A DNA stretch of 64,000 nt from Deltaproteobacteria bacterium RIFCSPHIGHO2_02_FULL_40_28 (GTDB taxonomy: Bacteria > UBA10199 > 2-12-FULL-40-28): NCBI GenBank assembly GCA_001798135.1, contig MGRJ01000024.1:152514-216513 (forward strand). The letters are read 5' to 3'. Both the position numbers and the translations under genes were made by a program. The notes below the pieces were generated by a model. That model had not been told where the DNA came from and searched no databases. It saw only the letters and a list, made by a program, of their open reading frames with translations. Positions within the stretch are counted from its first letter, which is position 1. Each line of letters starts with the position of its first letter. Shown piece by piece: positions 1 through 64,000 of this stretch.

Positions 1-885
1 TTAACAGGATCCAGTGCCAGAAGGCTTAAACGTGGTGGAACCAATCTTTTGGCAGGCAGAGCATTAACCCATAAAATGTTTCCCTTTAGTCTCTATGAAC
101 TTAAATCACATAAACCAGTTAAATTTTATTGTACCTATGGAACATTGCCAATTGTTTTAAAAGACGCAGATTTGGTTGAACAAACTTTGTATAGCTATGT
201 AGAAACTTATCTTCGTGAAGAAATTAAAGAAGAAGCTTTAGTGCGGAGGCTAGATCAGTTTAATCGTTTTTTACAAATTGCCGGTAGTTTAAATGGCCAA
301 GTACTCAATTATGGTAATATTGCGAGAGAAACTGGTCGCTCAAGTGCTATGATTTCCCAATGGTATGATATTTTGGAAGAAACTCTTATTGGTTTTCGTC
401 TCATGCCCTATCGTCCAGGGTTTAAAGTGCGTGAAGTAGGCCATCCTAAGTTTTATTGGTTTGACCCTGGTGTAGCTCGAGTGAGTGCTCAAATTGACTC
501 TCATGATTTTGGAAGTTTAGAGATGGGAAGTGCATTAGAAACATTGGTTCTTAATGAGTTAAGAATTTATCAGGAATATTCTAGAAAGTTAAAACCCATT
601 TTTTATTATGCTACTCCTGGTGCAGGGGAAATTGATTTTGTTATAGAGTTACGCCCTAAAACAATTAATCATTCTTCAGAATTTATTACTCTTGAAATAA
701 AGGTTTCTTCCAAATGGAAATCGGAGTTTGAAGCCCCTACACGAGCTCTTAAAAAATTTGCTGGAAATCAACATAAAAAAATGTTTGGTATTTATCTGGG
801 GACAGACCGTCTTAGCAAAAATGGATTTGAAGTTTATCCTCTTATGGAATTCATAAAAGACTTATTTGCAGGCAAAATTTTTTAA
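1..885 (+). CDS. AAA+ ATPase with C-terminal DUF4143-like domain; 5' end cut by window edge (reading frame open to position 1)
   Basis: Translation continues upstream of the listed TTG start with no stop back to position 1 (LTGSSARRLKRGGTNLLAGRA...), which is typical of the linker between the AAA and DUF4143 domains. The C-terminal G.EIDFVIE block resembles the second DUF4143 ATPase at 52574-53767. Confidence 0.55.
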   Translation, partial: LTGSSARRLKRGGTNLLAGRALTHKMFPFSLYELKSHKPVKFYCTYGTLPIVLKDADLVEQTLYSYVETYLREEIKEEALVRRLDQFNRFLQIAGSLNGQVLNYGNIARETGRSSAMISQWYDILEETLIGFRLMPYRPGFKVREVGHPKFYWFDPGVARVSAQIDSHDFGSLEMGSALETLVLNELRIYQEYSRKLKPIFYYATPGAGEIDFVIELRPKTINHSSEFITLEIKVSSKWKSEFEAPTRALKKFAGNQHKKMFGIYLGTDRLSKNGFEVYPLMEFIKDLFAGKIF

Positions 886-914
886 AAATATATTCTTCTA
901 AATACCTGTACTCT

Positions 915-1685
915 CTAATCCCAATTTTCAATGTTCACAGAATAAACAGTAACCCGCGCGTCTTCAGTATAAAGGGCAATCATGCCGGGGACATCATAAA
1001 GAACATCAGGCGAGGCAGATCCAGTATAGGAGAAAATGAGAATATTGTTAATATAAACATCAAGATTTTGGCTTCTTTTTTCAAGAGTGAGGGTATAAGT
1101 TTGGCTAATTACTATTTGTGGTGTACTTGCCGTATAAAGAAAAACCTGTTGTTCAGTTGCAGCATCATCGTCAAAGGCTCGTCCTAGTTCAATGCCGTTG
1201 GTTTTAAAAATAAAATAATTAGTGAGTTCCCCTGATGAAATATTGTTGGGGTCTCTAAAGTTAAAATTAAAAAAAAGCCAAAAAACTTCCCAAGAATTAG
1301 GACTTGCCGCACGCAGTTGAGCATCGGTTGAATAAACAATGGTGGTGCGAAAATCTTTGATAGGATTTTCTTGAGTGGTTTTGGCCAGAACCAGGGCGGC
1401 ATGGGTGTTGCTTCCAGTAGGAGGTTGCGGTTCCATAACAATGCCATTTTCGGAATCAAAGTTTACCGAGCCGTATCCGTTATAAACGATTGTCCACTGA
1501 TCTTCCGTGGTTGGAATGACAGTGGTTGTAGGAGATTCGTCAGCTGAATTATCAGCGTTGTCTGTAGAATTATCGGGATTTTCCGCATCGATGGTGTTTG
1601 CTGGTACCGTAACAGGCAATTGAGAACATTGCACCGTTATGTACGTAAAAAAAACGACAACAAGTATTTTGAGCAGATCACTCAT
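915..1685 (-). CDS. secreted hypothetical protein (N-terminal signal peptide, Asn/Asp/Ser-rich linker)
   Basis: 256-aa ORF with N-terminal hydrophobic segment MSDLLKILVVVFFTYITVQC followed by a low-complexity D/N/S-rich stretch. ATG at 1683-1685. Confidence 0.5.
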   Translation of the reverse strand: MSDLLKILVVVFFTYITVQCSQLPVTVPANTIDAENPDNSTDNADNSADESPTTTVIPTTEDQWTIVYNGYGSVNFDSENGIVMEPQPPTGSNTHAALVLAKTTQENPIKDFRTTIVYSTDAQLRAASPNSWEVFWLFFNFNFRDPNNISSGELTNYFIFKTNGIELGRAFDDDAATEQQVFLYTASTPQIVISQTYTLTLEKRSQNLDVYINNILIFSYTGSASPDVLYDVPGMIALYTEDARVTVYSVNIENWD

Positions 1686-1790
1686 GAGCTAGGTATTTAA
1701 GTTGCCAACTACTTCTTTTTCATCATGAAGTGAACTTAAAAGTACCTAACTTAAAAGTACCTGGCACCTGTTTTTTTGTTTTTTGTTTTT

Positions 1791-1824
1791 TTGAGAATTA
1801 TTGAGAATTATTGAGAATTATTGA
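1791..1824. repeat. tandem 10-mer repeat (ttgagaatta x 3.4) in intergenic region
   Basis: Direct reading: ttgagaatta repeated at 1791, 1801, 1811 plus a partial ttga. An aaaagtacct duplication sits just upstream. Confidence 0.6.
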
Positions 1825-1827
1825 AGC

Positions 1828-1866
1828 AAAACCCCCATCCTTTTTTGAAAAGAAGGATGGGGGTGT
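1828..1866 (-). terminator. rho-independent terminator hairpin downstream of the 753-aa lipoprotein gene; potentially bidirectional
   Basis: acccccatcctt / aaggatgggggt 12-bp stem with an 8-10-nt loop. On the minus strand the stem is followed by ttttgcttc (a T-run); on the plus strand it is preceded by aaa. Confidence 0.55.
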
Positions 1867-1892
1867 TCAGAGTCTTTAACTTTCACACAAGC

Positions 1893-4124
1893 TTAAGGCA
1901 CAACACCTTCTGGGGTAACCTTAGCCGTTTGGCCGGTCATGTCTGGGGCTGCACCCATACCATGATCAGTAAACGCATTGGTAGGAGCCGCAACAGAACC
2001 TGTTGTCAAAGAGGCACAATTAGAGGCATCAACATCCGGCATGCTGTACTCAATCGACATGGCTTTGGTGTAGTGAGCCGTTCCGTCGCATGTGATTTCA
2101 GTTCCATCTGCGATGGTAAATACGGCTTTCCAAAACTCGAAATCACTTCCATCAACCTCCACTCTCTCGAAGGGAATACCCATGAGATGGCCCCTACCAG
2201 CATATTCCAGCAGCACAGTGCCATAACCATTTGTGGTATCTTTGTACACACAGTGCAGCGGATTTTCAAAGGTTACAGCATCACCATCTACTACAAGATA
2301 CGTGGCCTTATTCCAGCTATTGGGGCCACTCTCATAGGCATAGTGTATATCCTCAGACCAAGCTTCCCAAAAATTATCCAGCGTGACCGAATTAGGTATC
2401 ATGGCCCCAGTTCTAAAGCCCCAAGCAGTAGAGCTAGAAGGATCGATCGTCACACCATCATCTATGGTAATATCAACTCCGCCAAGCTGGAGTGTCATAG
2501 TATCCCCAGTAATCGTATAAACATAGGGCAGGGTGTCATTGTCTGTAATGTCAGGCAAATAAGGAGTGCCCGCATTTAATAAGGCTGCTGTCATTGGAGC
2601 GGCGGGACAGTTTTGATAACACTTGAGTGTTAACGTGGCTCCATCGGCAAATTCCGCAGAGCTGGACGTGAGGAACTCTTCGGTAAAGATAGGAACAATA
2701 ACAGCATCGGTTAACACACCACTCCCGGGAACAACAATATCCAAAGATCCCAAGCCTTGTTTCCAGAGACCAATAGATTGGTTAGGCGTTGTGACAATAG
2801 CTGCATCGGGGATATCTGTTACAGTGCACCCATTTTGATCACACACATGGATACCTGTGCTGATCAGATTGGTTCCATTCCACTCCACCAAATAGGTAGT
2901 TCCATCATCAGTCCACCTCTGGAAGGTATCCCCCTGCAAATCGCCCAAGGTTTTTTCTTCAAGTGTATTTTTGATCACCCTACCACCCCCTCTAACCACC
3001 GTGTACGTGGTAAATCCGTCATCAGAGGTAACCTGTTGACCATCGGTGGCCGAACCATTGCCCAGCCATATGCCGTTGTTATCGGCCCAACCCCATGCTT
3101 CTCCCGCACGAATAGGCATACCAGAATTCTTTTCGACCCTGGCCCCATCTTCTGTATAGAGGTTATACTCCCATACGTTTTTATCCAGATTCACAGCATC
3201 ACGACAAACCTGGCGATCACCAAAATCACTTAAATAATAGCTTTCGTTAAAGGCAACCTGAACAGTTTTTTCAACGACACTGGCATCCGCATTAAGAGCG
3301 GCCCCCATGGATTCAAAACTTGGAAATCGGCGAAAGACAAATGCAGCCCCCGAGCTTCCATCAACCGCAAGAACAGCATGGGTTTGTTCCGCATAATTCA
3401 TACCCGGATTATCGAGTGTTAACTCAAACTCAACCAATCCATCCGCATTTTCAACCGAAGCAAGGTTTCCAGTCATCACGACAACACCTTCAAGATACCC
3501 GGCAAAATCCATGGAAAAAAGACCAAAGGGTTTGAGATCGCTTTTTCCTTCGGAAATTGTTAACTGGGCACGGATTTCATCAAAACCCTCTTCGGCACCG
3601 TCTTCTTCAGTCCAAAGCTGAACAATGTGATCTTCTCCAGCGGCTCTGGAGGAATTTACAATCCATGATGTAAGCTCGGTTTGGGAGGCAGAGGATTCAT
3701 TATTTTCGTCTCCAGATCGATCTTTCCCACAACCCGATTCATCCAAAAGGGCAAGATAGGTGCCTGCATTGACTAGTGCTGCATCATCATAGTAAGTCAA
3801 ATCGAAAATGCAGAGAACCTCGTTAATCATACTCAAAACTTCCATCGATTCATCAAACACATAAGCCTCGGCCACGTCTGTAATGTAGTCGCCACCAGTT
3901 GGAGTAGCCATTTGAATCAAGGATTTTAAGGCTGTATTACTTGTCTGAGGATTGGCACTCACTGACGAACTACCCTCACTATCAACCGTTACGAAGGTCA
4001 TCTGTTCGGCAATGGTTAAAGCGGAGGTGTCACTACCACTGCTGCTACTACCACCACTTCCTCCACATCCACTAAAACCAAAACTTAATACAACAAAAAT
4101 ACTCAACAATAAAAAACTTCTCAT
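1893..4124 (-). CDS. large surface lipoprotein, function unknown (743 aa from the ATG at 4124)
   Basis: Signal peptide MRSFLLLSIFVVLSFGFSGC (lipobox-like FSGC) then a GGSGGSSSSGSD linker. SD aaggagg sits 7 nt upstream of the ATG at 4122-4124. The rest is Thr/Gly/Asp-rich. Paralogous N-terminus to the ORF at 6359-7609. Confidence 0.6.
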   Translation of the reverse strand: MRSFLLLSIFVVLSFGFSGCGGSGGSSSSGSDTSALTIAEQMTFVTVDSEGSSSVSANPQTSNTALKSLIQMATPTGGDYITDVAEAYVFDESMEVLSMINEVLCIFDLTYYDDAALVNAGTYLALLDESGCGKDRSGDENNESSASQTELTSWIVNSSRAAGEDHIVQLWTEEDGAEEGFDEIRAQLTISEGKSDLKPFGLFSMDFAGYLEGVVVMTGNLASVENADGLVEFELTLDNPGMNYAEQTHAVLAVDGSSGAAFVFRRFPSFESMGAALNADASVVEKTVQVAFNESYYLSDFGDRQVCRDAVNLDKNVWEYNLYTEDGARVEKNSGMPIRAGEAWGWADNNGIWLGNGSATDGQQVTSDDGFTTYTVVRGGGRVIKNTLEEKTLGDLQGDTFQRWTDDGTTYLVEWNGTNLISTGIHVCDQNGCTVTDIPDAAIVTTPNQSIGLWKQGLGSLDIVVPGSGVLTDAVIVPIFTEEFLTSSSAEFADGATLTLKCYQNCPAAPMTAALLNAGTPYLPDITDNDTLPYVYTITGDTMTLQLGGVDITIDDGVTIDPSSSTAWGFRTGAMIPNSVTLDNFWEAWSEDIHYAYESGPNSWNKATYLVVDGDAVTFENPLHCVYKDTTNGYGTVLLEYAGRGHLMGIPFERVEVDGSDFEFWKAVFTIADGTEITCDGTAHYTKAMSIEYSMPDVDASNCASLTTGSVAAPTNAFTDHGMGAAPDMTGQTAKVTPEGVVP

Positions 4125-4342
4125 AGCCCCTCCTTTTAAAAACCCCCAGAACAAAACTCAAAACTGATATGGGTCACAAAGTAGCAAGTTTGATACCAAA
4201 TTTTATTTTTTTATCTTTAATTATTCTCAAGAGTTAAAAATCGGTGCCAAGAACGATGAGTAAAATAAGCCCATGTACTCCATTTTTTGCCGGCAATTTT
4301 TACCTAAGGGGCTTGTTGAAAAATGTAGTTTTCCACTAATTC

Positions 4343-4424
4343 TGTCATTCCCGTGGAGGCGGGAATCCAGTCTTTTCAATAAGTTCTGGATCCCTGCCTT
4401 CGCAGGGATGACAGAGGAATGACA
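4343..4424. other. GC-rich nested inverted-repeat element (9-bp outer stem enclosing two hairpins), possible structured RNA or REP-like element
   Basis: tgtcattcc (4343-4351) pairs with ggaatgaca (4416-4424). Inner hairpins are attcccg-tggagg-cgggaat and atccctgc-cttc-gcagggat. GC-rich in an AT-rich divergent intergenic region. Confidence 0.45.
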
Positions 4425-4632
4425 TTCTTCAACAGACCCATAAGGGTTTCATTGATGGTGTATAAAAAAGCTGACTCAGGACAAAAAATCAATTTTACCA
4501 AAAAATGTTTTTCTGCTCAAAAAAAAGGCTTTGCCTAAAAATAGGGCATCTTGCTAGAAAGCCTCTTCATAATAAACCAATAGTTTTAATAGTTTACCTG
4601 TCTATTACTTTGGCCTCACTTTTGCTTAAAGC

Positions 4633-5526
4633 TTGTTTGTGAAGAAAAAAGAATTCAAACTCATTTTTTACTTTTTAACAGTGTTGGGTATTTTTAGTTT
4701 TCTTATCCCAGCTCTGGCTCTTGCAAATCAAAAACCCCTGTCAATCTGGGGACAAGAACTTAATTATGAAGTGGTTAGTTTATCAAATAAGCATCGGTCC
4801 TATGATGGTTTGGCTATAAGACTTAACCGGTCTGGCAAAAAAATAAATCGTGTTATCCTGAATACTGCCTATTTTCAACAAGAAGCCACAGAAATTTGGG
4901 AAGACTTTCAATACAACCCAAAGCCCAGTGTTATTGTTTCTCCAAACCTCATGACATTTTTGGTAAATCTGATGGAAACAAACCGGAACTTTTCTCAAAA
5001 GCAATCCCTTATTTCTCAGCTGGGAGAATTAAAAGAACAACTTCAATATGCAGCGTGGCAAAAAGTTTATGCCAAGGCCAAAAATAAAAAAGAATTCATC
5101 CGTCTTTTTATACAAACCAGAAAAAAGACTATCGAGTACCATGAACTTTCCCATCTTTTGGATGCTGTATTATGGGAAAAACAACAATTAACATCCCACG
5201 AGATGCGTGATGAAAAACAATTTGCCCACGATACGGAAGTAAGGGCCTTTTTAACAGAACTTGTCTATGGTCCAAATCCACAGGATTCACTCTGGCAAAT
5301 TGTAACAGGTGTTTTACAAGAAATAAAACAAGGCAGAAGCATTGATTACAGTGTTGAAAAACTAAAAGACATCCTCGTGATGGCACAAGCAATCAATTGG
5401 ATCCCAAGGGGAGAATTACTTTGTTTTCTTTGTTTTCTTTCCAAGGAAAGCGCCACTGATATCGCAACCAAACTTTACCATCGGTACACTCTTGCGACAC
5501 ATCAATGGAAGAGGGGTCTCTTGTGA
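4633..5526 (+). CDS. hypothetical exported or membrane-anchored protein
   Basis: 297-aa ORF with N-terminal hydrophobic helix LIFYFLTVLGIFSFLIPALALA. No recognisable catalytic motif. Confidence 0.45.
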   Translation: MFVKKKEFKLIFYFLTVLGIFSFLIPALALANQKPLSIWGQELNYEVVSLSNKHRSYDGLAIRLNRSGKKINRVILNTAYFQQEATEIWEDFQYNPKPSVIVSPNLMTFLVNLMETNRNFSQKQSLISQLGELKEQLQYAAWQKVYAKAKNKKEFIRLFIQTRKKTIEYHELSHLLDAVLWEKQQLTSHEMRDEKQFAHDTEVRAFLTELVYGPNPQDSLWQIVTGVLQEIKQGRSIDYSVEKLKDILVMAQAINWIPRGELLCFLCFLSKESATDIATKLYHRYTLATHQWKRGLL

Positions 5527-5563
5527 GACCCCTCTTTAAGTTTAAATGTAATTCAAAAAACGC

Positions 5564-5830
5564 TTATTGGCGATTTCTGAAATTTTTTGGTGCTGTGCTG
5601 CTCATGTCTTGGCTAGATAGAATTGTACCGCCAAGGCTGGACTTTTCAGCTTCGCCTCGGGCATACCTGTTCAAGTGAGTGGGAGCCGTAGCAGTAGCTG
5701 TTGTACCTTTTGTGGCTTCAACGTCATGCCTGTAAGTGGCATGTTTATTTGTGCCGGCTTGGGCTAGGCCCGCAAATCCAGCAAGAACAGTTAACACAGT
5801 ACCTACAATTAAATAATTTTTTGTATTCAT
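5564..5830 (-). CDS. small secreted hypothetical protein
   Basis: 88-aa ORF whose signal peptide MNTKNYLIVGTVLTVLAGFAGLAQA ends in an AxA cleavage motif. Confidence 0.4.
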   Translation of the reverse strand: MNTKNYLIVGTVLTVLAGFAGLAQAGTNKHATYRHDVEATKGTTATATAPTHLNRYARGEAEKSSLGGTILSSQDMSSTAPKNFRNRQ

Positions 5831-5913
5831 AATAAACTCCTTTCAAAGTTTAAGTTTTCAATAAATTTCAGAAAATAAGCAATGACAAAATATTTTTATG
5901 GATATGGGAGTGG

Positions 5914-6270
5914 TTAACAGCGAAAAGACTGATTAAGAATAAACAAGGGTGGTGCATGAGTTTGTGTGCTCATTTCATCATGCCACGTCAAAGAAACCAG
6001 AGTGGAATTGAGATGAGAACTCAAACTTAAGGTATGATAGGACACCTGCTTTAAATTATCCTTATCAGTTGTTTGAATCAAGAAAAAGGTTTGGTTTTGG
6101 GATTGAAAACAACAATACTCGGCCTTTGTTTGATCTAGCCGTGAGTTTTGGCAACAATTTGAAAAACAATTATCTGTTGCAGCAAATGCTGGGCAAATTA
6201 GGAAAAAACTTACATTGAAAAGAAAGAGAAAAAAGAAAAACAAGACAAACTTTTGCAAAACAACTTTCAT
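5914..6270 (-). CDS. small Cys-rich secreted hypothetical protein (start uncertain)
   Basis: Internal Met (MKVVLQKFVLFFFFLFLF...) gives a signal-peptide-like N-terminus followed by 8 Cys. Low complexity, weak support. Confidence 0.25.
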   Translation of the reverse strand: MKVVLQKFVLFFFFLFLFNVSFFLICPAFAATDNCFSNCCQNSRLDQTKAEYCCFQSQNQTFFLIQTTDKDNLKQVSYHTLSLSSHLNSTLVSLTWHDEMSTQTHAPPLFILNQSFRC

Positions 6271-6358
6271 ACTTGCATCATAAACCTTCAACGATGGAAT
6301 GTCAAACACGGGTGCCAACCAGGTGCCAGGCACGCGTGCAACTTATTGAAAAATAAAT

Positions 6359-7609
6359 CTATAATTCAAATACCAGGTATTGCAGAATTCGCTCCTGAGC
6401 CCAAAAACCAGTGGAAGGGCAGGTATCTGCCGTATGATAGGACGAATAAAGAAGCTTTCCGCTGCTCTCGGTTTTAGTCACAGTTAAAGGAGCATCCGAA
6501 TCCGAGCCCCCGGTATATTCGATGGGACCCTGAATCCAAATGGTGGGGCTTTCTCCGGTATGAGCAGCCTCCATAACAGCCCAGCCTGAAAGAAAATCAG
6601 CAATGGTTACTGTGTCATCACTATTTCTGGCTCCCGTTGTTCCATTGACAGTGGTGAGGCTACAGGTTTCCACATCTCCTGTATTTACCGTTACCGCATC
6701 TAACCAAGCAGCCATGTCCGTATCATTGACTGTTGCATCCGAACTAATGCCCGAGGTTCCATCCTGCGCAGCATCCATTGTTTCAGCGGTTGCAGCATCC
6801 GAACCTCCATCCTTAAAATCCATGAAATCAGGAAAGGGTTGTTCGATAAAATCATAGGATAAATCTGTGACGTAAAGTTTTCCCCCATTTTGAACATAGC
6901 TCTGAAATCGAGCAACCACGGAGGAATCAGTAATGACAGAATCATCCGCCCCACAGTTGATAAAAATAATATCAAAGGCATTCAAATTATCCACACTCGA
7001 AACAAAAGTAGAAAGATCCGTATAAGTACTATCTAAGGTTGAGTCTCCATCGATTAAAGTAAATTGAAAAGTTTGGGTTGTGTCAAGAAGGCCGCTACTA
7101 TCCACTGTTCCATACCCCAGCTTGGCCAACACATCTTGAATGCGATCGTAGGACCCTGTTACTACCGCCATCTCCGGAGCATCATCAGTACTAAATTGCG
7201 TGCTGGAAGCGGAAGCATTACTCCCACAATTAACGGTGGTGTCTCCCGTAAAACTACCCTTGGCAAAATTGACTGTTTGTGACCCCGTTCCGGAACATTC
7301 CACAGTAAAAGCCCCGGTGGCAGAGGAACAATCTGAGTCCGAAGCAGTGGAGGATGGATCTGAGCAACTTTCCCCATCACCATCCGTTAAGCCCTTTACT
7401 TTGCTATTTACCTGTAAAACTTTGGTTGCTGTACTGCTTGTTGAGGGAATCCATACCGTAGCACCTGAAACAGGGTCCCCATTTGGGGAGGTAACTGTCC
7501 CAGAAATTCTTCCAGCTGTTCCACTACTGCTACTGCTATCGCTTCCTCCACAACTTATGGTTGAAAATATTACAAATAAAGCTACGGCTAAAAAAGAATG
7601 AAATTTCAT
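6359..7609 (-). CDS. surface lipoprotein, paralogous N-terminus to 1893-4124
   Basis: MKFHSFLAVALFVIFSTISCGGSDSSSSSG has the same signal plus Cys-Gly-Gly-Ser-rich-linker architecture as the 753-aa protein. SD aaggag sits 7 nt upstream of the ATG at 7607-7609. Confidence 0.6.
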   Translation of the reverse strand: MKFHSFLAVALFVIFSTISCGGSDSSSSSGTAGRISGTVTSPNGDPVSGATVWIPSTSSTATKVLQVNSKVKGLTDGDGESCSDPSSTASDSDCSSATGAFTVECSGTGSQTVNFAKGSFTGDTTVNCGSNASASSTQFSTDDAPEMAVVTGSYDRIQDVLAKLGYGTVDSSGLLDTTQTFQFTLIDGDSTLDSTYTDLSTFVSSVDNLNAFDIIFINCGADDSVITDSSVVARFQSYVQNGGKLYVTDLSYDFIEQPFPDFMDFKDGGSDAATAETMDAAQDGTSGISSDATVNDTDMAAWLDAVTVNTGDVETCSLTTVNGTTGARNSDDTVTIADFLSGWAVMEAAHTGESPTIWIQGPIEYTGGSDSDAPLTVTKTESSGKLLYSSYHTADTCPSTGFWAQERILQYLVFEL

Positions 7610-7685
7610 AGATTCTCCTTTTTTTTGAAAATTTTCTACCTGCCTTATACTAGAAAGTTCCAATATTTACTAGTACAAAACTTAA

Positions 7686-7874
7686 ATCAACCGCCTTATT
7701 AATGGTCGTACGAGTGTTACAGCTCCTCTTGCTTTAAAGTTAGCCGCTGCCCTTAATACTTCTCCAGAGTTTTGGTTAAATGCTCAAAAGGCGATTGATA
7801 TTTACAACGCCTCCAAAAGCATTGGCAAATTACCCAAGGCGCTTATTGTTAAGGGTCATTTGGTTCAAGTTTAA
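7686..7874 (+). pseudogene. relic of an HTH-XRE (HigA-type) antitoxin: C-terminal ~60 codons only, no start codon, no HigB partner
   Basis: The frame translates INRLINGRTSVTAPLALKLAAALNTSPEFWLNAQKAIDIYNA...GHLVQV*, the conserved C-terminal motif of HigA/XRE antitoxins (ISxxxAxxLxxxFGTSxEFWLNLQxxYDL). A stop (taa 7683-7685) lies immediately upstream and no Met is present. Confidence 0.5.
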
Positions 7875-8808
7875 ATCTATTTATCGAAGTCATCAATTAG
7901 TCAATGGGGAAGAAGAGAATTTATGCAAAGAAATAGTAATTTTGCTTACTCATTATTGGTTACCACACATTGATCTTCAAGACGCCCTATCTTCAGGTGA
8001 AAGTCAAATTGATGTTCCGCTCGTTAATCCGGCAGATATACCGACCTATCTTAGAAGAAAGTATCCTTCTGTATCAGGTGGTATGACCCGTTTGTCTGAC
8101 GATGACACAGTAGCAGAGATAATAGTTAGCATTAGAACGCCAGATGACGAATATACAGATTATGATAGTGTGCTTGAAGCCCTATTTAGTTCACGAAATA
8201 ATGAAAAAATCCGAGAATCAGTTGATTGGGACTGGTTATCACAAAACATTCTCCAAAATCACTCAAAAGCATTTTGCGAAAATCCGGAATCATTTTTAAG
8301 AAGAGGTCTTATTGGCGCAGATGACGCTTTAGTCGGCTTTTCTGGCGAACAACTAATAGGCTTTTCAGGTATTTTTGGAGAATCCTATGATAGAAAATAT
8401 GAAGATGTTGAAGGGAATCCTATTGAACCTTCCAAAATATGGTATTCAAGGCTTCCAGAAGGGGTACGAAGAGAAGCTGAGTCATTAGGTATGGGGGTTT
8501 TTTATGTTAATATCGGAGGTGAACCAACACATGTTGGTTATGAAGAAAATCTTGCTGATCCAAATGATAGGATTGGACGGACACCAACTACAGCATACTA
8601 TGATTTAGAGGGGAACTTTTTATTTGAAATGGCATTTGCAGAATATTTTGAAGTAGAACAACATTCGGTTGGAAGACCTCGTGATTTCGTTTTTGCAGCT
8701 TCAAGTCACATGCTAGTAGATGGTTTATATTTTTCCTTAAGTGATATTGATGGCATCAAGCATGAGGAACTAACATCACTGCAATTACGCGCCTGTGAAG
8801 TCGATTGA
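7780..8808 (+). CDS. hypothetical protein (start uncertain; the listed ATG overlaps the higA relic in another frame)
   Basis: 342-aa ORF with no recognised motifs. The true start is probably downstream of 7874 and may use an alternative start codon. Confidence 0.4.
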   Translation: MLKRRLIFTTPPKALANYPRRLLLRVIWFKFKSIYRSHQLVNGEEENLCKEIVILLTHYWLPHIDLQDALSSGESQIDVPLVNPADIPTYLRRKYPSVSGGMTRLSDDDTVAEIIVSIRTPDDEYTDYDSVLEALFSSRNNEKIRESVDWDWLSQNILQNHSKAFCENPESFLRRGLIGADDALVGFSGEQLIGFSGIFGESYDRKYEDVEGNPIEPSKIWYSRLPEGVRREAESLGMGVFYVNIGGEPTHVGYEENLADPNDRIGRTPTTAYYDLEGNFLFEMAFAEYFEVEQHSVGRPRDFVFAASSHMLVDGLYFSLSDIDGIKHEELTSLQLRACEVD

Positions 8809-8964
8809 ATAAATCGGTTTCAGACATGCGCGTAAAACCTTAAGGGTTATTACGACGACAAAGAGAAGCGGAAAGCTCGTGATAGAAAACTTAAATTTTT
8901 GGTAGTGGGTCAGTTTGAAATCTGAAATCTTGCTTTTCAATCTTGATTTAGGCATATTTGTTTT

Positions 8965-9213
8965 ATGCCTAAGCGGTTAAGAATCCAACCGAAGAAAGAC
9001 TTAAACACGAGAGCCTTTGATATACTTCAACAAGTCACTGGTGAGAAACCAAAGGAAGACCCAACTAAGAACCCCGCTGCCGTGGCTCTTGGTAGATTAG
9101 GGGGGCTTAAGGGTGGTAAGGCTAGGGCTAAGAAGTTATCTGCGAATGAAAGACACCGTATTGCAATAAATGCAGCAAAAGTAAGATGGGGAAAAAATTT
9201 AAAAGATAGCTAA
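8965..9213 (+). CDS. small basic protein (82 aa), conserved KGGKARA...RW-type C-terminus, unknown function; passenger gene
   Basis: The ORF ends GRLGGLKGGKARAKKLSANERHRIAINAAKVRWGK. It lies inside the IR-bounded element. Confidence 0.45.
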   Translation: MPKRLRIQPKKDLNTRAFDILQQVTGEKPKEDPTKNPAAVALGRLGGLKGGKARAKKLSANERHRIAINAAKVRWGKNLKDS

Positions 9214-9669
9214 TTATTTTGTTTTGTTTGGAGAAGCTAAGGTTACTTGCGCTCTTATGCCATCGTAAATCATGATTATGTTACTAAGAAAGTCTCTTCC
9301 TAAAAGAACCTCATGTGCTTGATCACCATCTTTTAAATCAGCAGCAAGAAATTTGCCATATTGCTCTGTCTCTAGTGCGAGGCACACAATTCTTGTTAAA
9401 TACATCGTATGTTCTCTTGGTCCACCAACACCAGCTACCATTGCCTTATCAACTGGCACAAGACCTAATTTAGTCGCTAACTGGCTATCAATCATGCTTT
9501 GTGAAGCTCCAGTATCTATAAGGGCAAATACAGTTTCAGATTTTAATTCTTCTATTTTATCAGGAATGTCAAAAGAACATACAATCACCTGTGTAGTTGG
9601 ACCATAGTGGAGCAACCGCTGTGAATCAGCTTTACCTTCATTACTAAAACCTGCTTCAATTAGAGGCAT
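9214..9669 (-). CDS. retropepsin-like (clan AA) aspartic protease; passenger gene
   Basis: ALIDTGAS active-site motif (D-T/S-G-A) with hydrophobic flanks, at the ~150-aa size typical of bacterial clan AA single-domain proteases. Overlaps the upstream ORF by 14 nt. Confidence 0.65.
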   Translation of the reverse strand: MPLIEAGFSNEGKADSQRLLHYGPTTQVIVCSFDIPDKIEELKSETVFALIDTGASQSMIDSQLATKLGLVPVDKAMVAGVGGPREHTMYLTRIVCLALETEQYGKFLAADLKDGDQAHEVLLGRDFLSNIIMIYDGIRAQVTLASPNKTK

Positions 9670-9970
9670 GAACTATTCTATAGGCTACCGATGCTGGAAG
9701 ATTTTTAGATGGTTCGCTCCCTACTTCTCGAATTAGATAAGGACCTTTACCAAATTGTTTAATTGCTTCTTTAGCGGCTGCATCAAAAGTGTCATAAGCA
9801 CCGACAAGTTTTTCATCGTGTATAATGACAAATTTACCCATATGATGCTTCAAGAGAGTAGGCTTCATTTGCTCAAAAGCATGTATTTCTTTTTTTAATA
9901 AATCACTCATATGCATAGTATAAAACACACTGAGTACGTTTACAATATTAGAAATCATCTTACAAGCCAT
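9656..9970 (-). CDS. small protein co-transcribed with the aspartic protease (DUF-type, function unknown)
   Basis: 104-aa ORF overlapping the protease start by 14 nt. Motif GKFVIIHDEKLVGAYDTFDAAAKEAIKQFGKGPYLIREVG. Confidence 0.5.
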   Translation of the reverse strand: MACKMISNIVNVLSVFYTMHMSDLLKKEIHAFEQMKPTLLKHHMGKFVIIHDEKLVGAYDTFDAAAKEAIKQFGKGPYLIREVGSEPSKNLPASVAYRIVHASN

Positions 9971-10018
9971 GGTTTTATATGCTTGACTTTTCTTAACCGA
10001 TCAAGCATAAAAGTCATT

Positions 10019-10846
10019 ATGAATAAGTTAAACGTTAAAGATCAAGTTCGCATCGTAGCCTCTCTTGTGGAAGGGAACAGTATCCGTGCAACCTGCCGAA
10101 TGACAGGAGCTTCTAAGAATACAGTCGTTAAGCTTTTGGTTAATCTTGGCCGTGCCTGTTCTGAATACCAAGATAAAACCTTTAAAAACCTCAATTGTAA
10201 ACACATCCAATGTGATGAAATTTGGTCTTTTGTTGGAATGAAGGACAAGAATATCCCGAAAGAGAAGAAAGGCATTTTCGATTATGGCGATGTTTGGACC
10301 TGGACGGCTTTGTGTGCTGATACGAAGCTAATTCCATGCTGGTACGTTGGAGATCGTAGTGCGGAGGCTGGCTATCATTTCATGAACGATCTTGCGGGAC
10401 GTTTGGCCAATAAGGTCCAGCTCACAACTGATGGTCATAAGGCTTACCTAGAAGCGGTGGAAGGCGCTTTTGGGAATGATGTTGATTATGCCCAACTTCA
10501 AAAGATTTATGGAACAGTGAAAAAAGAAGGTGAAACTCGATACAGCCCTGCACAGTGCATGGGGGCACGAAAAGCAGTTATTACTGGCAATCCAGCTCAT
10601 GAGCATACTTCCACAAGCTACATTGAACGCTCTAACCTTACTATGCGAATGCACATGCGCCGTTTTACTCGCTTAACTAATGCCTTCTCAAAGAAGCTTG
10701 AGAATCACGAAGCAGCTATTGCCATTCATTTTATGTATTACAATTTTGCCCGTATTCACCAGACTTTGCGGGTGACACCTGCCATGGAGGCTGGTATAAG
10801 TGAACATGTGTGGGGGTTAGATGAGATAGTAAAATTATTGGATTGA
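10019..10846 (+). CDS. DDE transposase, IS1/IS1595 family-like
   Basis: N-terminal HTH (IRATCRMTGASKNTVVKLL). The core IQCDEIWSFVGMK...TDGHKAYLEAV resembles IS1 InsB (VCAEMDEQWGYVG...TDGWPLYE). Stop abuts the right IR. The ORF track starts at 9911, but the ATG at 10019 fits the HTH N-terminus. Confidence 0.65.
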   Translation: MNKLNVKDQVRIVASLVEGNSIRATCRMTGASKNTVVKLLVNLGRACSEYQDKTFKNLNCKHIQCDEIWSFVGMKDKNIPKEKKGIFDYGDVWTWTALCADTKLIPCWYVGDRSAEAGYHFMNDLAGRLANKVQLTTDGHKAYLEAVEGAFGNDVDYAQLQKIYGTVKKEGETRYSPAQCMGARKAVITGNPAHEHTSTSYIERSNLTMRMHMRRFTRLTNAFSKKLENHEAAIAIHFMYYNFARIHQTLRVTPAMEAGISEHVWGLDEIVKLLD

Positions 10847-10912
10847 AACTGACCCACTACCAACTGTAAGGCCCCATTGACTTTCCTGTTTTGGTAGAGA
10901 TATAGTTTTTAA

Positions 10913-12481
10913 ATGTCTGTTGGGTCTAAAATTCGCACGAGCTTAGGAGTTAAACTAGTGATGGCCATTACCCTTCCTTTAAGCTTAATGGCAGGCCTTA
11001 TTCTCACTCTGATTACTGCTCTTAATAGCCAATACCAAGGGTTTACAGCCTTAACTCTCATTTTAAGTCTTTTCCTTTTTTTTCAAGTTATCCTTACTTT
11101 TTTGGCAGTTTTAGTTTTTGTTTTAAAGCCTCTCCAAAATTTGTCTACAGCAGTTAAAAGAGCAGCCGAAGGAAATTACTTGGTTCGAGTTGATAAACCT
11201 AAAAATGATCTCTTAGGTCGTATTGCCATGCATTTTAACAAAGTGTTAGCAAAAGTGACAGATCTTACAGCTAAAAAAATTGAAGTCGAAAGAGAACTCA
11301 TCACCCTCAAAAAAAGTTTAACAACCCAACAAAAATTAGAACAAAAAACTCAACTCATCGATAGTACTTCTAATCTCCTCGAAGTTTCTTTGAAGGACTT
11401 ATCGCTTCTCTACCATGTGGCGCACTCTTTAATTCAAACCATCGAATTACACGAACTACTTCTTGCGATGAATCGTATTCTTTCAGGTGTGATGGGTTTT
11501 GAAAGATTTGCTCTTTTTCTTCTTAACGAACAAACCAAACACTATGAGCTGATTCAATCGCAAGGGATGGATGACATAGTAACTGGTTCTGTAGAAATTA
11601 AAGAAGGAGAAGGTTTGGTTGGAAAAAGTGCTCAAGAAAAAAGACCCATGATGGTGGGAGATATGTCTTGCCAACCCAGGCTCTACTTTATTCGAGGAGA
11701 TAAAAAAGAAGAAGGTTCGTGTTTGGCTTTGCCCTTAATCGTAGGGGAAAAAGTAGTTGGAGTTTTAGGTTTGTTAAGATCTAAAAAGGAGGCTTTTAGC
11801 CATGCCGATACCCAACTTTTAGAATCTTTAACCGATCAATTTGCCATGGCCTATGATCGTTCTAAACTTTACATGAAAACCAAGGAGCTTTCGGTAAAAG
11901 ATGAGCTGACTGGTATTTACAATAAGCGTCATTTCCAGGGAGTGCTTCATATGGAGTGGAAACGAGCCCTTCGTTTTAAAAGACCACTCTCCCTCATCAT
12001 GCTTGATGTTGATTATTTCAAAGCCTTTAACGATCGCTATGGGCATATCGTAGGAGATCGAGTGTTAAAAGAATTAGCTCATCTCATTGTTGAAAATGTA
12101 CGAGAGGTCGATACCGTGGCTCGTTTTGGAGGTGAAGAATTTGTCGTTATTCTCCCAGATACCAACTTAAAAGACGCAGCTACAGTAGGAGAAAAATTGA
12201 GAAGCATGGTTGAGGCAAGTGGAGATCGTTTTCGGTTGGCCGATGATAAAACTGAATTGCCATTAACTGTTAGCGTAGGGGCTTCATCTTATCCTGATTG
12301 GGTTACCAATGAAGAAGAGCTTATTAATACCACCGATATGGCTCTTTATCAGGCCAAAGCCAAAGGTCGAAACATGGTGTGCCCCTACGATGGCATTGGT
12401 TTTGATCAGATGGTCGACCAATCCAAAGAAATTTTGGCCCAAGTTAACCGTTTTGATACCCATGGGACATATTTCCGTTGA
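10913..12481 (+). CDS. membrane-anchored HAMP-GAF-GGDEF diguanylate cyclase
   Basis: N-terminal TM segments, a HAMP-like linker, then a GGDEF domain with RFGGEEFVVIL and DxD motifs. Confidence 0.8.
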   Translation: MSVGSKIRTSLGVKLVMAITLPLSLMAGLILTLITALNSQYQGFTALTLILSLFLFFQVILTFLAVLVFVLKPLQNLSTAVKRAAEGNYLVRVDKPKNDLLGRIAMHFNKVLAKVTDLTAKKIEVERELITLKKSLTTQQKLEQKTQLIDSTSNLLEVSLKDLSLLYHVAHSLIQTIELHELLLAMNRILSGVMGFERFALFLLNEQTKHYELIQSQGMDDIVTGSVEIKEGEGLVGKSAQEKRPMMVGDMSCQPRLYFIRGDKKEEGSCLALPLIVGEKVVGVLGLLRSKKEAFSHADTQLLESLTDQFAMAYDRSKLYMKTKELSVKDELTGIYNKRHFQGVLHMEWKRALRFKRPLSLIMLDVDYFKAFNDRYGHIVGDRVLKELAHLIVENVREVDTVARFGGEEFVVILPDTNLKDAATVGEKLRSMVEASGDRFRLADDKTELPLTVSVGASSYPDWVTNEEELINTTDMALYQAKAKGRNMVCPYDGIGFDQMVDQSKEILAQVNRFDTHGTYFR

Positions 12482-12536
12482 CATAAGGGGGGGGATAGGG
12501 ATAGCAGGTGAAAACTGAGCTGAGAATAAAGGAAAA

Positions 12537-12887
12537 ATGATAATCAATCTTAAAGATTTTTTTGAACAAGCTTTAGTCAAGGGCGAATCCCTGCGTGATG
12601 AAATTGCCACTGAATTATTGAAATCAAAAGCACTCAAAGAAATTTTAAAAAGCGATGTTTTTGTGCGAGCTATTTCTACAATCATGCGTACTAAAGATGA
12701 AGTGGCTCGTGCCATTAGAGTCAATGTAAAATCAGTTCTTAAGTTGATGGATGTTCCTTCCAAGGGTGATATCACTCATCTTGAACGAAAGATAAATCAA
12801 TTAGAAAAAGTGGTTGATCGTGTTGGAAAAAGAGCCATCACGGTTGGTAGTTTTCAAAAAATTAAGTCACGCAGAAACCGCAAGTAA
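12537..12887 (+). CDS. hypothetical coiled-coil protein (phasin-like?)
   Basis: 116-aa K/E-rich helical ORF with no catalytic motif. Confidence 0.4.
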   Translation: MIINLKDFFEQALVKGESLRDEIATELLKSKALKEILKSDVFVRAISTIMRTKDEVARAIRVNVKSVLKLMDVPSKGDITHLERKINQLEKVVDRVGKRAITVGSFQKIKSRRNRK

Positions 12888-12898
12888 TTTGAAATGCA

Positions 12899-13699
12899 AT
12901 GAAAGATTCAATTGGTGTCTTTGATTCTGGTATTGGTGGACTCACTGTTTTAAAGGAAATTAGAAAACGCCTTCCCACAGAAAATTTAATTTATCTAGGC
13001 GATACAGCCAGGGTTCCTTATGGGACTAAATCCCCTGAAACCGTTATTCGCTATACGCTTCGTAATACCGAATTTTTAGTAAGTAAGGGGGTTAAAGCCA
13101 TTGTGATTGCCTGTAACACAGCCTCGGCTTATGGTTTGTCTGAAGTCAGCAAACATTTCGATATTCCTATTTTGGGGGTTATAACTCCGGGAGCACTTTC
13201 TGCAGTGAAAGCTACCAAAAATAATCAAGTAGGGGTTATTGGAACGGAAGGAACAATCGCCTCCCTAGCCTATCAAAAGGAAATCCAAAAATTAAATTCT
13301 CATATTACTACTCATACCCAGTCTTGTCCCTTATTGGTTGGTCTTGCTGAAGAAGGACGCATAGAAGGAGAAATTGTTGAGCTTGTTATTAAAACTTACT
13401 TAGAACCTTTAAAACCTCAAACTATTGATACTCTTATTTTAGGTTGTACTCATTACCCCCTCTTTAAGAAAATGTTTCAAAAAATATTGGGAAATCAAGT
13501 TACCCTCATTGATTCTGCTGTGGAGGTTGCTTCTAATTTGGAAGAACTTTTAGTAAAAAGGGGCTTAAAGGGTAGGGGCTCTGAAAAAGGAGAGGTTGGT
13601 TTTTATTCAACTGATGCTCCCAACCGAATGGAAAAGATTGGTCCTCAATTTTTTTGTGAAAGTATGACCAAAGTTCATCAAATTGAAATTACTTTTTAG
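12899..13699 (+). CDS. murI: glutamate racemase
   Basis: VFDSGIGGLTVL, YLGDTARVPYG, ACNTAS and GCTHYP motifs. Confidence 0.9.
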   Translation: MKDSIGVFDSGIGGLTVLKEIRKRLPTENLIYLGDTARVPYGTKSPETVIRYTLRNTEFLVSKGVKAIVIACNTASAYGLSEVSKHFDIPILGVITPGALSAVKATKNNQVGVIGTEGTIASLAYQKEIQKLNSHITTHTQSCPLLVGLAEEGRIEGEIVELVIKTYLEPLKPQTIDTLILGCTHYPLFKKMFQKILGNQVTLIDSAVEVASNLEELLVKRGLKGRGSEKGEVGFYSTDAPNRMEKIGPQFFCESMTKVHQIEITF

Positions 13700-13742
13700 T
13701 TTTTTACTTTGCAGTTTTTTTATGAGGCGGTAGAAGTAAACC

Positions 13743-14567
13743 ATGAAAAAAAGATCTGTGGCAGAATTAGAAGATTTAGCATGTGAGCTTCGTATCCTCA
13801 TTTTAAAAATGGTGCATCATGCTCAATGTGGTCATACGGGCGGACCATTATCCTGCATTGATATGCTGACAGCCCTTTATTTTTATGAAATGAATCATGA
13901 CCCTGAAAATCCTCACTGGGAAAATCGGGATCGTTTTGTTTTATCTGCAGGACATACAGCTCCTGCTCTTTATGCCTGTTTAATCAAAGCTGGCTATATT
14001 CCCAAAGATGAAATGTGGGGATTGCGAAAGTTGGGAAGCAAACTCCAAGGACATCCAAAACTAAACGTAGATTGGGGTATTGAAATGTCTACGGGCTCTT
14101 TGGGTCAGGGCATGAGTATTTCTAATGGAATGGCCATGGCTGCGCGTCTTGATGGAAAATCCTATCGTGTTTATTCGCTTGAATCGGATGGGGGTGCTCA
14201 AGAGGGAATGATGTGGGAAGGAGCGATGAGTGCAGGGTATCGTCACTTGGATAATCGGGTGGCGCTTCTCGACTACAATGGCATTCAAATTGATGGCTTT
14301 GTTAAAGACATTAAAGATGTTGCTCCTCTCGATAAAAAATTTGAGGCTTTTAATTGGCATACTCTTGTTATTGATGGCCATGACATGAGTGCAATTGTAG
14401 CCGCCCTTGATGAAGCTAGATTGGTTAAGGGAAAGCCTACTGCCATTATTTGCAAGACTATCATGGGAAAGGGAGTTTCCATTTTTGAAAACAAACCCAA
14501 ATACCATGGAGTGGCTCCAACAGATGATGAATTTAAAATAGCCATGCAAGAATTAGGAGACCAATGA
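13743..14567 (+). CDS. transketolase, N-terminal (TPP-binding) subunit
   Basis: GH(T/S)GGxxS TPP motif (CGHTGGPLS), GSLGQG, and a DG-rich block. Overlaps the next ORF by 4 nt (split tkt). Confidence 0.85.
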   Translation: MKKRSVAELEDLACELRILILKMVHHAQCGHTGGPLSCIDMLTALYFYEMNHDPENPHWENRDRFVLSAGHTAPALYACLIKAGYIPKDEMWGLRKLGSKLQGHPKLNVDWGIEMSTGSLGQGMSISNGMAMAARLDGKSYRVYSLESDGGAQEGMMWEGAMSAGYRHLDNRVALLDYNGIQIDGFVKDIKDVAPLDKKFEAFNWHTLVIDGHDMSAIVAALDEARLVKGKPTAIICKTIMGKGVSIFENKPKYHGVAPTDDEFKIAMQELGDQ

Positions 14568-15496
14568 CTGAAATTGCAACACGTGATGCCTATGGTAAAA
14601 AACTAGCAACCTTGGGAGAAATTTATCCAGAGATTGTTGTTTTAGATGCCGATCTTTCTGGTTCAACTAAAACCGAATTTTTTGCTAAAAAATTTCCTCA
14701 GCGTTTTTTTAACATGGGTGTGGCCGAACAAGATTTAATGGGTACTGCTGCTGGTTTAGCTGCCTGTGGCAAAACAGTTTTTGTTTCTACTTTTGCTATT
14801 TTTGCTACGGGAAGAGCGTGGGAACCTTTTCGTCAATCCATTGCTTATCCTCACCTCAATGTAAAAATATGTGCCAGTCATGCGGGTTTAAGTGTGGGAG
14901 AAGATGGAGCCAGCCATCAAACTGTTGAAGATATTGCCATTATTCGTGCCATCCCATTCGTCAAGGTTTTAGTTCCATCTGATGGTATAGAAACCGAACA
15001 GATGGTTGAATTTTTAGCAAAAGATTCTGGGCCTTGCTACTTGCGTTTATCTCGAGCAAAAGCTCCCCTGGTTCACGAAGCCTCTTATCAATTTCAAATT
15101 GGTCGCGGTCATATTTTAAAAGAAGGAAGTACAGTTTGTCTTTTTACAGCAGGTTTTATTACTTCCCAAGTTTTAGCTGCAGCCTTAGAACTAAGTAATC
15201 AAGGGGTTTCCACAACAGTAGTTAATATGAGTTCAATTAAGCCCCTTGATAGTAAGCTTGTGGTAGCTATGGCAGAAAAACATCAATATCTTTTTTCTAT
15301 CGAAGAACATTCTATTATTGGTGGTTTGGGTTCAGCCATTGCCGAAACCCTCGTTAGTTCTTATCCAAAAAAATTAGTTCGTTTAGGTATAAATGATGAG
15401 TTTGGACAATCAGGGAGTTATCAAGCAGTAATCGATCATTATGGTCTTTCTACTCGTGGCATTTTAGAAAGCCTTAAAAAAGAGTTAAAATTATGA
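14564..15496 (+). CDS. transketolase, C-terminal (pyrimidine-binding and C-terminal domain) subunit
   Basis: Transketolase Pyr and C-terminal domain signatures (AEQD, EDGASHQ). Confidence 0.85.
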   Translation: MTEIATRDAYGKKLATLGEIYPEIVVLDADLSGSTKTEFFAKKFPQRFFNMGVAEQDLMGTAAGLAACGKTVFVSTFAIFATGRAWEPFRQSIAYPHLNVKICASHAGLSVGEDGASHQTVEDIAIIRAIPFVKVLVPSDGIETEQMVEFLAKDSGPCYLRLSRAKAPLVHEASYQFQIGRGHILKEGSTVCLFTAGFITSQVLAAALELSNQGVSTTVVNMSSIKPLDSKLVVAMAEKHQYLFSIEEHSIIGGLGSAIAETLVSSYPKKLVRLGINDEFGQSGSYQAVIDHYGLSTRGILESLKKELKL

Positions 15497-16647
15497 AATC
15501 TATTTTATTTATTTTCATTTTTATTTTCAGTTTTGTGGGCAGGACCACAGCCTTGAGTGATAAAATTTATGAAGAGCTTGAAACTTTCACTCAAATTCTT
15601 GATTTGGTGGATAAACAATATGTTCACCAAGTAGATGAACATCAAATGATTCAGGGAGCTATTCAAGGGATGTTGAGTTCGCTAGATCCTCATACTGTTT
15701 ACATGGAGCCCGATCTCTACAAAGATTTTAAAGCAGATACCACAGGCAAGTATGGAGGAGTCGGGATTGAAATTTCTGTTAAAGATGGAGTTTTAACGGT
15801 GGTTTCTCCTTTCGAAGATTCTCCGGCTTACTTTGCAGGAATTAAAGCAGGAGATCGTATTTTAAAAATCAATGGCACATTAACCAAGGGCATGAACATT
15901 ATGGATGCTGTTTCTCAGATGAGAGGCAACAAAGGGAAAAAAGTGGTTTTAACTATTTGGCATGAGGGCGCTAGCAAAGCTCAAGATATTACCTTGGTGA
16001 GAGATATCATTAAGATGGTTGCGGTAAAACAAGAGCTCATCAAAGGTGGATATGCCTATATGAGAATTACCACTTTCCAAGAAAATACAACCCAGGAAAT
16101 GGAGGAGGCTTTAAAAAAAGTAACCGAAGAAAATAAAGGCCCCTTAAAAGGCATTGTTCTCGATTTAAGAAATAATCCTGGAGGATTGTTAAATGAGGCT
16201 GTGGGGGTGTCGGATTTATTTATGGATAAGGGAACTATTGTTTCTACACGTGGTAAAGACAAAGAAATTGAAGTTAAAACGGCCAAATCTGGTTCGGCTT
16301 ATGAAAACACTCCCTTGGTGGTTCTTGTTAATGGAGGATCGGCCTCTGCTTCTGAAATTGTAGCGGGAGCTCTCCAAGATGTGCGCCGAGCTAAAATTAT
16401 AGGCACTCAATCTTTTGGAAAAGGTTCCGTACAAACTCTGCTCGATTTGGGTAATGGTTCTGCTTTAAAAATCACCATTGCAAAGTATTTTACTCCAAAG
16501 GGAAGGCAAATCGATGGCAAGGGCATTGGGCCCGATATTGTTATCGATACCCAAACCATAGAAAAAGATTTAACCAACATGCCTGCAGATCAAAGACCCA
16601 AGCTAGCAGATTATCAAAAAGAAAAAGCGATTGAAATTCTCAGATAA
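15493..16647 (+). CDS. ctpA: carboxyl-terminal processing protease (S41 family)
   Basis: PDZ domain plus an S41 catalytic region (GGSASASEIVAGALQD...GKG). Confidence 0.85.
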   Translation: MKSILFIFIFIFSFVGRTTALSDKIYEELETFTQILDLVDKQYVHQVDEHQMIQGAIQGMLSSLDPHTVYMEPDLYKDFKADTTGKYGGVGIEISVKDGVLTVVSPFEDSPAYFAGIKAGDRILKINGTLTKGMNIMDAVSQMRGNKGKKVVLTIWHEGASKAQDITLVRDIIKMVAVKQELIKGGYAYMRITTFQENTTQEMEEALKKVTEENKGPLKGIVLDLRNNPGGLLNEAVGVSDLFMDKGTIVSTRGKDKEIEVKTAKSGSAYENTPLVVLVNGGSASASEIVAGALQDVRRAKIIGTQSFGKGSVQTLLDLGNGSALKITIAKYFTPKGRQIDGKGIGPDIVIDTQTIEKDLTNMPADQRPKLADYQKEKAIEILR

Positions 16648-16661
16648 AATGGCGGGTGACA

Positions 16662-19355
16662 CTACACCTTGCTGTTTTTACGTAACCACGGAAGATGAGC
16701 CATCATAGGAACTACATACAAGGCCGAAATAAGGCAGGTGATGCTTCCTAATACCATAATTTTACCATAACTAGCCAAGCCCACATGACGTACAAAAGCT
16801 AATGCTCCAAAGCCAACCAAGGTAGTCAGTGTTGCTAAAATAATTCCAGGTGCCACCTTTACTAAGGCTTTATCAATATTTTTTGTTTCCTGATAACGAG
16901 CTACAAGATGCACTCCCGTATCTACCCCTAAGCCAATTAAGATGGGCATTGCAAAAAAGTTAGCAAGATTAAAATCGAGACCTAGAAAAACCATCAGCAC
17001 CAAGAGCCAGTAAATCCCAAAAATGAGGGGTGAGCTTGCTAAAAAGCAAAGTTGCACCGATCGAAATTCGAAATACATCAGAGCAAAAACTAAAATTAAG
17101 GTGATGATTCCAACAAGAAGAAATCCCTTCTTTAAAAGTCTAGAAGATTCAAAAACTTCTATGGGTGTGCCTGTTACAAGAGGGTTTACACTTCTTAATT
17201 CCAAGACAAATTGATTTAAATCTGTTGGATTCCAAATATTTTTTTCAGGAAAAATTAATAGAGCTAATCTACCATCTTTACCTATTAAGCGATGTTTTAA
17301 AGTTTGAGGAAGATCTTCTTGTTTTAAAGCAGGGGGATTAAGATTTGATTTGATAAGTTCTATGAACTCTGTTGTTTTTTTCAAAAAGACTTCTCCAGCT
17401 AAATTAATATTTTGAATAGTGTTTTCTTTTGGGTTTTCAAGAAGGTTTTGCAAATCGTGTGTTTTTTGAATTAAACTTTCAATTTGTTCTATCGATTCTG
17501 TTTTGCCTGCTTGAAAGGCCTTGTTTGAAATTAAATTTAAAGAAATCTCTAATTGATGAAGTGTTTCTTTTAATTTTTCTGGTTCTAATGGTTTGCTAAG
17601 GGGGGTGATGGGATTAAGGTCTAAAAATTGATCCAATGAATGAAGAAGGGTTCTTTTTTCGTTTTCATCTGGGGGAACAAATTGACTCACAGCTAAAATA
17701 CGTCCTACTGAAGAAAGTTTTTTAATTTTTTCTACTAATGCTGCCTGGGTTTTTAAATCTTCTGTCAGCATAACAGCATACCAAGTTGCTTGATCAGATT
17801 CTTGGATGATTTTTTGTTCATAACGTACGGATTCAAGAGTAGGATCTTGTAGTTTTAAAATATTGTGGTTGATTTTAATTTTAAGGGCCCAAGGAATACC
17901 TAAAAGAGTAATCAGAAGAGCAATAATTAAAAGTCGTGGATGATAACGAAGACTCTTGCGAATAATTTTTTGGGTAGATGTTACCAAGTCGATTCGTTCT
18001 GGATTTTTTCGTTCTTTTAAAAGAACCATAGAAGGAAGAATAAGAATTTGTGAGAGAAAACAAAAAAGTATTCCACACCCTGCAATAAAGCCTAATTCTT
18101 GAATACCTAAAAAATCAGTAAACAGAGCAGAAAAAAATGAAGCTGCTGTTGTAAGGGCCCCTGTCATAATGGCTCCACAAGAAGTGAGAATGGTTTTTTC
18201 CATGGCTTTATCAGGTGACATGCCTGATGTTTTTTCTTGTTGGTATCGAAACAAGAGATGAAGCCCATAATCTATACCTAAGCCGATCAAAATAACGGCA
18301 AAGACAATGGAAAGAAGATTAAGATGTCCTAGAGCTAAACCCGTAAATCCATAGGTCCAAGAAATCCCACACAAAAGGCATATCAAGGCATAGAAGGGAT
18401 AGGTGTATTTTTTAAAAAAAAGAGGGAATAAAAGAGCAACTCCCAAAAAAGAGATGATTCCAGCCCATATAGAATCGGTGCCTGTTGAAAGCGCTTGATC
18501 AAGTTGTAAAACGGGGAGCCCAGTAATTCCAATAGGAATATGAGGATAAGATTTTTTTACACTGTCAATTGAGTCTCTTAAAAAAGCAATAGGTTCTTTG
18601 ATAAAATTGAGCCGTGTAAAATCCTTTTGGGGGAGTAAGGCTAAAAAGAGAAGTTTTCCATTGGATGAAAACAAATAACCATCAGAATCAAAATAAAAAT
18701 CATGTTTGAGGCTATTGCCTGCCCAATTTAATTTTTTTTCTAATTGGGTTGGTTGATCTAACCCATTTAAAATAGTTTCTAAAATTTCAAAACCTTCTTT
18801 TAAATGATGGTTTGAGGTTGCTAGTTCTTCTAAGGGTTGATCCAAAGTTTTTGTTAAGAAATTTAGGAAATCATCCAAAGATGTAAGAGAGGCAAGAGAA
18901 GTAAGCCATTCTTTTTGTTCACTTAACTGGCTTAAGGTATTACTCAAATCTTCTTTTTGGAGGCTTAAAAAAAACCGGCGACTTAAAATAGTAAAGTTGT
19001 CTTTATAGTACAGAGCTTTGAAAAGATTTTCTTTTGTTTCTAGTTTTTTGACCAGGGCATTAAGTGCTTCTTTGGCTTCGTGTTGGCCATTTTCCCCGCT
19101 TTCGAAGACCACATACACATATTCTTGATCCCCAAAGTTTTCGAGGTAATCGAGGTATCTTTTGTGATATTCCTTTTTTGCGGAAACAAGACTATTTTCA
19201 TCAGTATCAAAGCGGACTGTTGCAGAGCCTATCAGCAAGGCCGCCATGGCTATGATAAAGGAGATGACAACTACCTTTTTAGTATGGCAGAGAACCAGAT
19301 GAACAATGAGTTTAAGGAATTTGTTTTTAAAACGCTTCATGACCAAAACTAACAA
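16662..19355 (-). CDS. MMPL/RND-superfamily exporter (two 6-TM bundles with large periplasmic loops)
   Basis: 897-aa ORF with duplicated MMPL architecture and hydrophobic blocks at about residues 280-440 and 740-880. Confidence 0.75.
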   Translation of the reverse strand: MLVLVMKRFKNKFLKLIVHLVLCHTKKVVVISFIIAMAALLIGSATVRFDTDENSLVSAKKEYHKRYLDYLENFGDQEYVYVVFESGENGQHEAKEALNALVKKLETKENLFKALYYKDNFTILSRRFFLSLQKEDLSNTLSQLSEQKEWLTSLASLTSLDDFLNFLTKTLDQPLEELATSNHHLKEGFEILETILNGLDQPTQLEKKLNWAGNSLKHDFYFDSDGYLFSSNGKLLFLALLPQKDFTRLNFIKEPIAFLRDSIDSVKKSYPHIPIGITGLPVLQLDQALSTGTDSIWAGIISFLGVALLFPLFFKKYTYPFYALICLLCGISWTYGFTGLALGHLNLLSIVFAVILIGLGIDYGLHLLFRYQQEKTSGMSPDKAMEKTILTSCGAIMTGALTTAASFFSALFTDFLGIQELGFIAGCGILFCFLSQILILPSMVLLKERKNPERIDLVTSTQKIIRKSLRYHPRLLIIALLITLLGIPWALKIKINHNILKLQDPTLESVRYEQKIIQESDQATWYAVMLTEDLKTQAALVEKIKKLSSVGRILAVSQFVPPDENEKRTLLHSLDQFLDLNPITPLSKPLEPEKLKETLHQLEISLNLISNKAFQAGKTESIEQIESLIQKTHDLQNLLENPKENTIQNINLAGEVFLKKTTEFIELIKSNLNPPALKQEDLPQTLKHRLIGKDGRLALLIFPEKNIWNPTDLNQFVLELRSVNPLVTGTPIEVFESSRLLKKGFLLVGIITLILVFALMYFEFRSVQLCFLASSPLIFGIYWLLVLMVFLGLDFNLANFFAMPILIGLGVDTGVHLVARYQETKNIDKALVKVAPGIILATLTTLVGFGALAFVRHVGLASYGKIMVLGSITCLISALYVVPMMAHLPWLRKNSKV

Positions 19356-19361
19356 AAATTT

Positions 19362-20753
19362 ATGACGAGCTCAAGTGACAATCGATTAGGAGAACTTCTG
19401 TATAAGTATGATGTTTTTGCTCCCAGATATACCAGTTATCCAACTGTGCCTGCTTGGACAGGGGAGGTTTCTTCTCAAGATTATAGAGAAGCCTTATTAA
19501 AGTGCTCTTCACAAGATCCCTTCTCACTTTATTTCCATCTCCCATTTTGTGAAAACCTATGCCACTTTTGTGGTTGTACTCAAGTGATTACCAAAGATCA
19601 TGAACGCTCCAAGTCTTATACCGAAGTTTTAAAGGCCGAATTAAAAAAAGTAAGAAGTTTGCTTCCAAAGAAATTAGGGTCTGTAACCCAAATTCATTTT
19701 GGTGGGGGCACTCCCAATTTTTTTCATCCTATGGAGATCTCCACTCTTTTGCAATTAGTAAGAAATTTATTTGATGTAGAAAGTGATGCCGAATTAGCTA
19801 TTGAAATTCATCCCAAAACTTCTTTGACTTCATTTAACCAAATGTTGGCTAGTCAAGGTTTTAATCGTATTTCTCTTGGCATTCAAGATTTAGATCCCAA
19901 GGTGCAATCTTTGATTAACCGTAATCAAAATTTTGAAATAACAAAACTTTGCATGGATGAACTTAGATCTAATGGGTTGTCTCATTTTAATCTCGATTTA
20001 GTCTATGGGCTTCCTGGTCAAAATGAGCAAGGGTGGGAAAAAACCCTTGCTCAGGTTTTACAATTATCTCCTAATCGATTAGCTGTTTATAGTTATGCCC
20101 ATGTTCCTTGGGTGAGACCCGTTCAAAGAAAGTTTTTAGATTCGGATCTTCCTAGCCCACAGTTGAAAGTTCATTTTTTCGAAATGGCTTATAAAACCTT
20201 TTTAGATGCTGGTTTTAGCCTGATTGGGATGGATCATTTTGCAAGAGGAGATGATGAATTAACCTTAGCCTTAAAAACAGAGGGCATTCATCGTAATTTT
20301 ATGGGCTATTCAACACGGAGTGATGCTCATCAAATTGGCTTTGGCATGAGTGCTATTTCGTATGTTAATGGAGGCTATTTTCAAAATCAAAAAGAACTTA
20401 AAAAGTATACAGAAATGATCAATCGTGATGAATTAGCTACTTTCAGAGGGCATATTTTAAAGAATGATGATTTTTTGAGAAAAGATGTTATTACACACAT
20501 GATGTGTCAGGGGAGCATCAATTATGATGCATTTAATGAAAAATGGGGAAAGCATTTTCATGATGTTTTTCCGGAGGCCATCTCCCAGCTTAACTCTTTC
20601 GAAAAAGATGGTCTTGTTTCTATTGATAATCATGGTTTTAGGGTAGTGGGAGAGGGGTTTCTTTTTTTAAGAAATATAGCCACTCTTTTTGATGCTTACT
20701 TAGAAAATATCAGAAAAGGTGCTACAAATCCTACTTTTTCCAGGACAATTTAA
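19362..20753 (+). CDS. hemN: oxygen-independent coproporphyrinogen III oxidase (radical SAM)
   Basis: YFHLPFCENLCHFCGC (CxxxCxxC) and HFGGGTPNF, at the length of E. coli HemN. Confidence 0.85.
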   Translation: MTSSSDNRLGELLYKYDVFAPRYTSYPTVPAWTGEVSSQDYREALLKCSSQDPFSLYFHLPFCENLCHFCGCTQVITKDHERSKSYTEVLKAELKKVRSLLPKKLGSVTQIHFGGGTPNFFHPMEISTLLQLVRNLFDVESDAELAIEIHPKTSLTSFNQMLASQGFNRISLGIQDLDPKVQSLINRNQNFEITKLCMDELRSNGLSHFNLDLVYGLPGQNEQGWEKTLAQVLQLSPNRLAVYSYAHVPWVRPVQRKFLDSDLPSPQLKVHFFEMAYKTFLDAGFSLIGMDHFARGDDELTLALKTEGIHRNFMGYSTRSDAHQIGFGMSAISYVNGGYFQNQKELKKYTEMINRDELATFRGHILKNDDFLRKDVITHMMCQGSINYDAFNEKWGKHFHDVFPEAISQLNSFEKDGLVSIDNHGFRVVGEGFLFLRNIATLFDAYLENIRKGATNPTFSRTI

Positions 20754-21191
20754 ATGCTCTATTTTTACTTAAAAGCCTTTCATCTCATTTTTTTAGTCGC
20801 TTGGTTTGCAGGTCTTTTCTATATTTTCAGGCTCTTTGTATACCATGTGCAAAAAAAAGATGAACCAATACTGCGCTCAACATTTGAAATAATGGAAGCG
20901 AAGCTGATAAAAATAATTATGACCCCGGCCATGATATTAACTACTATTTTTGGATTTTCCATGGCCTTTTTAAATCCAAGTTATTTTGTACAAGGTTGGT
21001 TTCGATGGAAGTTATTATTTATTTTGTGTTTAGTGGTCTATCATTTTTACGCAGATTTTGTGCGAAAACGTTTTGCGAGATTAGATTTTTTCTTAACTGA
21101 AAAAGCTTGTCGTTTTATCAATGAGATTCCTACTGTGCTTCTGATTATTATTGTTCTCCTGGTTGTTATCAAACCAAAAATAACTCCATGA
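20754..21191 (+). CDS. hemJ: protoporphyrinogen IX oxidase, HemJ family (4-TM)
   Basis: 145-aa, four TM segments, conserved N-terminus YLKAFHLIFLVAWFAGLFYIFRLFVYH. Sits between hemN and hemH. Confidence 0.7.
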   Translation: MLYFYLKAFHLIFLVAWFAGLFYIFRLFVYHVQKKDEPILRSTFEIMEAKLIKIIMTPAMILTTIFGFSMAFLNPSYFVQGWFRWKLLFILCLVVYHFYADFVRKRFARLDFFLTEKACRFINEIPTVLLIIIVLLVVIKPKITP

Positions 21192-22135
21192 TAGGTGTTT
21201 TACTCATTAATTTAGGCACTCCCGATAAGCCCGATAAAAACGCGGTTGGGCATTATTTAAAAGAATTTCTAACAGACCCATTTGTTATCCAGATTCCATC
21301 TTTTTTTCGTTATCTTTTAGTAAGAGGTTTAATTGTTCCTTTTCGAAAGAAAAAATCAGTTTTAGCTTATCAAAAAATATGGACTAGCAGAGGATCTCCT
21401 CTTTTAGTTCATACCCAAGATTTGGCTTCAAGATTGGGTGAAGAGTTAGGAAAAGATTTTATTGTCAAATTTGGGATGCGTTATGGTTCTTTTTCTATTC
21501 CAGAGGCTCTTCATAGTTTTCCTCAAGAAATAAAAAAACTAATTGTTGTTCCTCTTTATCCACAACATGCAGTTTCAAGCACGCAAACTGCTATCAATGA
21601 AGTTTTAAAATGGTTGAAATCACATTTGGTGCAATGGGAAATAAAATGGATGAAACCTTTTTATGAGCATCCTCTTTTTCTCGAAAGTTTTGCACAGGTT
21701 GTTAATTTACCTCTAAAAGAATTTGCTCCAGAGGTTGTTTTGATGAGTTTTCATGGTTTGCCGGTAAGCCATATTCGAAAAGAAATTCCAGAAAATAATT
21801 ATGCTGATCATTGTTATAAAACTTCAAGAGCCCTGGCTTCTCGGTTAAATATTTCTTCTTATGAAGTTAGTTTTCAATCACGTTTGGGTATAAAATGGTT
21901 AAGACCAAGAACAGATGAAATTATTTTTAAATTTTTAAACGAAAATAAAAGGAGGTTGGCAGTTATTTGTCCTTCTTTTGTTTGTGATTGTTTAGAAACC
22001 TTAGAAGAAATTGGGATAAGATTAAAAGCACAGTTTCTTTGTGAAGGGGGTAAAGATTTTTTGTTGTTGCCTTGTTTAAATGCTTCACCTGTGTGGGTCA
22101 AAAACTTGGCCCTGATGATTAAAGAATTAGTTTAA
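21188..22135 (+). CDS. hemH: ferrochelatase
   Basis: GVLLINLGTPD N-terminus, SFHGLPVS, and a C-terminal Cys-containing block. Confidence 0.85.
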   Translation: MIGVLLINLGTPDKPDKNAVGHYLKEFLTDPFVIQIPSFFRYLLVRGLIVPFRKKKSVLAYQKIWTSRGSPLLVHTQDLASRLGEELGKDFIVKFGMRYGSFSIPEALHSFPQEIKKLIVVPLYPQHAVSSTQTAINEVLKWLKSHLVQWEIKWMKPFYEHPLFLESFAQVVNLPLKEFAPEVVLMSFHGLPVSHIRKEIPENNYADHCYKTSRALASRLNISSYEVSFQSRLGIKWLRPRTDEIIFKFLNENKRRLAVICPSFVCDCLETLEEIGIRLKAQFLCEGGKDFLLLPCLNASPVWVKNLALMIKELV

Positions 22136-23998
22136 GTTTTTTACTGACCACTCATGGATAAAATCTACCAAGCGCATGACATGGTTAACCGGAGTATGAG
22201 GTTTAATGCCGTGCCCCAGATTAAAAATATAGCCTTTTCTTTTTCCAAAAACTTGAAGAATTTTTTCCGTTTCCTTTAAAAAAATGGATGGTTTTTCAAA
22301 AAGGAGATCGGGATTTAAATTTCCTTGGATGCCTTTATTTTCAGGAATGATTTGAACAGCCATCCTGGGGTCTATGCTAGAATGCAGGCTGATAATGTTT
22401 CCGCCACCTTGAATTTGTTCAGAAAGAAGATTTGGTCCAAAACTTCCAAAATGAATAGCAGGAATGTTTGACGGAATGAGGGAAAAAAGTTTTTGCGTAT
22501 AAGGGAGTGCAAAAGCTTGATATGTTTGAGGTGATAGTTGGGATGCCCAGCTATCAAAAACCTGTACAATCTCACAGCCAGCTTTTATTTGAAAAAGGAG
22601 TAAGCTAGCCAGGTTGTTTGTGAGCTGCTCCATGAGTTCATGCCAGGCCTTTGGATAGGTTTGCATGAAATGTTTTGTTTTTTTAAAATCTTTTGTGCTT
22701 CCTCCTTCAATGATGTAAGAAGCCATGGTGAAGGGAGCACCACAAAAACCAATGAGTGGAATGCGTGCAGGAAGATTTTTTTTTACTCCTTGAATGGCTT
22801 TTTTGAGGAAGGGCAAAGATTGATCCATTGATACAGGTTTAAGATTTTTAAGATCATCTGGACTTTGAATGGGATTATCAATAGCAGGGCCTTCTGGGTA
22901 ATGTAATTTAAATCCCATGGGTTCTAAGACAAGCAAAATGTCTGAAAAGATAATTGCAGCATCAACTCCTAGTCTTTCTACGGCTCCAAGAGTAGCTTCA
23001 ATACAAAGATCGGCATCTTTACAAAAAGACAGAAAATTTTGAGGAGCACGAACCAACTGGTACTCAGTCATGTAACGTCCTGCCTGACGCATGAACCACA
23101 CAGGAATAATGGGTGTTGGTTTTAACAAACTGGTCAATCTCATGAAAGAAGGTGAGGTTTGATTAAAAAGTTTTTTCTTTTGTTTTTCATCCAAAATTTT
23201 TGGTCCTTTTTGGGAAACTATTTCAACCAAATCTTCCATTTTATTAGGAAAGCTTTCAATGTCAGGAAAAATTTGTTTTTCAGCAAGCCTTTCGCTTGTA
23301 ACGGGGCCAATCGAAGCGATCACACTGTGATAGAGCCCTTTTCTAAGAGGTAATTCTTTTTTCATCTGTTGTGCAATTTGCAGCATGTGATCAACTTGGA
23401 TAGCGCTTGTAAAAAGAACAAAATCCACCTTTTGTTGAATGATTTGTTCAATGACCTCACGGGCTGGTTTTAAATCGTCGGGTAAACTCCAACGATAGAC
23501 GGAAAGGGTATGAATGTGAGCACCAAGTGTGGTTAGAGCCAAAATGAGTTGTTCATTGGGAGTGCCATATTCGATAATAAGTATTTTTTTAGAATGAATT
23601 GAAAAGTGGTCTTGAATGGAACTTAAAATTTCTTTCCAGGTATTGGGTTCTGGGGCTTTCAAGACAATAGGAATTTTATTAAGATTACAAACTGTGGCAG
23701 GTTTGGGGCCACGAACAATAATTTTTTGTTGGGATAAAATTTCAATAATTTTTTCTTTTGGAATGTGTGTTGAAAGAGTTTCAATAAAAGTTCTAGTGCC
23801 AACTCCAGTGAGAAGTATAATGTAATCAAAAACATCAGAAGAAATTTGAGAAAAAACTTCAAAGGCTTTTTTATTTTCAGTGAGAGGAATTTCTTTTAAA
23901 ACAGAAGCTACAAGAGGGATGGCCTGATGCTTCTCAATGAGTTTTTTCATTTTAAGGCCAAGTCTGGCCTCAAAGGCTGCTACTTTTTTTTGCTTCAT
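22127..23998 (-). CDS. bifunctional uroporphyrinogen-III synthase / uroporphyrinogen decarboxylase (HemD-HemE fusion)
   Basis: The N-terminal half carries HemD motifs (ILLTGVGTRTF, VDFVLFTSAIQVDHML). The C-terminal half is HemE (PVWFMRQAGRYM, FSDILLV). Start taken at ATG 23996-23998 (MKQKKVAAFEARLG); the longer ORF to 24196 would overlap the divergent ABC gene. Confidence 0.8.
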   Translation of the reverse strand: MKQKKVAAFEARLGLKMKKLIEKHQAIPLVASVLKEIPLTENKKAFEVFSQISSDVFDYIILLTGVGTRTFIETLSTHIPKEKIIEILSQQKIIVRGPKPATVCNLNKIPIVLKAPEPNTWKEILSSIQDHFSIHSKKILIIEYGTPNEQLILALTTLGAHIHTLSVYRWSLPDDLKPAREVIEQIIQQKVDFVLFTSAIQVDHMLQIAQQMKKELPLRKGLYHSVIASIGPVTSERLAEKQIFPDIESFPNKMEDLVEIVSQKGPKILDEKQKKKLFNQTSPSFMRLTSLLKPTPIIPVWFMRQAGRYMTEYQLVRAPQNFLSFCKDADLCIEATLGAVERLGVDAAIIFSDILLVLEPMGFKLHYPEGPAIDNPIQSPDDLKNLKPVSMDQSLPFLKKAIQGVKKNLPARIPLIGFCGAPFTMASYIIEGGSTKDFKKTKHFMQTYPKAWHELMEQLTNNLASLLLFQIKAGCEIVQVFDSWASQLSPQTYQAFALPYTQKLFSLIPSNIPAIHFGSFGPNLLSEQIQGGGNIISLHSSIDPRMAVQIIPENKGIQGNLNPDLLFEKPSIFLKETEKILQVFGKRKGYIFNLGHGIKPHTPVNHVMRLVDFIHEWSVKNLN

Positions 23999-24056
23999 AA
24001 AAATATGACCCGCTTTAGGGTTGACTATAGTGAAAAGAGGTTTTATTTCAAGTGGA

Positions 24057-24785
24057 ATGGAATTTCTTTTAGAGGCTATTGGGTTATCTAAAAAATATGG
24101 GGATGTATTGGCTTTAAGTGATCTTTCTCTCAATGTTTCTCGTGGTGAAATTGTAGGGCTTTTGGGCCCTAATGGAGCTGGCAAAACAACAGCCATTCAT
24201 ATCTTCATGGGGCTTTTAACTCCCACTCATGGTTCTGTGAGTGTTTTAGGATTTTCTCCCACAACCCAAAGACATAAAATGGCAGGTCAAATTAACTTTT
24301 CATCGGCCTACACTCAACTTCCTGGCAATTTAAAGGTTATAGAAAATTTAAATATCTATGCTGGTATTTATAATGTGTCTAAGGTTCAAGAAAAAATAGA
24401 ATGGGTTTTAGAAATTTTTTCTATGCACCACTTACGCACGCGTTTAACTGGCGCTCTTTCTTCTGGAGAAAAAACACGTCTTAATCTTTGTAAATGCTTT
24501 TTAAACGAACCAAAACTTGTTTTTTTAGATGAACCTACAGCAAGCCTAGATCCTGAAATGGCCGATGTAGTACGTGGAGTTTTAAAGAAGATAAATCAAG
24601 AGAAGGATATTGGAATGATTTTTACTTCACATAATATGCTAGAAGTAGAACAAATGTGTGATCGTATTTTTTTTATCAATGAAGGCAAGGTTTTAACTGC
24701 AGGAACGCATGATGAAATTGTTAACCAATATGGTTGCACAGCCTTGGAAGATGTTTTTATTAAGTTAGTAAGAGAAAAAAGATGA
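24057..24785 (+). CDS. ABC transporter ATP-binding protein
   Basis: Walker A GPNGAGKTT, signature LSSGEKTRL, Walker B LVFLDEPTASLD. Confidence 0.8.
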   Translation: MEFLLEAIGLSKKYGDVLALSDLSLNVSRGEIVGLLGPNGAGKTTAIHIFMGLLTPTHGSVSVLGFSPTTQRHKMAGQINFSSAYTQLPGNLKVIENLNIYAGIYNVSKVQEKIEWVLEIFSMHHLRTRLTGALSSGEKTRLNLCKCFLNEPKLVFLDEPTASLDPEMADVVRGVLKKINQEKDIGMIFTSHNMLEVEQMCDRIFFINEGKVLTAGTHDEIVNQYGCTALEDVFIKLVREKR

Positions 24786-25585
24786 TTCATTCTATTCAAA
24801 GAATCAAGGTTATGTTTTTGAGATATTTTTATCTCCATCGTCGTAGTGTTTCACGAACTTTAGAATTATTTTTTTGGCCCGTTATGGAACTTTTAGTATG
24901 GGGCTTTATGAGCATTTATATCCAAACAATTGCGGGGCCTGTTTATAAGGGTTTTGGTTATATTATTAATGGCATGATTTTTTGGGATGTTCTTTACCGA
25001 AGCCAGCAGGGAGTAACTCTTTCTATTGTTGAAGATATTTGGTCTCAAAATATTGTTAACCTTCTTATTTCTCCTTTAAAGCTCTGGGAATGGATGGTGG
25101 CTACTTTTCTTTATGGTGTTTTAAAAACGATGGCCATCACGACTATTTTAGCCATTCTTGCCCTACTGTTATATCATTTTAATCTTGTGGGAAGCATGGG
25201 ACTAAAATTGGTTCCATTCATGGGGAGTCTGCTGCTTTTTGGATGGGGTTTAGGAGTGTTAACTTCAGGACTTTTAATTCGCTGGGGAAATGCTGTGCAA
25301 GCCTTGATCTGGGGGATTCCTTTTTTAATCCAACCTTTTTCGGCCATTTATTATCCTTTGTCTATTTTACCAGAATGGGCTCAATTTTTTTCTCGGCTTA
25401 TTCCTAGCACTTTTATTTTTGAGGGTGTGAGATCAGTTTTAGACAGTGGTCAAATAAACTGGGGTGGATTTTGGATTTCAATTATTTTTAATATGATATT
25501 TTTTATTTTTGCGTCGATGTTTTTTTACTGGATGTATTTTTTGTCTCGTATTTCTGGTCGTTTGGGTCGATTAGGAATGGATTAG
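24782..25585 (+). CDS. ABC-2 type transporter permease
   Basis: Six-TM hydrophobic protein translationally coupled to the ATPase (4-nt overlap). Confidence 0.65.
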   Translation: MIHSIQRIKVMFLRYFYLHRRSVSRTLELFFWPVMELLVWGFMSIYIQTIAGPVYKGFGYIINGMIFWDVLYRSQQGVTLSIVEDIWSQNIVNLLISPLKLWEWMVATFLYGVLKTMAITTILAILALLLYHFNLVGSMGLKLVPFMGSLLLFGWGLGVLTSGLLIRWGNAVQALIWGIPFLIQPFSAIYYPLSILPEWAQFFSRLIPSTFIFEGVRSVLDSGQINWGGFWISIIFNMIFFIFASMFFYWMYFLSRISGRLGRLGMD

Positions 25586-25957
25586 ATTTTTTTGGATCAA
25601 AGATGAAATAAGTTTAAGCATTATTTTATCTTGGCCAATAGGTTTGATTATTTTAATTTTAATTTGAGGCCTTGTTTTTTGCCATGATTTTAAAATTTGA
25701 GGAATATGAAAGGTAATATGCTTACCTGCTCCCAAAAAATAAGGAATAACTAACACTTCAGTTACTCTTTTTTTCTCAAGAAATTCCATTCCACTTGTAA
25801 TGCTTGGTTTGCCGCATTCTAAAAATGCAGCTGTTATCAGGATGGGTTTTACAATTCTTTTGATTTGCCCAACTAGTTTTAAAAAATCAGAGTTAAATTG
25901 TTTAACTTGAGATCCATGGGCAATAATCAAGCTGCCTTTTTTTATTTTATTTATCAT
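25571..25957 (-). CDS. cbiX: CbiX/SirB-type small sirohydrochlorin chelatase
   Basis: 128 aa with IIAHGS and IPYFLGAGKHITFHIP motifs typical of CbiX (small). Confidence 0.6.
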   Translation of the reverse strand: MINKIKKGSLIIAHGSQVKQFNSDFLKLVGQIKRIVKPILITAAFLECGKPSITSGMEFLEKKRVTEVLVIPYFLGAGKHITFHIPQILKSWQKTRPQIKIKIIKPIGQDKIMLKLISSLIQKNLIHS

Positions 25958-28100
25958 GCAAATTTTTATTTAATTTTTCATAAACCCAATAATTAGACAA
26001 AACATTTTTAACATAATGATTTGTTTCTTCATAAGGAATCAATTCAATAAATTCATCATCTTCCAAATTTTTACTCCAAGATTTCCATCTGTTAATGGCC
26101 TCAGGGCCTGCGTTATAAGCTGCAAAAACATACGCTAGGCGTCTATCAAATTGATCCAAGAGTTTTTTAATATACCAGGAGCCAAAACGAATATTAATTG
26201 TTGGGCTTTCTAAATCTTCAGAATGAAATTGAAGCAGCCCTAAATCTTTTGCAATTTCTTCACCTGTTGATGGAATAATTTGCATGAGACCTATCGCATT
26301 AGCTTGTGAAGTAATTTGAGGTTGAAAGGAAGACTCCTGGCTCATAATAGCCCAAATCAAGTTTTCATTCATGTTAAAATAAGACGCAGCTTCATGGACC
26401 CAGGGATGATAGGCGATGGGATAGGCCAGGGACCAAGAGGGATGATTATAATTTCCTTTTTTAAGAGATGCTTGCCCAAAACTTTTGATCCTGTGAAAAT
26501 TAGAAGCCAGCATCCATAATTCAAGTTTTTCTTGTACAGATAAATCATGATCAGAAGAGCCAAGAGATTCTTGATAGGCATCAGAAAGCAGGCCTACTTG
26601 TGAGAGAGCAATAGAGCGGGCTAAATTTTCTGCAGGTAGAGCATATTTTGGATAATCTGTGCTAGATCTTTTATCGGGGATATCATTAATTACTTTGGCA
26701 TCAATTAAGGTTAATGGCAACAGCGTTTGAGTAGAAAGTTTTTGAGTAGCCAGCCACGAATAATATCCTTTTTTTTCTGAAATTAATTTTTGGTAAAAGC
26801 TTTTGGCTATTTCTGGATGTCCCTGTTTTTCATTGAGCCTGGCCCTCCAGTAACTAATCCAGTGAGGAGACATTTTTGTTTTTTCTAATTTTTCTAAATC
26901 GTCACTTGCCGGTTGAAAATCTCCTGTGAGATAGGCTGACCAAAAATGAAGGTGTAAATATTTTTGTTGTTCGGATCCGGATGATTTTAAAATTAATTCC
27001 ATGTAGGCTTCTTTTGCTTTCTGAAAGTTGCCAGAATCAAAATAAAGAAAGGCGATTTTAGACCGAGATGTTTTTGCAAAGGAAGAGTCTGGATCATTTT
27101 TTATAAATTTTGTGTGCCAATCAATGGCTTCTTCAAAACGGTTAGACCTAGCTAAACTTTTAAGAAGTTTATCTTTCAAAGTGATGGTTTGAGAGATGGC
27201 ATCAGAATGCCAAAGTTTTAAATAAAGTTCTGAAGCTTCTAGGTAACGTTTAGCCTTAAAGAAGCTTTCTGCTAATCTTAGTTCATCTTCGGGAGTATTT
27301 AGATATTTTGAGTAAAGGGGCAGGGCAAGGTAGGGTTTGCCTATCGTTACAAGCTGGTTGGCTCTTTGAAGCCATTCTTCCTTTGTTAGAAAGTCAGGGG
27401 GAATTTGATCACTTTTTAACAGAATAGAGAATAATTCTCTTTCATAAGGGCCGCCTGCATTTTCTACCAAGGTTTTGCGTATCAGTGTTGTAGCCAATGT
27501 GTGATCACCCTTTAAATCCGCAACCAAAATTTGATAGTAGTAAATTTTTTCGGATTCTTCTTTTTTGTCTTTAAACCTTTGGTCTAGTTTTTTGTTCACT
27601 TCATCCCAATTTTGAAGCTCAATGAAAGCCTTCACTTCCTCCCAAAAAATACGATGATCAACTAAGCGGTTAGAATTTTTAACTGGATATTCTTTCAGAA
27701 GATTTAATACTGCCAAGGGTTCTTGATTTTGATTGTAACTTTTCAGAAGCCAATAAATAAGATGGTCTTTCAAAATAAAATCTGGACTTAAAGCTTGTTT
27801 TAAATAAAAAATAGCTTCCTTTGGTTTATTGGCAAGACAATATTGTTTTCCGAGTAAGAAAAGAAGGAGGTTTCGGTTTTTCTGATAATTTTTTTCTTCT
27901 AGCATATGATGAATTTTTTCAATGGCTTTTTGATTTTGGCCTGAAGCAATCAGATCAAAAATTGCATCATATGCCTTGGGGTTTCGAAAGCAGAGATATT
28001 CTTCAGGTGAGAGAGCAAAAACTATACATGGAATAAAAAAGAAGATGCAAAGAAGAACGAAACGCATTAGGAACCCAACTCCTGTTTGGCTTCCTGCCAA
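25947..28100 (-). CDS. slt: soluble lytic murein transglycosylase (Slt70-like)
   Basis: Signal peptide, superhelical TPR-like N-domain, and a C-terminal SLT domain (ESSFQP...AIGLMQIIPSTG). Confidence 0.8.
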   Translation of the reverse strand: MAGSQTGVGFLMRFVLLCIFFFIPCIVFALSPEEYLCFRNPKAYDAIFDLIASGQNQKAIEKIHHMLEEKNYQKNRNLLLFLLGKQYCLANKPKEAIFYLKQALSPDFILKDHLIYWLLKSYNQNQEPLAVLNLLKEYPVKNSNRLVDHRIFWEEVKAFIELQNWDEVNKKLDQRFKDKKEESEKIYYYQILVADLKGDHTLATTLIRKTLVENAGGPYERELFSILLKSDQIPPDFLTKEEWLQRANQLVTIGKPYLALPLYSKYLNTPEDELRLAESFFKAKRYLEASELYLKLWHSDAISQTITLKDKLLKSLARSNRFEEAIDWHTKFIKNDPDSSFAKTSRSKIAFLYFDSGNFQKAKEAYMELILKSSGSEQQKYLHLHFWSAYLTGDFQPASDDLEKLEKTKMSPHWISYWRARLNEKQGHPEIAKSFYQKLISEKKGYYSWLATQKLSTQTLLPLTLIDAKVINDIPDKRSSTDYPKYALPAENLARSIALSQVGLLSDAYQESLGSSDHDLSVQEKLELWMLASNFHRIKSFGQASLKKGNYNHPSWSLAYPIAYHPWVHEAASYFNMNENLIWAIMSQESSFQPQITSQANAIGLMQIIPSTGEEIAKDLGLLQFHSEDLESPTINIRFGSWYIKKLLDQFDRRLAYVFAAYNAGPEAINRWKSWSKNLEDDEFIELIPYEETNHYVKNVLSNYWVYEKLNKNLHDK

Positions 28101-28900
28101 AATTTTTCAAGTTCATTTAATTTTAATTCCTTCATTTTTTTCCCCGTTTTTTGAACCTTATTTTCTAAAATCAAAAACCGTTTTCGAAACTTTTGATTAG
28201 AAATACTGAGGGCTAACTCGGGCTGGATTCCTAAGTGTCTTAAAAGATTACTGATTGAAAAAAGCAGATCTCCAGCTTCAGCTTCAATGTGTTCTTTTGA
28301 TTTTTTTTGGAGGGCCTCTTTAAACTCATTTATTTCTTCCTGGATTTTTTCCATAACGCCTGTGGTATCGGGCCAATCAAAACCTTCTTTAGCTGCTTTT
28401 TGAGATAACTCAAAAGATTGAAAAAGAGCGGGAGCACTTTTAGGAATAGAACTTAAAATACTCGTTTCTTTTCCTTGTTTTTTTTCATTTGCTTTAATTG
28501 CATCCCAGTTTTTAACAACATCTTTAGCAGTTTTGGCTTGTACACTGCCAAAAATATGGGGATGGCGTCTTACTAGTTTTTCACAAATTGTATCAATCAC
28601 TTGGTCAATATTAAATTTTTTTTCATCTTTTGCCAGTTGAGCATGGAAAACAACTTGTAAAATTAAATCACCTAGTTCTTCTTTTAGTTGTTCTGGATCT
28701 TGGGCATGAATGGCATCAATTACTTCGTAACTTTCTTCAATGAGATAACAAATAAGACTTTCGTGGGTTTGTTCTAAATCCCAAGGGCATCCAGAAGGAC
28801 CACGAAGCCTGGACATAATTTCAACTAAGCGATCAAAGGGTTTTTGTATATTTTGCATATCATGAGCCACCCACCGGATTCGAACCGGTGACCTACTCAT
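28067..28900 (-). CDS. mazG: nucleoside triphosphate pyrophosphohydrolase MazG
   Basis: RLRGPSGCPWDLEQTHESL plus a second EExxE MazG repeat. Confidence 0.85.
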   Translation of the reverse strand: MSRSPVRIRWVAHDMQNIQKPFDRLVEIMSRLRGPSGCPWDLEQTHESLICYLIEESYEVIDAIHAQDPEQLKEELGDLILQVVFHAQLAKDEKKFNIDQVIDTICEKLVRRHPHIFGSVQAKTAKDVVKNWDAIKANEKKQGKETSILSSIPKSAPALFQSFELSQKAAKEGFDWPDTTGVMEKIQEEINEFKEALQKKSKEHIEAEAGDLLFSISNLLRHLGIQPELALSISNQKFRKRFLILENKVQKTGKKMKELKLNELEKFWQEAKQELGS

Positions 28901-28937
28901 TACGAATGAGTTGCTCTACCAACTGAGCTAGGGTGGC
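28865..28937 (-). tRNA. tRNA-Thr (anticodon CGU)
   Basis: Minus-strand cloverleaf: acceptor gccaccc/gggtggc, anticodon stem actca/tgagt with loop ttCGTaa, T-arm accgg-ttcgaat-ccggt. Confidence 0.85.
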
Positions 28938-28940
28938 GAA

Positions 28941-29063
28941 GCGCTGTTGAAAAATGCCCATCTACTTCGTTAAACAAAAAATTGAATCGCTCAACGTACA
29001 TTTAAGTACGCCTCTCGATTCGATTTTTTGTTTGCCTTGTATCTGGACATTTTTGAACAGCGC
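28941..29063. repeat. ~120-bp imperfect nested palindrome directly upstream of tRNA-Thr
   Basis: Outer arms gcgctgttgaaaaatgcc and ggacatttttgaacagcgc. Inner arms aaacaaaaaattgaatcg and cgattcgattttttgttt (one mismatch each). Confidence 0.5.
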
Positions 29064-29111
29064 TTTGAGACATAGTTTATTAATAATCATTACATTTCTG
29101 AGGGGGTTCCG

Positions 29112-29531
29112 TCAATTTCCATCATTGGGGGGGATGGAGTTTAATGCATTTAGAAGATGTTCTGCTGTTTCTTGATTCATGTTTGAAAGTCGATTTTTTG
29201 TTTCTTCTACTTGGGCTACATCTAAAGTTTGAACAACATTCCCGATAATGTGAACTTTTTCAAACCATACCGATTGAGAGCTTCCCGCTTCATCATAAAA
29301 AACACCTAAATCGTATATTCCTTCAAACAATTCTGTTTTTTTGCCAGTATAATTCCAAGATGAAAATCGAACGGGATTTCTTACTCCCGGCTTATAGAGC
29401 CCCCACCAGGCATTGGCAGAGGCAGGCAGACCACTATTGAGAATGGTAAAAGTAACAGTAGCAGAATGGCTTTGTTCTTCTCCAAAGGCATTTGAAGTGA
29501 TAAGGGTTAACAGTAAAAGAATTGTTTTCAT
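29112..29531 (-). CDS. small secreted hypothetical protein
   Basis: 139-aa ORF with signal peptide MKTILLLLTLITSNAFG. Confidence 0.45.
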   Translation of the reverse strand: MKTILLLLTLITSNAFGEEQSHSATVTFTILNSGLPASANAWWGLYKPGVRNPVRFSSWNYTGKKTELFEGIYDLGVFYDEAGSSQSVWFEKVHIIGNVVQTLDVAQVEETKNRLSNMNQETAEHLLNALNSIPPNDGN

Positions 29532-29557
29532 CAGAATCTTCCTTTAAGATAGTTCAA

Positions 29558-32059
29558 ATGAAAAGGGAAAAGAAAAATAAGCCCTATATTAATACTATTC
29601 CGGTAAAAAATGAGGTTAAATATCCAGGAGACATGGGGATCGAATGGAGGATTCGTAGCCTGATTCGCTGGAATGCCATGGCTATGGTGGTAAGGGCCAA
29701 TCGGGAAGATGCAGGAATTGGAGGGCATATTTCCACTTATGCTTCTGCTGCAACCCTTTTTGAGGTGGCTTTCAATCATTTTTTAAGAGGGCGGGAGTGT
29801 CATGAAAATCGTGATTTAGTTTATTTTCAAGGTCATGCCTCACCTGGCATTTATGCAAGGGCTTTTTTAGAGGGCAGGCTTACCCGTCATCATTTAGAAA
29901 ACTTTCGTCATGAAACAACCGGATCTGGGCTTTCTTCTTACCCACATCCCTGGCTGATGCCGCACTTTTGGGAGTTTCCTACTGTTTCTATGGGGCTGTC
30001 TCCCTTGATGGCTATTTATCAGGCCCGGTTTAATCGTTACCTCATTGATCGAGGAATATTAAAAGCCAATACAGGAAAAGTGTGGGTTTTTATGGGGGAT
30101 GGAGAAGTTGATGAGCCCGAATCTCTTGGAGCTTTAACGCTAGCAAGTAGAGAAAATTTAGATAATCTTATTTTTGTCATTAATTGTAATTTGCAGCGTC
30201 TCGATGGCCCTGTGCGTGGTAATGGAAAAATCATTCAAGAATTGGAGTCTATTTTTTTGGGCGCGGGCTGGAATGTGATCAAAGTAATTTGGGGTTCTGA
30301 TTGGGATCCTCTTTTGGCAAAAGATAAGGATGGATTGTTAAAAGACAGAATGCAGGAAGTGTGTGATGGACAATATCAAAAATACAGTACTTCCAAGGGG
30401 GATTATATTCGTGAACATTTTTTTGGAGTGAATAAGCGCTTAAAAAAAATGGTAGATCATTTAAGTGATGAGGATTTAAAAAAATTAAAAAGAGGAGGGC
30501 ACGATTCCACAAAAATCTATCAGGCTTATCTTGCTGCAACCAAGCATCAGGGATCTCCCATTGTTATTTTGGCTAAAACCATTAAAGGATATGGCTTGGG
30601 TGAAAGCGGAGAAGGAAAAAATATTACACATCAACAAAAAAAATTAAACGAGGATGAATTAAGAGATTTTAGAACCCGGTTTGCTATTCCTATTACCGAT
30701 GATGAAGTGGCGTTGGCTCCCTTTTTTAGTCCTCTTGAAACAAGTCCTGAAATTATTTATCTAAAAGAAAGAAGAAAAATTTTGGGTGGTTTTATGCCAT
30801 TACGTTCTTCCTCGGCTTCTTCTCTTAAAATGTCTCATAGAGATTTATATAATGAATTTTATGAAGGAACAAAGGATCGATCTGTTTCTACAACCATGGC
30901 TTTTGTAAGGATTTTATCTAAATTACTTAAACAAAAATGGGGAAATCATCTTGTGCCTATTATTCCCGATGAAGCCAGAACTTTTGGGATGGAATCTCTT
31001 TTCCGTCAATGTGGTATTTATTCTAGTCGTGGACAAATTTATGAACCCGTTGATAAAGAAAATTTGCTCTATTATCGCGAATCTCGTGATGGACAAATTT
31101 TGGAAGAAGGAATTAATGAAGCAGGGGGGCTTTGTTCTTTTATAGCTGCAGGTACTTCTTATGCTGCTCATGGCCTTCCCATGATTCCTTTTTTTATTTT
31201 TTATTCCATGTTTGGTTTTCAGAGAGTGGGTGATCTGATCTGGGCTGCGGCTGATATGCGCACAAGGGGGTTTTTAGTTGGGGCTACTTCTGGTCGTACT
31301 ACTTTAGCAGGAGAAGGGCTTCAGCATCAGGATGGTCAAAGCCATATTCTTGCTTTATCTGTTCCTAATCTTCTGTGCTACGATCCTGCCTATGCCTATG
31401 AGCTGGCTATTATTATTGAAGATGGTTTAAAAAGAATGGAAGCAGGTGAAGATATTTTTTATTACTTAACGGTTACCAATGAAAACTATGTCATGCTCCC
31501 TATGCCAGAAGGCGTGAGAGAGGGAATTATCAAGGGAATTTATCCCTTGTCTAAAAAGGATATTCCTGATTCTCCTAAGGCTGATATTTTAGCCAGCGGA
31601 GCCTTGGTGCCTTTAGCCTTAAAGGCGCAAGAGATTTTATTAGATTTAGGTATTTCTTCTTGTGTGTTTTCAGTAACAAGTTATAAATCTCTTTATAGGC
31701 AGGCCTGTGAGGTTGATCGAGTAGAGAGGCTTGGCTCTCATAAGGAAATTCCTTATTTTTGTACTCAATTATCCAGCAACTCTTTGGTGGTTGTAGCTGT
31801 TTCAGATTATTTAAAAGCTCTCCCGCTTGCTTTAGGAAAATGGATGAATAAACCTTATTTTGTTTTAGGTACCGATGGTTTTGGTCGTAGCGGAAGTAGA
31901 GAAGAGCTTCGTGATTTTTTTGAGGTTGATGAAAATTCCATTGTTCTTTCTATTTTAAGAGAGTTGGTGCATCAGAAAAAAATAGATGAGAAAAAACTTG
32001 ATCAGTTTATACTAAAATATAAAATTAATTTAAGTAAGCCAAACCCTATACAAAGATAA
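29558..32059 (+). CDS. aceE: pyruvate dehydrogenase E1 component (homodimeric AceE type)
   Basis: Collinear with E. coli AceE from YINTIP through WNAMA, FQGH(A/I)SPG, GDGE and the C-terminal domain. Start taken at ATG 29558 to avoid overlapping the upstream gene. Confidence 0.9.
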   Translation: MKREKKNKPYINTIPVKNEVKYPGDMGIEWRIRSLIRWNAMAMVVRANREDAGIGGHISTYASAATLFEVAFNHFLRGRECHENRDLVYFQGHASPGIYARAFLEGRLTRHHLENFRHETTGSGLSSYPHPWLMPHFWEFPTVSMGLSPLMAIYQARFNRYLIDRGILKANTGKVWVFMGDGEVDEPESLGALTLASRENLDNLIFVINCNLQRLDGPVRGNGKIIQELESIFLGAGWNVIKVIWGSDWDPLLAKDKDGLLKDRMQEVCDGQYQKYSTSKGDYIREHFFGVNKRLKKMVDHLSDEDLKKLKRGGHDSTKIYQAYLAATKHQGSPIVILAKTIKGYGLGESGEGKNITHQQKKLNEDELRDFRTRFAIPITDDEVALAPFFSPLETSPEIIYLKERRKILGGFMPLRSSSASSLKMSHRDLYNEFYEGTKDRSVSTTMAFVRILSKLLKQKWGNHLVPIIPDEARTFGMESLFRQCGIYSSRGQIYEPVDKENLLYYRESRDGQILEEGINEAGGLCSFIAAGTSYAAHGLPMIPFFIFYSMFGFQRVGDLIWAAADMRTRGFLVGATSGRTTLAGEGLQHQDGQSHILALSVPNLLCYDPAYAYELAIIIEDGLKRMEAGEDIFYYLTVTNENYVMLPMPEGVREGIIKGIYPLSKKDIPDSPKADILASGALVPLALKAQEILLDLGISSCVFSVTSYKSLYRQACEVDRVERLGSHKEIPYFCTQLSSNSLVVVAVSDYLKALPLALGKWMNKPYFVLGTDGFGRSGSREELRDFFEVDENSIVLSILRELVHQKKIDEKKLDQFILKYKINLSKPNPIQR

Positions 32060-33114
32060 TGATAGAAATTAAACTTCCCATATTGGGAGAAAATATAATC
32101 CAGGGTGAAGTGGTTAAGGTTTTTGTTTCACCAGGAGATAAAATCTCAAAGGGACAAAGTATTATTGAATTAGAAACTGATAAGGCTGTAATAGAAATCC
32201 CTGCCAGTGAAGAGGGGATTGTTTCTTCTGTGCTTGCTCATGAAAGTCAAGTGATTCGTGTGGGAGATCCCATTTTAATTCTAGGAGAATCATCGGTGCG
32301 TGGTACAAAAAATGAGTTGCCTCTTCAAAAAAAATCATCCTCGGTTTTACCTCAAGCCATCAGTAAGATGGGACCAGCAGCCAGACGTTTAGAACAATTA
32401 AAACAAACGCTCCCTTTGTCAGCGCAAGATTTTGAAAAGCATGGCCCTGTTGAAAAACAAAAATTTTCAAAACTCAGAAGAGTTATTTCTGAAAGAACAT
32501 CCTTATCTTGGAAAATCATTCCACATGTTACCCAATGCGAGGATGCTTCACTGACAGAGTTGGTGAAGTTAAAGAAAAAATTAAAGGTTACCCTTACTCC
32601 TCTTATCATTAAATTATTAGTGAAAGCTCTTCAAGAAGAACCACGGTTTAATTCAAGTTTGATTGAGGAAGAACAAATCCTGATTCTTAAAAAATACTTT
32701 CATATAGGCGTGGCCATAGATACCCCAGAAGGTCTTATTGTGCCTGTTATTCGTGATGGTGATAAAAAAACAGTGAAACAAATTAATTCGGAGCTTATCG
32801 ATTTATCTCATCGTGCTCAAAAGAGAACACTTGAGTTATCTGAGTTAGAGGGTTCTTCTTTCTCTTTAAGTAATTTAGGGCCCATTGGAGGCACTTATTT
32901 TACTCCCTTGGTTCGCACTCCAGAAGTAGCAGTGTTGGGCTTGGGTAAGGCACATGAAAAATTGGTAAAAAGGCGGAGCAAAATAATAACCGACTTGATT
33001 TTACCACTTTCACTTTCATATGATCATCGGGTTATTGATGGAGCTGATGCGGCCAGGTTTTTAATAAAAATAAAAAATTCAATTGAAAATCCAAATGGTT
33101 ATTCAAAAAAATAA
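32059..33114 (+). CDS. aceF: dihydrolipoyllysine-residue acetyltransferase E2 (single lipoyl domain)
   Basis: Lipoyl site ETDKAV, a subunit-binding domain, and the catalytic DHRVIDGA. Confidence 0.85.
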   Translation: MIEIKLPILGENIIQGEVVKVFVSPGDKISKGQSIIELETDKAVIEIPASEEGIVSSVLAHESQVIRVGDPILILGESSVRGTKNELPLQKKSSSVLPQAISKMGPAARRLEQLKQTLPLSAQDFEKHGPVEKQKFSKLRRVISERTSLSWKIIPHVTQCEDASLTELVKLKKKLKVTLTPLIIKLLVKALQEEPRFNSSLIEEEQILILKKYFHIGVAIDTPEGLIVPVIRDGDKKTVKQINSELIDLSHRAQKRTLELSELEGSSFSLSNLGPIGGTYFTPLVRTPEVAVLGLGKAHEKLVKRRSKIITDLILPLSLSYDHRVIDGADAARFLIKIKNSIENPNGYSKK

Positions 33115-34513
33115 AACCCAACTTGCAGTGCTTGGTGCTGGGCCTGGTGGCTACCACTCAGCTTTTCGTGCTGCTGATGCTGGGTTTGAAGTAACCCTGA
33201 TTGATACAAACAGGGCTCTAGGAGGGGCTTGTTTGCATGTAGGGTGTATTCCTTCTAAAACCCTTCTTCATTTAAGTGAACTTTTAGATGAAAAAAATTA
33301 TTTAACAGAATGTGGTATTGATTTAGGGGAACCAAAAATTAATTTATCGAGGTTGAGAGAATATAAAAACAAAGTGATTAGCCAATTATCTAAAGGTCTT
33401 TCACAATTGGCCTCTAAAAGAAAAGTTCGTTTTTACTCTGGCCGAGGAAGTTTTTTAGATGCTCATACTTTAAGATTAAATGATGAAAATGGAGGTGAAG
33501 AGCATTTAAGCTTTGATTATGCCGTTGTTGCTACGGGTTCTAGGCCCTTTATTCCAGAAGCCTGGCATTTTGAGTCTCCTTTTTTAATGAATTCTTCTCG
33601 TGCTCTTGATTTAGAAGATGTTCCTCAAAAATTTTTAGTGATAGGTGGTGGTTATATTGGTTTGGAAATAGGAAGTGTTTATGCAGCATTGGGGAGCCAG
33701 GTTACTTTAGTAGAACAGCTTCCAACTCTTTTATCTCAAACAGATCCTGATTTAGTTGCTCCTTTAAGAAAAAAAATGGAGAAAAAATTTTCTGCTTTGT
33801 ATTTGTCTTCGAGAATTTTAAGTTTGAATGAAATAGAGGGTGAAATTAAAGTTAAAATAGAAACTCTTCAAGGGTTAAAAGAAGAAATTTTTAATAAGGT
33901 GCTTATTGCTGTTGGCAGAATTCCAAATTCTAGCGGGCTTAATCTTTCTGCAACTCAAGTTAAACTTGATAAACAAGGTTTTATTGTAGTGGATCCCCAC
34001 CAAAAAACCGAAGAGCCCCATATTTTTGCCATTGGTGATATTTGTCCTGGCCCCATGCTGGCTCACAAAGCGAGTTACGAAGCCAGAATTGTAGTGGATA
34101 ATTTAAAAGGGAATCCAGCACGTTTTGATGCAAAGGCAATCCCATGTGTTGTTTATACCAATCCTCAAATTGCCTGGTGCGGACTTACTGAAAACGAAGC
34201 TAAAAAATTAGGACAAGAAGTGAGGGTATTAACCTTTCCTTGGATTGCTTTGGGTGCTGCAGTGAGCAGAGGAAAAACTAATGGATTGACCAAAATTATT
34301 GTAGATCCAAAAAACGGACAGGTAAAAGGTGCTGGCATTACAGGACATGGGGCTGGTGATTTAATTGCAGAAATGGTCTTAGCGATTGAAATGGGGGCTA
34401 CTGCAACTGATTTGGCTATGGCCATCCATCCGCATCCTAGTTTGTCTGAAAGTATTATGGAAGCTAGTGAACTCTATGAAGGTGGTAGTGTCCACCTTTT
34501 TAAGCAGCGTTGA
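33095..34513 (+). CDS. lpdA: dihydrolipoyl dehydrogenase E3
   Basis: GAGPGGY FAD motif, redox disulfide GGACLHVGCIPSK, and C-terminal HPHPSLSE. Confidence 0.9.
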   Translation: MVIQKNKTQLAVLGAGPGGYHSAFRAADAGFEVTLIDTNRALGGACLHVGCIPSKTLLHLSELLDEKNYLTECGIDLGEPKINLSRLREYKNKVISQLSKGLSQLASKRKVRFYSGRGSFLDAHTLRLNDENGGEEHLSFDYAVVATGSRPFIPEAWHFESPFLMNSSRALDLEDVPQKFLVIGGGYIGLEIGSVYAALGSQVTLVEQLPTLLSQTDPDLVAPLRKKMEKKFSALYLSSRILSLNEIEGEIKVKIETLQGLKEEIFNKVLIAVGRIPNSSGLNLSATQVKLDKQGFIVVDPHQKTEEPHIFAIGDICPGPMLAHKASYEARIVVDNLKGNPARFDAKAIPCVVYTNPQIAWCGLTENEAKKLGQEVRVLTFPWIALGAAVSRGKTNGLTKIIVDPKNGQVKGAGITGHGAGDLIAEMVLAIEMGATATDLAMAIHPHPSLSESIMEASELYEGGSVHLFKQR

Positions 34514-34520
34514 AAAATGA

Positions 34521-34718
34521 TTATTCTGCTTTTTTCTTGATCATGCGCACTTTGCTATCTGCAATCTCACGAAGCGATTCAACCACATTTTTGTTTTTGC
34601 TACCCACTAAACGTTTGGCGCCTTTTTCTAATTGTCTCACTCTTTTTGCAGTCATATGAACCAAAGTAAAACGATTACCTATATGCTCTAAACAATCCTC
34701 AACAGTAACACGTGCCAT
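34521..34718 (-). CDS. rpoZ: DNA-directed RNA polymerase omega subunit
   Basis: 65-aa [30 protein letters not shown] matches the RpoZ N-terminus. Confidence 0.75.
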
Positions 34719-34746
34719 AAATCCTCCAAAATTCTTAAATAAGATA

Positions 34747-34774
34747 TTGAATTTTATGTATTTTTTTATAAAAT
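34747..34774 (+). promoter_or_regulatory. candidate sigma70-type promoter for nadE (-35 TTGAAT, 16-bp spacer, -10 TAAAAT)
   Basis: ttgaat at 34747-34752 and taaaat at 34769-34774, about 23 nt upstream of the nadE ATG with SD aaggag in between. Sequence match only. Confidence 0.3.
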
Positions 34775-34796
34775 AAACCTTTCGTCAAGGAGAAAA

Positions 34797-36428
34797 ATGA
34801 AGATTGCTTTGGTTCAAATGAATTGTATTGTTGGAGATCTGGATGGAAATGCTCGAAAAATTCTTAAATTTTACAATAAAGCCAAGGCTTTAGGAGCAAC
34901 ACTGGTTTGTTTTCCTGAAATGGTTTTGGTGGGGTATCCTCCTCGGGATCTCTTGGATTTACCCTATTTTATTTCTGAAATAGAAACTTTTACAGAAGAG
35001 ATTGCAAAAAAAACAGACGAGGTATCCTTAATTTTTGGAAGTATAGCAAAAAATGCACAGGGTGTGGGAGCGCCTCTTTATAACCAGGCTGTATGGTGTG
35101 AGAGAGGCAAAATAATAACCCGTATTTCTAAGAGATTACTTCCGAGTTATGACGTGTTTGATGAAACCCGTTATTTTGAACCAGGTAGTTTTGTTCCTCC
35201 AATTGAATTCTGTGGAAAAAAAATAGGACTCACCATTTGTGAAGATATTTGGAATACATCTGAAATCAAGTCTCATCGTTTGTATGCGGTGGATCCTGTA
35301 GAAGAATTAAAGCGTGCCGGGGCAGATCTTATTTTAAATTTATCAGCTTCCCCTTATTCCAAAAGAAAAATTCATCACCGTATTCAACTGCTGCAAAGAT
35401 GTGCTAAAAAAAATGCGGTTGATTTACTTTATGTGAATCAAGTTGGAGGCAACGACGAACTTATCTTTGATGGTGGATCCATGTTTGTTTCAAGTACTGG
35501 CAAACTTTTAACTCTCTCGCCTTTTTTTAAGGAGAATATAACGCTGGTTGATACAGAAGAAAAAGAAGGATCTTCTTTAGCCCCTCTTGATGAGGTAGCT
35601 CTAACCTATGAGGCTCTTGTTTTGGGGCTTAAAGATTATGTAAAAAAATGTGGATTTAAGAAAGTGGTCTTAGGTTTATCAGGAGGTGTTGATTCAGCTT
35701 TGGTTGCAGCTCTTGCAGTGAAAGCTCTTGGGCCTAAAAATGTTATCGGCATTTTAATGTCTTCCCGTTATACAAGCAGGGAAAGTATTCGGGATGCTGT
35801 AGCTCTAGCTCAGAATTTAAAAATAAAAACAAAAACCATTTCCATCGATAAAATTCATCGTTCTTTTGAAGCTGGTTTTATCAAACTGTTTGGAAAGAAA
35901 AAGGCCAACACTACCGAAGAAAATATTCAAGCTCGTATTCGTGGAAATCTTTTAATGGCTCTTTCTAATAAAGAGGGGCATATGGTTTTAACTACTGGGA
36001 ATAAATCGGAGTTAGCTGTTGGTTATTCAACTCTCTATGGTGATATGGCAGGCGGGCTGGCTGTTATTTCAGATTTATATAAAGGTCAAGTTTATGAATT
36101 ATGTCGGTGCATCAACCGCAAAAAAAATATCATCCCAGAGAATATTTTAACCAAAGCTCCTACAGCAGAACTTAAACCCAATCAAAAAGATCAAGATACT
36201 CTTCCTCCTTATGATCAACTGGATGGAATTTTAAAATTAGCTATTGAGGATGGGTTGGGTGTTGATGAAATTATTAAAAAGAATTTTCCTCGTGCTGTGG
36301 TTATAAAAGTTTTAAATATGATTAAGAGAAGTGAATACAAACGCCGCCAATTAGGGCCTGGTCTTAAAGTTTCAGGCAAAGCCTTTGGCATGGGCAGGCG
36401 TTTTCCCATTGCTTCTAAGTATAAGTAA
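34797..36428 (+). CDS. nadE: glutamine-dependent NAD+ synthetase
   Basis: N-terminal CN-hydrolase domain (catalytic C in LTICEDIW) and a C-terminal NAD synthetase PP-loop, GLSGGVDSA. Confidence 0.9.
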   Translation: MKIALVQMNCIVGDLDGNARKILKFYNKAKALGATLVCFPEMVLVGYPPRDLLDLPYFISEIETFTEEIAKKTDEVSLIFGSIAKNAQGVGAPLYNQAVWCERGKIITRISKRLLPSYDVFDETRYFEPGSFVPPIEFCGKKIGLTICEDIWNTSEIKSHRLYAVDPVEELKRAGADLILNLSASPYSKRKIHHRIQLLQRCAKKNAVDLLYVNQVGGNDELIFDGGSMFVSSTGKLLTLSPFFKENITLVDTEEKEGSSLAPLDEVALTYEALVLGLKDYVKKCGFKKVVLGLSGGVDSALVAALAVKALGPKNVIGILMSSRYTSRESIRDAVALAQNLKIKTKTISIDKIHRSFEAGFIKLFGKKKANTTEENIQARIRGNLLMALSNKEGHMVLTTGNKSELAVGYSTLYGDMAGGLAVISDLYKGQVYELCRCINRKKNIIPENILTKAPTAELKPNQKDQDTLPPYDQLDGILKLAIEDGLGVDEIIKKNFPRAVVIKVLNMIKRSEYKRRQLGPGLKVSGKAFGMGRRFPIASKYK

Positions 36429-45477: not shown

Positions 45478-45493
45478 ACTTTAAGGAGTTATT

Positions 45494-46609
45494 ATGTTGT
45501 TTCGTTTCTTATTAATCTTGTTTTGTTTCATTTCCTGCCAACAAATTTCTAAAAACGAAATTCGCATTGGTGAGTTTGGATCATTAACGGGAGGTACGGC
45601 CACTTTTGGACAATCTACTCATAAGGGTATTTTACTAGCGACAGAGGAAATTAATGCCAAGGGTGGTGTTTTAGGTAAACAAATAAAAATGATCACAGAA
45701 GATGATCGTAGTTTAGCCGAGGAAGCAAAAACAGCTGTATTAAAACTGATCAAACAACAAAAGGTGGTGGCTATTCTTGGTGAAGTAGCTTCTTCACGGA
45801 GTTTAGCAGCCGCTCCTGAGGCTCAAAAAAGTTCTATTCCCATGATTTCACCTGCTTCAACCAATCCAGCAGTAACCCAAGTAGGGGATTATATTTTCAG
45901 AGCTTGTTTTGTCGATAGTTTTCAAGGCGAGGCTATGGCCAAGTTTGTTAAAAATGATCTCAAACTTTCAAAGGTGGCCATTTTAAAAGATATTAAAAAC
46001 GATTATTCCATTGGCCTTGCCGATTTTTTTGAAAAAACTTTTAAAACTCTGGGAGGAAATATTACTTCTGTGGAATCTTATTCCGAAAACGATATTGAAT
46101 TTCGAGCACAGTTAACCAGTATTCTTTCTAAAAATCCCGAAGGAATTTTTATACCCGGTTATTATACCGAAGTGGGTCTTATAGCTAGACAAGCCCGTGA
46201 ATTAGGTTTTACAGGAGGCCTTTTTGGTGGGGATGGATGGGATTCAAGTAAAACTTTAGAAATTGGTGGCAAATATGTTGAAAATTCATACTTTTCTACA
46301 CATTATTCTTCAGAAGATCCAGACCCATCTGTACAAGGATTTATTGAAAAATTTAAAAAAGAGCATGGGGTTGTTCCCGATGCCATGGCTGTTTTAGGTT
46401 ATGATGCAGCCAATCTTTTATTTGATGCCATGACAAGAGCTGGGAGTACAGAAGGAGCCAAGGTGAGGGATGCGTTGGCAGGAACTCAAAATTTTAAAGG
46501 AATTTCGGGCAACATCTCAATGGATCCAGATCGTAATGCCCAAAAAAAACTTGTCGTACAAAAAATAGAAAATGGACATGTAGTTTTTGCGCAATCTGTG
46601 AACCCTTAA
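45494..46609 (+). CDS. livK: branched-chain amino acid ABC transporter substrate-binding protein
   Basis: Signal peptide and lipobox-like FISC, then a Leu/Ile/Val-binding-protein fold signature (IRIGEFGSLTG...PMISPAST...). SD aaggag upstream. Confidence 0.85.
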   Translation: MLFRFLLILFCFISCQQISKNEIRIGEFGSLTGGTATFGQSTHKGILLATEEINAKGGVLGKQIKMITEDDRSLAEEAKTAVLKLIKQQKVVAILGEVASSRSLAAAPEAQKSSIPMISPASTNPAVTQVGDYIFRACFVDSFQGEAMAKFVKNDLKLSKVAILKDIKNDYSIGLADFFEKTFKTLGGNITSVESYSENDIEFRAQLTSILSKNPEGIFIPGYYTEVGLIARQARELGFTGGLFGGDGWDSSKTLEIGGKYVENSYFSTHYSSEDPDPSVQGFIEKFKKEHGVVPDAMAVLGYDAANLLFDAMTRAGSTEGAKVRDALAGTQNFKGISGNISMDPDRNAQKKLVVQKIENGHVVFAQSVNP

Positions 46610-46642
46610 AGATATTTGCTTTTGAACAAAATCGAACTTTGG

Positions 46643-46739
46643 AAAGCCGGAGAGGTGTTCCCAGAGGCTTCGAGGACTGTCTGACGAGCCTTCAAGGCGA
46701 GGAGTTCCGCAGAAACCGAAGGGAATACCTCTCCGGCTT
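46643..46739. other. long hairpin (13-bp perfect stem, ~70-nt loop with internal pairing) between livK and livH
   Basis: aagccggagaggt at 46643-46655 pairs with acctctccggctt at 46727-46739. Confidence 0.45.
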
Positions 46740-46746
46740 CTAGCAA

Positions 46747-47643
46747 TTGGATCAATTTCTTCAACAACTTATCAATGGAATCTCTTGGGGTGCCATCTAT
46801 GCCCTGATCGCTCTTGGTTACACTATGGTTTATGGAGTGATTCGCCTCATTAATTTTGCACATGGAGATCTCTACATGCTGGGAGCCATGGCGGGATATT
46901 ATTCGGCTCGTTTTTTGATGGATTCGGGAGGTTCCGCGGCTTTTCCCCTGGTTCTTCTTTTTTCCATGGTTGTTTGTGGACTCATTGGTTTTTTAATTGA
47001 GAAATTAGCTTATAAACCTTTACGAGCAGCTCCTCCCGTTGCTGCTTTAATTACAGCTATTGGTGTTTCTCTTTTTTTAGAGTACGGAGGGCAACTGCTT
47101 TTTGGAGCCGATCCTAAATTTTTTCCTACCCTCATTGAATCTATTCCTCTTTTTGAAACGGGAAGATTCAGCATGACTAATATTCAAGCTGTTATTTTAA
47201 TTACGAGTATCATTTTAATGCTCATTCTTAGATTTATTGTTCTTAAAACCAAGATGGGCCTAGCTATGCGGGCAGTGAGTTTTTCTCATACAGCAGCATC
47301 ACTCATGGGAATCCCAGTGAATAGGATTATTTCTTTTACTTTCATTATTGGAAGCTCATTGGCAGGGGCTGCAGGAGTTTTGGTTGGGTTATCAAATCCC
47401 AAGGTAGAGCCCCTCATGGGTATTATGCCAGGCATTAAAGCTTTTGTGGCTGCTGTTTTAGGTGGTATTGGCAGTATCCCAGGAGCATTGGTTGGAGCTA
47501 TGATTTTGGGAATTTTAGAAACCATGGTTACAGCCTATCTTTCTTCTACTTACCGTGATGCCTTAGCTTTTATTATTTTAATTTTGATTTTAATTTTTAA
47601 ACCCACTGGGATTTTAGGAAAAAGATCTCAAGAGAAGGTGTGA
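46747..47643 (+). CDS. livH: branched-chain amino acid ABC transporter permease
   Basis: LivH-type N-terminus LINGISWGAIYALIALGYTMVYGV and 8-9 TM segments. Confidence 0.85.
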   Translation: MDQFLQQLINGISWGAIYALIALGYTMVYGVIRLINFAHGDLYMLGAMAGYYSARFLMDSGGSAAFPLVLLFSMVVCGLIGFLIEKLAYKPLRAAPPVAALITAIGVSLFLEYGGQLLFGADPKFFPTLIESIPLFETGRFSMTNIQAVILITSIILMLILRFIVLKTKMGLAMRAVSFSHTAASLMGIPVNRIISFTFIIGSSLAGAAGVLVGLSNPKVEPLMGIMPGIKAFVAAVLGGIGSIPGALVGAMILGILETMVTAYLSSTYRDALAFIILILILIFKPTGILGKRSQEKV

Positions 47644-48581
47644 TGAAAAGACTTTTATTTTGGGTCGGGATTATTTTACTTTTAGGAGGAGTAAACCAGG
47701 CTTCTTTACTCTGGATTAATCCCTATGTAATTCAAGTTTTAGGTTTGGCTGCCATTCATATTATTTTAGCGGCCTCACTTAATTTAGTTATGGGATTTAC
47801 AGGGCAGTTTTCTCTAGGCCATGCTGGTTTTATGGCTATTGGAGCTTATACTTCCGCAGCCATTACAGTGTATGGGGCACCCCTATTTCCATCGGGTTTT
47901 CTTTTTGATCAAATTCTTTTTGTTATTGCTCTTTTTGTTGGAGGAATTGTTTCTGCTTTTTTTGGCTACTTGATTGGTTTACCGAGCCTCAGATTAAAAG
48001 GAGATTATTTAGCTATTGTTACTTTGGGTTTTGGTGAGGTGATTCGTGTTATTATTTTGAATATGGATTTTGTAGGAGGAGCCAGAGGTTTTTCAGGCAT
48101 TCCTGAAAGAACTAATTTATTTTGGATTCTTCTTTTCATGGTTTTTACTCTTCGGTTTCTTTGGAAAAGTATTTATTCTGTAAAAGGTTTATCTTTTCGT
48201 GCAGTCAGAGACGATGAAATTGCAGCTGAATCTTTAGGAGTTTCTTCTACCAAAGTTAAGGTAACAGCTTTTGTGTGGGGTGCTTTCTTTGCAGGTTTAG
48301 GAGGAGGACTTTTTGCTCATTTGATTACTTACTTAAATCCTTCTTCTTTTACCTTTTTAAAATCCGTAGAAATTGTAGCCATGGTTGTTTTGGGTGGTTT
48401 GGGAAGTTTTTCAGGTTCTGTACTGGCAGCAGTTCTTTTAAGTGTGTTGCCTGAATTTTTAAGAATTGTGAGTGATTTTAGAATGGTGATTTATTCTCTT
48501 CTGATTATTCTGATTATGATTATAAAACCCATGGGACTCATGGGCTATAAGGAAATCAGTTTTAAATTCAGAAAAAAATAA
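47640..48581 (+). CDS. livM: branched-chain amino acid ABC transporter permease
   Basis: LivM-type polytopic permease with a 4-nt overlap to livH. Confidence 0.85.
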   Translation: MMKRLLFWVGIILLLGGVNQASLLWINPYVIQVLGLAAIHIILAASLNLVMGFTGQFSLGHAGFMAIGAYTSAAITVYGAPLFPSGFLFDQILFVIALFVGGIVSAFFGYLIGLPSLRLKGDYLAIVTLGFGEVIRVIILNMDFVGGARGFSGIPERTNLFWILLFMVFTLRFLWKSIYSVKGLSFRAVRDDEIAAESLGVSSTKVKVTAFVWGAFFAGLGGGLFAHLITYLNPSSFTFLKSVEIVAMVVLGGLGSFSGSVLAAVLLSVLPEFLRIVSDFRMVIYSLLIILIMIIKPMGLMGYKEISFKFRKK

Positions 48582-48675
48582 TGGGTATCAACCCCAGGGT
48601 AAGCCCTGGACCCAGGATTCCGTGGCAAGCCACGGGGTTTTGGACAAGCAAGCTTGTCCCCGAAGGGGATAAAAA

Positions 48676-49449
48676 ATGAGTACACTTTCTATCCAAAATA
48701 TTTCTGTTACATTTGGGGGATTAACCGCCGTAAACCAGGTTTCTTTTTCTCTTCAAAGTTCTGAAATGATGGCTGTTATTGGTCCTAATGGAGCTGGTAA
48801 AACCACTCTCTTTAACCTGATCACAGGAGTGTATTCTCCCAGTGGGGGAGATGTTGTTTTGGATGAAAAAAGTTTGCTTCATTATCGCCCCGACCAAATT
48901 AATCGCCTTGGGTTAGCTCGTACTTTTCAAAATATTCGTCTTTTTCCTCAACTAACTGTGGAAGAAAATATTTTGGTTGCCAATCATGTTGTTCCTGGTT
49001 TGTGGCAGGGTTTTATAAGGCCTTTTCAAACTTTAAAAGAAGAAACCCAATTAAGAATCGAGGCTGCTCAATTGCTTTCCTTGTATGGTTTATCTGCACA
49101 GGCCTCTGCATTAGCAGGAAGTCTTTCCTATGGTGAACAACGCAAATTGGAAATTTTAAGGGCACTCGCCACAAAACCAAAATTTCTTCTTTTAGATGAG
49201 CCTGCAGCAGGAATGAATGCTTCTGAAAAAAATGAACTTGCAGGACTCATTCGAAAAACCCAGGAACAATTTAATTTGGGCATCGTTTTAATTGAACACG
49301 ATATGAAATTTGTGATGAACCTGGTTCCCAGGATTTTGGTTTTGGACTATGGAGTAACCATTGCCGAAGGGTCTCCCAAAGAAATTAGTTCTCATCCAAA
49401 AGTGATTGAAGCGTATTTAGGAAATGAGGAGACATGCAACTTGAAATAA
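48676..49449 (+). CDS. livG: branched-chain amino acid ABC transporter ATP-binding protein
   Basis: Walker A GPNGAGKTT, signature LSYGEQRKLE, Walker B LLLDEPAAG. Confidence 0.85.
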   Translation: MSTLSIQNISVTFGGLTAVNQVSFSLQSSEMMAVIGPNGAGKTTLFNLITGVYSPSGGDVVLDEKSLLHYRPDQINRLGLARTFQNIRLFPQLTVEENILVANHVVPGLWQGFIRPFQTLKEETQLRIEAAQLLSLYGLSAQASALAGSLSYGEQRKLEILRALATKPKFLLLDEPAAGMNASEKNELAGLIRKTQEQFNLGIVLIEHDMKFVMNLVPRILVLDYGVTIAEGSPKEISSHPKVIEAYLGNEETCNLK

Positions 49450-50144
49450 AAAATTTGCATGTTTCTTATGAAGCCATTGCTGCTTTAAAGGGAGTAACTC
49501 TTACTATCAAAGCCTCTCAAATTGTCACTTTAATTGGTGCTAACGGAGCCGGAAAAACAACTTTAATTCGTGCCATTTCGCGTCTTTTACCTGCAAAAGG
49601 TTCTATGCGGTTTGGTGATTGTGAATTGCTTTCGTTACTTCCTCACCAAATTGTTGAAAAAGGTTTGATCCAGGTGCCTGAAGGAAGAATGATTTTTCAT
49701 AATCTTAATGTGTATGAAAATTTAAAATTAGGTTTTTATAAAAGAAGTGACAAACAAAATTTTAAAAATGATTTAGAAGAAGTGCTGATGCTTTTTCCAA
49801 AACTAAAAGAAAGATTAAAACAACTAGGCGGGCTTTTATCAGGTGGTGAACAACAAATGTTGGCCATTGGAAGGGCATTGATGGGGGCTCCTCAAATTTT
49901 ACTTTTAGATGAGCCATCCCTTGGATTAGCCCCTAATTTAGTGCATCAAATTTTTGAAGCTCTTAAAACTATTCATGCACAAAAAAAGATAAGCATTTTT
50001 TTGATTGAACAAGATGCGAAACTCGCTTTAAAAATGGCATCGTATGCGTATGTGATGGAAACAGGGGAGATTGTTTTAGAAGGACGCGCCAGCGAGCTGC
50101 TCCAAAATCCAGAGGTGCAAAAAGTTTATTTGGGAATGAATTAG
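49434..50144 (+). CDS. livF: branched-chain amino acid ABC transporter ATP-binding protein
   Basis: GANGAGKTT, LSGGEQQML, LLLDEPSLG. Overlaps livG by 16 nt. Confidence 0.85.
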   Translation: MQLEIKNLHVSYEAIAALKGVTLTIKASQIVTLIGANGAGKTTLIRAISRLLPAKGSMRFGDCELLSLLPHQIVEKGLIQVPEGRMIFHNLNVYENLKLGFYKRSDKQNFKNDLEEVLMLFPKLKERLKQLGGLLSGGEQQMLAIGRALMGAPQILLLDEPSLGLAPNLVHQIFEALKTIHAQKKISIFLIEQDAKLALKMASYAYVMETGEIVLEGRASELLQNPEVQKVYLGMN

Positions 50145-50161
50145 GGTTTCCCTGGAAACCT
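50145..50161. terminator. short GC hairpin between convergent livF and cstA
   Basis: gggtttcc-ctg-gaaacc, immediately after the livF stop. Confidence 0.35.
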
Positions 50162-52200
50162 CAACAGCACCGCACTTGTTTTCCTTTAATTTCAAGATTT
50201 TCTGCCCACTCTTTTCCTGTAGCGGCGGGTTCTAAACCCGCCGACATAGAAAGGGCAGGTTTAGAACCTGCCCCTACGGTTCTCCACACAATCGGGGATT
50301 CTTTTAAATCCATGGGAATTTTTCCTGAAATTAATCTCATCCATTTTGAAATGGAAGCAATTAAAATAGCAGTCACAAGAATCAAAAGAATACTGGCTAC
50401 AATGGCATTGAGGTGCATGTTAAAAATAATTTGGGAATTACCATTTTGAGCTATCAGTTTTTGAGCCTGGGATAAAAATCCAATTTGAGGATTTGCATGA
50501 AATATTTTTTGAAATCCTGCAGAGTAGGTAACCACGACAAGCCAAGTTAAGGGCAATAGGGTGATCCAGATTTTTTTGAGATGTCCCATCTTAATTAAAA
50601 TGGTGGTAGCCAAGCAAAGGGCCACAACAGAAAGAAGCTGATTTGCAATTCCAAAAAGAGGCCACAGACTATTAATGCCCCCTTGAGGATCAATAACTCC
50701 TAAGTAGAGAAAATATCCCCAAGCTGAAACAAAAAGAAAACTCGCAAACACATTGGCTCTATAGGAGTAAAGATTTCCCAAAGGTTTCCAAAGATTTTTA
50801 AGAAAAGCTTGAAGTAAAAACCGTCCCACCCTGGTACCCGCATCCACAGTAGTGAGAATAAAAAGCGCCTCAAACATGATGGCAAAGTGATACCAAAGTG
50901 CCATCATTTTTTCTCCGCCAATGACCTGAGAAAAAATAGAAGCCATGCCCACAGCTAACGTGGGAGCCCCGCCTGTTCTCTGAAAGAGAGTTGTTTCTCC
51001 CAAACTGTTAGCCAAGGTATTCATTTCATCTAAACTAATGGGGAAGCCCCATGAAGTAATCAAAGCAACTAGATCTTGTGGATTGGCTGCCATGGAGGGA
51101 GCCGTGTTCATGGCAAAATAAATTCCTGGCTTTAAGGTGCAGGCTGCAATGAGAGCCATCATGGCCACAAAGGATTCTAAAAGCATACTCCCATAGCCCA
51201 CCATGCGGGTATGAGATTCGCGCGAAATCATTTTTGGTGTTGTGCCAGAGGCAATCAGGGAATGAAAACCACTGATAGCTCCACAAGCAATAGTGATAAA
51301 ACAAAATGGAAATATTTTTCCGGAAAAAACAGGGCCATCTCCCGATACAAACTGTGTGACTGCTGGAAGTTGTAAGGTAGGAAGAACAAAAAAGAGTCCA
51401 AGAGCTAAAGCCAAAATGGTTCCTAGTTTCATAAAAGTGCTCAAGTAATCTCTGGGAGCCAAAAGGAGCCATACAGGAAGGATGGAAGCCGCCAGGCCAT
51501 AAAAAATAATAGCCTTGGCTAAAGAAGATCCAGAGAAAGTCATCAGGTGAGACAGAGCAGGGATTTCATGAAAAAATTTTCCAACCCACACCGAAAGTAA
51601 AAGAAGTCCTACTCCCATCACTGTAACTTCAAAAACATGTCCTGGCCTTAAGTAGCGCAAATAAAGACCCATCAAGAGGGCAATGGGAATGGTAGCTAAA
51701 ATGGTAAAGCTGCCCCAGGGGCTCATGGCAAGAGCTTTCACAACAACTAATCCCAAAACAGCAATGAGAATAATTAAAATAAAAAGAATGGCTAAAAGAG
51801 AAATGAGGCCAGCTTTGTTTCCAATTTCTTCTTTAACCATCTCTCCCAAGGATTTTCCGTTTCTTCTTGTAGAAGAAAATAAGATAATAAAATCTTGTAC
51901 TGCTCCCCCTAAAACCACGCCAATTAAAATCCAAAGAGTGCCTGGAAGGTAACCAAATTGGGCAGCCAACACTGGCCCTACCAAGGGGCCTGGCCCGCTA
52001 ATGGCAGCAAAGTGATGCCCAAAAACAATCCATTTATTGGTTTTTACAAAATCGCGGCCATCTTCGTTGATTTCACTTGGGGTTAATCTTTGATCATTCA
52101 AAGTTAAAATTTTTGCAGCAATCCATTTGGAATAAAATCGGTAGCCAATGGAGTAAGTACAAAGAGCTGCAGTTAAAATCCAAATGGCATTGTTTTCCAT
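50161..52200 (-). CDS. cstA: carbon starvation protein A (CstA-family peptide transporter)
   Basis: 679-aa polytopic protein. N-terminal CstA motif NKWIVFGHHFAAISGPGPLVGPVLAAQFGYLPG. Confidence 0.85.
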   Translation of the reverse strand: MENNAIWILTAALCTYSIGYRFYSKWIAAKILTLNDQRLTPSEINEDGRDFVKTNKWIVFGHHFAAISGPGPLVGPVLAAQFGYLPGTLWILIGVVLGGAVQDFIILFSSTRRNGKSLGEMVKEEIGNKAGLISLLAILFILIILIAVLGLVVVKALAMSPWGSFTILATIPIALLMGLYLRYLRPGHVFEVTVMGVGLLLLSVWVGKFFHEIPALSHLMTFSGSSLAKAIIFYGLAASILPVWLLLAPRDYLSTFMKLGTILALALGLFFVLPTLQLPAVTQFVSGDGPVFSGKIFPFCFITIACGAISGFHSLIASGTTPKMISRESHTRMVGYGSMLLESFVAMMALIAACTLKPGIYFAMNTAPSMAANPQDLVALITSWGFPISLDEMNTLANSLGETTLFQRTGGAPTLAVGMASIFSQVIGGEKMMALWYHFAIMFEALFILTTVDAGTRVGRFLLQAFLKNLWKPLGNLYSYRANVFASFLFVSAWGYFLYLGVIDPQGGINSLWPLFGIANQLLSVVALCLATTILIKMGHLKKIWITLLPLTWLVVVTYSAGFQKIFHANPQIGFLSQAQKLIAQNGNSQIIFNMHLNAIVASILLILVTAILIASISKWMRLISGKIPMDLKESPIVWRTVGAGSKPALSMSAGLEPAATGKEWAENLEIKGKQVRCC

Positions 52201-52315
52201 TTGCGTTTTCTATTGAAATTTCAAGAAAGAAGCAAGTATGACACAAGTTACCTTACCCTCTCCTTGGGGAGAGGGGTAGCCCCAAAGGGGTCCCTTTGGG
52301 AGGGTGAGGGGGATT

Positions 52316-52387
52316 GCCCCTGTAGCTCAGTGGATAGAGTACCAGCCTCCGAAGCTGGGTGCGCCGGTTCGATTCCGGCCAGGGGCA
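52316..52387 (+). tRNA. tRNA-Arg (anticodon CCG), CCA not encoded
   Basis: Acceptor gcccctg/caggggc, anticodon stem cagc/gctg with loop ctCCGaa, T-arm gccgg-ttcgatt-ccggc. Confidence 0.85.
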
Positions 52388-52510
52388 CAAATTTTGTCCC
52401 TTCGGTCCAAAATTTCGTTTATCGTATATCGAGTATCGTATATCGGGAAGGCAAAAATCTTCGTTTTAAGGGGACAAAATTTGTTCCGATACACGATATA
52501 CGATACACGG
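52388..52510. repeat. complex interleaved inverted-repeat element immediately 3' of tRNA-Arg (A-B-A'-B' arrangement with internal direct repeats)
   Basis: Arm A caaattttgtccc (52388-52400) pairs with A' ggggacaaaatttg (52470-52483). Arm B cgtttatcgtatatcgagtatcgtatatcgg (52416-52447) pairs with B' ccgatacacgatatacgatacacgg (52486-52510). tatcgtatatcg occurs twice in direct orientation. Confidence 0.5.
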
Positions 52511-52573
52511 ATTTCTCAGAGGTTAAAAGTTCTTGTAATATTGTCATAAATTGTGCAATATTACATCTACTTT

Positions 52574-53767
52574 ATGCACTTTCGAAAACGCCATATACTC
52601 GGAATTTTAAGTAAGCGGGCCAAAATTTTTCCGGTCATTGGAATTGTGGGGCCACGACAAGTTGGCAAAACCACCTTTTTGATGCAGGAATGGAAATCAA
52701 AGACTAACGCCCAATATATTACCCTGGATAAATCCGAAACAATCAAACGTGCCAAACGTGAACCAGAGAATTTTTTGTTGTCAGAATCAGAAGATCTTAA
52801 AAGAAAGCTTATTATTGACGAAGCGCAAAAGGTGCCCCTGATCTTTGACTCAATTAAATCCATCATCGATGAGCGAAGACGTATTGGCCTTTTTACTTTG
52901 TCCGGCTCTGTAGAATTTTCAGACAAATCTGGAGTACGCGAATCCCTTGCAGGTCGAATGGGCGTTTGTCATTTATATCCGATGACTCTCAGTGAATTGA
53001 CTCAAAAATCGCTGCATATTCCTTGGGTAAAAGGATGGGGAGAATATACACCCCATCTTATCGCCCGAGATATCGATAATTGGCTCAACCGGGGTGGAAT
53101 TCCTATTTTTTGCTCATTACATGATGAAACGGAGGTACAACTTGCAGTACAAAGCTGGTTGGAAGCCCTTTGTTATCGTGATTTGCAACAACTGAAAGGT
53201 GCACAGTTAAACGGCGATGTCGCCATGTCCATACTGAGCACTATTGCACACAATCCCACTCTCAATCTGAGCAGAATTGCCGACGATTTAGGAGTTAATA
53301 GGAACATGGTTTCGAAATATTTGGCCGCGTTCGAAGCCCTTTTCCTGCTTTATAAACTTCCGTCATTTCAAAATCGGCGTGCGGCCCCGGATTATGTTTT
53401 TTTTGATTGTGCGATTTTATCTCATTTTCTTGGAAATCGAAAAGACGGCTTTGCACGCACTCAAACACTGAAAACATTATTGATTAATGAGATCCTCGCC
53501 CAATACGAATACGGTGGAGAAAGCAGGCCTTCTCTATTCTCTTATTATTCGCGTGGAGGTGCTGAAATCGATCTGGTTTTGCAGGATAAAAAAAAGATGC
53601 TTGGCATTCAATTGAGCATAACGAGTGATATTTCTCCTTATGCTTTGCGGGGTTTAAAAAGTTTTCTAAACGCACAAAAATCGGCCAGAGGCATCGTGTT
53701 GGCGCCTGTAACGCAAAAAACCAAGATAGATGGAATAGATATCCTCCCTTGGACCCATATTGGATGA
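52574..53767 (+). CDS. AAA+ ATPase with C-terminal DUF4143-like domain
   Basis: Walker A GIVGPRQVGKTT, Walker B-like LIIDEAQ, and a C-terminal GGAEIDLVLQ block shared with the ORF at 1-885. Start ambiguous (52553 or 52574). Confidence 0.7.
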   Translation: MHFRKRHILGILSKRAKIFPVIGIVGPRQVGKTTFLMQEWKSKTNAQYITLDKSETIKRAKREPENFLLSESEDLKRKLIIDEAQKVPLIFDSIKSIIDERRRIGLFTLSGSVEFSDKSGVRESLAGRMGVCHLYPMTLSELTQKSLHIPWVKGWGEYTPHLIARDIDNWLNRGGIPIFCSLHDETEVQLAVQSWLEALCYRDLQQLKGAQLNGDVAMSILSTIAHNPTLNLSRIADDLGVNRNMVSKYLAAFEALFLLYKLPSFQNRRAAPDYVFFDCAILSHFLGNRKDGFARTQTLKTLLINEILAQYEYGGESRPSLFSYYSRGGAEIDLVLQDKKKMLGIQLSITSDISPYALRGLKSFLNAQKSARGIVLAPVTQKTKIDGIDILPWTHIG

Positions 53768-53900
53768 AAGAAAAACCTGGGTCCCTCAGCGACCCGCTAT
53801 TTTGTCTCATGACGCATTGCGCCTAGACAGATTTATTAACTTGCGCTAGCTGTCTTTTTTTGCATAAAAGGGCGGTCTTTGAAATAAAAGAGGATACTTT

Positions 53901-64000: not shown

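Follow-up and report, generated by a model that had tools for sequence, protein, structure and literature searches.

An IS1-family element, probably a transporter insertion sequence, carrying a two-gene protease cassette in the genome of an uncultured groundwater bacterium

Results

Organization of the element

The DNA analyzed was a stretch of 64,000 nucleotides (the window). The segment 8901-10861 of the window (1961 bp) is bounded by inverted repeats (IRs), left (IRL) and right (IRR), and contains four genes. The following features were assigned:

8901-8919, plus strand: IRL, GGTAGTGGGTCAGTTTGAA, fitting the relative-derived scan pattern GGTAGTGnnTCAGTTTGAA without a mismatch
8965-9213, plus strand: p82, encoding a basic, all-helical protein of 82 aa with homologues in relatives and the invariant motif NPAAVALGRLGGLKGGKARA..LS..R..IA..AA..RW
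9214-9669, minus strand: cargo gene 2, a retropepsin-like (clan AA) aspartic protease of 151 aa (PF13975, PF13650) with motifs ALIDTGAS and LLGRDFL
9656-9910, minus strand: cargo gene 1, the 84-aa partner of the protease, weakly DUF5678-like (PF18929, E 4.7e-4, under the cut-off)
9980-10011, plus strand: putative promoter of the transposase gene, including an operator-like palindrome, predicted from sequence
10019-10846, plus strand: IS1-family DDE transposase, single ORF of 275 aa that has an HTH region at the N terminus and the catalytic residues D66, D138 and E203 (PF03400, hhalign)
10843-10861, minus strand: IRR, GGTAGTGGGTCAGTTTCAA, containing the transposase stop codon

A sequence-only reading of this DNA had proposed an element bounded by a perfect 18-bp inverted repeat. 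Such a repeat does exist, with TTGGTAGTGGGTCAGTTT at 8899-8916 as the left arm and the perfect reverse complement of this sequence at 10846-10863 as the right, and, as that reading held, it is not a product of chance: with up to 3 mismatches allowed the 18-mer has only two sites in the 64-kb window, namely the two arms, against an expectation of 0.07, and two hits were obtained in 0 of 100 shuffled sequences. The functional ends, however, lie 2 bp further in. The ends of 65 delimited relatives read GG...CC and are abutted by 8-bp target duplications, so that the functional IRs are placed at 8901-8919 and 10843-10861. They are 19 nt long and differ from each other at a single position (18/19). 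The outer T-T/A-A pair of the 18-bp repeat belongs to the flank. Both tips of the window element read GGTAGTG, which is of the IS1 type (GGnnnTG). The proposed location of a DDE transposase gene at the right end, with the repeat over its stop codon, was confirmed: the TGA at 10844-10846 is overlapped by the right repeat arm, and stop codon and IRR likewise overlap in L008, L010, L044, L062, L072 and L077.

Classical IS1 is only 768 bp long, and this would favour a true IS of about 0.9 kb, made of the transposase gene and a nearer left IR, with the repeat at 8899 as a solo or remnant end. No second IRL-like site was found between 8920 and 10842, including the area near 9970-10018, where the sequence-only reading had envisaged one as the alternative; the best interior match was 11-12 of 19 positions. 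In the relatives a distance of 436-3826 nt separates the IRL from the start of the transposase gene downstream; the IRL is always beyond the gene for the small protein, and the target-site duplications (TSDs) flank the long unit. Two cargo-bearing copies of 3437 bp, L077 and L079, are 100% identical and occupy two unrelated sites of one chromosome, demonstrating that the long cargo-bearing unit moves. A nearer left end is thus hardly credible, and the left boundary remains with the repeat at 8899, refined to 8901.

A TSD, the presence of which had been raised in the sequence-only reading, is absent from the window copy: AAATTTTT and AACTGTAA match at 4 of 8 positions, and none was seen when the sequence was read with other definitions of the ends (8899/10863 and 8900/10862). 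There are no further copies of the element within the 64-kb window. The exact transposase was found in one genomic context among the 24 contigs examined, the same locus throughout (P0121/L183 is also the locus of the window copy), and a search of JGI metagenomes for the empty site, with the flanks joined by N{0,30}, gave 0 matches. Rfam and tRNA scans detected nothing in the element or adjoining it. A degenerate IRL-like 20-mer at 10889-10908 was considered as an IS relic and rejected, the best fit being a native promoter (10877-10906, read as TTGACT-18-TATAGT) that belongs to the GGDEF gene downstream.

Transposase and its promoter

The transposase matched the Pfam DDE_Tnp_IS1 model (PF03400) with 33.4 bits (cut-off 24.1) and was aligned by hhalign with InsB of Escherichia coli IS1A (probability 90%, E 1.5e-6); the 118 aligned columns include all three catalytic motifs. 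Residues D66, D138 and E203 are invariant across 32 sequences. The score against the NCBIfam equivalog NF033558, 63.7 bits, is under the cut-off of 100, which indicates a divergent IS1 subgroup. Of the earlier designation "IS1/IS1595-like" only the first half stood: the Pfam and NCBIfam matches at E <= 0.1 were to IS1 and, weakly, to IS6, IS481 and rve_3, and no IS1595 model was among them. Judged by these matches, the transposase belongs to the IS1 family and not to IS1595.

Two motif halves precede the transposase gene, TGCTTGA at 9980-9986 and TCAAGCAT at 10001-10008. The putative promoter in the same region consists of a -35 hexamer TTGACT (9983-9988), a 17-nt spacer and a -10 hexamer CATAAA (10006-10011). 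The ATG lies only 7 nt past the -10 hexamer, so the transposase mRNA is probably leaderless. With a strict pattern, at least 26 of 66 relatives were found to have the arrangement TGCTTGA-N-TCAAGCAT, and it can be made out in others; in the relatives TCAAGCAT is usually followed by AAT and the motif ends about 10 nt ahead of the ATG. The promoter region of the window element is conserved with that of its nearest relative, L085, and the -10 hexamer of the window copy is CATAAA versus CATAAT in most relatives.

A 23-nt inverted repeat (8961-8983/9990-10012) was also observed; its interpretation as an invertible segment was rejected. One of its arms coincides in part with the conserved promoter palindrome of the transposase gene, and this palindrome recurs near p82 in a few relatives; the extra 10-nt match of the 23-nt repeat is peculiar to the window copy.

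p82 is a core gene

In the sequence-only reading three passenger genes were counted, the gene for the 82-aa protein among them, within what would be a minimal IS made of transposase and IRs. All three genes do lie inside the IRs, and p82 carries no recognised transposition-related domain. No match was found for p82 in Pfam, NCBIfam, PADLOC or PDB sequences; its AF2 model (three helices, pLDDT 77) gave no match in Foldseek; hhalign showed it to be unrelated to InsA of IS1 (probability 0.06%), and one weak match was to a PHROG of unknown function. In addition, p82-like proteins are encoded on viral contigs away from IRs (29 of 67 near-full-length matches had no IR nearby). Against the count of three stands the distribution of the genes. 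Of the 65 delimited elements, 64 have a p82 homologue whatever their cargo: in 58 it is encoded on the same strand, fewer than 500 nt inward of the IRL, and in 6 more it is on the opposite strand. The cargo-free element L045, 1336 bp long, consists of IRL, p82, the transposase gene and IRR. The protease and its partner, in turn, are present in 0 of 80 relatives. We conclude that p82 belongs to the conserved core of this IS clade and is no passenger, that the protease and its partner remain as cargo, and that three unrelated passengers in a minimal IS are very unlikely.

Genes of the clade are labelled in GenBank/RefSeq only as "IS1 family transposase", "histone H1" or "hypothetical protein". 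We infer a DNA-binding role for p82, as accessory factor or regulator, possibly at the palindrome that covers the promoter of the transposase gene.

The protease cassette

The 151-aa protein matched PF13975 with 37.8 bits (cut-off 28.2) and PF13650 with 36.9 bits (cut-off 24.3). Its scores against TIGR03698 and TIGR02281 were far under the cut-offs, which places it in neither of these named subfamilies. The protease was matched by PADLOC models of PDC-M08B, at best with E 3.3e-6. For the partner no PADLOC model, PDC-M08A included, gave a match at E <= 0.1, and the PDC-M08 pair (A + B) is therefore not reproduced.

The ORFs for the 82-aa protein, the protease and a 104-aa protein had all been placed correctly before, but the last, reaching 9970, proved to be over-extended. 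Alignment with the upstream genes of L089-L093 showed that the homologues all start at its Met21, so that the true product is about 84 aa (9656-9910). The partner gene overlaps the start of the protease gene by 14 nt, and gene coordinates of homologous pairs elsewhere give the same 14-nt overlap. The C-terminal tail of the partner is conserved. An AF2 model of the partner (single-sequence, pLDDT 69.5) had no credible fold match, and PDB sequences gave no match.

Protease homologues elsewhere are always paired with a small, overlapping upstream gene for a DUF5678-like protein of 82-93 aa. This conserved overlapping pair occurs in eight other contexts free of IS, and it was found without an IS in prophages and chromosomes; the protease search gave one distant locus in the metagenome collection and none in the viral contig collection. 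No homologue of the protease or of the partner was detected in the 80 related IS loci. The protease and the 84-aa partner are copy-specific cargo and the sole cargo genes of the window element. The proposal that genes unrelated to transposition lie inside the IRs, as in a transporter IS, thus holds for the interval 9214-9910.

No known toxin or antitoxin domain was found in the cassette genes with Pfam, NCBIfam and PADLOC. The literature search found no description of a DUF5678-like/retropepsin pair, and "DUF5678" itself gave nothing relevant. A gene pair with a conserved 14-nt overlap across mobile-element contexts is compatible with the layout of type II toxin-antitoxin (TA) systems. The cassette may serve in addiction or defence.

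Related elements

About 560 stretches encoding relatives were found in the species-representative genome set, with many more in metagenomes and viral contigs, and relatives with the shared IR consensus come from more than 10 bacterial lineages. The 65 delimited elements are 1336 to 5383 bp long (median 3098 bp). A perfect 8-bp TSD flanks 53 of 64 relatives; the 11 without one include L079. Comparison of copies, as foreseen in the sequence-only reading, could be made with these 65 relatives, which share the end consensus and, in 64 of the 65, p82, and vary in cargo; the exact transposase had no further site among the 24 contigs. The cargo differs in almost every member of the clade and consists mostly of TA and defence-type genes; the families include HTH_3/Peptidase_M78, P63C, PemK/MazF, HigB, SocA/Panacea, NYN, nSTAND, Fic and an SDH-type protease. 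Many relatives carry cargo downstream of the transposase gene as well as in the slot between p82 and the transposase. The nearest transposase relative, L085 (82%), shares the layout but holds other cargo, and its TSD is CCTTTTTT.

For the composite present in the window, movement is indicated by the partial contig L098 only, and the window copy is single-copy and has no TSD. L098, a 690-bp contig from another aquifer, contains a 73%-identical IRL-p82-protease arrangement with an unrelated left flank; its homology with the window starts exactly at the IRL tip (8901) and runs via p82 into the protease gene.

The window copy could also be a dead or hybrid relic, fixed and non-mobile, which arose by recombination between IS copies or by IS-mediated adjacent deletion and whose ends arrived separately. 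The absence of a TSD, the single context in all 24 contigs and the weakened -10 hexamer fit such a relic. So does L096, which shares the right junction of the window site and has a sharp identity breakpoint (100%/55-80%) within the transposase gene; this pattern is expected from IS copies recombining at the site, or from a chimeric assembly. On the other hand, the four ORFs and the DDE triad are intact, and the two IRs agree at all but one of 19 positions. A perfect TSD is also missing from 11 of 64 relatives, and L079, one of these, is identical in sequence to the TSD-bearing L077; loss of the TSD does not, therefore, imply inactivity. L098, moreover, has the same left-end composite elsewhere. 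We regard a relic as possible but unlikely. The window element looks intact and is very likely a genuine transporter IS, of a kind that is already known, and this copy may still be able to transpose.

Discussion

It is very likely that the segment 8901-10861 represents one copy of an IS1-family transporter IS that has captured a two-gene protease cassette. In the proposed mechanism the transposase (10019-10846) would recognise both 19-bp IRs and mobilise everything between them, and in active relatives transposition leaves 8-bp target duplications. The clade follows a common plan, with p82 just inside the left end, the transposase gene at the right end and a variable cargo slot between them. 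In the window copy this slot (about 9214-9971) is filled by an opposite-strand operon for the 84-aa DUF5678-like protein and the 151-aa protease, a cassette that also travels on its own, in prophages and chromosomes, and that the IS has captured.

These data define precisely where a mobile element of an uncultured groundwater bacterium begins and ends and assign each of its genes; one supposed passenger, p82, turns out to be the universal second gene of the element. They describe a widespread IS1 lineage with nearly invariant 19-bp ends that routinely carries small TA or defence-type modules; as a carrier of such genes this lineage may have received too little attention. The pair of 84-aa protein and retropepsin-like protease is conserved on mobile elements and unstudied, and it offers a tractable candidate TA or defence system.

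A broader view combining these points is speculative, and we consider it rather doubtful as a whole. According to it, the clade with p82 and an IS1-type transposase would be a dedicated cargo shuttle hitherto undescribed as such. p82 would be a new transposition accessory protein, or a repressor bound to the palindrome at the transposase promoter; the slot would be a hotspot exchanging TA and defence genes among more than 10 lineages and phages; and the DUF5678-like/retropepsin pair would constitute a new protease-based addiction or abortive-infection module.

Comparison with known systems

The DDE core of the window transposase is homologous to that of IS1 of E. coli (IS1A, NC_000913.3 19796-20563), and the motifs DE.W..VG, TDG..(A/L)Y and IER.NL..R......R....FSK align between the two. 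The IR tips are of the same type (GGTGATG/GGTAATG in IS1A, GGTAGTG in the window element). Target duplications of IS1 are 8-9 bp long, and the 8-bp TSDs of the clade are comparable. In classical IS1, insA and insB are joined by a programmed -1 frameshift, whereas the window element has no InsA and no frameshift but a single 275-aa ORF. Compared with InsB, the window transposase carries an N-terminal HTH of its own and is longer by about 40 residues in the stretch from the second D to the E. The clade also has the additional conserved gene p82 and a length of 1.3-5.4 kb with cargo, versus 768 bp. With a single-ORF transposase and a p82 unrelated to InsA, the element belongs to the IS1 family but is no classical IS1. 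The single-ORF and "ISMhu11" subgroups of the IS1 family (ISfinder/TnPedia) are 0.9-4.6 kb long, and some of their members have passenger genes. As generally described, these subgroups resemble the clade in the single-ORF transposase, the length and the GGnnnTG ends; the name "ISMhu11" was not found in the literature search.

Transporter IS are known in IS1595 and other families. The clade shares with this class, as defined (PMC9330008), IRs around a transposase gene and genes dispensable for transposition, with the whole unit mobile in the relatives. It differs in that cargo is the rule and not the exception (median length 3.1 kb) and in having a defined slot between two core genes, filled mostly with TA or defence-type genes. 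Comparable cargo, including TA pairs, defence-type NTPases and nested mobile elements, is carried by Tn7-like (PMC8649781) and Tn3-family transposons. The clade is far simpler than these: it has a single IS1-type transposase and 1-4 cargo genes and lacks a resolvase and targeting proteins.

Retropepsin-like proteases of bacteria include RimB (PMC11957791), APRc (PMC4140852) and Rlo of P. aeruginosa (PMC12239564). The cargo protease has in common with this group a single retropepsin-type domain with the active-site motif DTGA. Unlike APRc and Rlo, it has no apparent signal peptide or membrane anchor, as judged by reading the protein sequence. Unlike RimB, APRc and Rlo, and also PADLOC PDC-M08, it is consistently paired with an overlapping gene for a DUF5678-like protein of 82-93 aa.

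Ends and gene layout of the element

The 18-mer TTGGTAGTGGGTCAGTTT was found at 8899-8916 of the window sequence and its exact reverse complement at 10846-10863. No further match to the 18-mer turned up in the 64-kb window with up to 3 mismatches allowed; the expected count was 0.07, and two matches were seen in none of 100 dinucleotide-preserving shuffles. With imperfect pairing the inverted-repeat arms can be followed over 45 nt (73%), and the following ORFs are located between them.

8965-9213, + strand, 82 aa (p82)
9214-9669, - strand, 151 aa
9656-9970, - strand, 104 aa as first read
10019-10846, + strand, 275 aa from the start common to all homologues (transposase)

The right arm contains the TGA stop (10844-10846) of the 275-aa ORF. 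These data confirm the perfect 18-bp inverted repeat (IR) bracketing the ORFs that was described in the sequence-only reading. The IR-bounded unit stands, but its functional ends are at 8901 and 10861, because 53 of 64 relatives have perfect 8-bp direct repeats immediately adjacent to their GG...CC tips. The element is thus 1961 bp long, its left and right repeats (IRL and IRR) match in 18 of 19 positions, and the outer T-T/A-A pair of the 18-mer is flank. A second left IR closer to the transposase, near 9970-10018, named in the sequence-only reading as what would refute the unit, was not found: the best interior IR match is 11-12 of 19.

Neither gene on the left, 6359-7663 (-) for a 434-aa Ser/Thr/Asp-rich protein with no Pfam family recorded and 7780-8808 (+) for a 342-aa protein with no Pfam match, is related to the IS. 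On the right, a HAMP-GAF-GGDEF diguanylate cyclase gene (10913-12481) begins about 50 nt past the IS end. A good sigma-70-like promoter, TTGACT-18-TATAGT (10877-10906), lies between IRR and the ATG of this gene; the IS is therefore inserted immediately upstream of the promoter. The insertion could affect regulation of the cyclase gene.

Relatives of the element

A scan of species-representative genomes revealed 563 stretches encoding relatives. The best 80 (58-69% identity) belong to many lineages, among them Acidobacteriota, Verrucomicrobiota, Alpha-, Beta- and Gammaproteobacteria, Chloroflexota, Patescibacteria, Nitrospirota, Planctomycetota and Bacteroidota, with cultured Bradyrhizobium, Formosimonas, Methylomicrobium and Hansschlegelia represented as well. 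Using the motif GGTAGTGnnTCAGTTTGAA at each locus we delimited 65 elements, the window's included. They are 1336-5383 bp long (median 3098), and IRL precedes the transposase start by 436-3826 nt; 42 of the 65 also have more than 200 nt, often with ORFs, between transposase and IRR. The closest transposase relative, L085 (82%; 2174 bp, target-site duplication (TSD) CCTTTTTT), has the same plan as the window element: IRL, small protein, 139-aa minus-strand gene, transposase, 112-aa gene, IRR. L077 and L079 are 100% identical copies of 3437 bp, each with three cargo ORFs, and occupy two unrelated places in one Chloroflexota chromosome, so cargo-bearing members of the clade transpose as whole units.

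Elements of the same layout are present on plasmids of cultured rhizobia, Mesorhizobium loti (L094; CP050295.1, 470622-473432) and Hoeflea (L095). They carry XRE/HTH cargo between a p82 homologue, annotated 'histone H1' or 'hypothetical protein', and an 'IS1 family transposase', and would be convenient experimental models.

Several relatives have an IRR, solo or neighbouring, exactly 8 nt before their IRL (L006 4409-4454; L015 4327-4372; L031 4404-4449; L067 3964-4009; L074 4273-4318), or 2 nt before it in L010 (6822-6861). These 8 nt correspond to the TSD of the element itself. Insertion therefore often hits the very tip of an end of a resident copy, and the resulting head-to-tail IRR-8bp-IRL junctions suggest end-targeting or tandem-dimer intermediates.

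The p82 gene

The sequence-only reading counted three passenger genes. When these were compared by tblastn with the 80 related loci, the 82-aa protein was matched in about 65, whereas protease and partner gave no matches. In a census with the whole p82 family as query, 58 of the 65 delimited elements had a family gene no more than 500 nt from IRL and in transposase orientation; six had one on the other strand only, and one scored no hit at this threshold. L045, at 1336 bp the smallest element (TSD GCCGAGGA), is made up of IRL, p82, transposase and IRR and nothing else. Thus p82, present in 64 of 65 elements, is a conserved second gene of the core, and only the protease and its partner remain as cargo.

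The protein is basic, with the almost invariant motif NPAAVALGRLGGLKGGKARA..LS..R..IA..AA..RW. The search gave E <= 0.001 for 7985 of 8000 candidates scored; among the matches listed no homologue had a Pfam domain, and one is labelled 'histone H1' in GenBank. An AlphaFold model built from 62 sequences has three helices (pLDDT 77); the model has no structural neighbour, and sequence comparison found neither a PDB relative nor any similarity to InsA. We infer that p82 is a putative DNA-binding accessory or regulatory protein. The C-terminal motif of p82 recurs as the N-terminus of ~360-aa P63C-domain proteins, a recurrent cargo immediately upstream of the transposase.

On viral contigs, an IRL lies less than 600 nt upstream in 38 of 67 near-full-length p82 matches, and the transposase is present at 36 of 80 loci. 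Since the other 29 of the 67 have no recognisable IR, the family is not exclusive to the IS. Two loci were observed that look like non-autonomous elements retaining p82. L087 (2215-4763), whose phage-like contig also carries a portal gene, has IRL, p82, HTH_3 and HigB cargo, the first 55 transposase codons only, and IRR. In L134 (4936-6077, viral contig) IRL, a p82 homologue and IRR span 1142 bp, and no transposase homologue was detected in the locus.

Putative transposase promoter and internal repeats

Members of the clade have in common a conserved stretch of 45 nt that leads up to the transposase ATG. It includes TGCTTGA(C)-N-TCAAGCAT(AAT), a palindrome straddling a putative -35 TTGAC and -10 CATAAT and stopping about 10 nt short of the ATG; a strict pattern is matched by at least 26 of 66 elements. 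In the window the putative promoter is at 9980-10011 with -10 CATAAA. Since the ATG is only 7 nt downstream, the sequence suggests a leaderless mRNA, together with a putative repressor-binding site.

A 23-nt inverted repeat in the window (8961-8983/9990-10012, 20 of 23) pairs the start of the p82 reading frame with the palindrome's spacer and right half. The extended match is specific to the window copy; its 10-nt part CGGTTAAGAA, not shared with L085, could be a relic of a rearrangement that installed the cargo. A further motif, AAACTGAC(C), precedes the -35 by 5-10 nt in many relatives (L010, L020, L047, L065, L067, L069, L074-L076, L083) and is absent from the window copy. It corresponds to the inner IR half in right-end orientation and may serve the transposase as an internal binding site for autoregulation, or may record how the element was put together.

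Cargo

The 151-aa protein is a retropepsin-like aspartic protease, with PF13975 and PF13650 above threshold and ALIDTGAS and LLGRDFL present. It matches component B models of the PADLOC candidate system PDC-M08 (E 3e-6), and a search of 5.8 billion sequences gave only 55 homologues. In every readable context an 82-93-aa gene precedes the protease gene, overlapping it by 14 nt. Five aligned upstream proteins are clear homologues of the 104-aa ORF starting at its Met21; the partner gene is therefore real but shorter than first read, 84 aa (9656-9910), with weak DUF5678 similarity. The cassette adjoins a phage integrase in L089/L090; its contexts are phage-like in L091 and L100 and chromosomal in L092 and L101, and L093 is a 1.3-kb contig. 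No IS1-type IR was found at the scanned cassette loci outside the window. L097, a 679-bp contig, has only the 3' end of the partner gene, beside tRNA-like sequence. Paired occurrence in IS-free contexts thus identifies a self-contained, horizontally mobile cassette captured by the IS. Judged from its company and locations, our best guess is an addiction or defence module.

Among 145 cargo ORFs of relatives the Pfam families are typical of toxin-antitoxin (TA) and defence islands: HTH_3/XRE (12) with Peptidase_M78/ImmA (9), P63C (6), SDH-type ClpP-like protease (5), PemK/MazF (5), SocA/Panacea (3), NYN (3), nSTAND (2), Fic (1), D12 methyltransferase and nested transposases.

Mobility of the window copy

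An identical 275-aa protein is also encoded on MGRZ01000009.1 (GCA_001798365.1, Deltaproteobacteria bacterium RIFCSPLOWO2_12_FULL_40_28) and many metagenome contigs. The neighbours were the same in 24 of 24 contigs read, so this exact transposase is seen at a single genomic site. L098, a 690-bp contig from another aquifer, aligns with the window beginning exactly at the IRL tip (position 176 = window 8901) and continuing through p82 (88% aa) into the protease gene 3' end, to window 9369, with 73% of nucleotides identical; on the left it has an unrelated flank. L098 represents a diverged second copy of the IRL-p82-protease arrangement in other surroundings, with the right half off the contig. 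As partial evidence it speaks for the cassette having travelled with the element.

No TSD flanks the window copy (AAATTTTT vs AACTGTAA, 4 of 8), which is single-copy, and no empty site was found. Among its relatives a missing TSD is not exceptional: 11 of 64 lack a perfect one, including L079, identical to TSD-bearing L077; it is compatible with later recombination or adjacent deletion.

The last ~320 nt of L096, a 1952-bp JGI contig, are 100% identical to window 10560-10883, IRR and 22 nt of right flank included. Upstream (compared with window 10019-10883) identity is only 55-80% and the cargo differs (P63C). The contig is either an assembly chimera that joins IS copies of the metagenome or the product of natural recombination at this insertion site.

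Comparison with known systems

The transposase passes the Pfam DDE_Tnp_IS1 model (33.4 bits, cut-off 24.1), is below threshold for the NCBIfam IS1 equivalog (63.7 vs 100), and matches no IS1595 model in Pfam or NCBIfam; the IS1595 part of the earlier 'IS1/IS1595-like' label is therefore dropped. E. coli IS1A InsB aligned to a 32-member family profile (probability 90%, E 1.5e-6) across the three catalytic motifs, in which D66, D138 and E203 are invariant in the family.

Catalytic motifs of the family and of InsB
Motif 1: family CDEIWSFVG; InsB MDEQWGYVG
Motif 2: family TTDGHKAY; InsB MTDGWPLY
Motif 3: family IERSNLTMRMHMRRFTRLTNAFSKK; aligned to a 25-residue InsB stretch

Long single-ORF IS1 subgroups with passenger genes are listed in ISfinder. 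Database records say 'IS1 family transposase' and no more, and the clade-level features may be undescribed so far. Worth a dedicated survey are the universal p82 gene, the cargo slot with TA and defence-type genes, the near-invariant IRs across many bacterial lineages and the frequent residence on viral contigs.

With genes unrelated to transposition inside its IRs, the window element fits the transporter IS class defined in PMC9330008; movement of cargo and IS as one unit is seen in the relatives L077 and L079 and probably applies to this composite too. It shares with IS1 the transposase superfamily and the end type (GGTAGTG; GGTGATG and GGTAATG in E. coli IS1A), and its relatives make 8-bp TSDs; its mode of working is like that of IS1. 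Classical IS1 has InsA and a frameshift, whereas the window element has neither. It is thus a member of the IS1 family with a single-ORF transposase, distinct from classical IS1.

Follow-up and report, generated by a model that had tools for sequence, protein, structure and literature searches.

All retropepsins homodimerize to build one active-site cleft. In type II toxin–antitoxin (TA) systems, many antitoxins possess a disordered tail that folds on the toxin, and an autoregulatory DNA-binding antitoxin domain is common in TA systems, if not universal. To our knowledge, no aspartic protease has been described as a TA toxin, so interpreting one in this way is without precedent; likewise, we know of no function for DUF5678 (PF18929) proteins. 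Cytoplasmic bacterial retropepsin-like proteases are barely characterized, with RimB and APRc being among the few that have been studied (PMC11957791). The locus analysed here, located in a 64,000-nucleotide stretch of DNA (the window), encodes a retropepsin-like (clan AA) aspartic protease and a small DUF5678-like partner protein, a pair on which nothing was found in the literature. We suggest, with a probability of roughly 45%, that the pair constitutes a TA-like module, in which the protease would be harmful and the tail of the partner would neutralize it, probably as a pseudosubstrate.

The protease (151 aa) is encoded at positions 9214–9669 of the minus strand, as supported by its ORF, Pfam matches and a structural model. 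Its partner is encoded directly upstream on the same strand, most likely as an 84-aa protein (9656–9910; based on the ORF, homologue lengths and NCBI annotation). The partner stop and the protease start overlap by 14 nt (9656–9669, minus strand; ATGCCTCTAATTGA); the reading frame of the protease is +1 with respect to that of the partner. An overlap of this length had been claimed in an earlier reading of the DNA, made from the sequence alone (the sequence-only reading), and it is exact, both ORFs being real. The 104-aa partner of that reading corresponds to the longest possible ORF in the ORF list (9656–9970, minus strand) and is probably too long, as the homologues comprise 80–89 aa and align from residue 21. 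The start is most likely the ATG at 9910 (or 9916), and NCBI annotates the window partner as an 84-aa protein (OGQ07414.1). No Shine–Dalgarno-like sequence is visible upstream of the protease start in the window sequence, from which we infer translational coupling by termination–reinitiation. Homologous loci typically display the same architecture, with an ~82-aa gene upstream of a 150-aa gene on the same strand; the overlap measures 14 nt in 25 cases, 8 nt in 12, 26 nt in 4 and 11 nt in 1, and in all these classes the protease is read in the +1 frame. This arrangement of two adjacent, co-directional, small overlapping genes is repeated in >130 loci. Given the numbers of homologues retrieved in a word-indexed search (55 for the protease and at least 162 for the partner), and the recurrence of gene order and overlap in well over 100 unrelated loci, the two ORFs are clearly not products of chance.

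The 151-aa protein can be assigned with confidence to the clan AA retropepsin-like proteases. Two Pfam cut-offs are passed, by PF13975 (gag-asp_proteas; 37.8 bits, cut-off 28.2) and by PF13650 (Asp_protease_2; 36.9 bits, cut-off 24.3), the latter being a model that the sequence-only reading had singled out. Membership in TIGR02281 (clan_AA_DTGA), considered in the same reading, was not borne out (18.0 bits, below the cut-off of 57.95), and TIGR03698 (clan_AA_DTGF) was also rejected (19.7 bits, cut-off 57.35). The active-site loop ALIDTGAS occupies residues 49–56 (DTGA, 52–55), and the second signature, LLGRDFL, residues 122–128 (containing GRD). Across the family alignment of 90 protease sequences, D52, G54 and G124 are invariant, and T53, A55 and R125 are ≥90% conserved; among 130 paired proteases, DTGA is found in 128 and GR[TSDN] in 121. 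These conserved motifs suggest that the family is catalytically competent. The protease also harbours a family-specific conserved N-terminal segment of ~45 residues (MPLxEAGF...GPT), and neither a signal peptide nor a transmembrane segment is visible from its sequence.

An AlphaFold model of the protease (pLDDT 94.5, pTM 0.87) predicts a single-lobe pepsin-type beta fold. The Foldseek matches listed for the model in the PDB are all aspartic proteases, mostly retropepsins (such as APRc and the EIAV, FIV and RSV proteases), pepsin-type enzymes and Ddi1; TM-scores reach 0.71 on the target, and the family profile matches Ddi1 and the HTLV and HIV proteases. The Pfam scores, the conserved motifs and the match of the model to clan AA all sustain the retropepsin-like assignment that had been made at the outset. 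The model further displays a hairpin (E72-80/E83-96) with VAGVGG at the turn and an invariant G83, a candidate for the glycine-rich flap over the active site. By analogy with other retropepsins, the protein would be expected to homodimerize, with one cleft per dimer.

The partner consists of a DUF5678-like α/β core with an FGKGPYLIR motif, followed by a C-terminal tail (tail peptide: TLPASVAYRIVHA). The tail of the window protein contains the conserved motif LPASVAYR (family form [LM]PAS[VIL]xYR); residues 68–84 have pLDDT values <50 in the predicted structure and are thus predicted to be disordered, yet they are strongly conserved. With the DUF5678 model, the window partner scores 20.4–21.0 bits, below the gathering cut-off of 23.2, whereas 50 of 108 partner homologues are matched at E ≤ 0.01 (best 3e-6), which points to a related but divergent branch. 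No fold or sequence match to the partner was found in the PDB, and no DNA-binding domain (HTH, RHH, AbrB or Phd) was detected in it by profiles, so that classical autoregulation is not supported. A search with the partner profile retrieved 3,026 cluster representatives at E ≤ 1e-3; the ~470 partner clusters at E ≤ 1e-10 make up a small, and therefore tractable, family. Tandem double-partner proteins form a separate subfamily and in one locus (L191) have no adjacent protease, and for these reasons they were not accepted as an indication that each dimer cleft holds one tail.

The partner lies directly upstream of the protease in 86 of 86 informative protease-seeded loci, none of which is protease-only, and the possibility that the two genes never co-occur in other genomes, which the sequence-only reading had allowed for, is thereby decisively dismissed. 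By contrast, in 80 partner-seeded loci from many phyla the protease is intact in 56, decayed (truncated or frameshifted) in 12 and absent from 11, with some of the ‘frameshifted’ genes stemming from long-read MAGs, in which they could be assembly errors. Pseudogenized proteases stand beside intact partners in three loci (L006, L011 and L012). In two further loci (L055 and L066), syntenic comparison with a third (L031) reveals a gap of ~424 bp that coincides almost precisely with the protease ORF and leaves the partner in place. Together with the apparent catalytic competence of the family and its fixed, TA-like gene architecture, this asymmetry and the syntenic deletion argue for the TA-like reading, and asymmetric decay also fits the selfish or conflict role that had been surmised from the sequence. 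The reverse polarity, with the partner as toxin and the protease as antidote, was rejected, given that partner-only loci are frequent while no protease-only locus was found. The tail motif is degenerate in partners that have long been without a protease (copies 1–2 in L027, the tandem-partner proteins and 4 of 11 orphan partners); a tail that is conserved yet disordered, as in many antitoxins, and that is lost after loss of the protease is again consistent with a TA-like module.

In-frame partner–protease fusions (L067 and P0324) support a physical association of the two proteins and, like the correlation between the partner and protease distance matrices (r = 0.65), are in keeping with the TA-like reading. 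Two other candidate fusions (P0176 and P0197) were dismissed as frameshift junk. MI-APC covariation (130 pairs, Neff 113) yielded no informative inter-protein signal: the top pair (partner A82 with protease P2) arises artificially from the nucleotides that both genes share, and the rest is clade signal from one F/W site. The fusions also look like polyprotein arrangements, as might be expected of an enzyme–substrate maturation pair, in which the protease would remove the partner tail and so switch the DUF5678-like core on or off, neither protein being toxic. A protease encoded beside its substrate is known from spoIIGA and pro-sigma-E, and such a relationship would be compatible with the strict linkage and coupling of the two genes and with the conserved, extended and disordered stretch of 8–12 residues in the tail, which has the size of a retropepsin substrate. 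The partner core, moreover, persists without the protease, also in the form of tandem proteins, and therefore seems to have an independent function. However, a harmless pair would be expected to leave both types of remnant, whereas partner-only loci account for 23 of 80 and protease-only loci for 0 of 86; orphan partners mostly retain an intact tail although the protease is absent, and the patchy, mobile spread over multiple contexts is typical of selfish modules. On balance, we regard a maturation pair as unlikely.

The earlier suggestion that the pair rides on a mobile element was substantiated by perfect 18-nt terminal inverted repeats that enclose the pair and an IS1-family transposase. 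The left repeat (TTGGTAGTGGGTCAGTTT; 8899–8916, plus strand) has two matches in the window, compared to 0.07 expected by chance, and weaker similarity reaches 8943; the right repeat (10846–10863, minus strand), a perfect 18-nt match, overlaps the transposase stop codon. The same terminal repeat bounds passenger-carrying IS copies of 3.4 and 4.2 kb in two plasmids (L189 and L190). The transposase (275 aa; 10019–10846, plus strand) is divergent from the partner gene and carries the NCBI name ‘transposase’. It scores 33 bits with DDE_Tnp_IS1 (Pfam; cut-off 24.1) and 62.9 bits with the NCBIfam model transpos_IS1, below the cut-off of 100, and is 53–58% identical to plasmid genes annotated ‘IS1 family transposase’. 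A further gene, orf82 (8965–9213, plus strand), encodes a small basic protein and belongs to the IS, not to the protease cassette, with homologues at the same position in related IS copies; these include a ‘histone H1’ of M. loti (42% identity, E 1e-7) and a 78-aa protein of Hoeflea (41%, E 1e-9).

A repeat search also revealed a secondary inverted repeat (20/23 nt), the arms of which (8961–8983 and 9990–10012, both given on the plus strand) bracket the passenger segment of the IS. The right arm falls into the interval separating the starts of the partner and transposase genes, likely in the divergent promoter region, and is part of a pre-transposase region that is conserved between IS copies; an analogous repeat is present in the Hoeflea copy (L190, 119–139/2454–2474). 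No target-site duplication was found, the element being flanked by cttaaattt and ctgtaaggc, and no empty site was found in a relative, as the locus is filled, and identical, in all other samples. An IS1-family ‘transporter’ IS here carries the pair as a passenger, and related copies of the IS hold Xre/Peptidase_M78 (COG2856) cassettes in the same passenger slot. Of separate interest for mobile-element biology is a family of IS1-type elements that combine a conserved accessory gene with an exchangeable passenger slot, occupied by protease-containing cassettes.

Within this IS, the pair has the IS end on one side and, on the other, the transposase gene, from which it diverges and with which it shares the promoter region, an arrangement that might suggest a service to the IS itself, for example in transposase processing or regulation. 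We consider this highly improbable, and an IS-specific function is essentially refuted by the contexts of other loci: among >170 others examined, none was seen to have the window's IS beside the pair, which is found instead in prophages, at chromosomal sites and in operons. In addition, related IS copies hold entirely different cassettes in the same slot.

Altogether, 185,579 species genomes yielded 337 loci, spread over many phyla, and the distribution of the pair appears patchy and horizontally mobile. Several copies occur in some genomes, one prophage-end copy lies beside an integrase and a HicA gene, one copy is located inside a mutase operon, and viral contigs also carry the pair. The patchy spread, the variable contexts and the status as an IS passenger all speak for a TA-like module. 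Neither protein was matched on sequenced plasmids (PLSDB) or isolate phages, and a plasmid-addiction role is therefore not evidenced. Some of the viral copies lie in early or recombination regions, which would also suit a different relationship, in which a niche protease without toxicity would depend on the partner as an obligatory positive subunit (an assembly factor, a specificity adaptor or a scaffold for dimerization) and might be used by temperate phages or cells for the regulated cleavage of one specific target. That the protease is never seen without its partner in 86 loci, that expression appears coupled and stoichiometric and that fusions of the two exist (the same L067 and P0324) are all compatible with such a subunit. 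It would, however, leave unexplained both the selective loss or decay of the protease beside a conserved, intact partner and the insertion into unrelated contexts such as the mutase operon, and scaffolds are less likely than inhibitors or substrates to possess a disordered tail of substrate size. This explanation strikes us as more doubtful still than a maturation pair.

According to the favoured TA-like reading, the downstream gene would give rise to a cytoplasmic, single-domain retropepsin-like protease, an obligate homodimer acting as a harmful effector that cleaves host or phage proteins. The partner would be translated first, with coupling ensuring that both products are made together, and would neutralize the protease by direct binding: its disordered, substrate-length tail may occupy the cleft, most likely as a pseudosubstrate or a slowly cleaved substrate, and the DUF5678-like core may help in docking or act as a sensor. 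The protease would then be set free once the partner is lost or titrated away, and the payoff might be a stabilized carrier element (here, the IS1-family IS), abortive phage defence, or both. More specifically, and at somewhat less than even odds, the pair may represent an undescribed class of toxin–antidote or abortive-defence system, composed of a retropepsin-like toxin and a DUF5678-like partner with a pseudosubstrate tail (in the -1 upstream frame), and carried as cargo by prophages and IS1-type ‘transporters’.

If true, this would introduce a new enzymatic class into TA and abortive-infection biology, provide a first function for DUF5678-like proteins, and offer a compact, genetically encoded pair of an aspartic protease and its peptide inhibitor. 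The pair is present in cultured strains, including Magnetospirillum molischianum DSM 120 and Paraburkholderia sp. BR14263, which makes the hypothesis directly testable.

Comparison with catalogued defence systems (PADLOC) gave a weak match of the protease to PDC-M08B (E 3.3e-6, 25 bits), and 42 of 90 protease family members match PDLC04405, so that PDC-M08B, too, is probably a small retropepsin-like protein, flagged in the vicinity of defence genes. No PDC-M08 model is matched by the partner or by 108 partner homologues, and membership in PDC-M08 was rejected given the weak component-B score and the unmatched partner; no mention of PDC-M08, itself an uncharacterized system, was found in the papers searched. 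The partner also matched none of the TA or defence models of PADLOC.

With APRc of Rickettsia, RimB of Pseudomonas, the RVP domain of Ddi1 and the retroviral proteases, the window protease shares a single-lobe clan AA fold, in which each chain contributes a single D-T-G-A loop, together with a G-R-D/T motif and a length that would fit an obligate homodimer. Its best structural match in the PDB is APRc (PDB 5c9f; E 1e-4), and the sequence profile of its family matches Ddi1 best (E 1e-5), although sequence identity to the PDB matches is only 11–24%. However, APRc is membrane-embedded, whereas the window protease is without a membrane anchor, and RimB is encoded in the rimABK operon (PMC11957791), whereas the window gene lies outside any rimABK operon. 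Unlike all these enzymes, members of the present family invariably come with the gene of a dedicated DUF5678-like partner and have an N-terminal segment of their own.

The resemblance to type II TA systems such as RelBE, Phd-Doc and HicAB lies in two small genes that overlap and share their direction, the upstream one encoding the putative antidote with its disordered conserved tail; in the patchy, mobile distribution, with multi-copy genomes and association with prophages and an IS; and in the occurrence of orphan antidotes but never of orphan toxins (in the 86 protease-seeded loci). The differences are that the candidate toxin is an aspartic protease and that the partner has no recognizable DNA-binding domain. 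Xre/COG2856 (ImmA/IrrE, Peptidase_M78) cassettes, which are predicted to be TA-like or anti-repressor modules, are likewise small, contain a protease and fill the same slot in sister IS copies, but their protease is a zinc metallopeptidase fused to an HTH and their partner is another one. The core of the partner aligns to the DUF5678 model (residues 19–60 of the 84-aa form), whereas proteins of its branch additionally have an N-terminal helix and the conserved LPASV tail. Finally, retroviral protease is restrained by a flanking transframe peptide, and the tail of the partner, which may hold the protease inactive as a pseudosubstrate, is proposed as a bacterial analogue of this peptide.

The protease and its partner form a real, widespread and uncharacterized two-gene module. 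The two ORFs, which lie on the minus strand, overlap by 14 nt, as the sequence-only reading had stated, the protease (151 aa) at 9214–9669 and the longest partner ORF (104 aa) directly upstream at 9656–9970. In the overlap (ATGCCTCTAATTGA), the protease start lies 11 nt ahead of the partner TGA and in the +1 frame relative to the partner. The length of 104 aa given earlier for the partner is probably too great: its homologues are 80–89 aa long, their alignment begins at residue 21 of this ORF, and the NCBI entry for the identical protein has 84 aa (OGQ07414.1), so that the start was placed at 9910, or possibly 9916. NCBI labels both proteins of this locus ‘hypothetical protein’, and other samples from the Rifle aquifer contain the locus in identical form.

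The protease, with ALIDTGAS at residues 49–56, scores above the gathering cut-offs of Pfam PF13975 (37.8 versus 28.2 bits) and PF13650 (36.9 versus 24.3 bits). Three residues (D52, G54 and G124) never vary across an alignment of 90 family sequences, and conservation reaches at least 90% at T53, A55 and R125; DTGA is found in 128 of 130 paired family members and G-R-(T/S/D/N) in 121. The AlphaFold model made from this 90-sequence alignment is very confident (pLDDT 94.5, pTM 0.87), and its best solved-structure matches, Rickettsia APRc, the EIAV, FIV and RSV proteases, the RVP domains of Ddi1 and one pepsin-type lobe, are all aspartic proteases. By sequence, the family profile matches Ddi1 (E 1e-5) and the HTLV-1 and HIV-1 proteases. 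The clan AA fold proposed from the D-T-G motif is thus borne out, but the TIGR02281-type model suggested with it does not apply: scores against NCBIfam TIGR02281 and TIGR03698 fall far under their cut-offs, and the protease is distinct from both subfamilies. Neither a signal peptide nor a membrane segment is evident in the protease sequence. Because each chain of a retropepsin homodimer provides one catalytic Asp, the protease would, by analogy, also act as a homodimer. It represents a new, well-defined family inside clan AA.

No solved relative of the partner was found by sequence or by fold (best Foldseek E 0.9). Its core scores slightly below the cut-off of Pfam DUF5678 (21 versus 23.2 bits); as 50 of 108 partner homologues match this model (best 3e-6), the partner is assigned by profile to a divergent branch of DUF5678, a family without known function. 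A profile search at E ≤ 1e-3 returned 3026 cluster representatives, and 465 remain at E ≤ 1e-10. The partner model (pLDDT 75) comprises a helix (3–22), a hairpin (27–39), a second helix (42–53) and a strand (59–62), followed by a tail (68–84) with pLDDT below 50. Despite this low value, the tail motif [LM]PAS[VIL]xYR is among the best-conserved parts of the partner; tails that are conserved yet disordered usually mark segments that become folded against a binding partner. Several homologues (P0184, P0187, P0061, P0206, P0208, P0235 and others) consist of two tandem partner domains of about 170–180 aa together, in which the final tail departs from LPASV (examples are LPRYLVERQ and sequences ending in RRDADR); downstream of one such gene (L191, 3001–3519) there is no protease. 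These tandem proteins suggest a further role of the DUF5678-like core that does not depend on the protease.

Linkage was searched from both sides, with the protease in metagenome and IMG/VR scans and with the partner in one genome per GTDB species. The partner lies directly upstream in 86 of 86 informative protease-seeded loci, including members just 30–33% identical to the window protease, so the expectation that the pair would be conserved elsewhere holds; a protease without a partner was seen in none of the 86. The partner-seeded search gave 337 matches in Proteobacteria, Chloroflexota, Acidobacteriota, Latescibacterota, Spirochaetia, Verrucomicrobiota and others. Among the 80 partner-seeded loci that were read, the downstream protease is apparently intact in 56, truncated or frameshifted in 12 and absent in 11, with one contig end; three additional partner-seeded loci carry a protease pseudogene beside an intact partner. 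Five of the 12 decayed proteases are frameshift or nonsense cases in long-read MAGs and are possibly assembly errors; the seven truncations and 11 absences cannot be. In two loci (L055 and L066), about 424 bp, nearly exactly the protease ORF, has been cleanly deleted relative to L031 (6263–6686) while the partner is kept; these are related Latescibacterota species whose partner gene and flanks are 92% identical. Within a single genome (L017 and L019), a 1669-bp duplicate copy stops inside the protease. That the protease might be a harmless niche enzyme with the partner as its obligatory positive subunit fits the linkage of both genes but not the selective loss of the protease, and is improbable. 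Reverse polarity, with a toxic partner and the protease as its antidote, was rejected, as the protease is never alone and the partner often is.

Among the 80 loci (L013–L092), the partner stop and protease start overlap by 14 nt (25 loci), 8 nt (12), 26 nt (4) or 11 nt (1). The protease falls in the +1 frame in all of these, and none has an ATGA overlap, a type common in bacteria. The embedded ATG probably constrains the C-terminal His-Ala of the partner. Partner and protease distance matrices are correlated (r = 0.65). The two genes are fused cleanly in frame twice, in a Dehalococcoidia MAG (L067, 5998–6669) and in a metagenomic protein (P0324); P0176, P0197 and P0380 were rejected as further fusions, being frameshift artefacts. 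A Chloroflexota MAG (L027, 5050–6667) carries the module in tandem triplicate: in two copies the partner tail is degenerate and the protease absent or truncated, and solely the third, whose tail is the canonical LPASV, retains an intact protease. The motif is likewise lost in four of 11 orphan partners. It thus tends to disappear after long absence of the protease, in the L027 copies, the tandem double-partner proteins and these orphans, which links the tail to the protease. A protease–substrate maturation pair would be consistent with both the tail and the in-frame fusions; the one-sided decay does not fit, and we regard this as unlikely, if somewhat less so than a positive subunit.

In the window, the pair lies within an IS1-family element (8899–10863) bounded by perfect 18-nt inverted repeats (8899–8916 and 10846–10863). 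The repeat occurs nowhere else in the window (chance expectation, 0.07 copies), and its two copies enclose orf82 (8965–9213, plus strand), protease, partner and a 275-aa transposase (10019–10846, plus strand). The terminal repeat (GGTAGTGGGTCAGTTTGAAAT) is essentially common to related elements of 3.4 kb on a Mesorhizobium loti plasmid (L189, 295–3666) and 4.2 kb on a Hoeflea plasmid (L190, 55–4278), whose transposases share 58% and 55% identity with that of the window. Both have an orf82 homologue directly after the left end and, before the transposase, an Xre-HTH/Peptidase_M78 fusion and an unknown protein. This is an IS1-type family with a common terminal repeat, a small basic orf82-like gene beside the left end and a pre-transposase slot for differing cargo. 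The repeats, the plasmid copies and their orf82 homologues support the claim that the pair rides on a mobile element and place orf82 with the IS rather than with the protease cassette. The end of orf82 abuts that of the convergent protease ORF with zero intergenic bases; it has no Pfam match, and its C terminus (GGLKGGKARAKKLSANERHRIAINAAKVRWGK) is a basic motif common to proteins annotated ‘histone H1’ in related IS copies. Secondary inverted repeats flank the passenger segment in the window (8961–8983 and 9990–10012; 20/23 nt) and in the Hoeflea element (119–139 and 2454–2474; 19/21 nt); the right arm lies within a pre-transposase stretch conserved between copies (TATGCTTGAC...AAGCATAAAAGT), and the repeat might serve as an operator or promoter element, or mark a cassette boundary. 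Neither a target-site duplication nor an empty site was found for the window IS.

A function of the pair specific to this IS is highly improbable, being contradicted by the contexts of other copies, whose neighbourhoods are mutually unrelated: a prophage end adjoining integrase and HicA genes, an interval between glycyl-tRNA synthetase and NAPRTase genes, the vicinity of restriction-modification and HepT genes, the margin of an AlpA-type island in Paraburkholderia, and viral contigs, close to an integrase or flanked by PD-(D/E)XK and RecT genes. PLSDB plasmids and isolate phages gave no copy. At L187 (5778–6435), a methylmalonyl-CoA mutase-like operon contains the pair between its genes for the large and B12-binding subunits, which is an unusual place for a two-gene module to insert. 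On one viral contig (L175, 5372–6487, minus strand), the adjoining gene encodes an HTH + HATPase_c + DUF4325 (STAS-like) protein, an architecture often met in defence-type loci.

We favour, with a probability of roughly 0.45, a type II toxin-antitoxin (TA)-like module in which the protease would be the toxin and the partner its antidote, the tail inhibiting the protease as a pseudosubstrate or slow substrate. This mode of inhibition is preferred because the tail is tied to the protease and its 8–12 extended residues equal the length of a retropepsin substrate. The TA-like reading draws on the fixed order with the small gene first and the overlapping genes with probably coupled translation, on the patchy spread over many phyla and contexts, with several copies in some genomes and carriage by prophage and IS, and above all on the asymmetry between a protease never alone and a partner that often stands by itself or next to a dead protease. 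The same one-sided decay and mobile spread fit the selfish or conflict function suggested earlier. Against the TA-like reading, toxicity and partner binding are proposals from the genomic pattern, the partner has no recognizable DNA-binding domain, and neither protein matches a characterized TA or defence model, the protease matching only weakly an uncharacterized PADLOC candidate (PDC-M08B); an aspartic-protease toxin would be without precedent to our knowledge. Our literature search found nothing on the pair, the sole tangential mention concerning type III CRISPR loci of Sulfolobales, near which a small protein with a retropepsin domain is encoded (PMC3973734).

Among known proteins, APRc is structurally closest to the protease, which is distinct from this membrane-anchored enzyme; Ddi1 is closest by sequence, and RimB of the rimABK operon (PMC11957791) is likewise distinct. 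The pair is filed as TA-like, outside every named TA family, because the functional features that define type II TA are absent from it or lie beyond sequence data. The way the module behaves in genomes points to a toxic protease and an antidote dedicated to it, and it is type II TA modules that the pair most resembles in behaviour.
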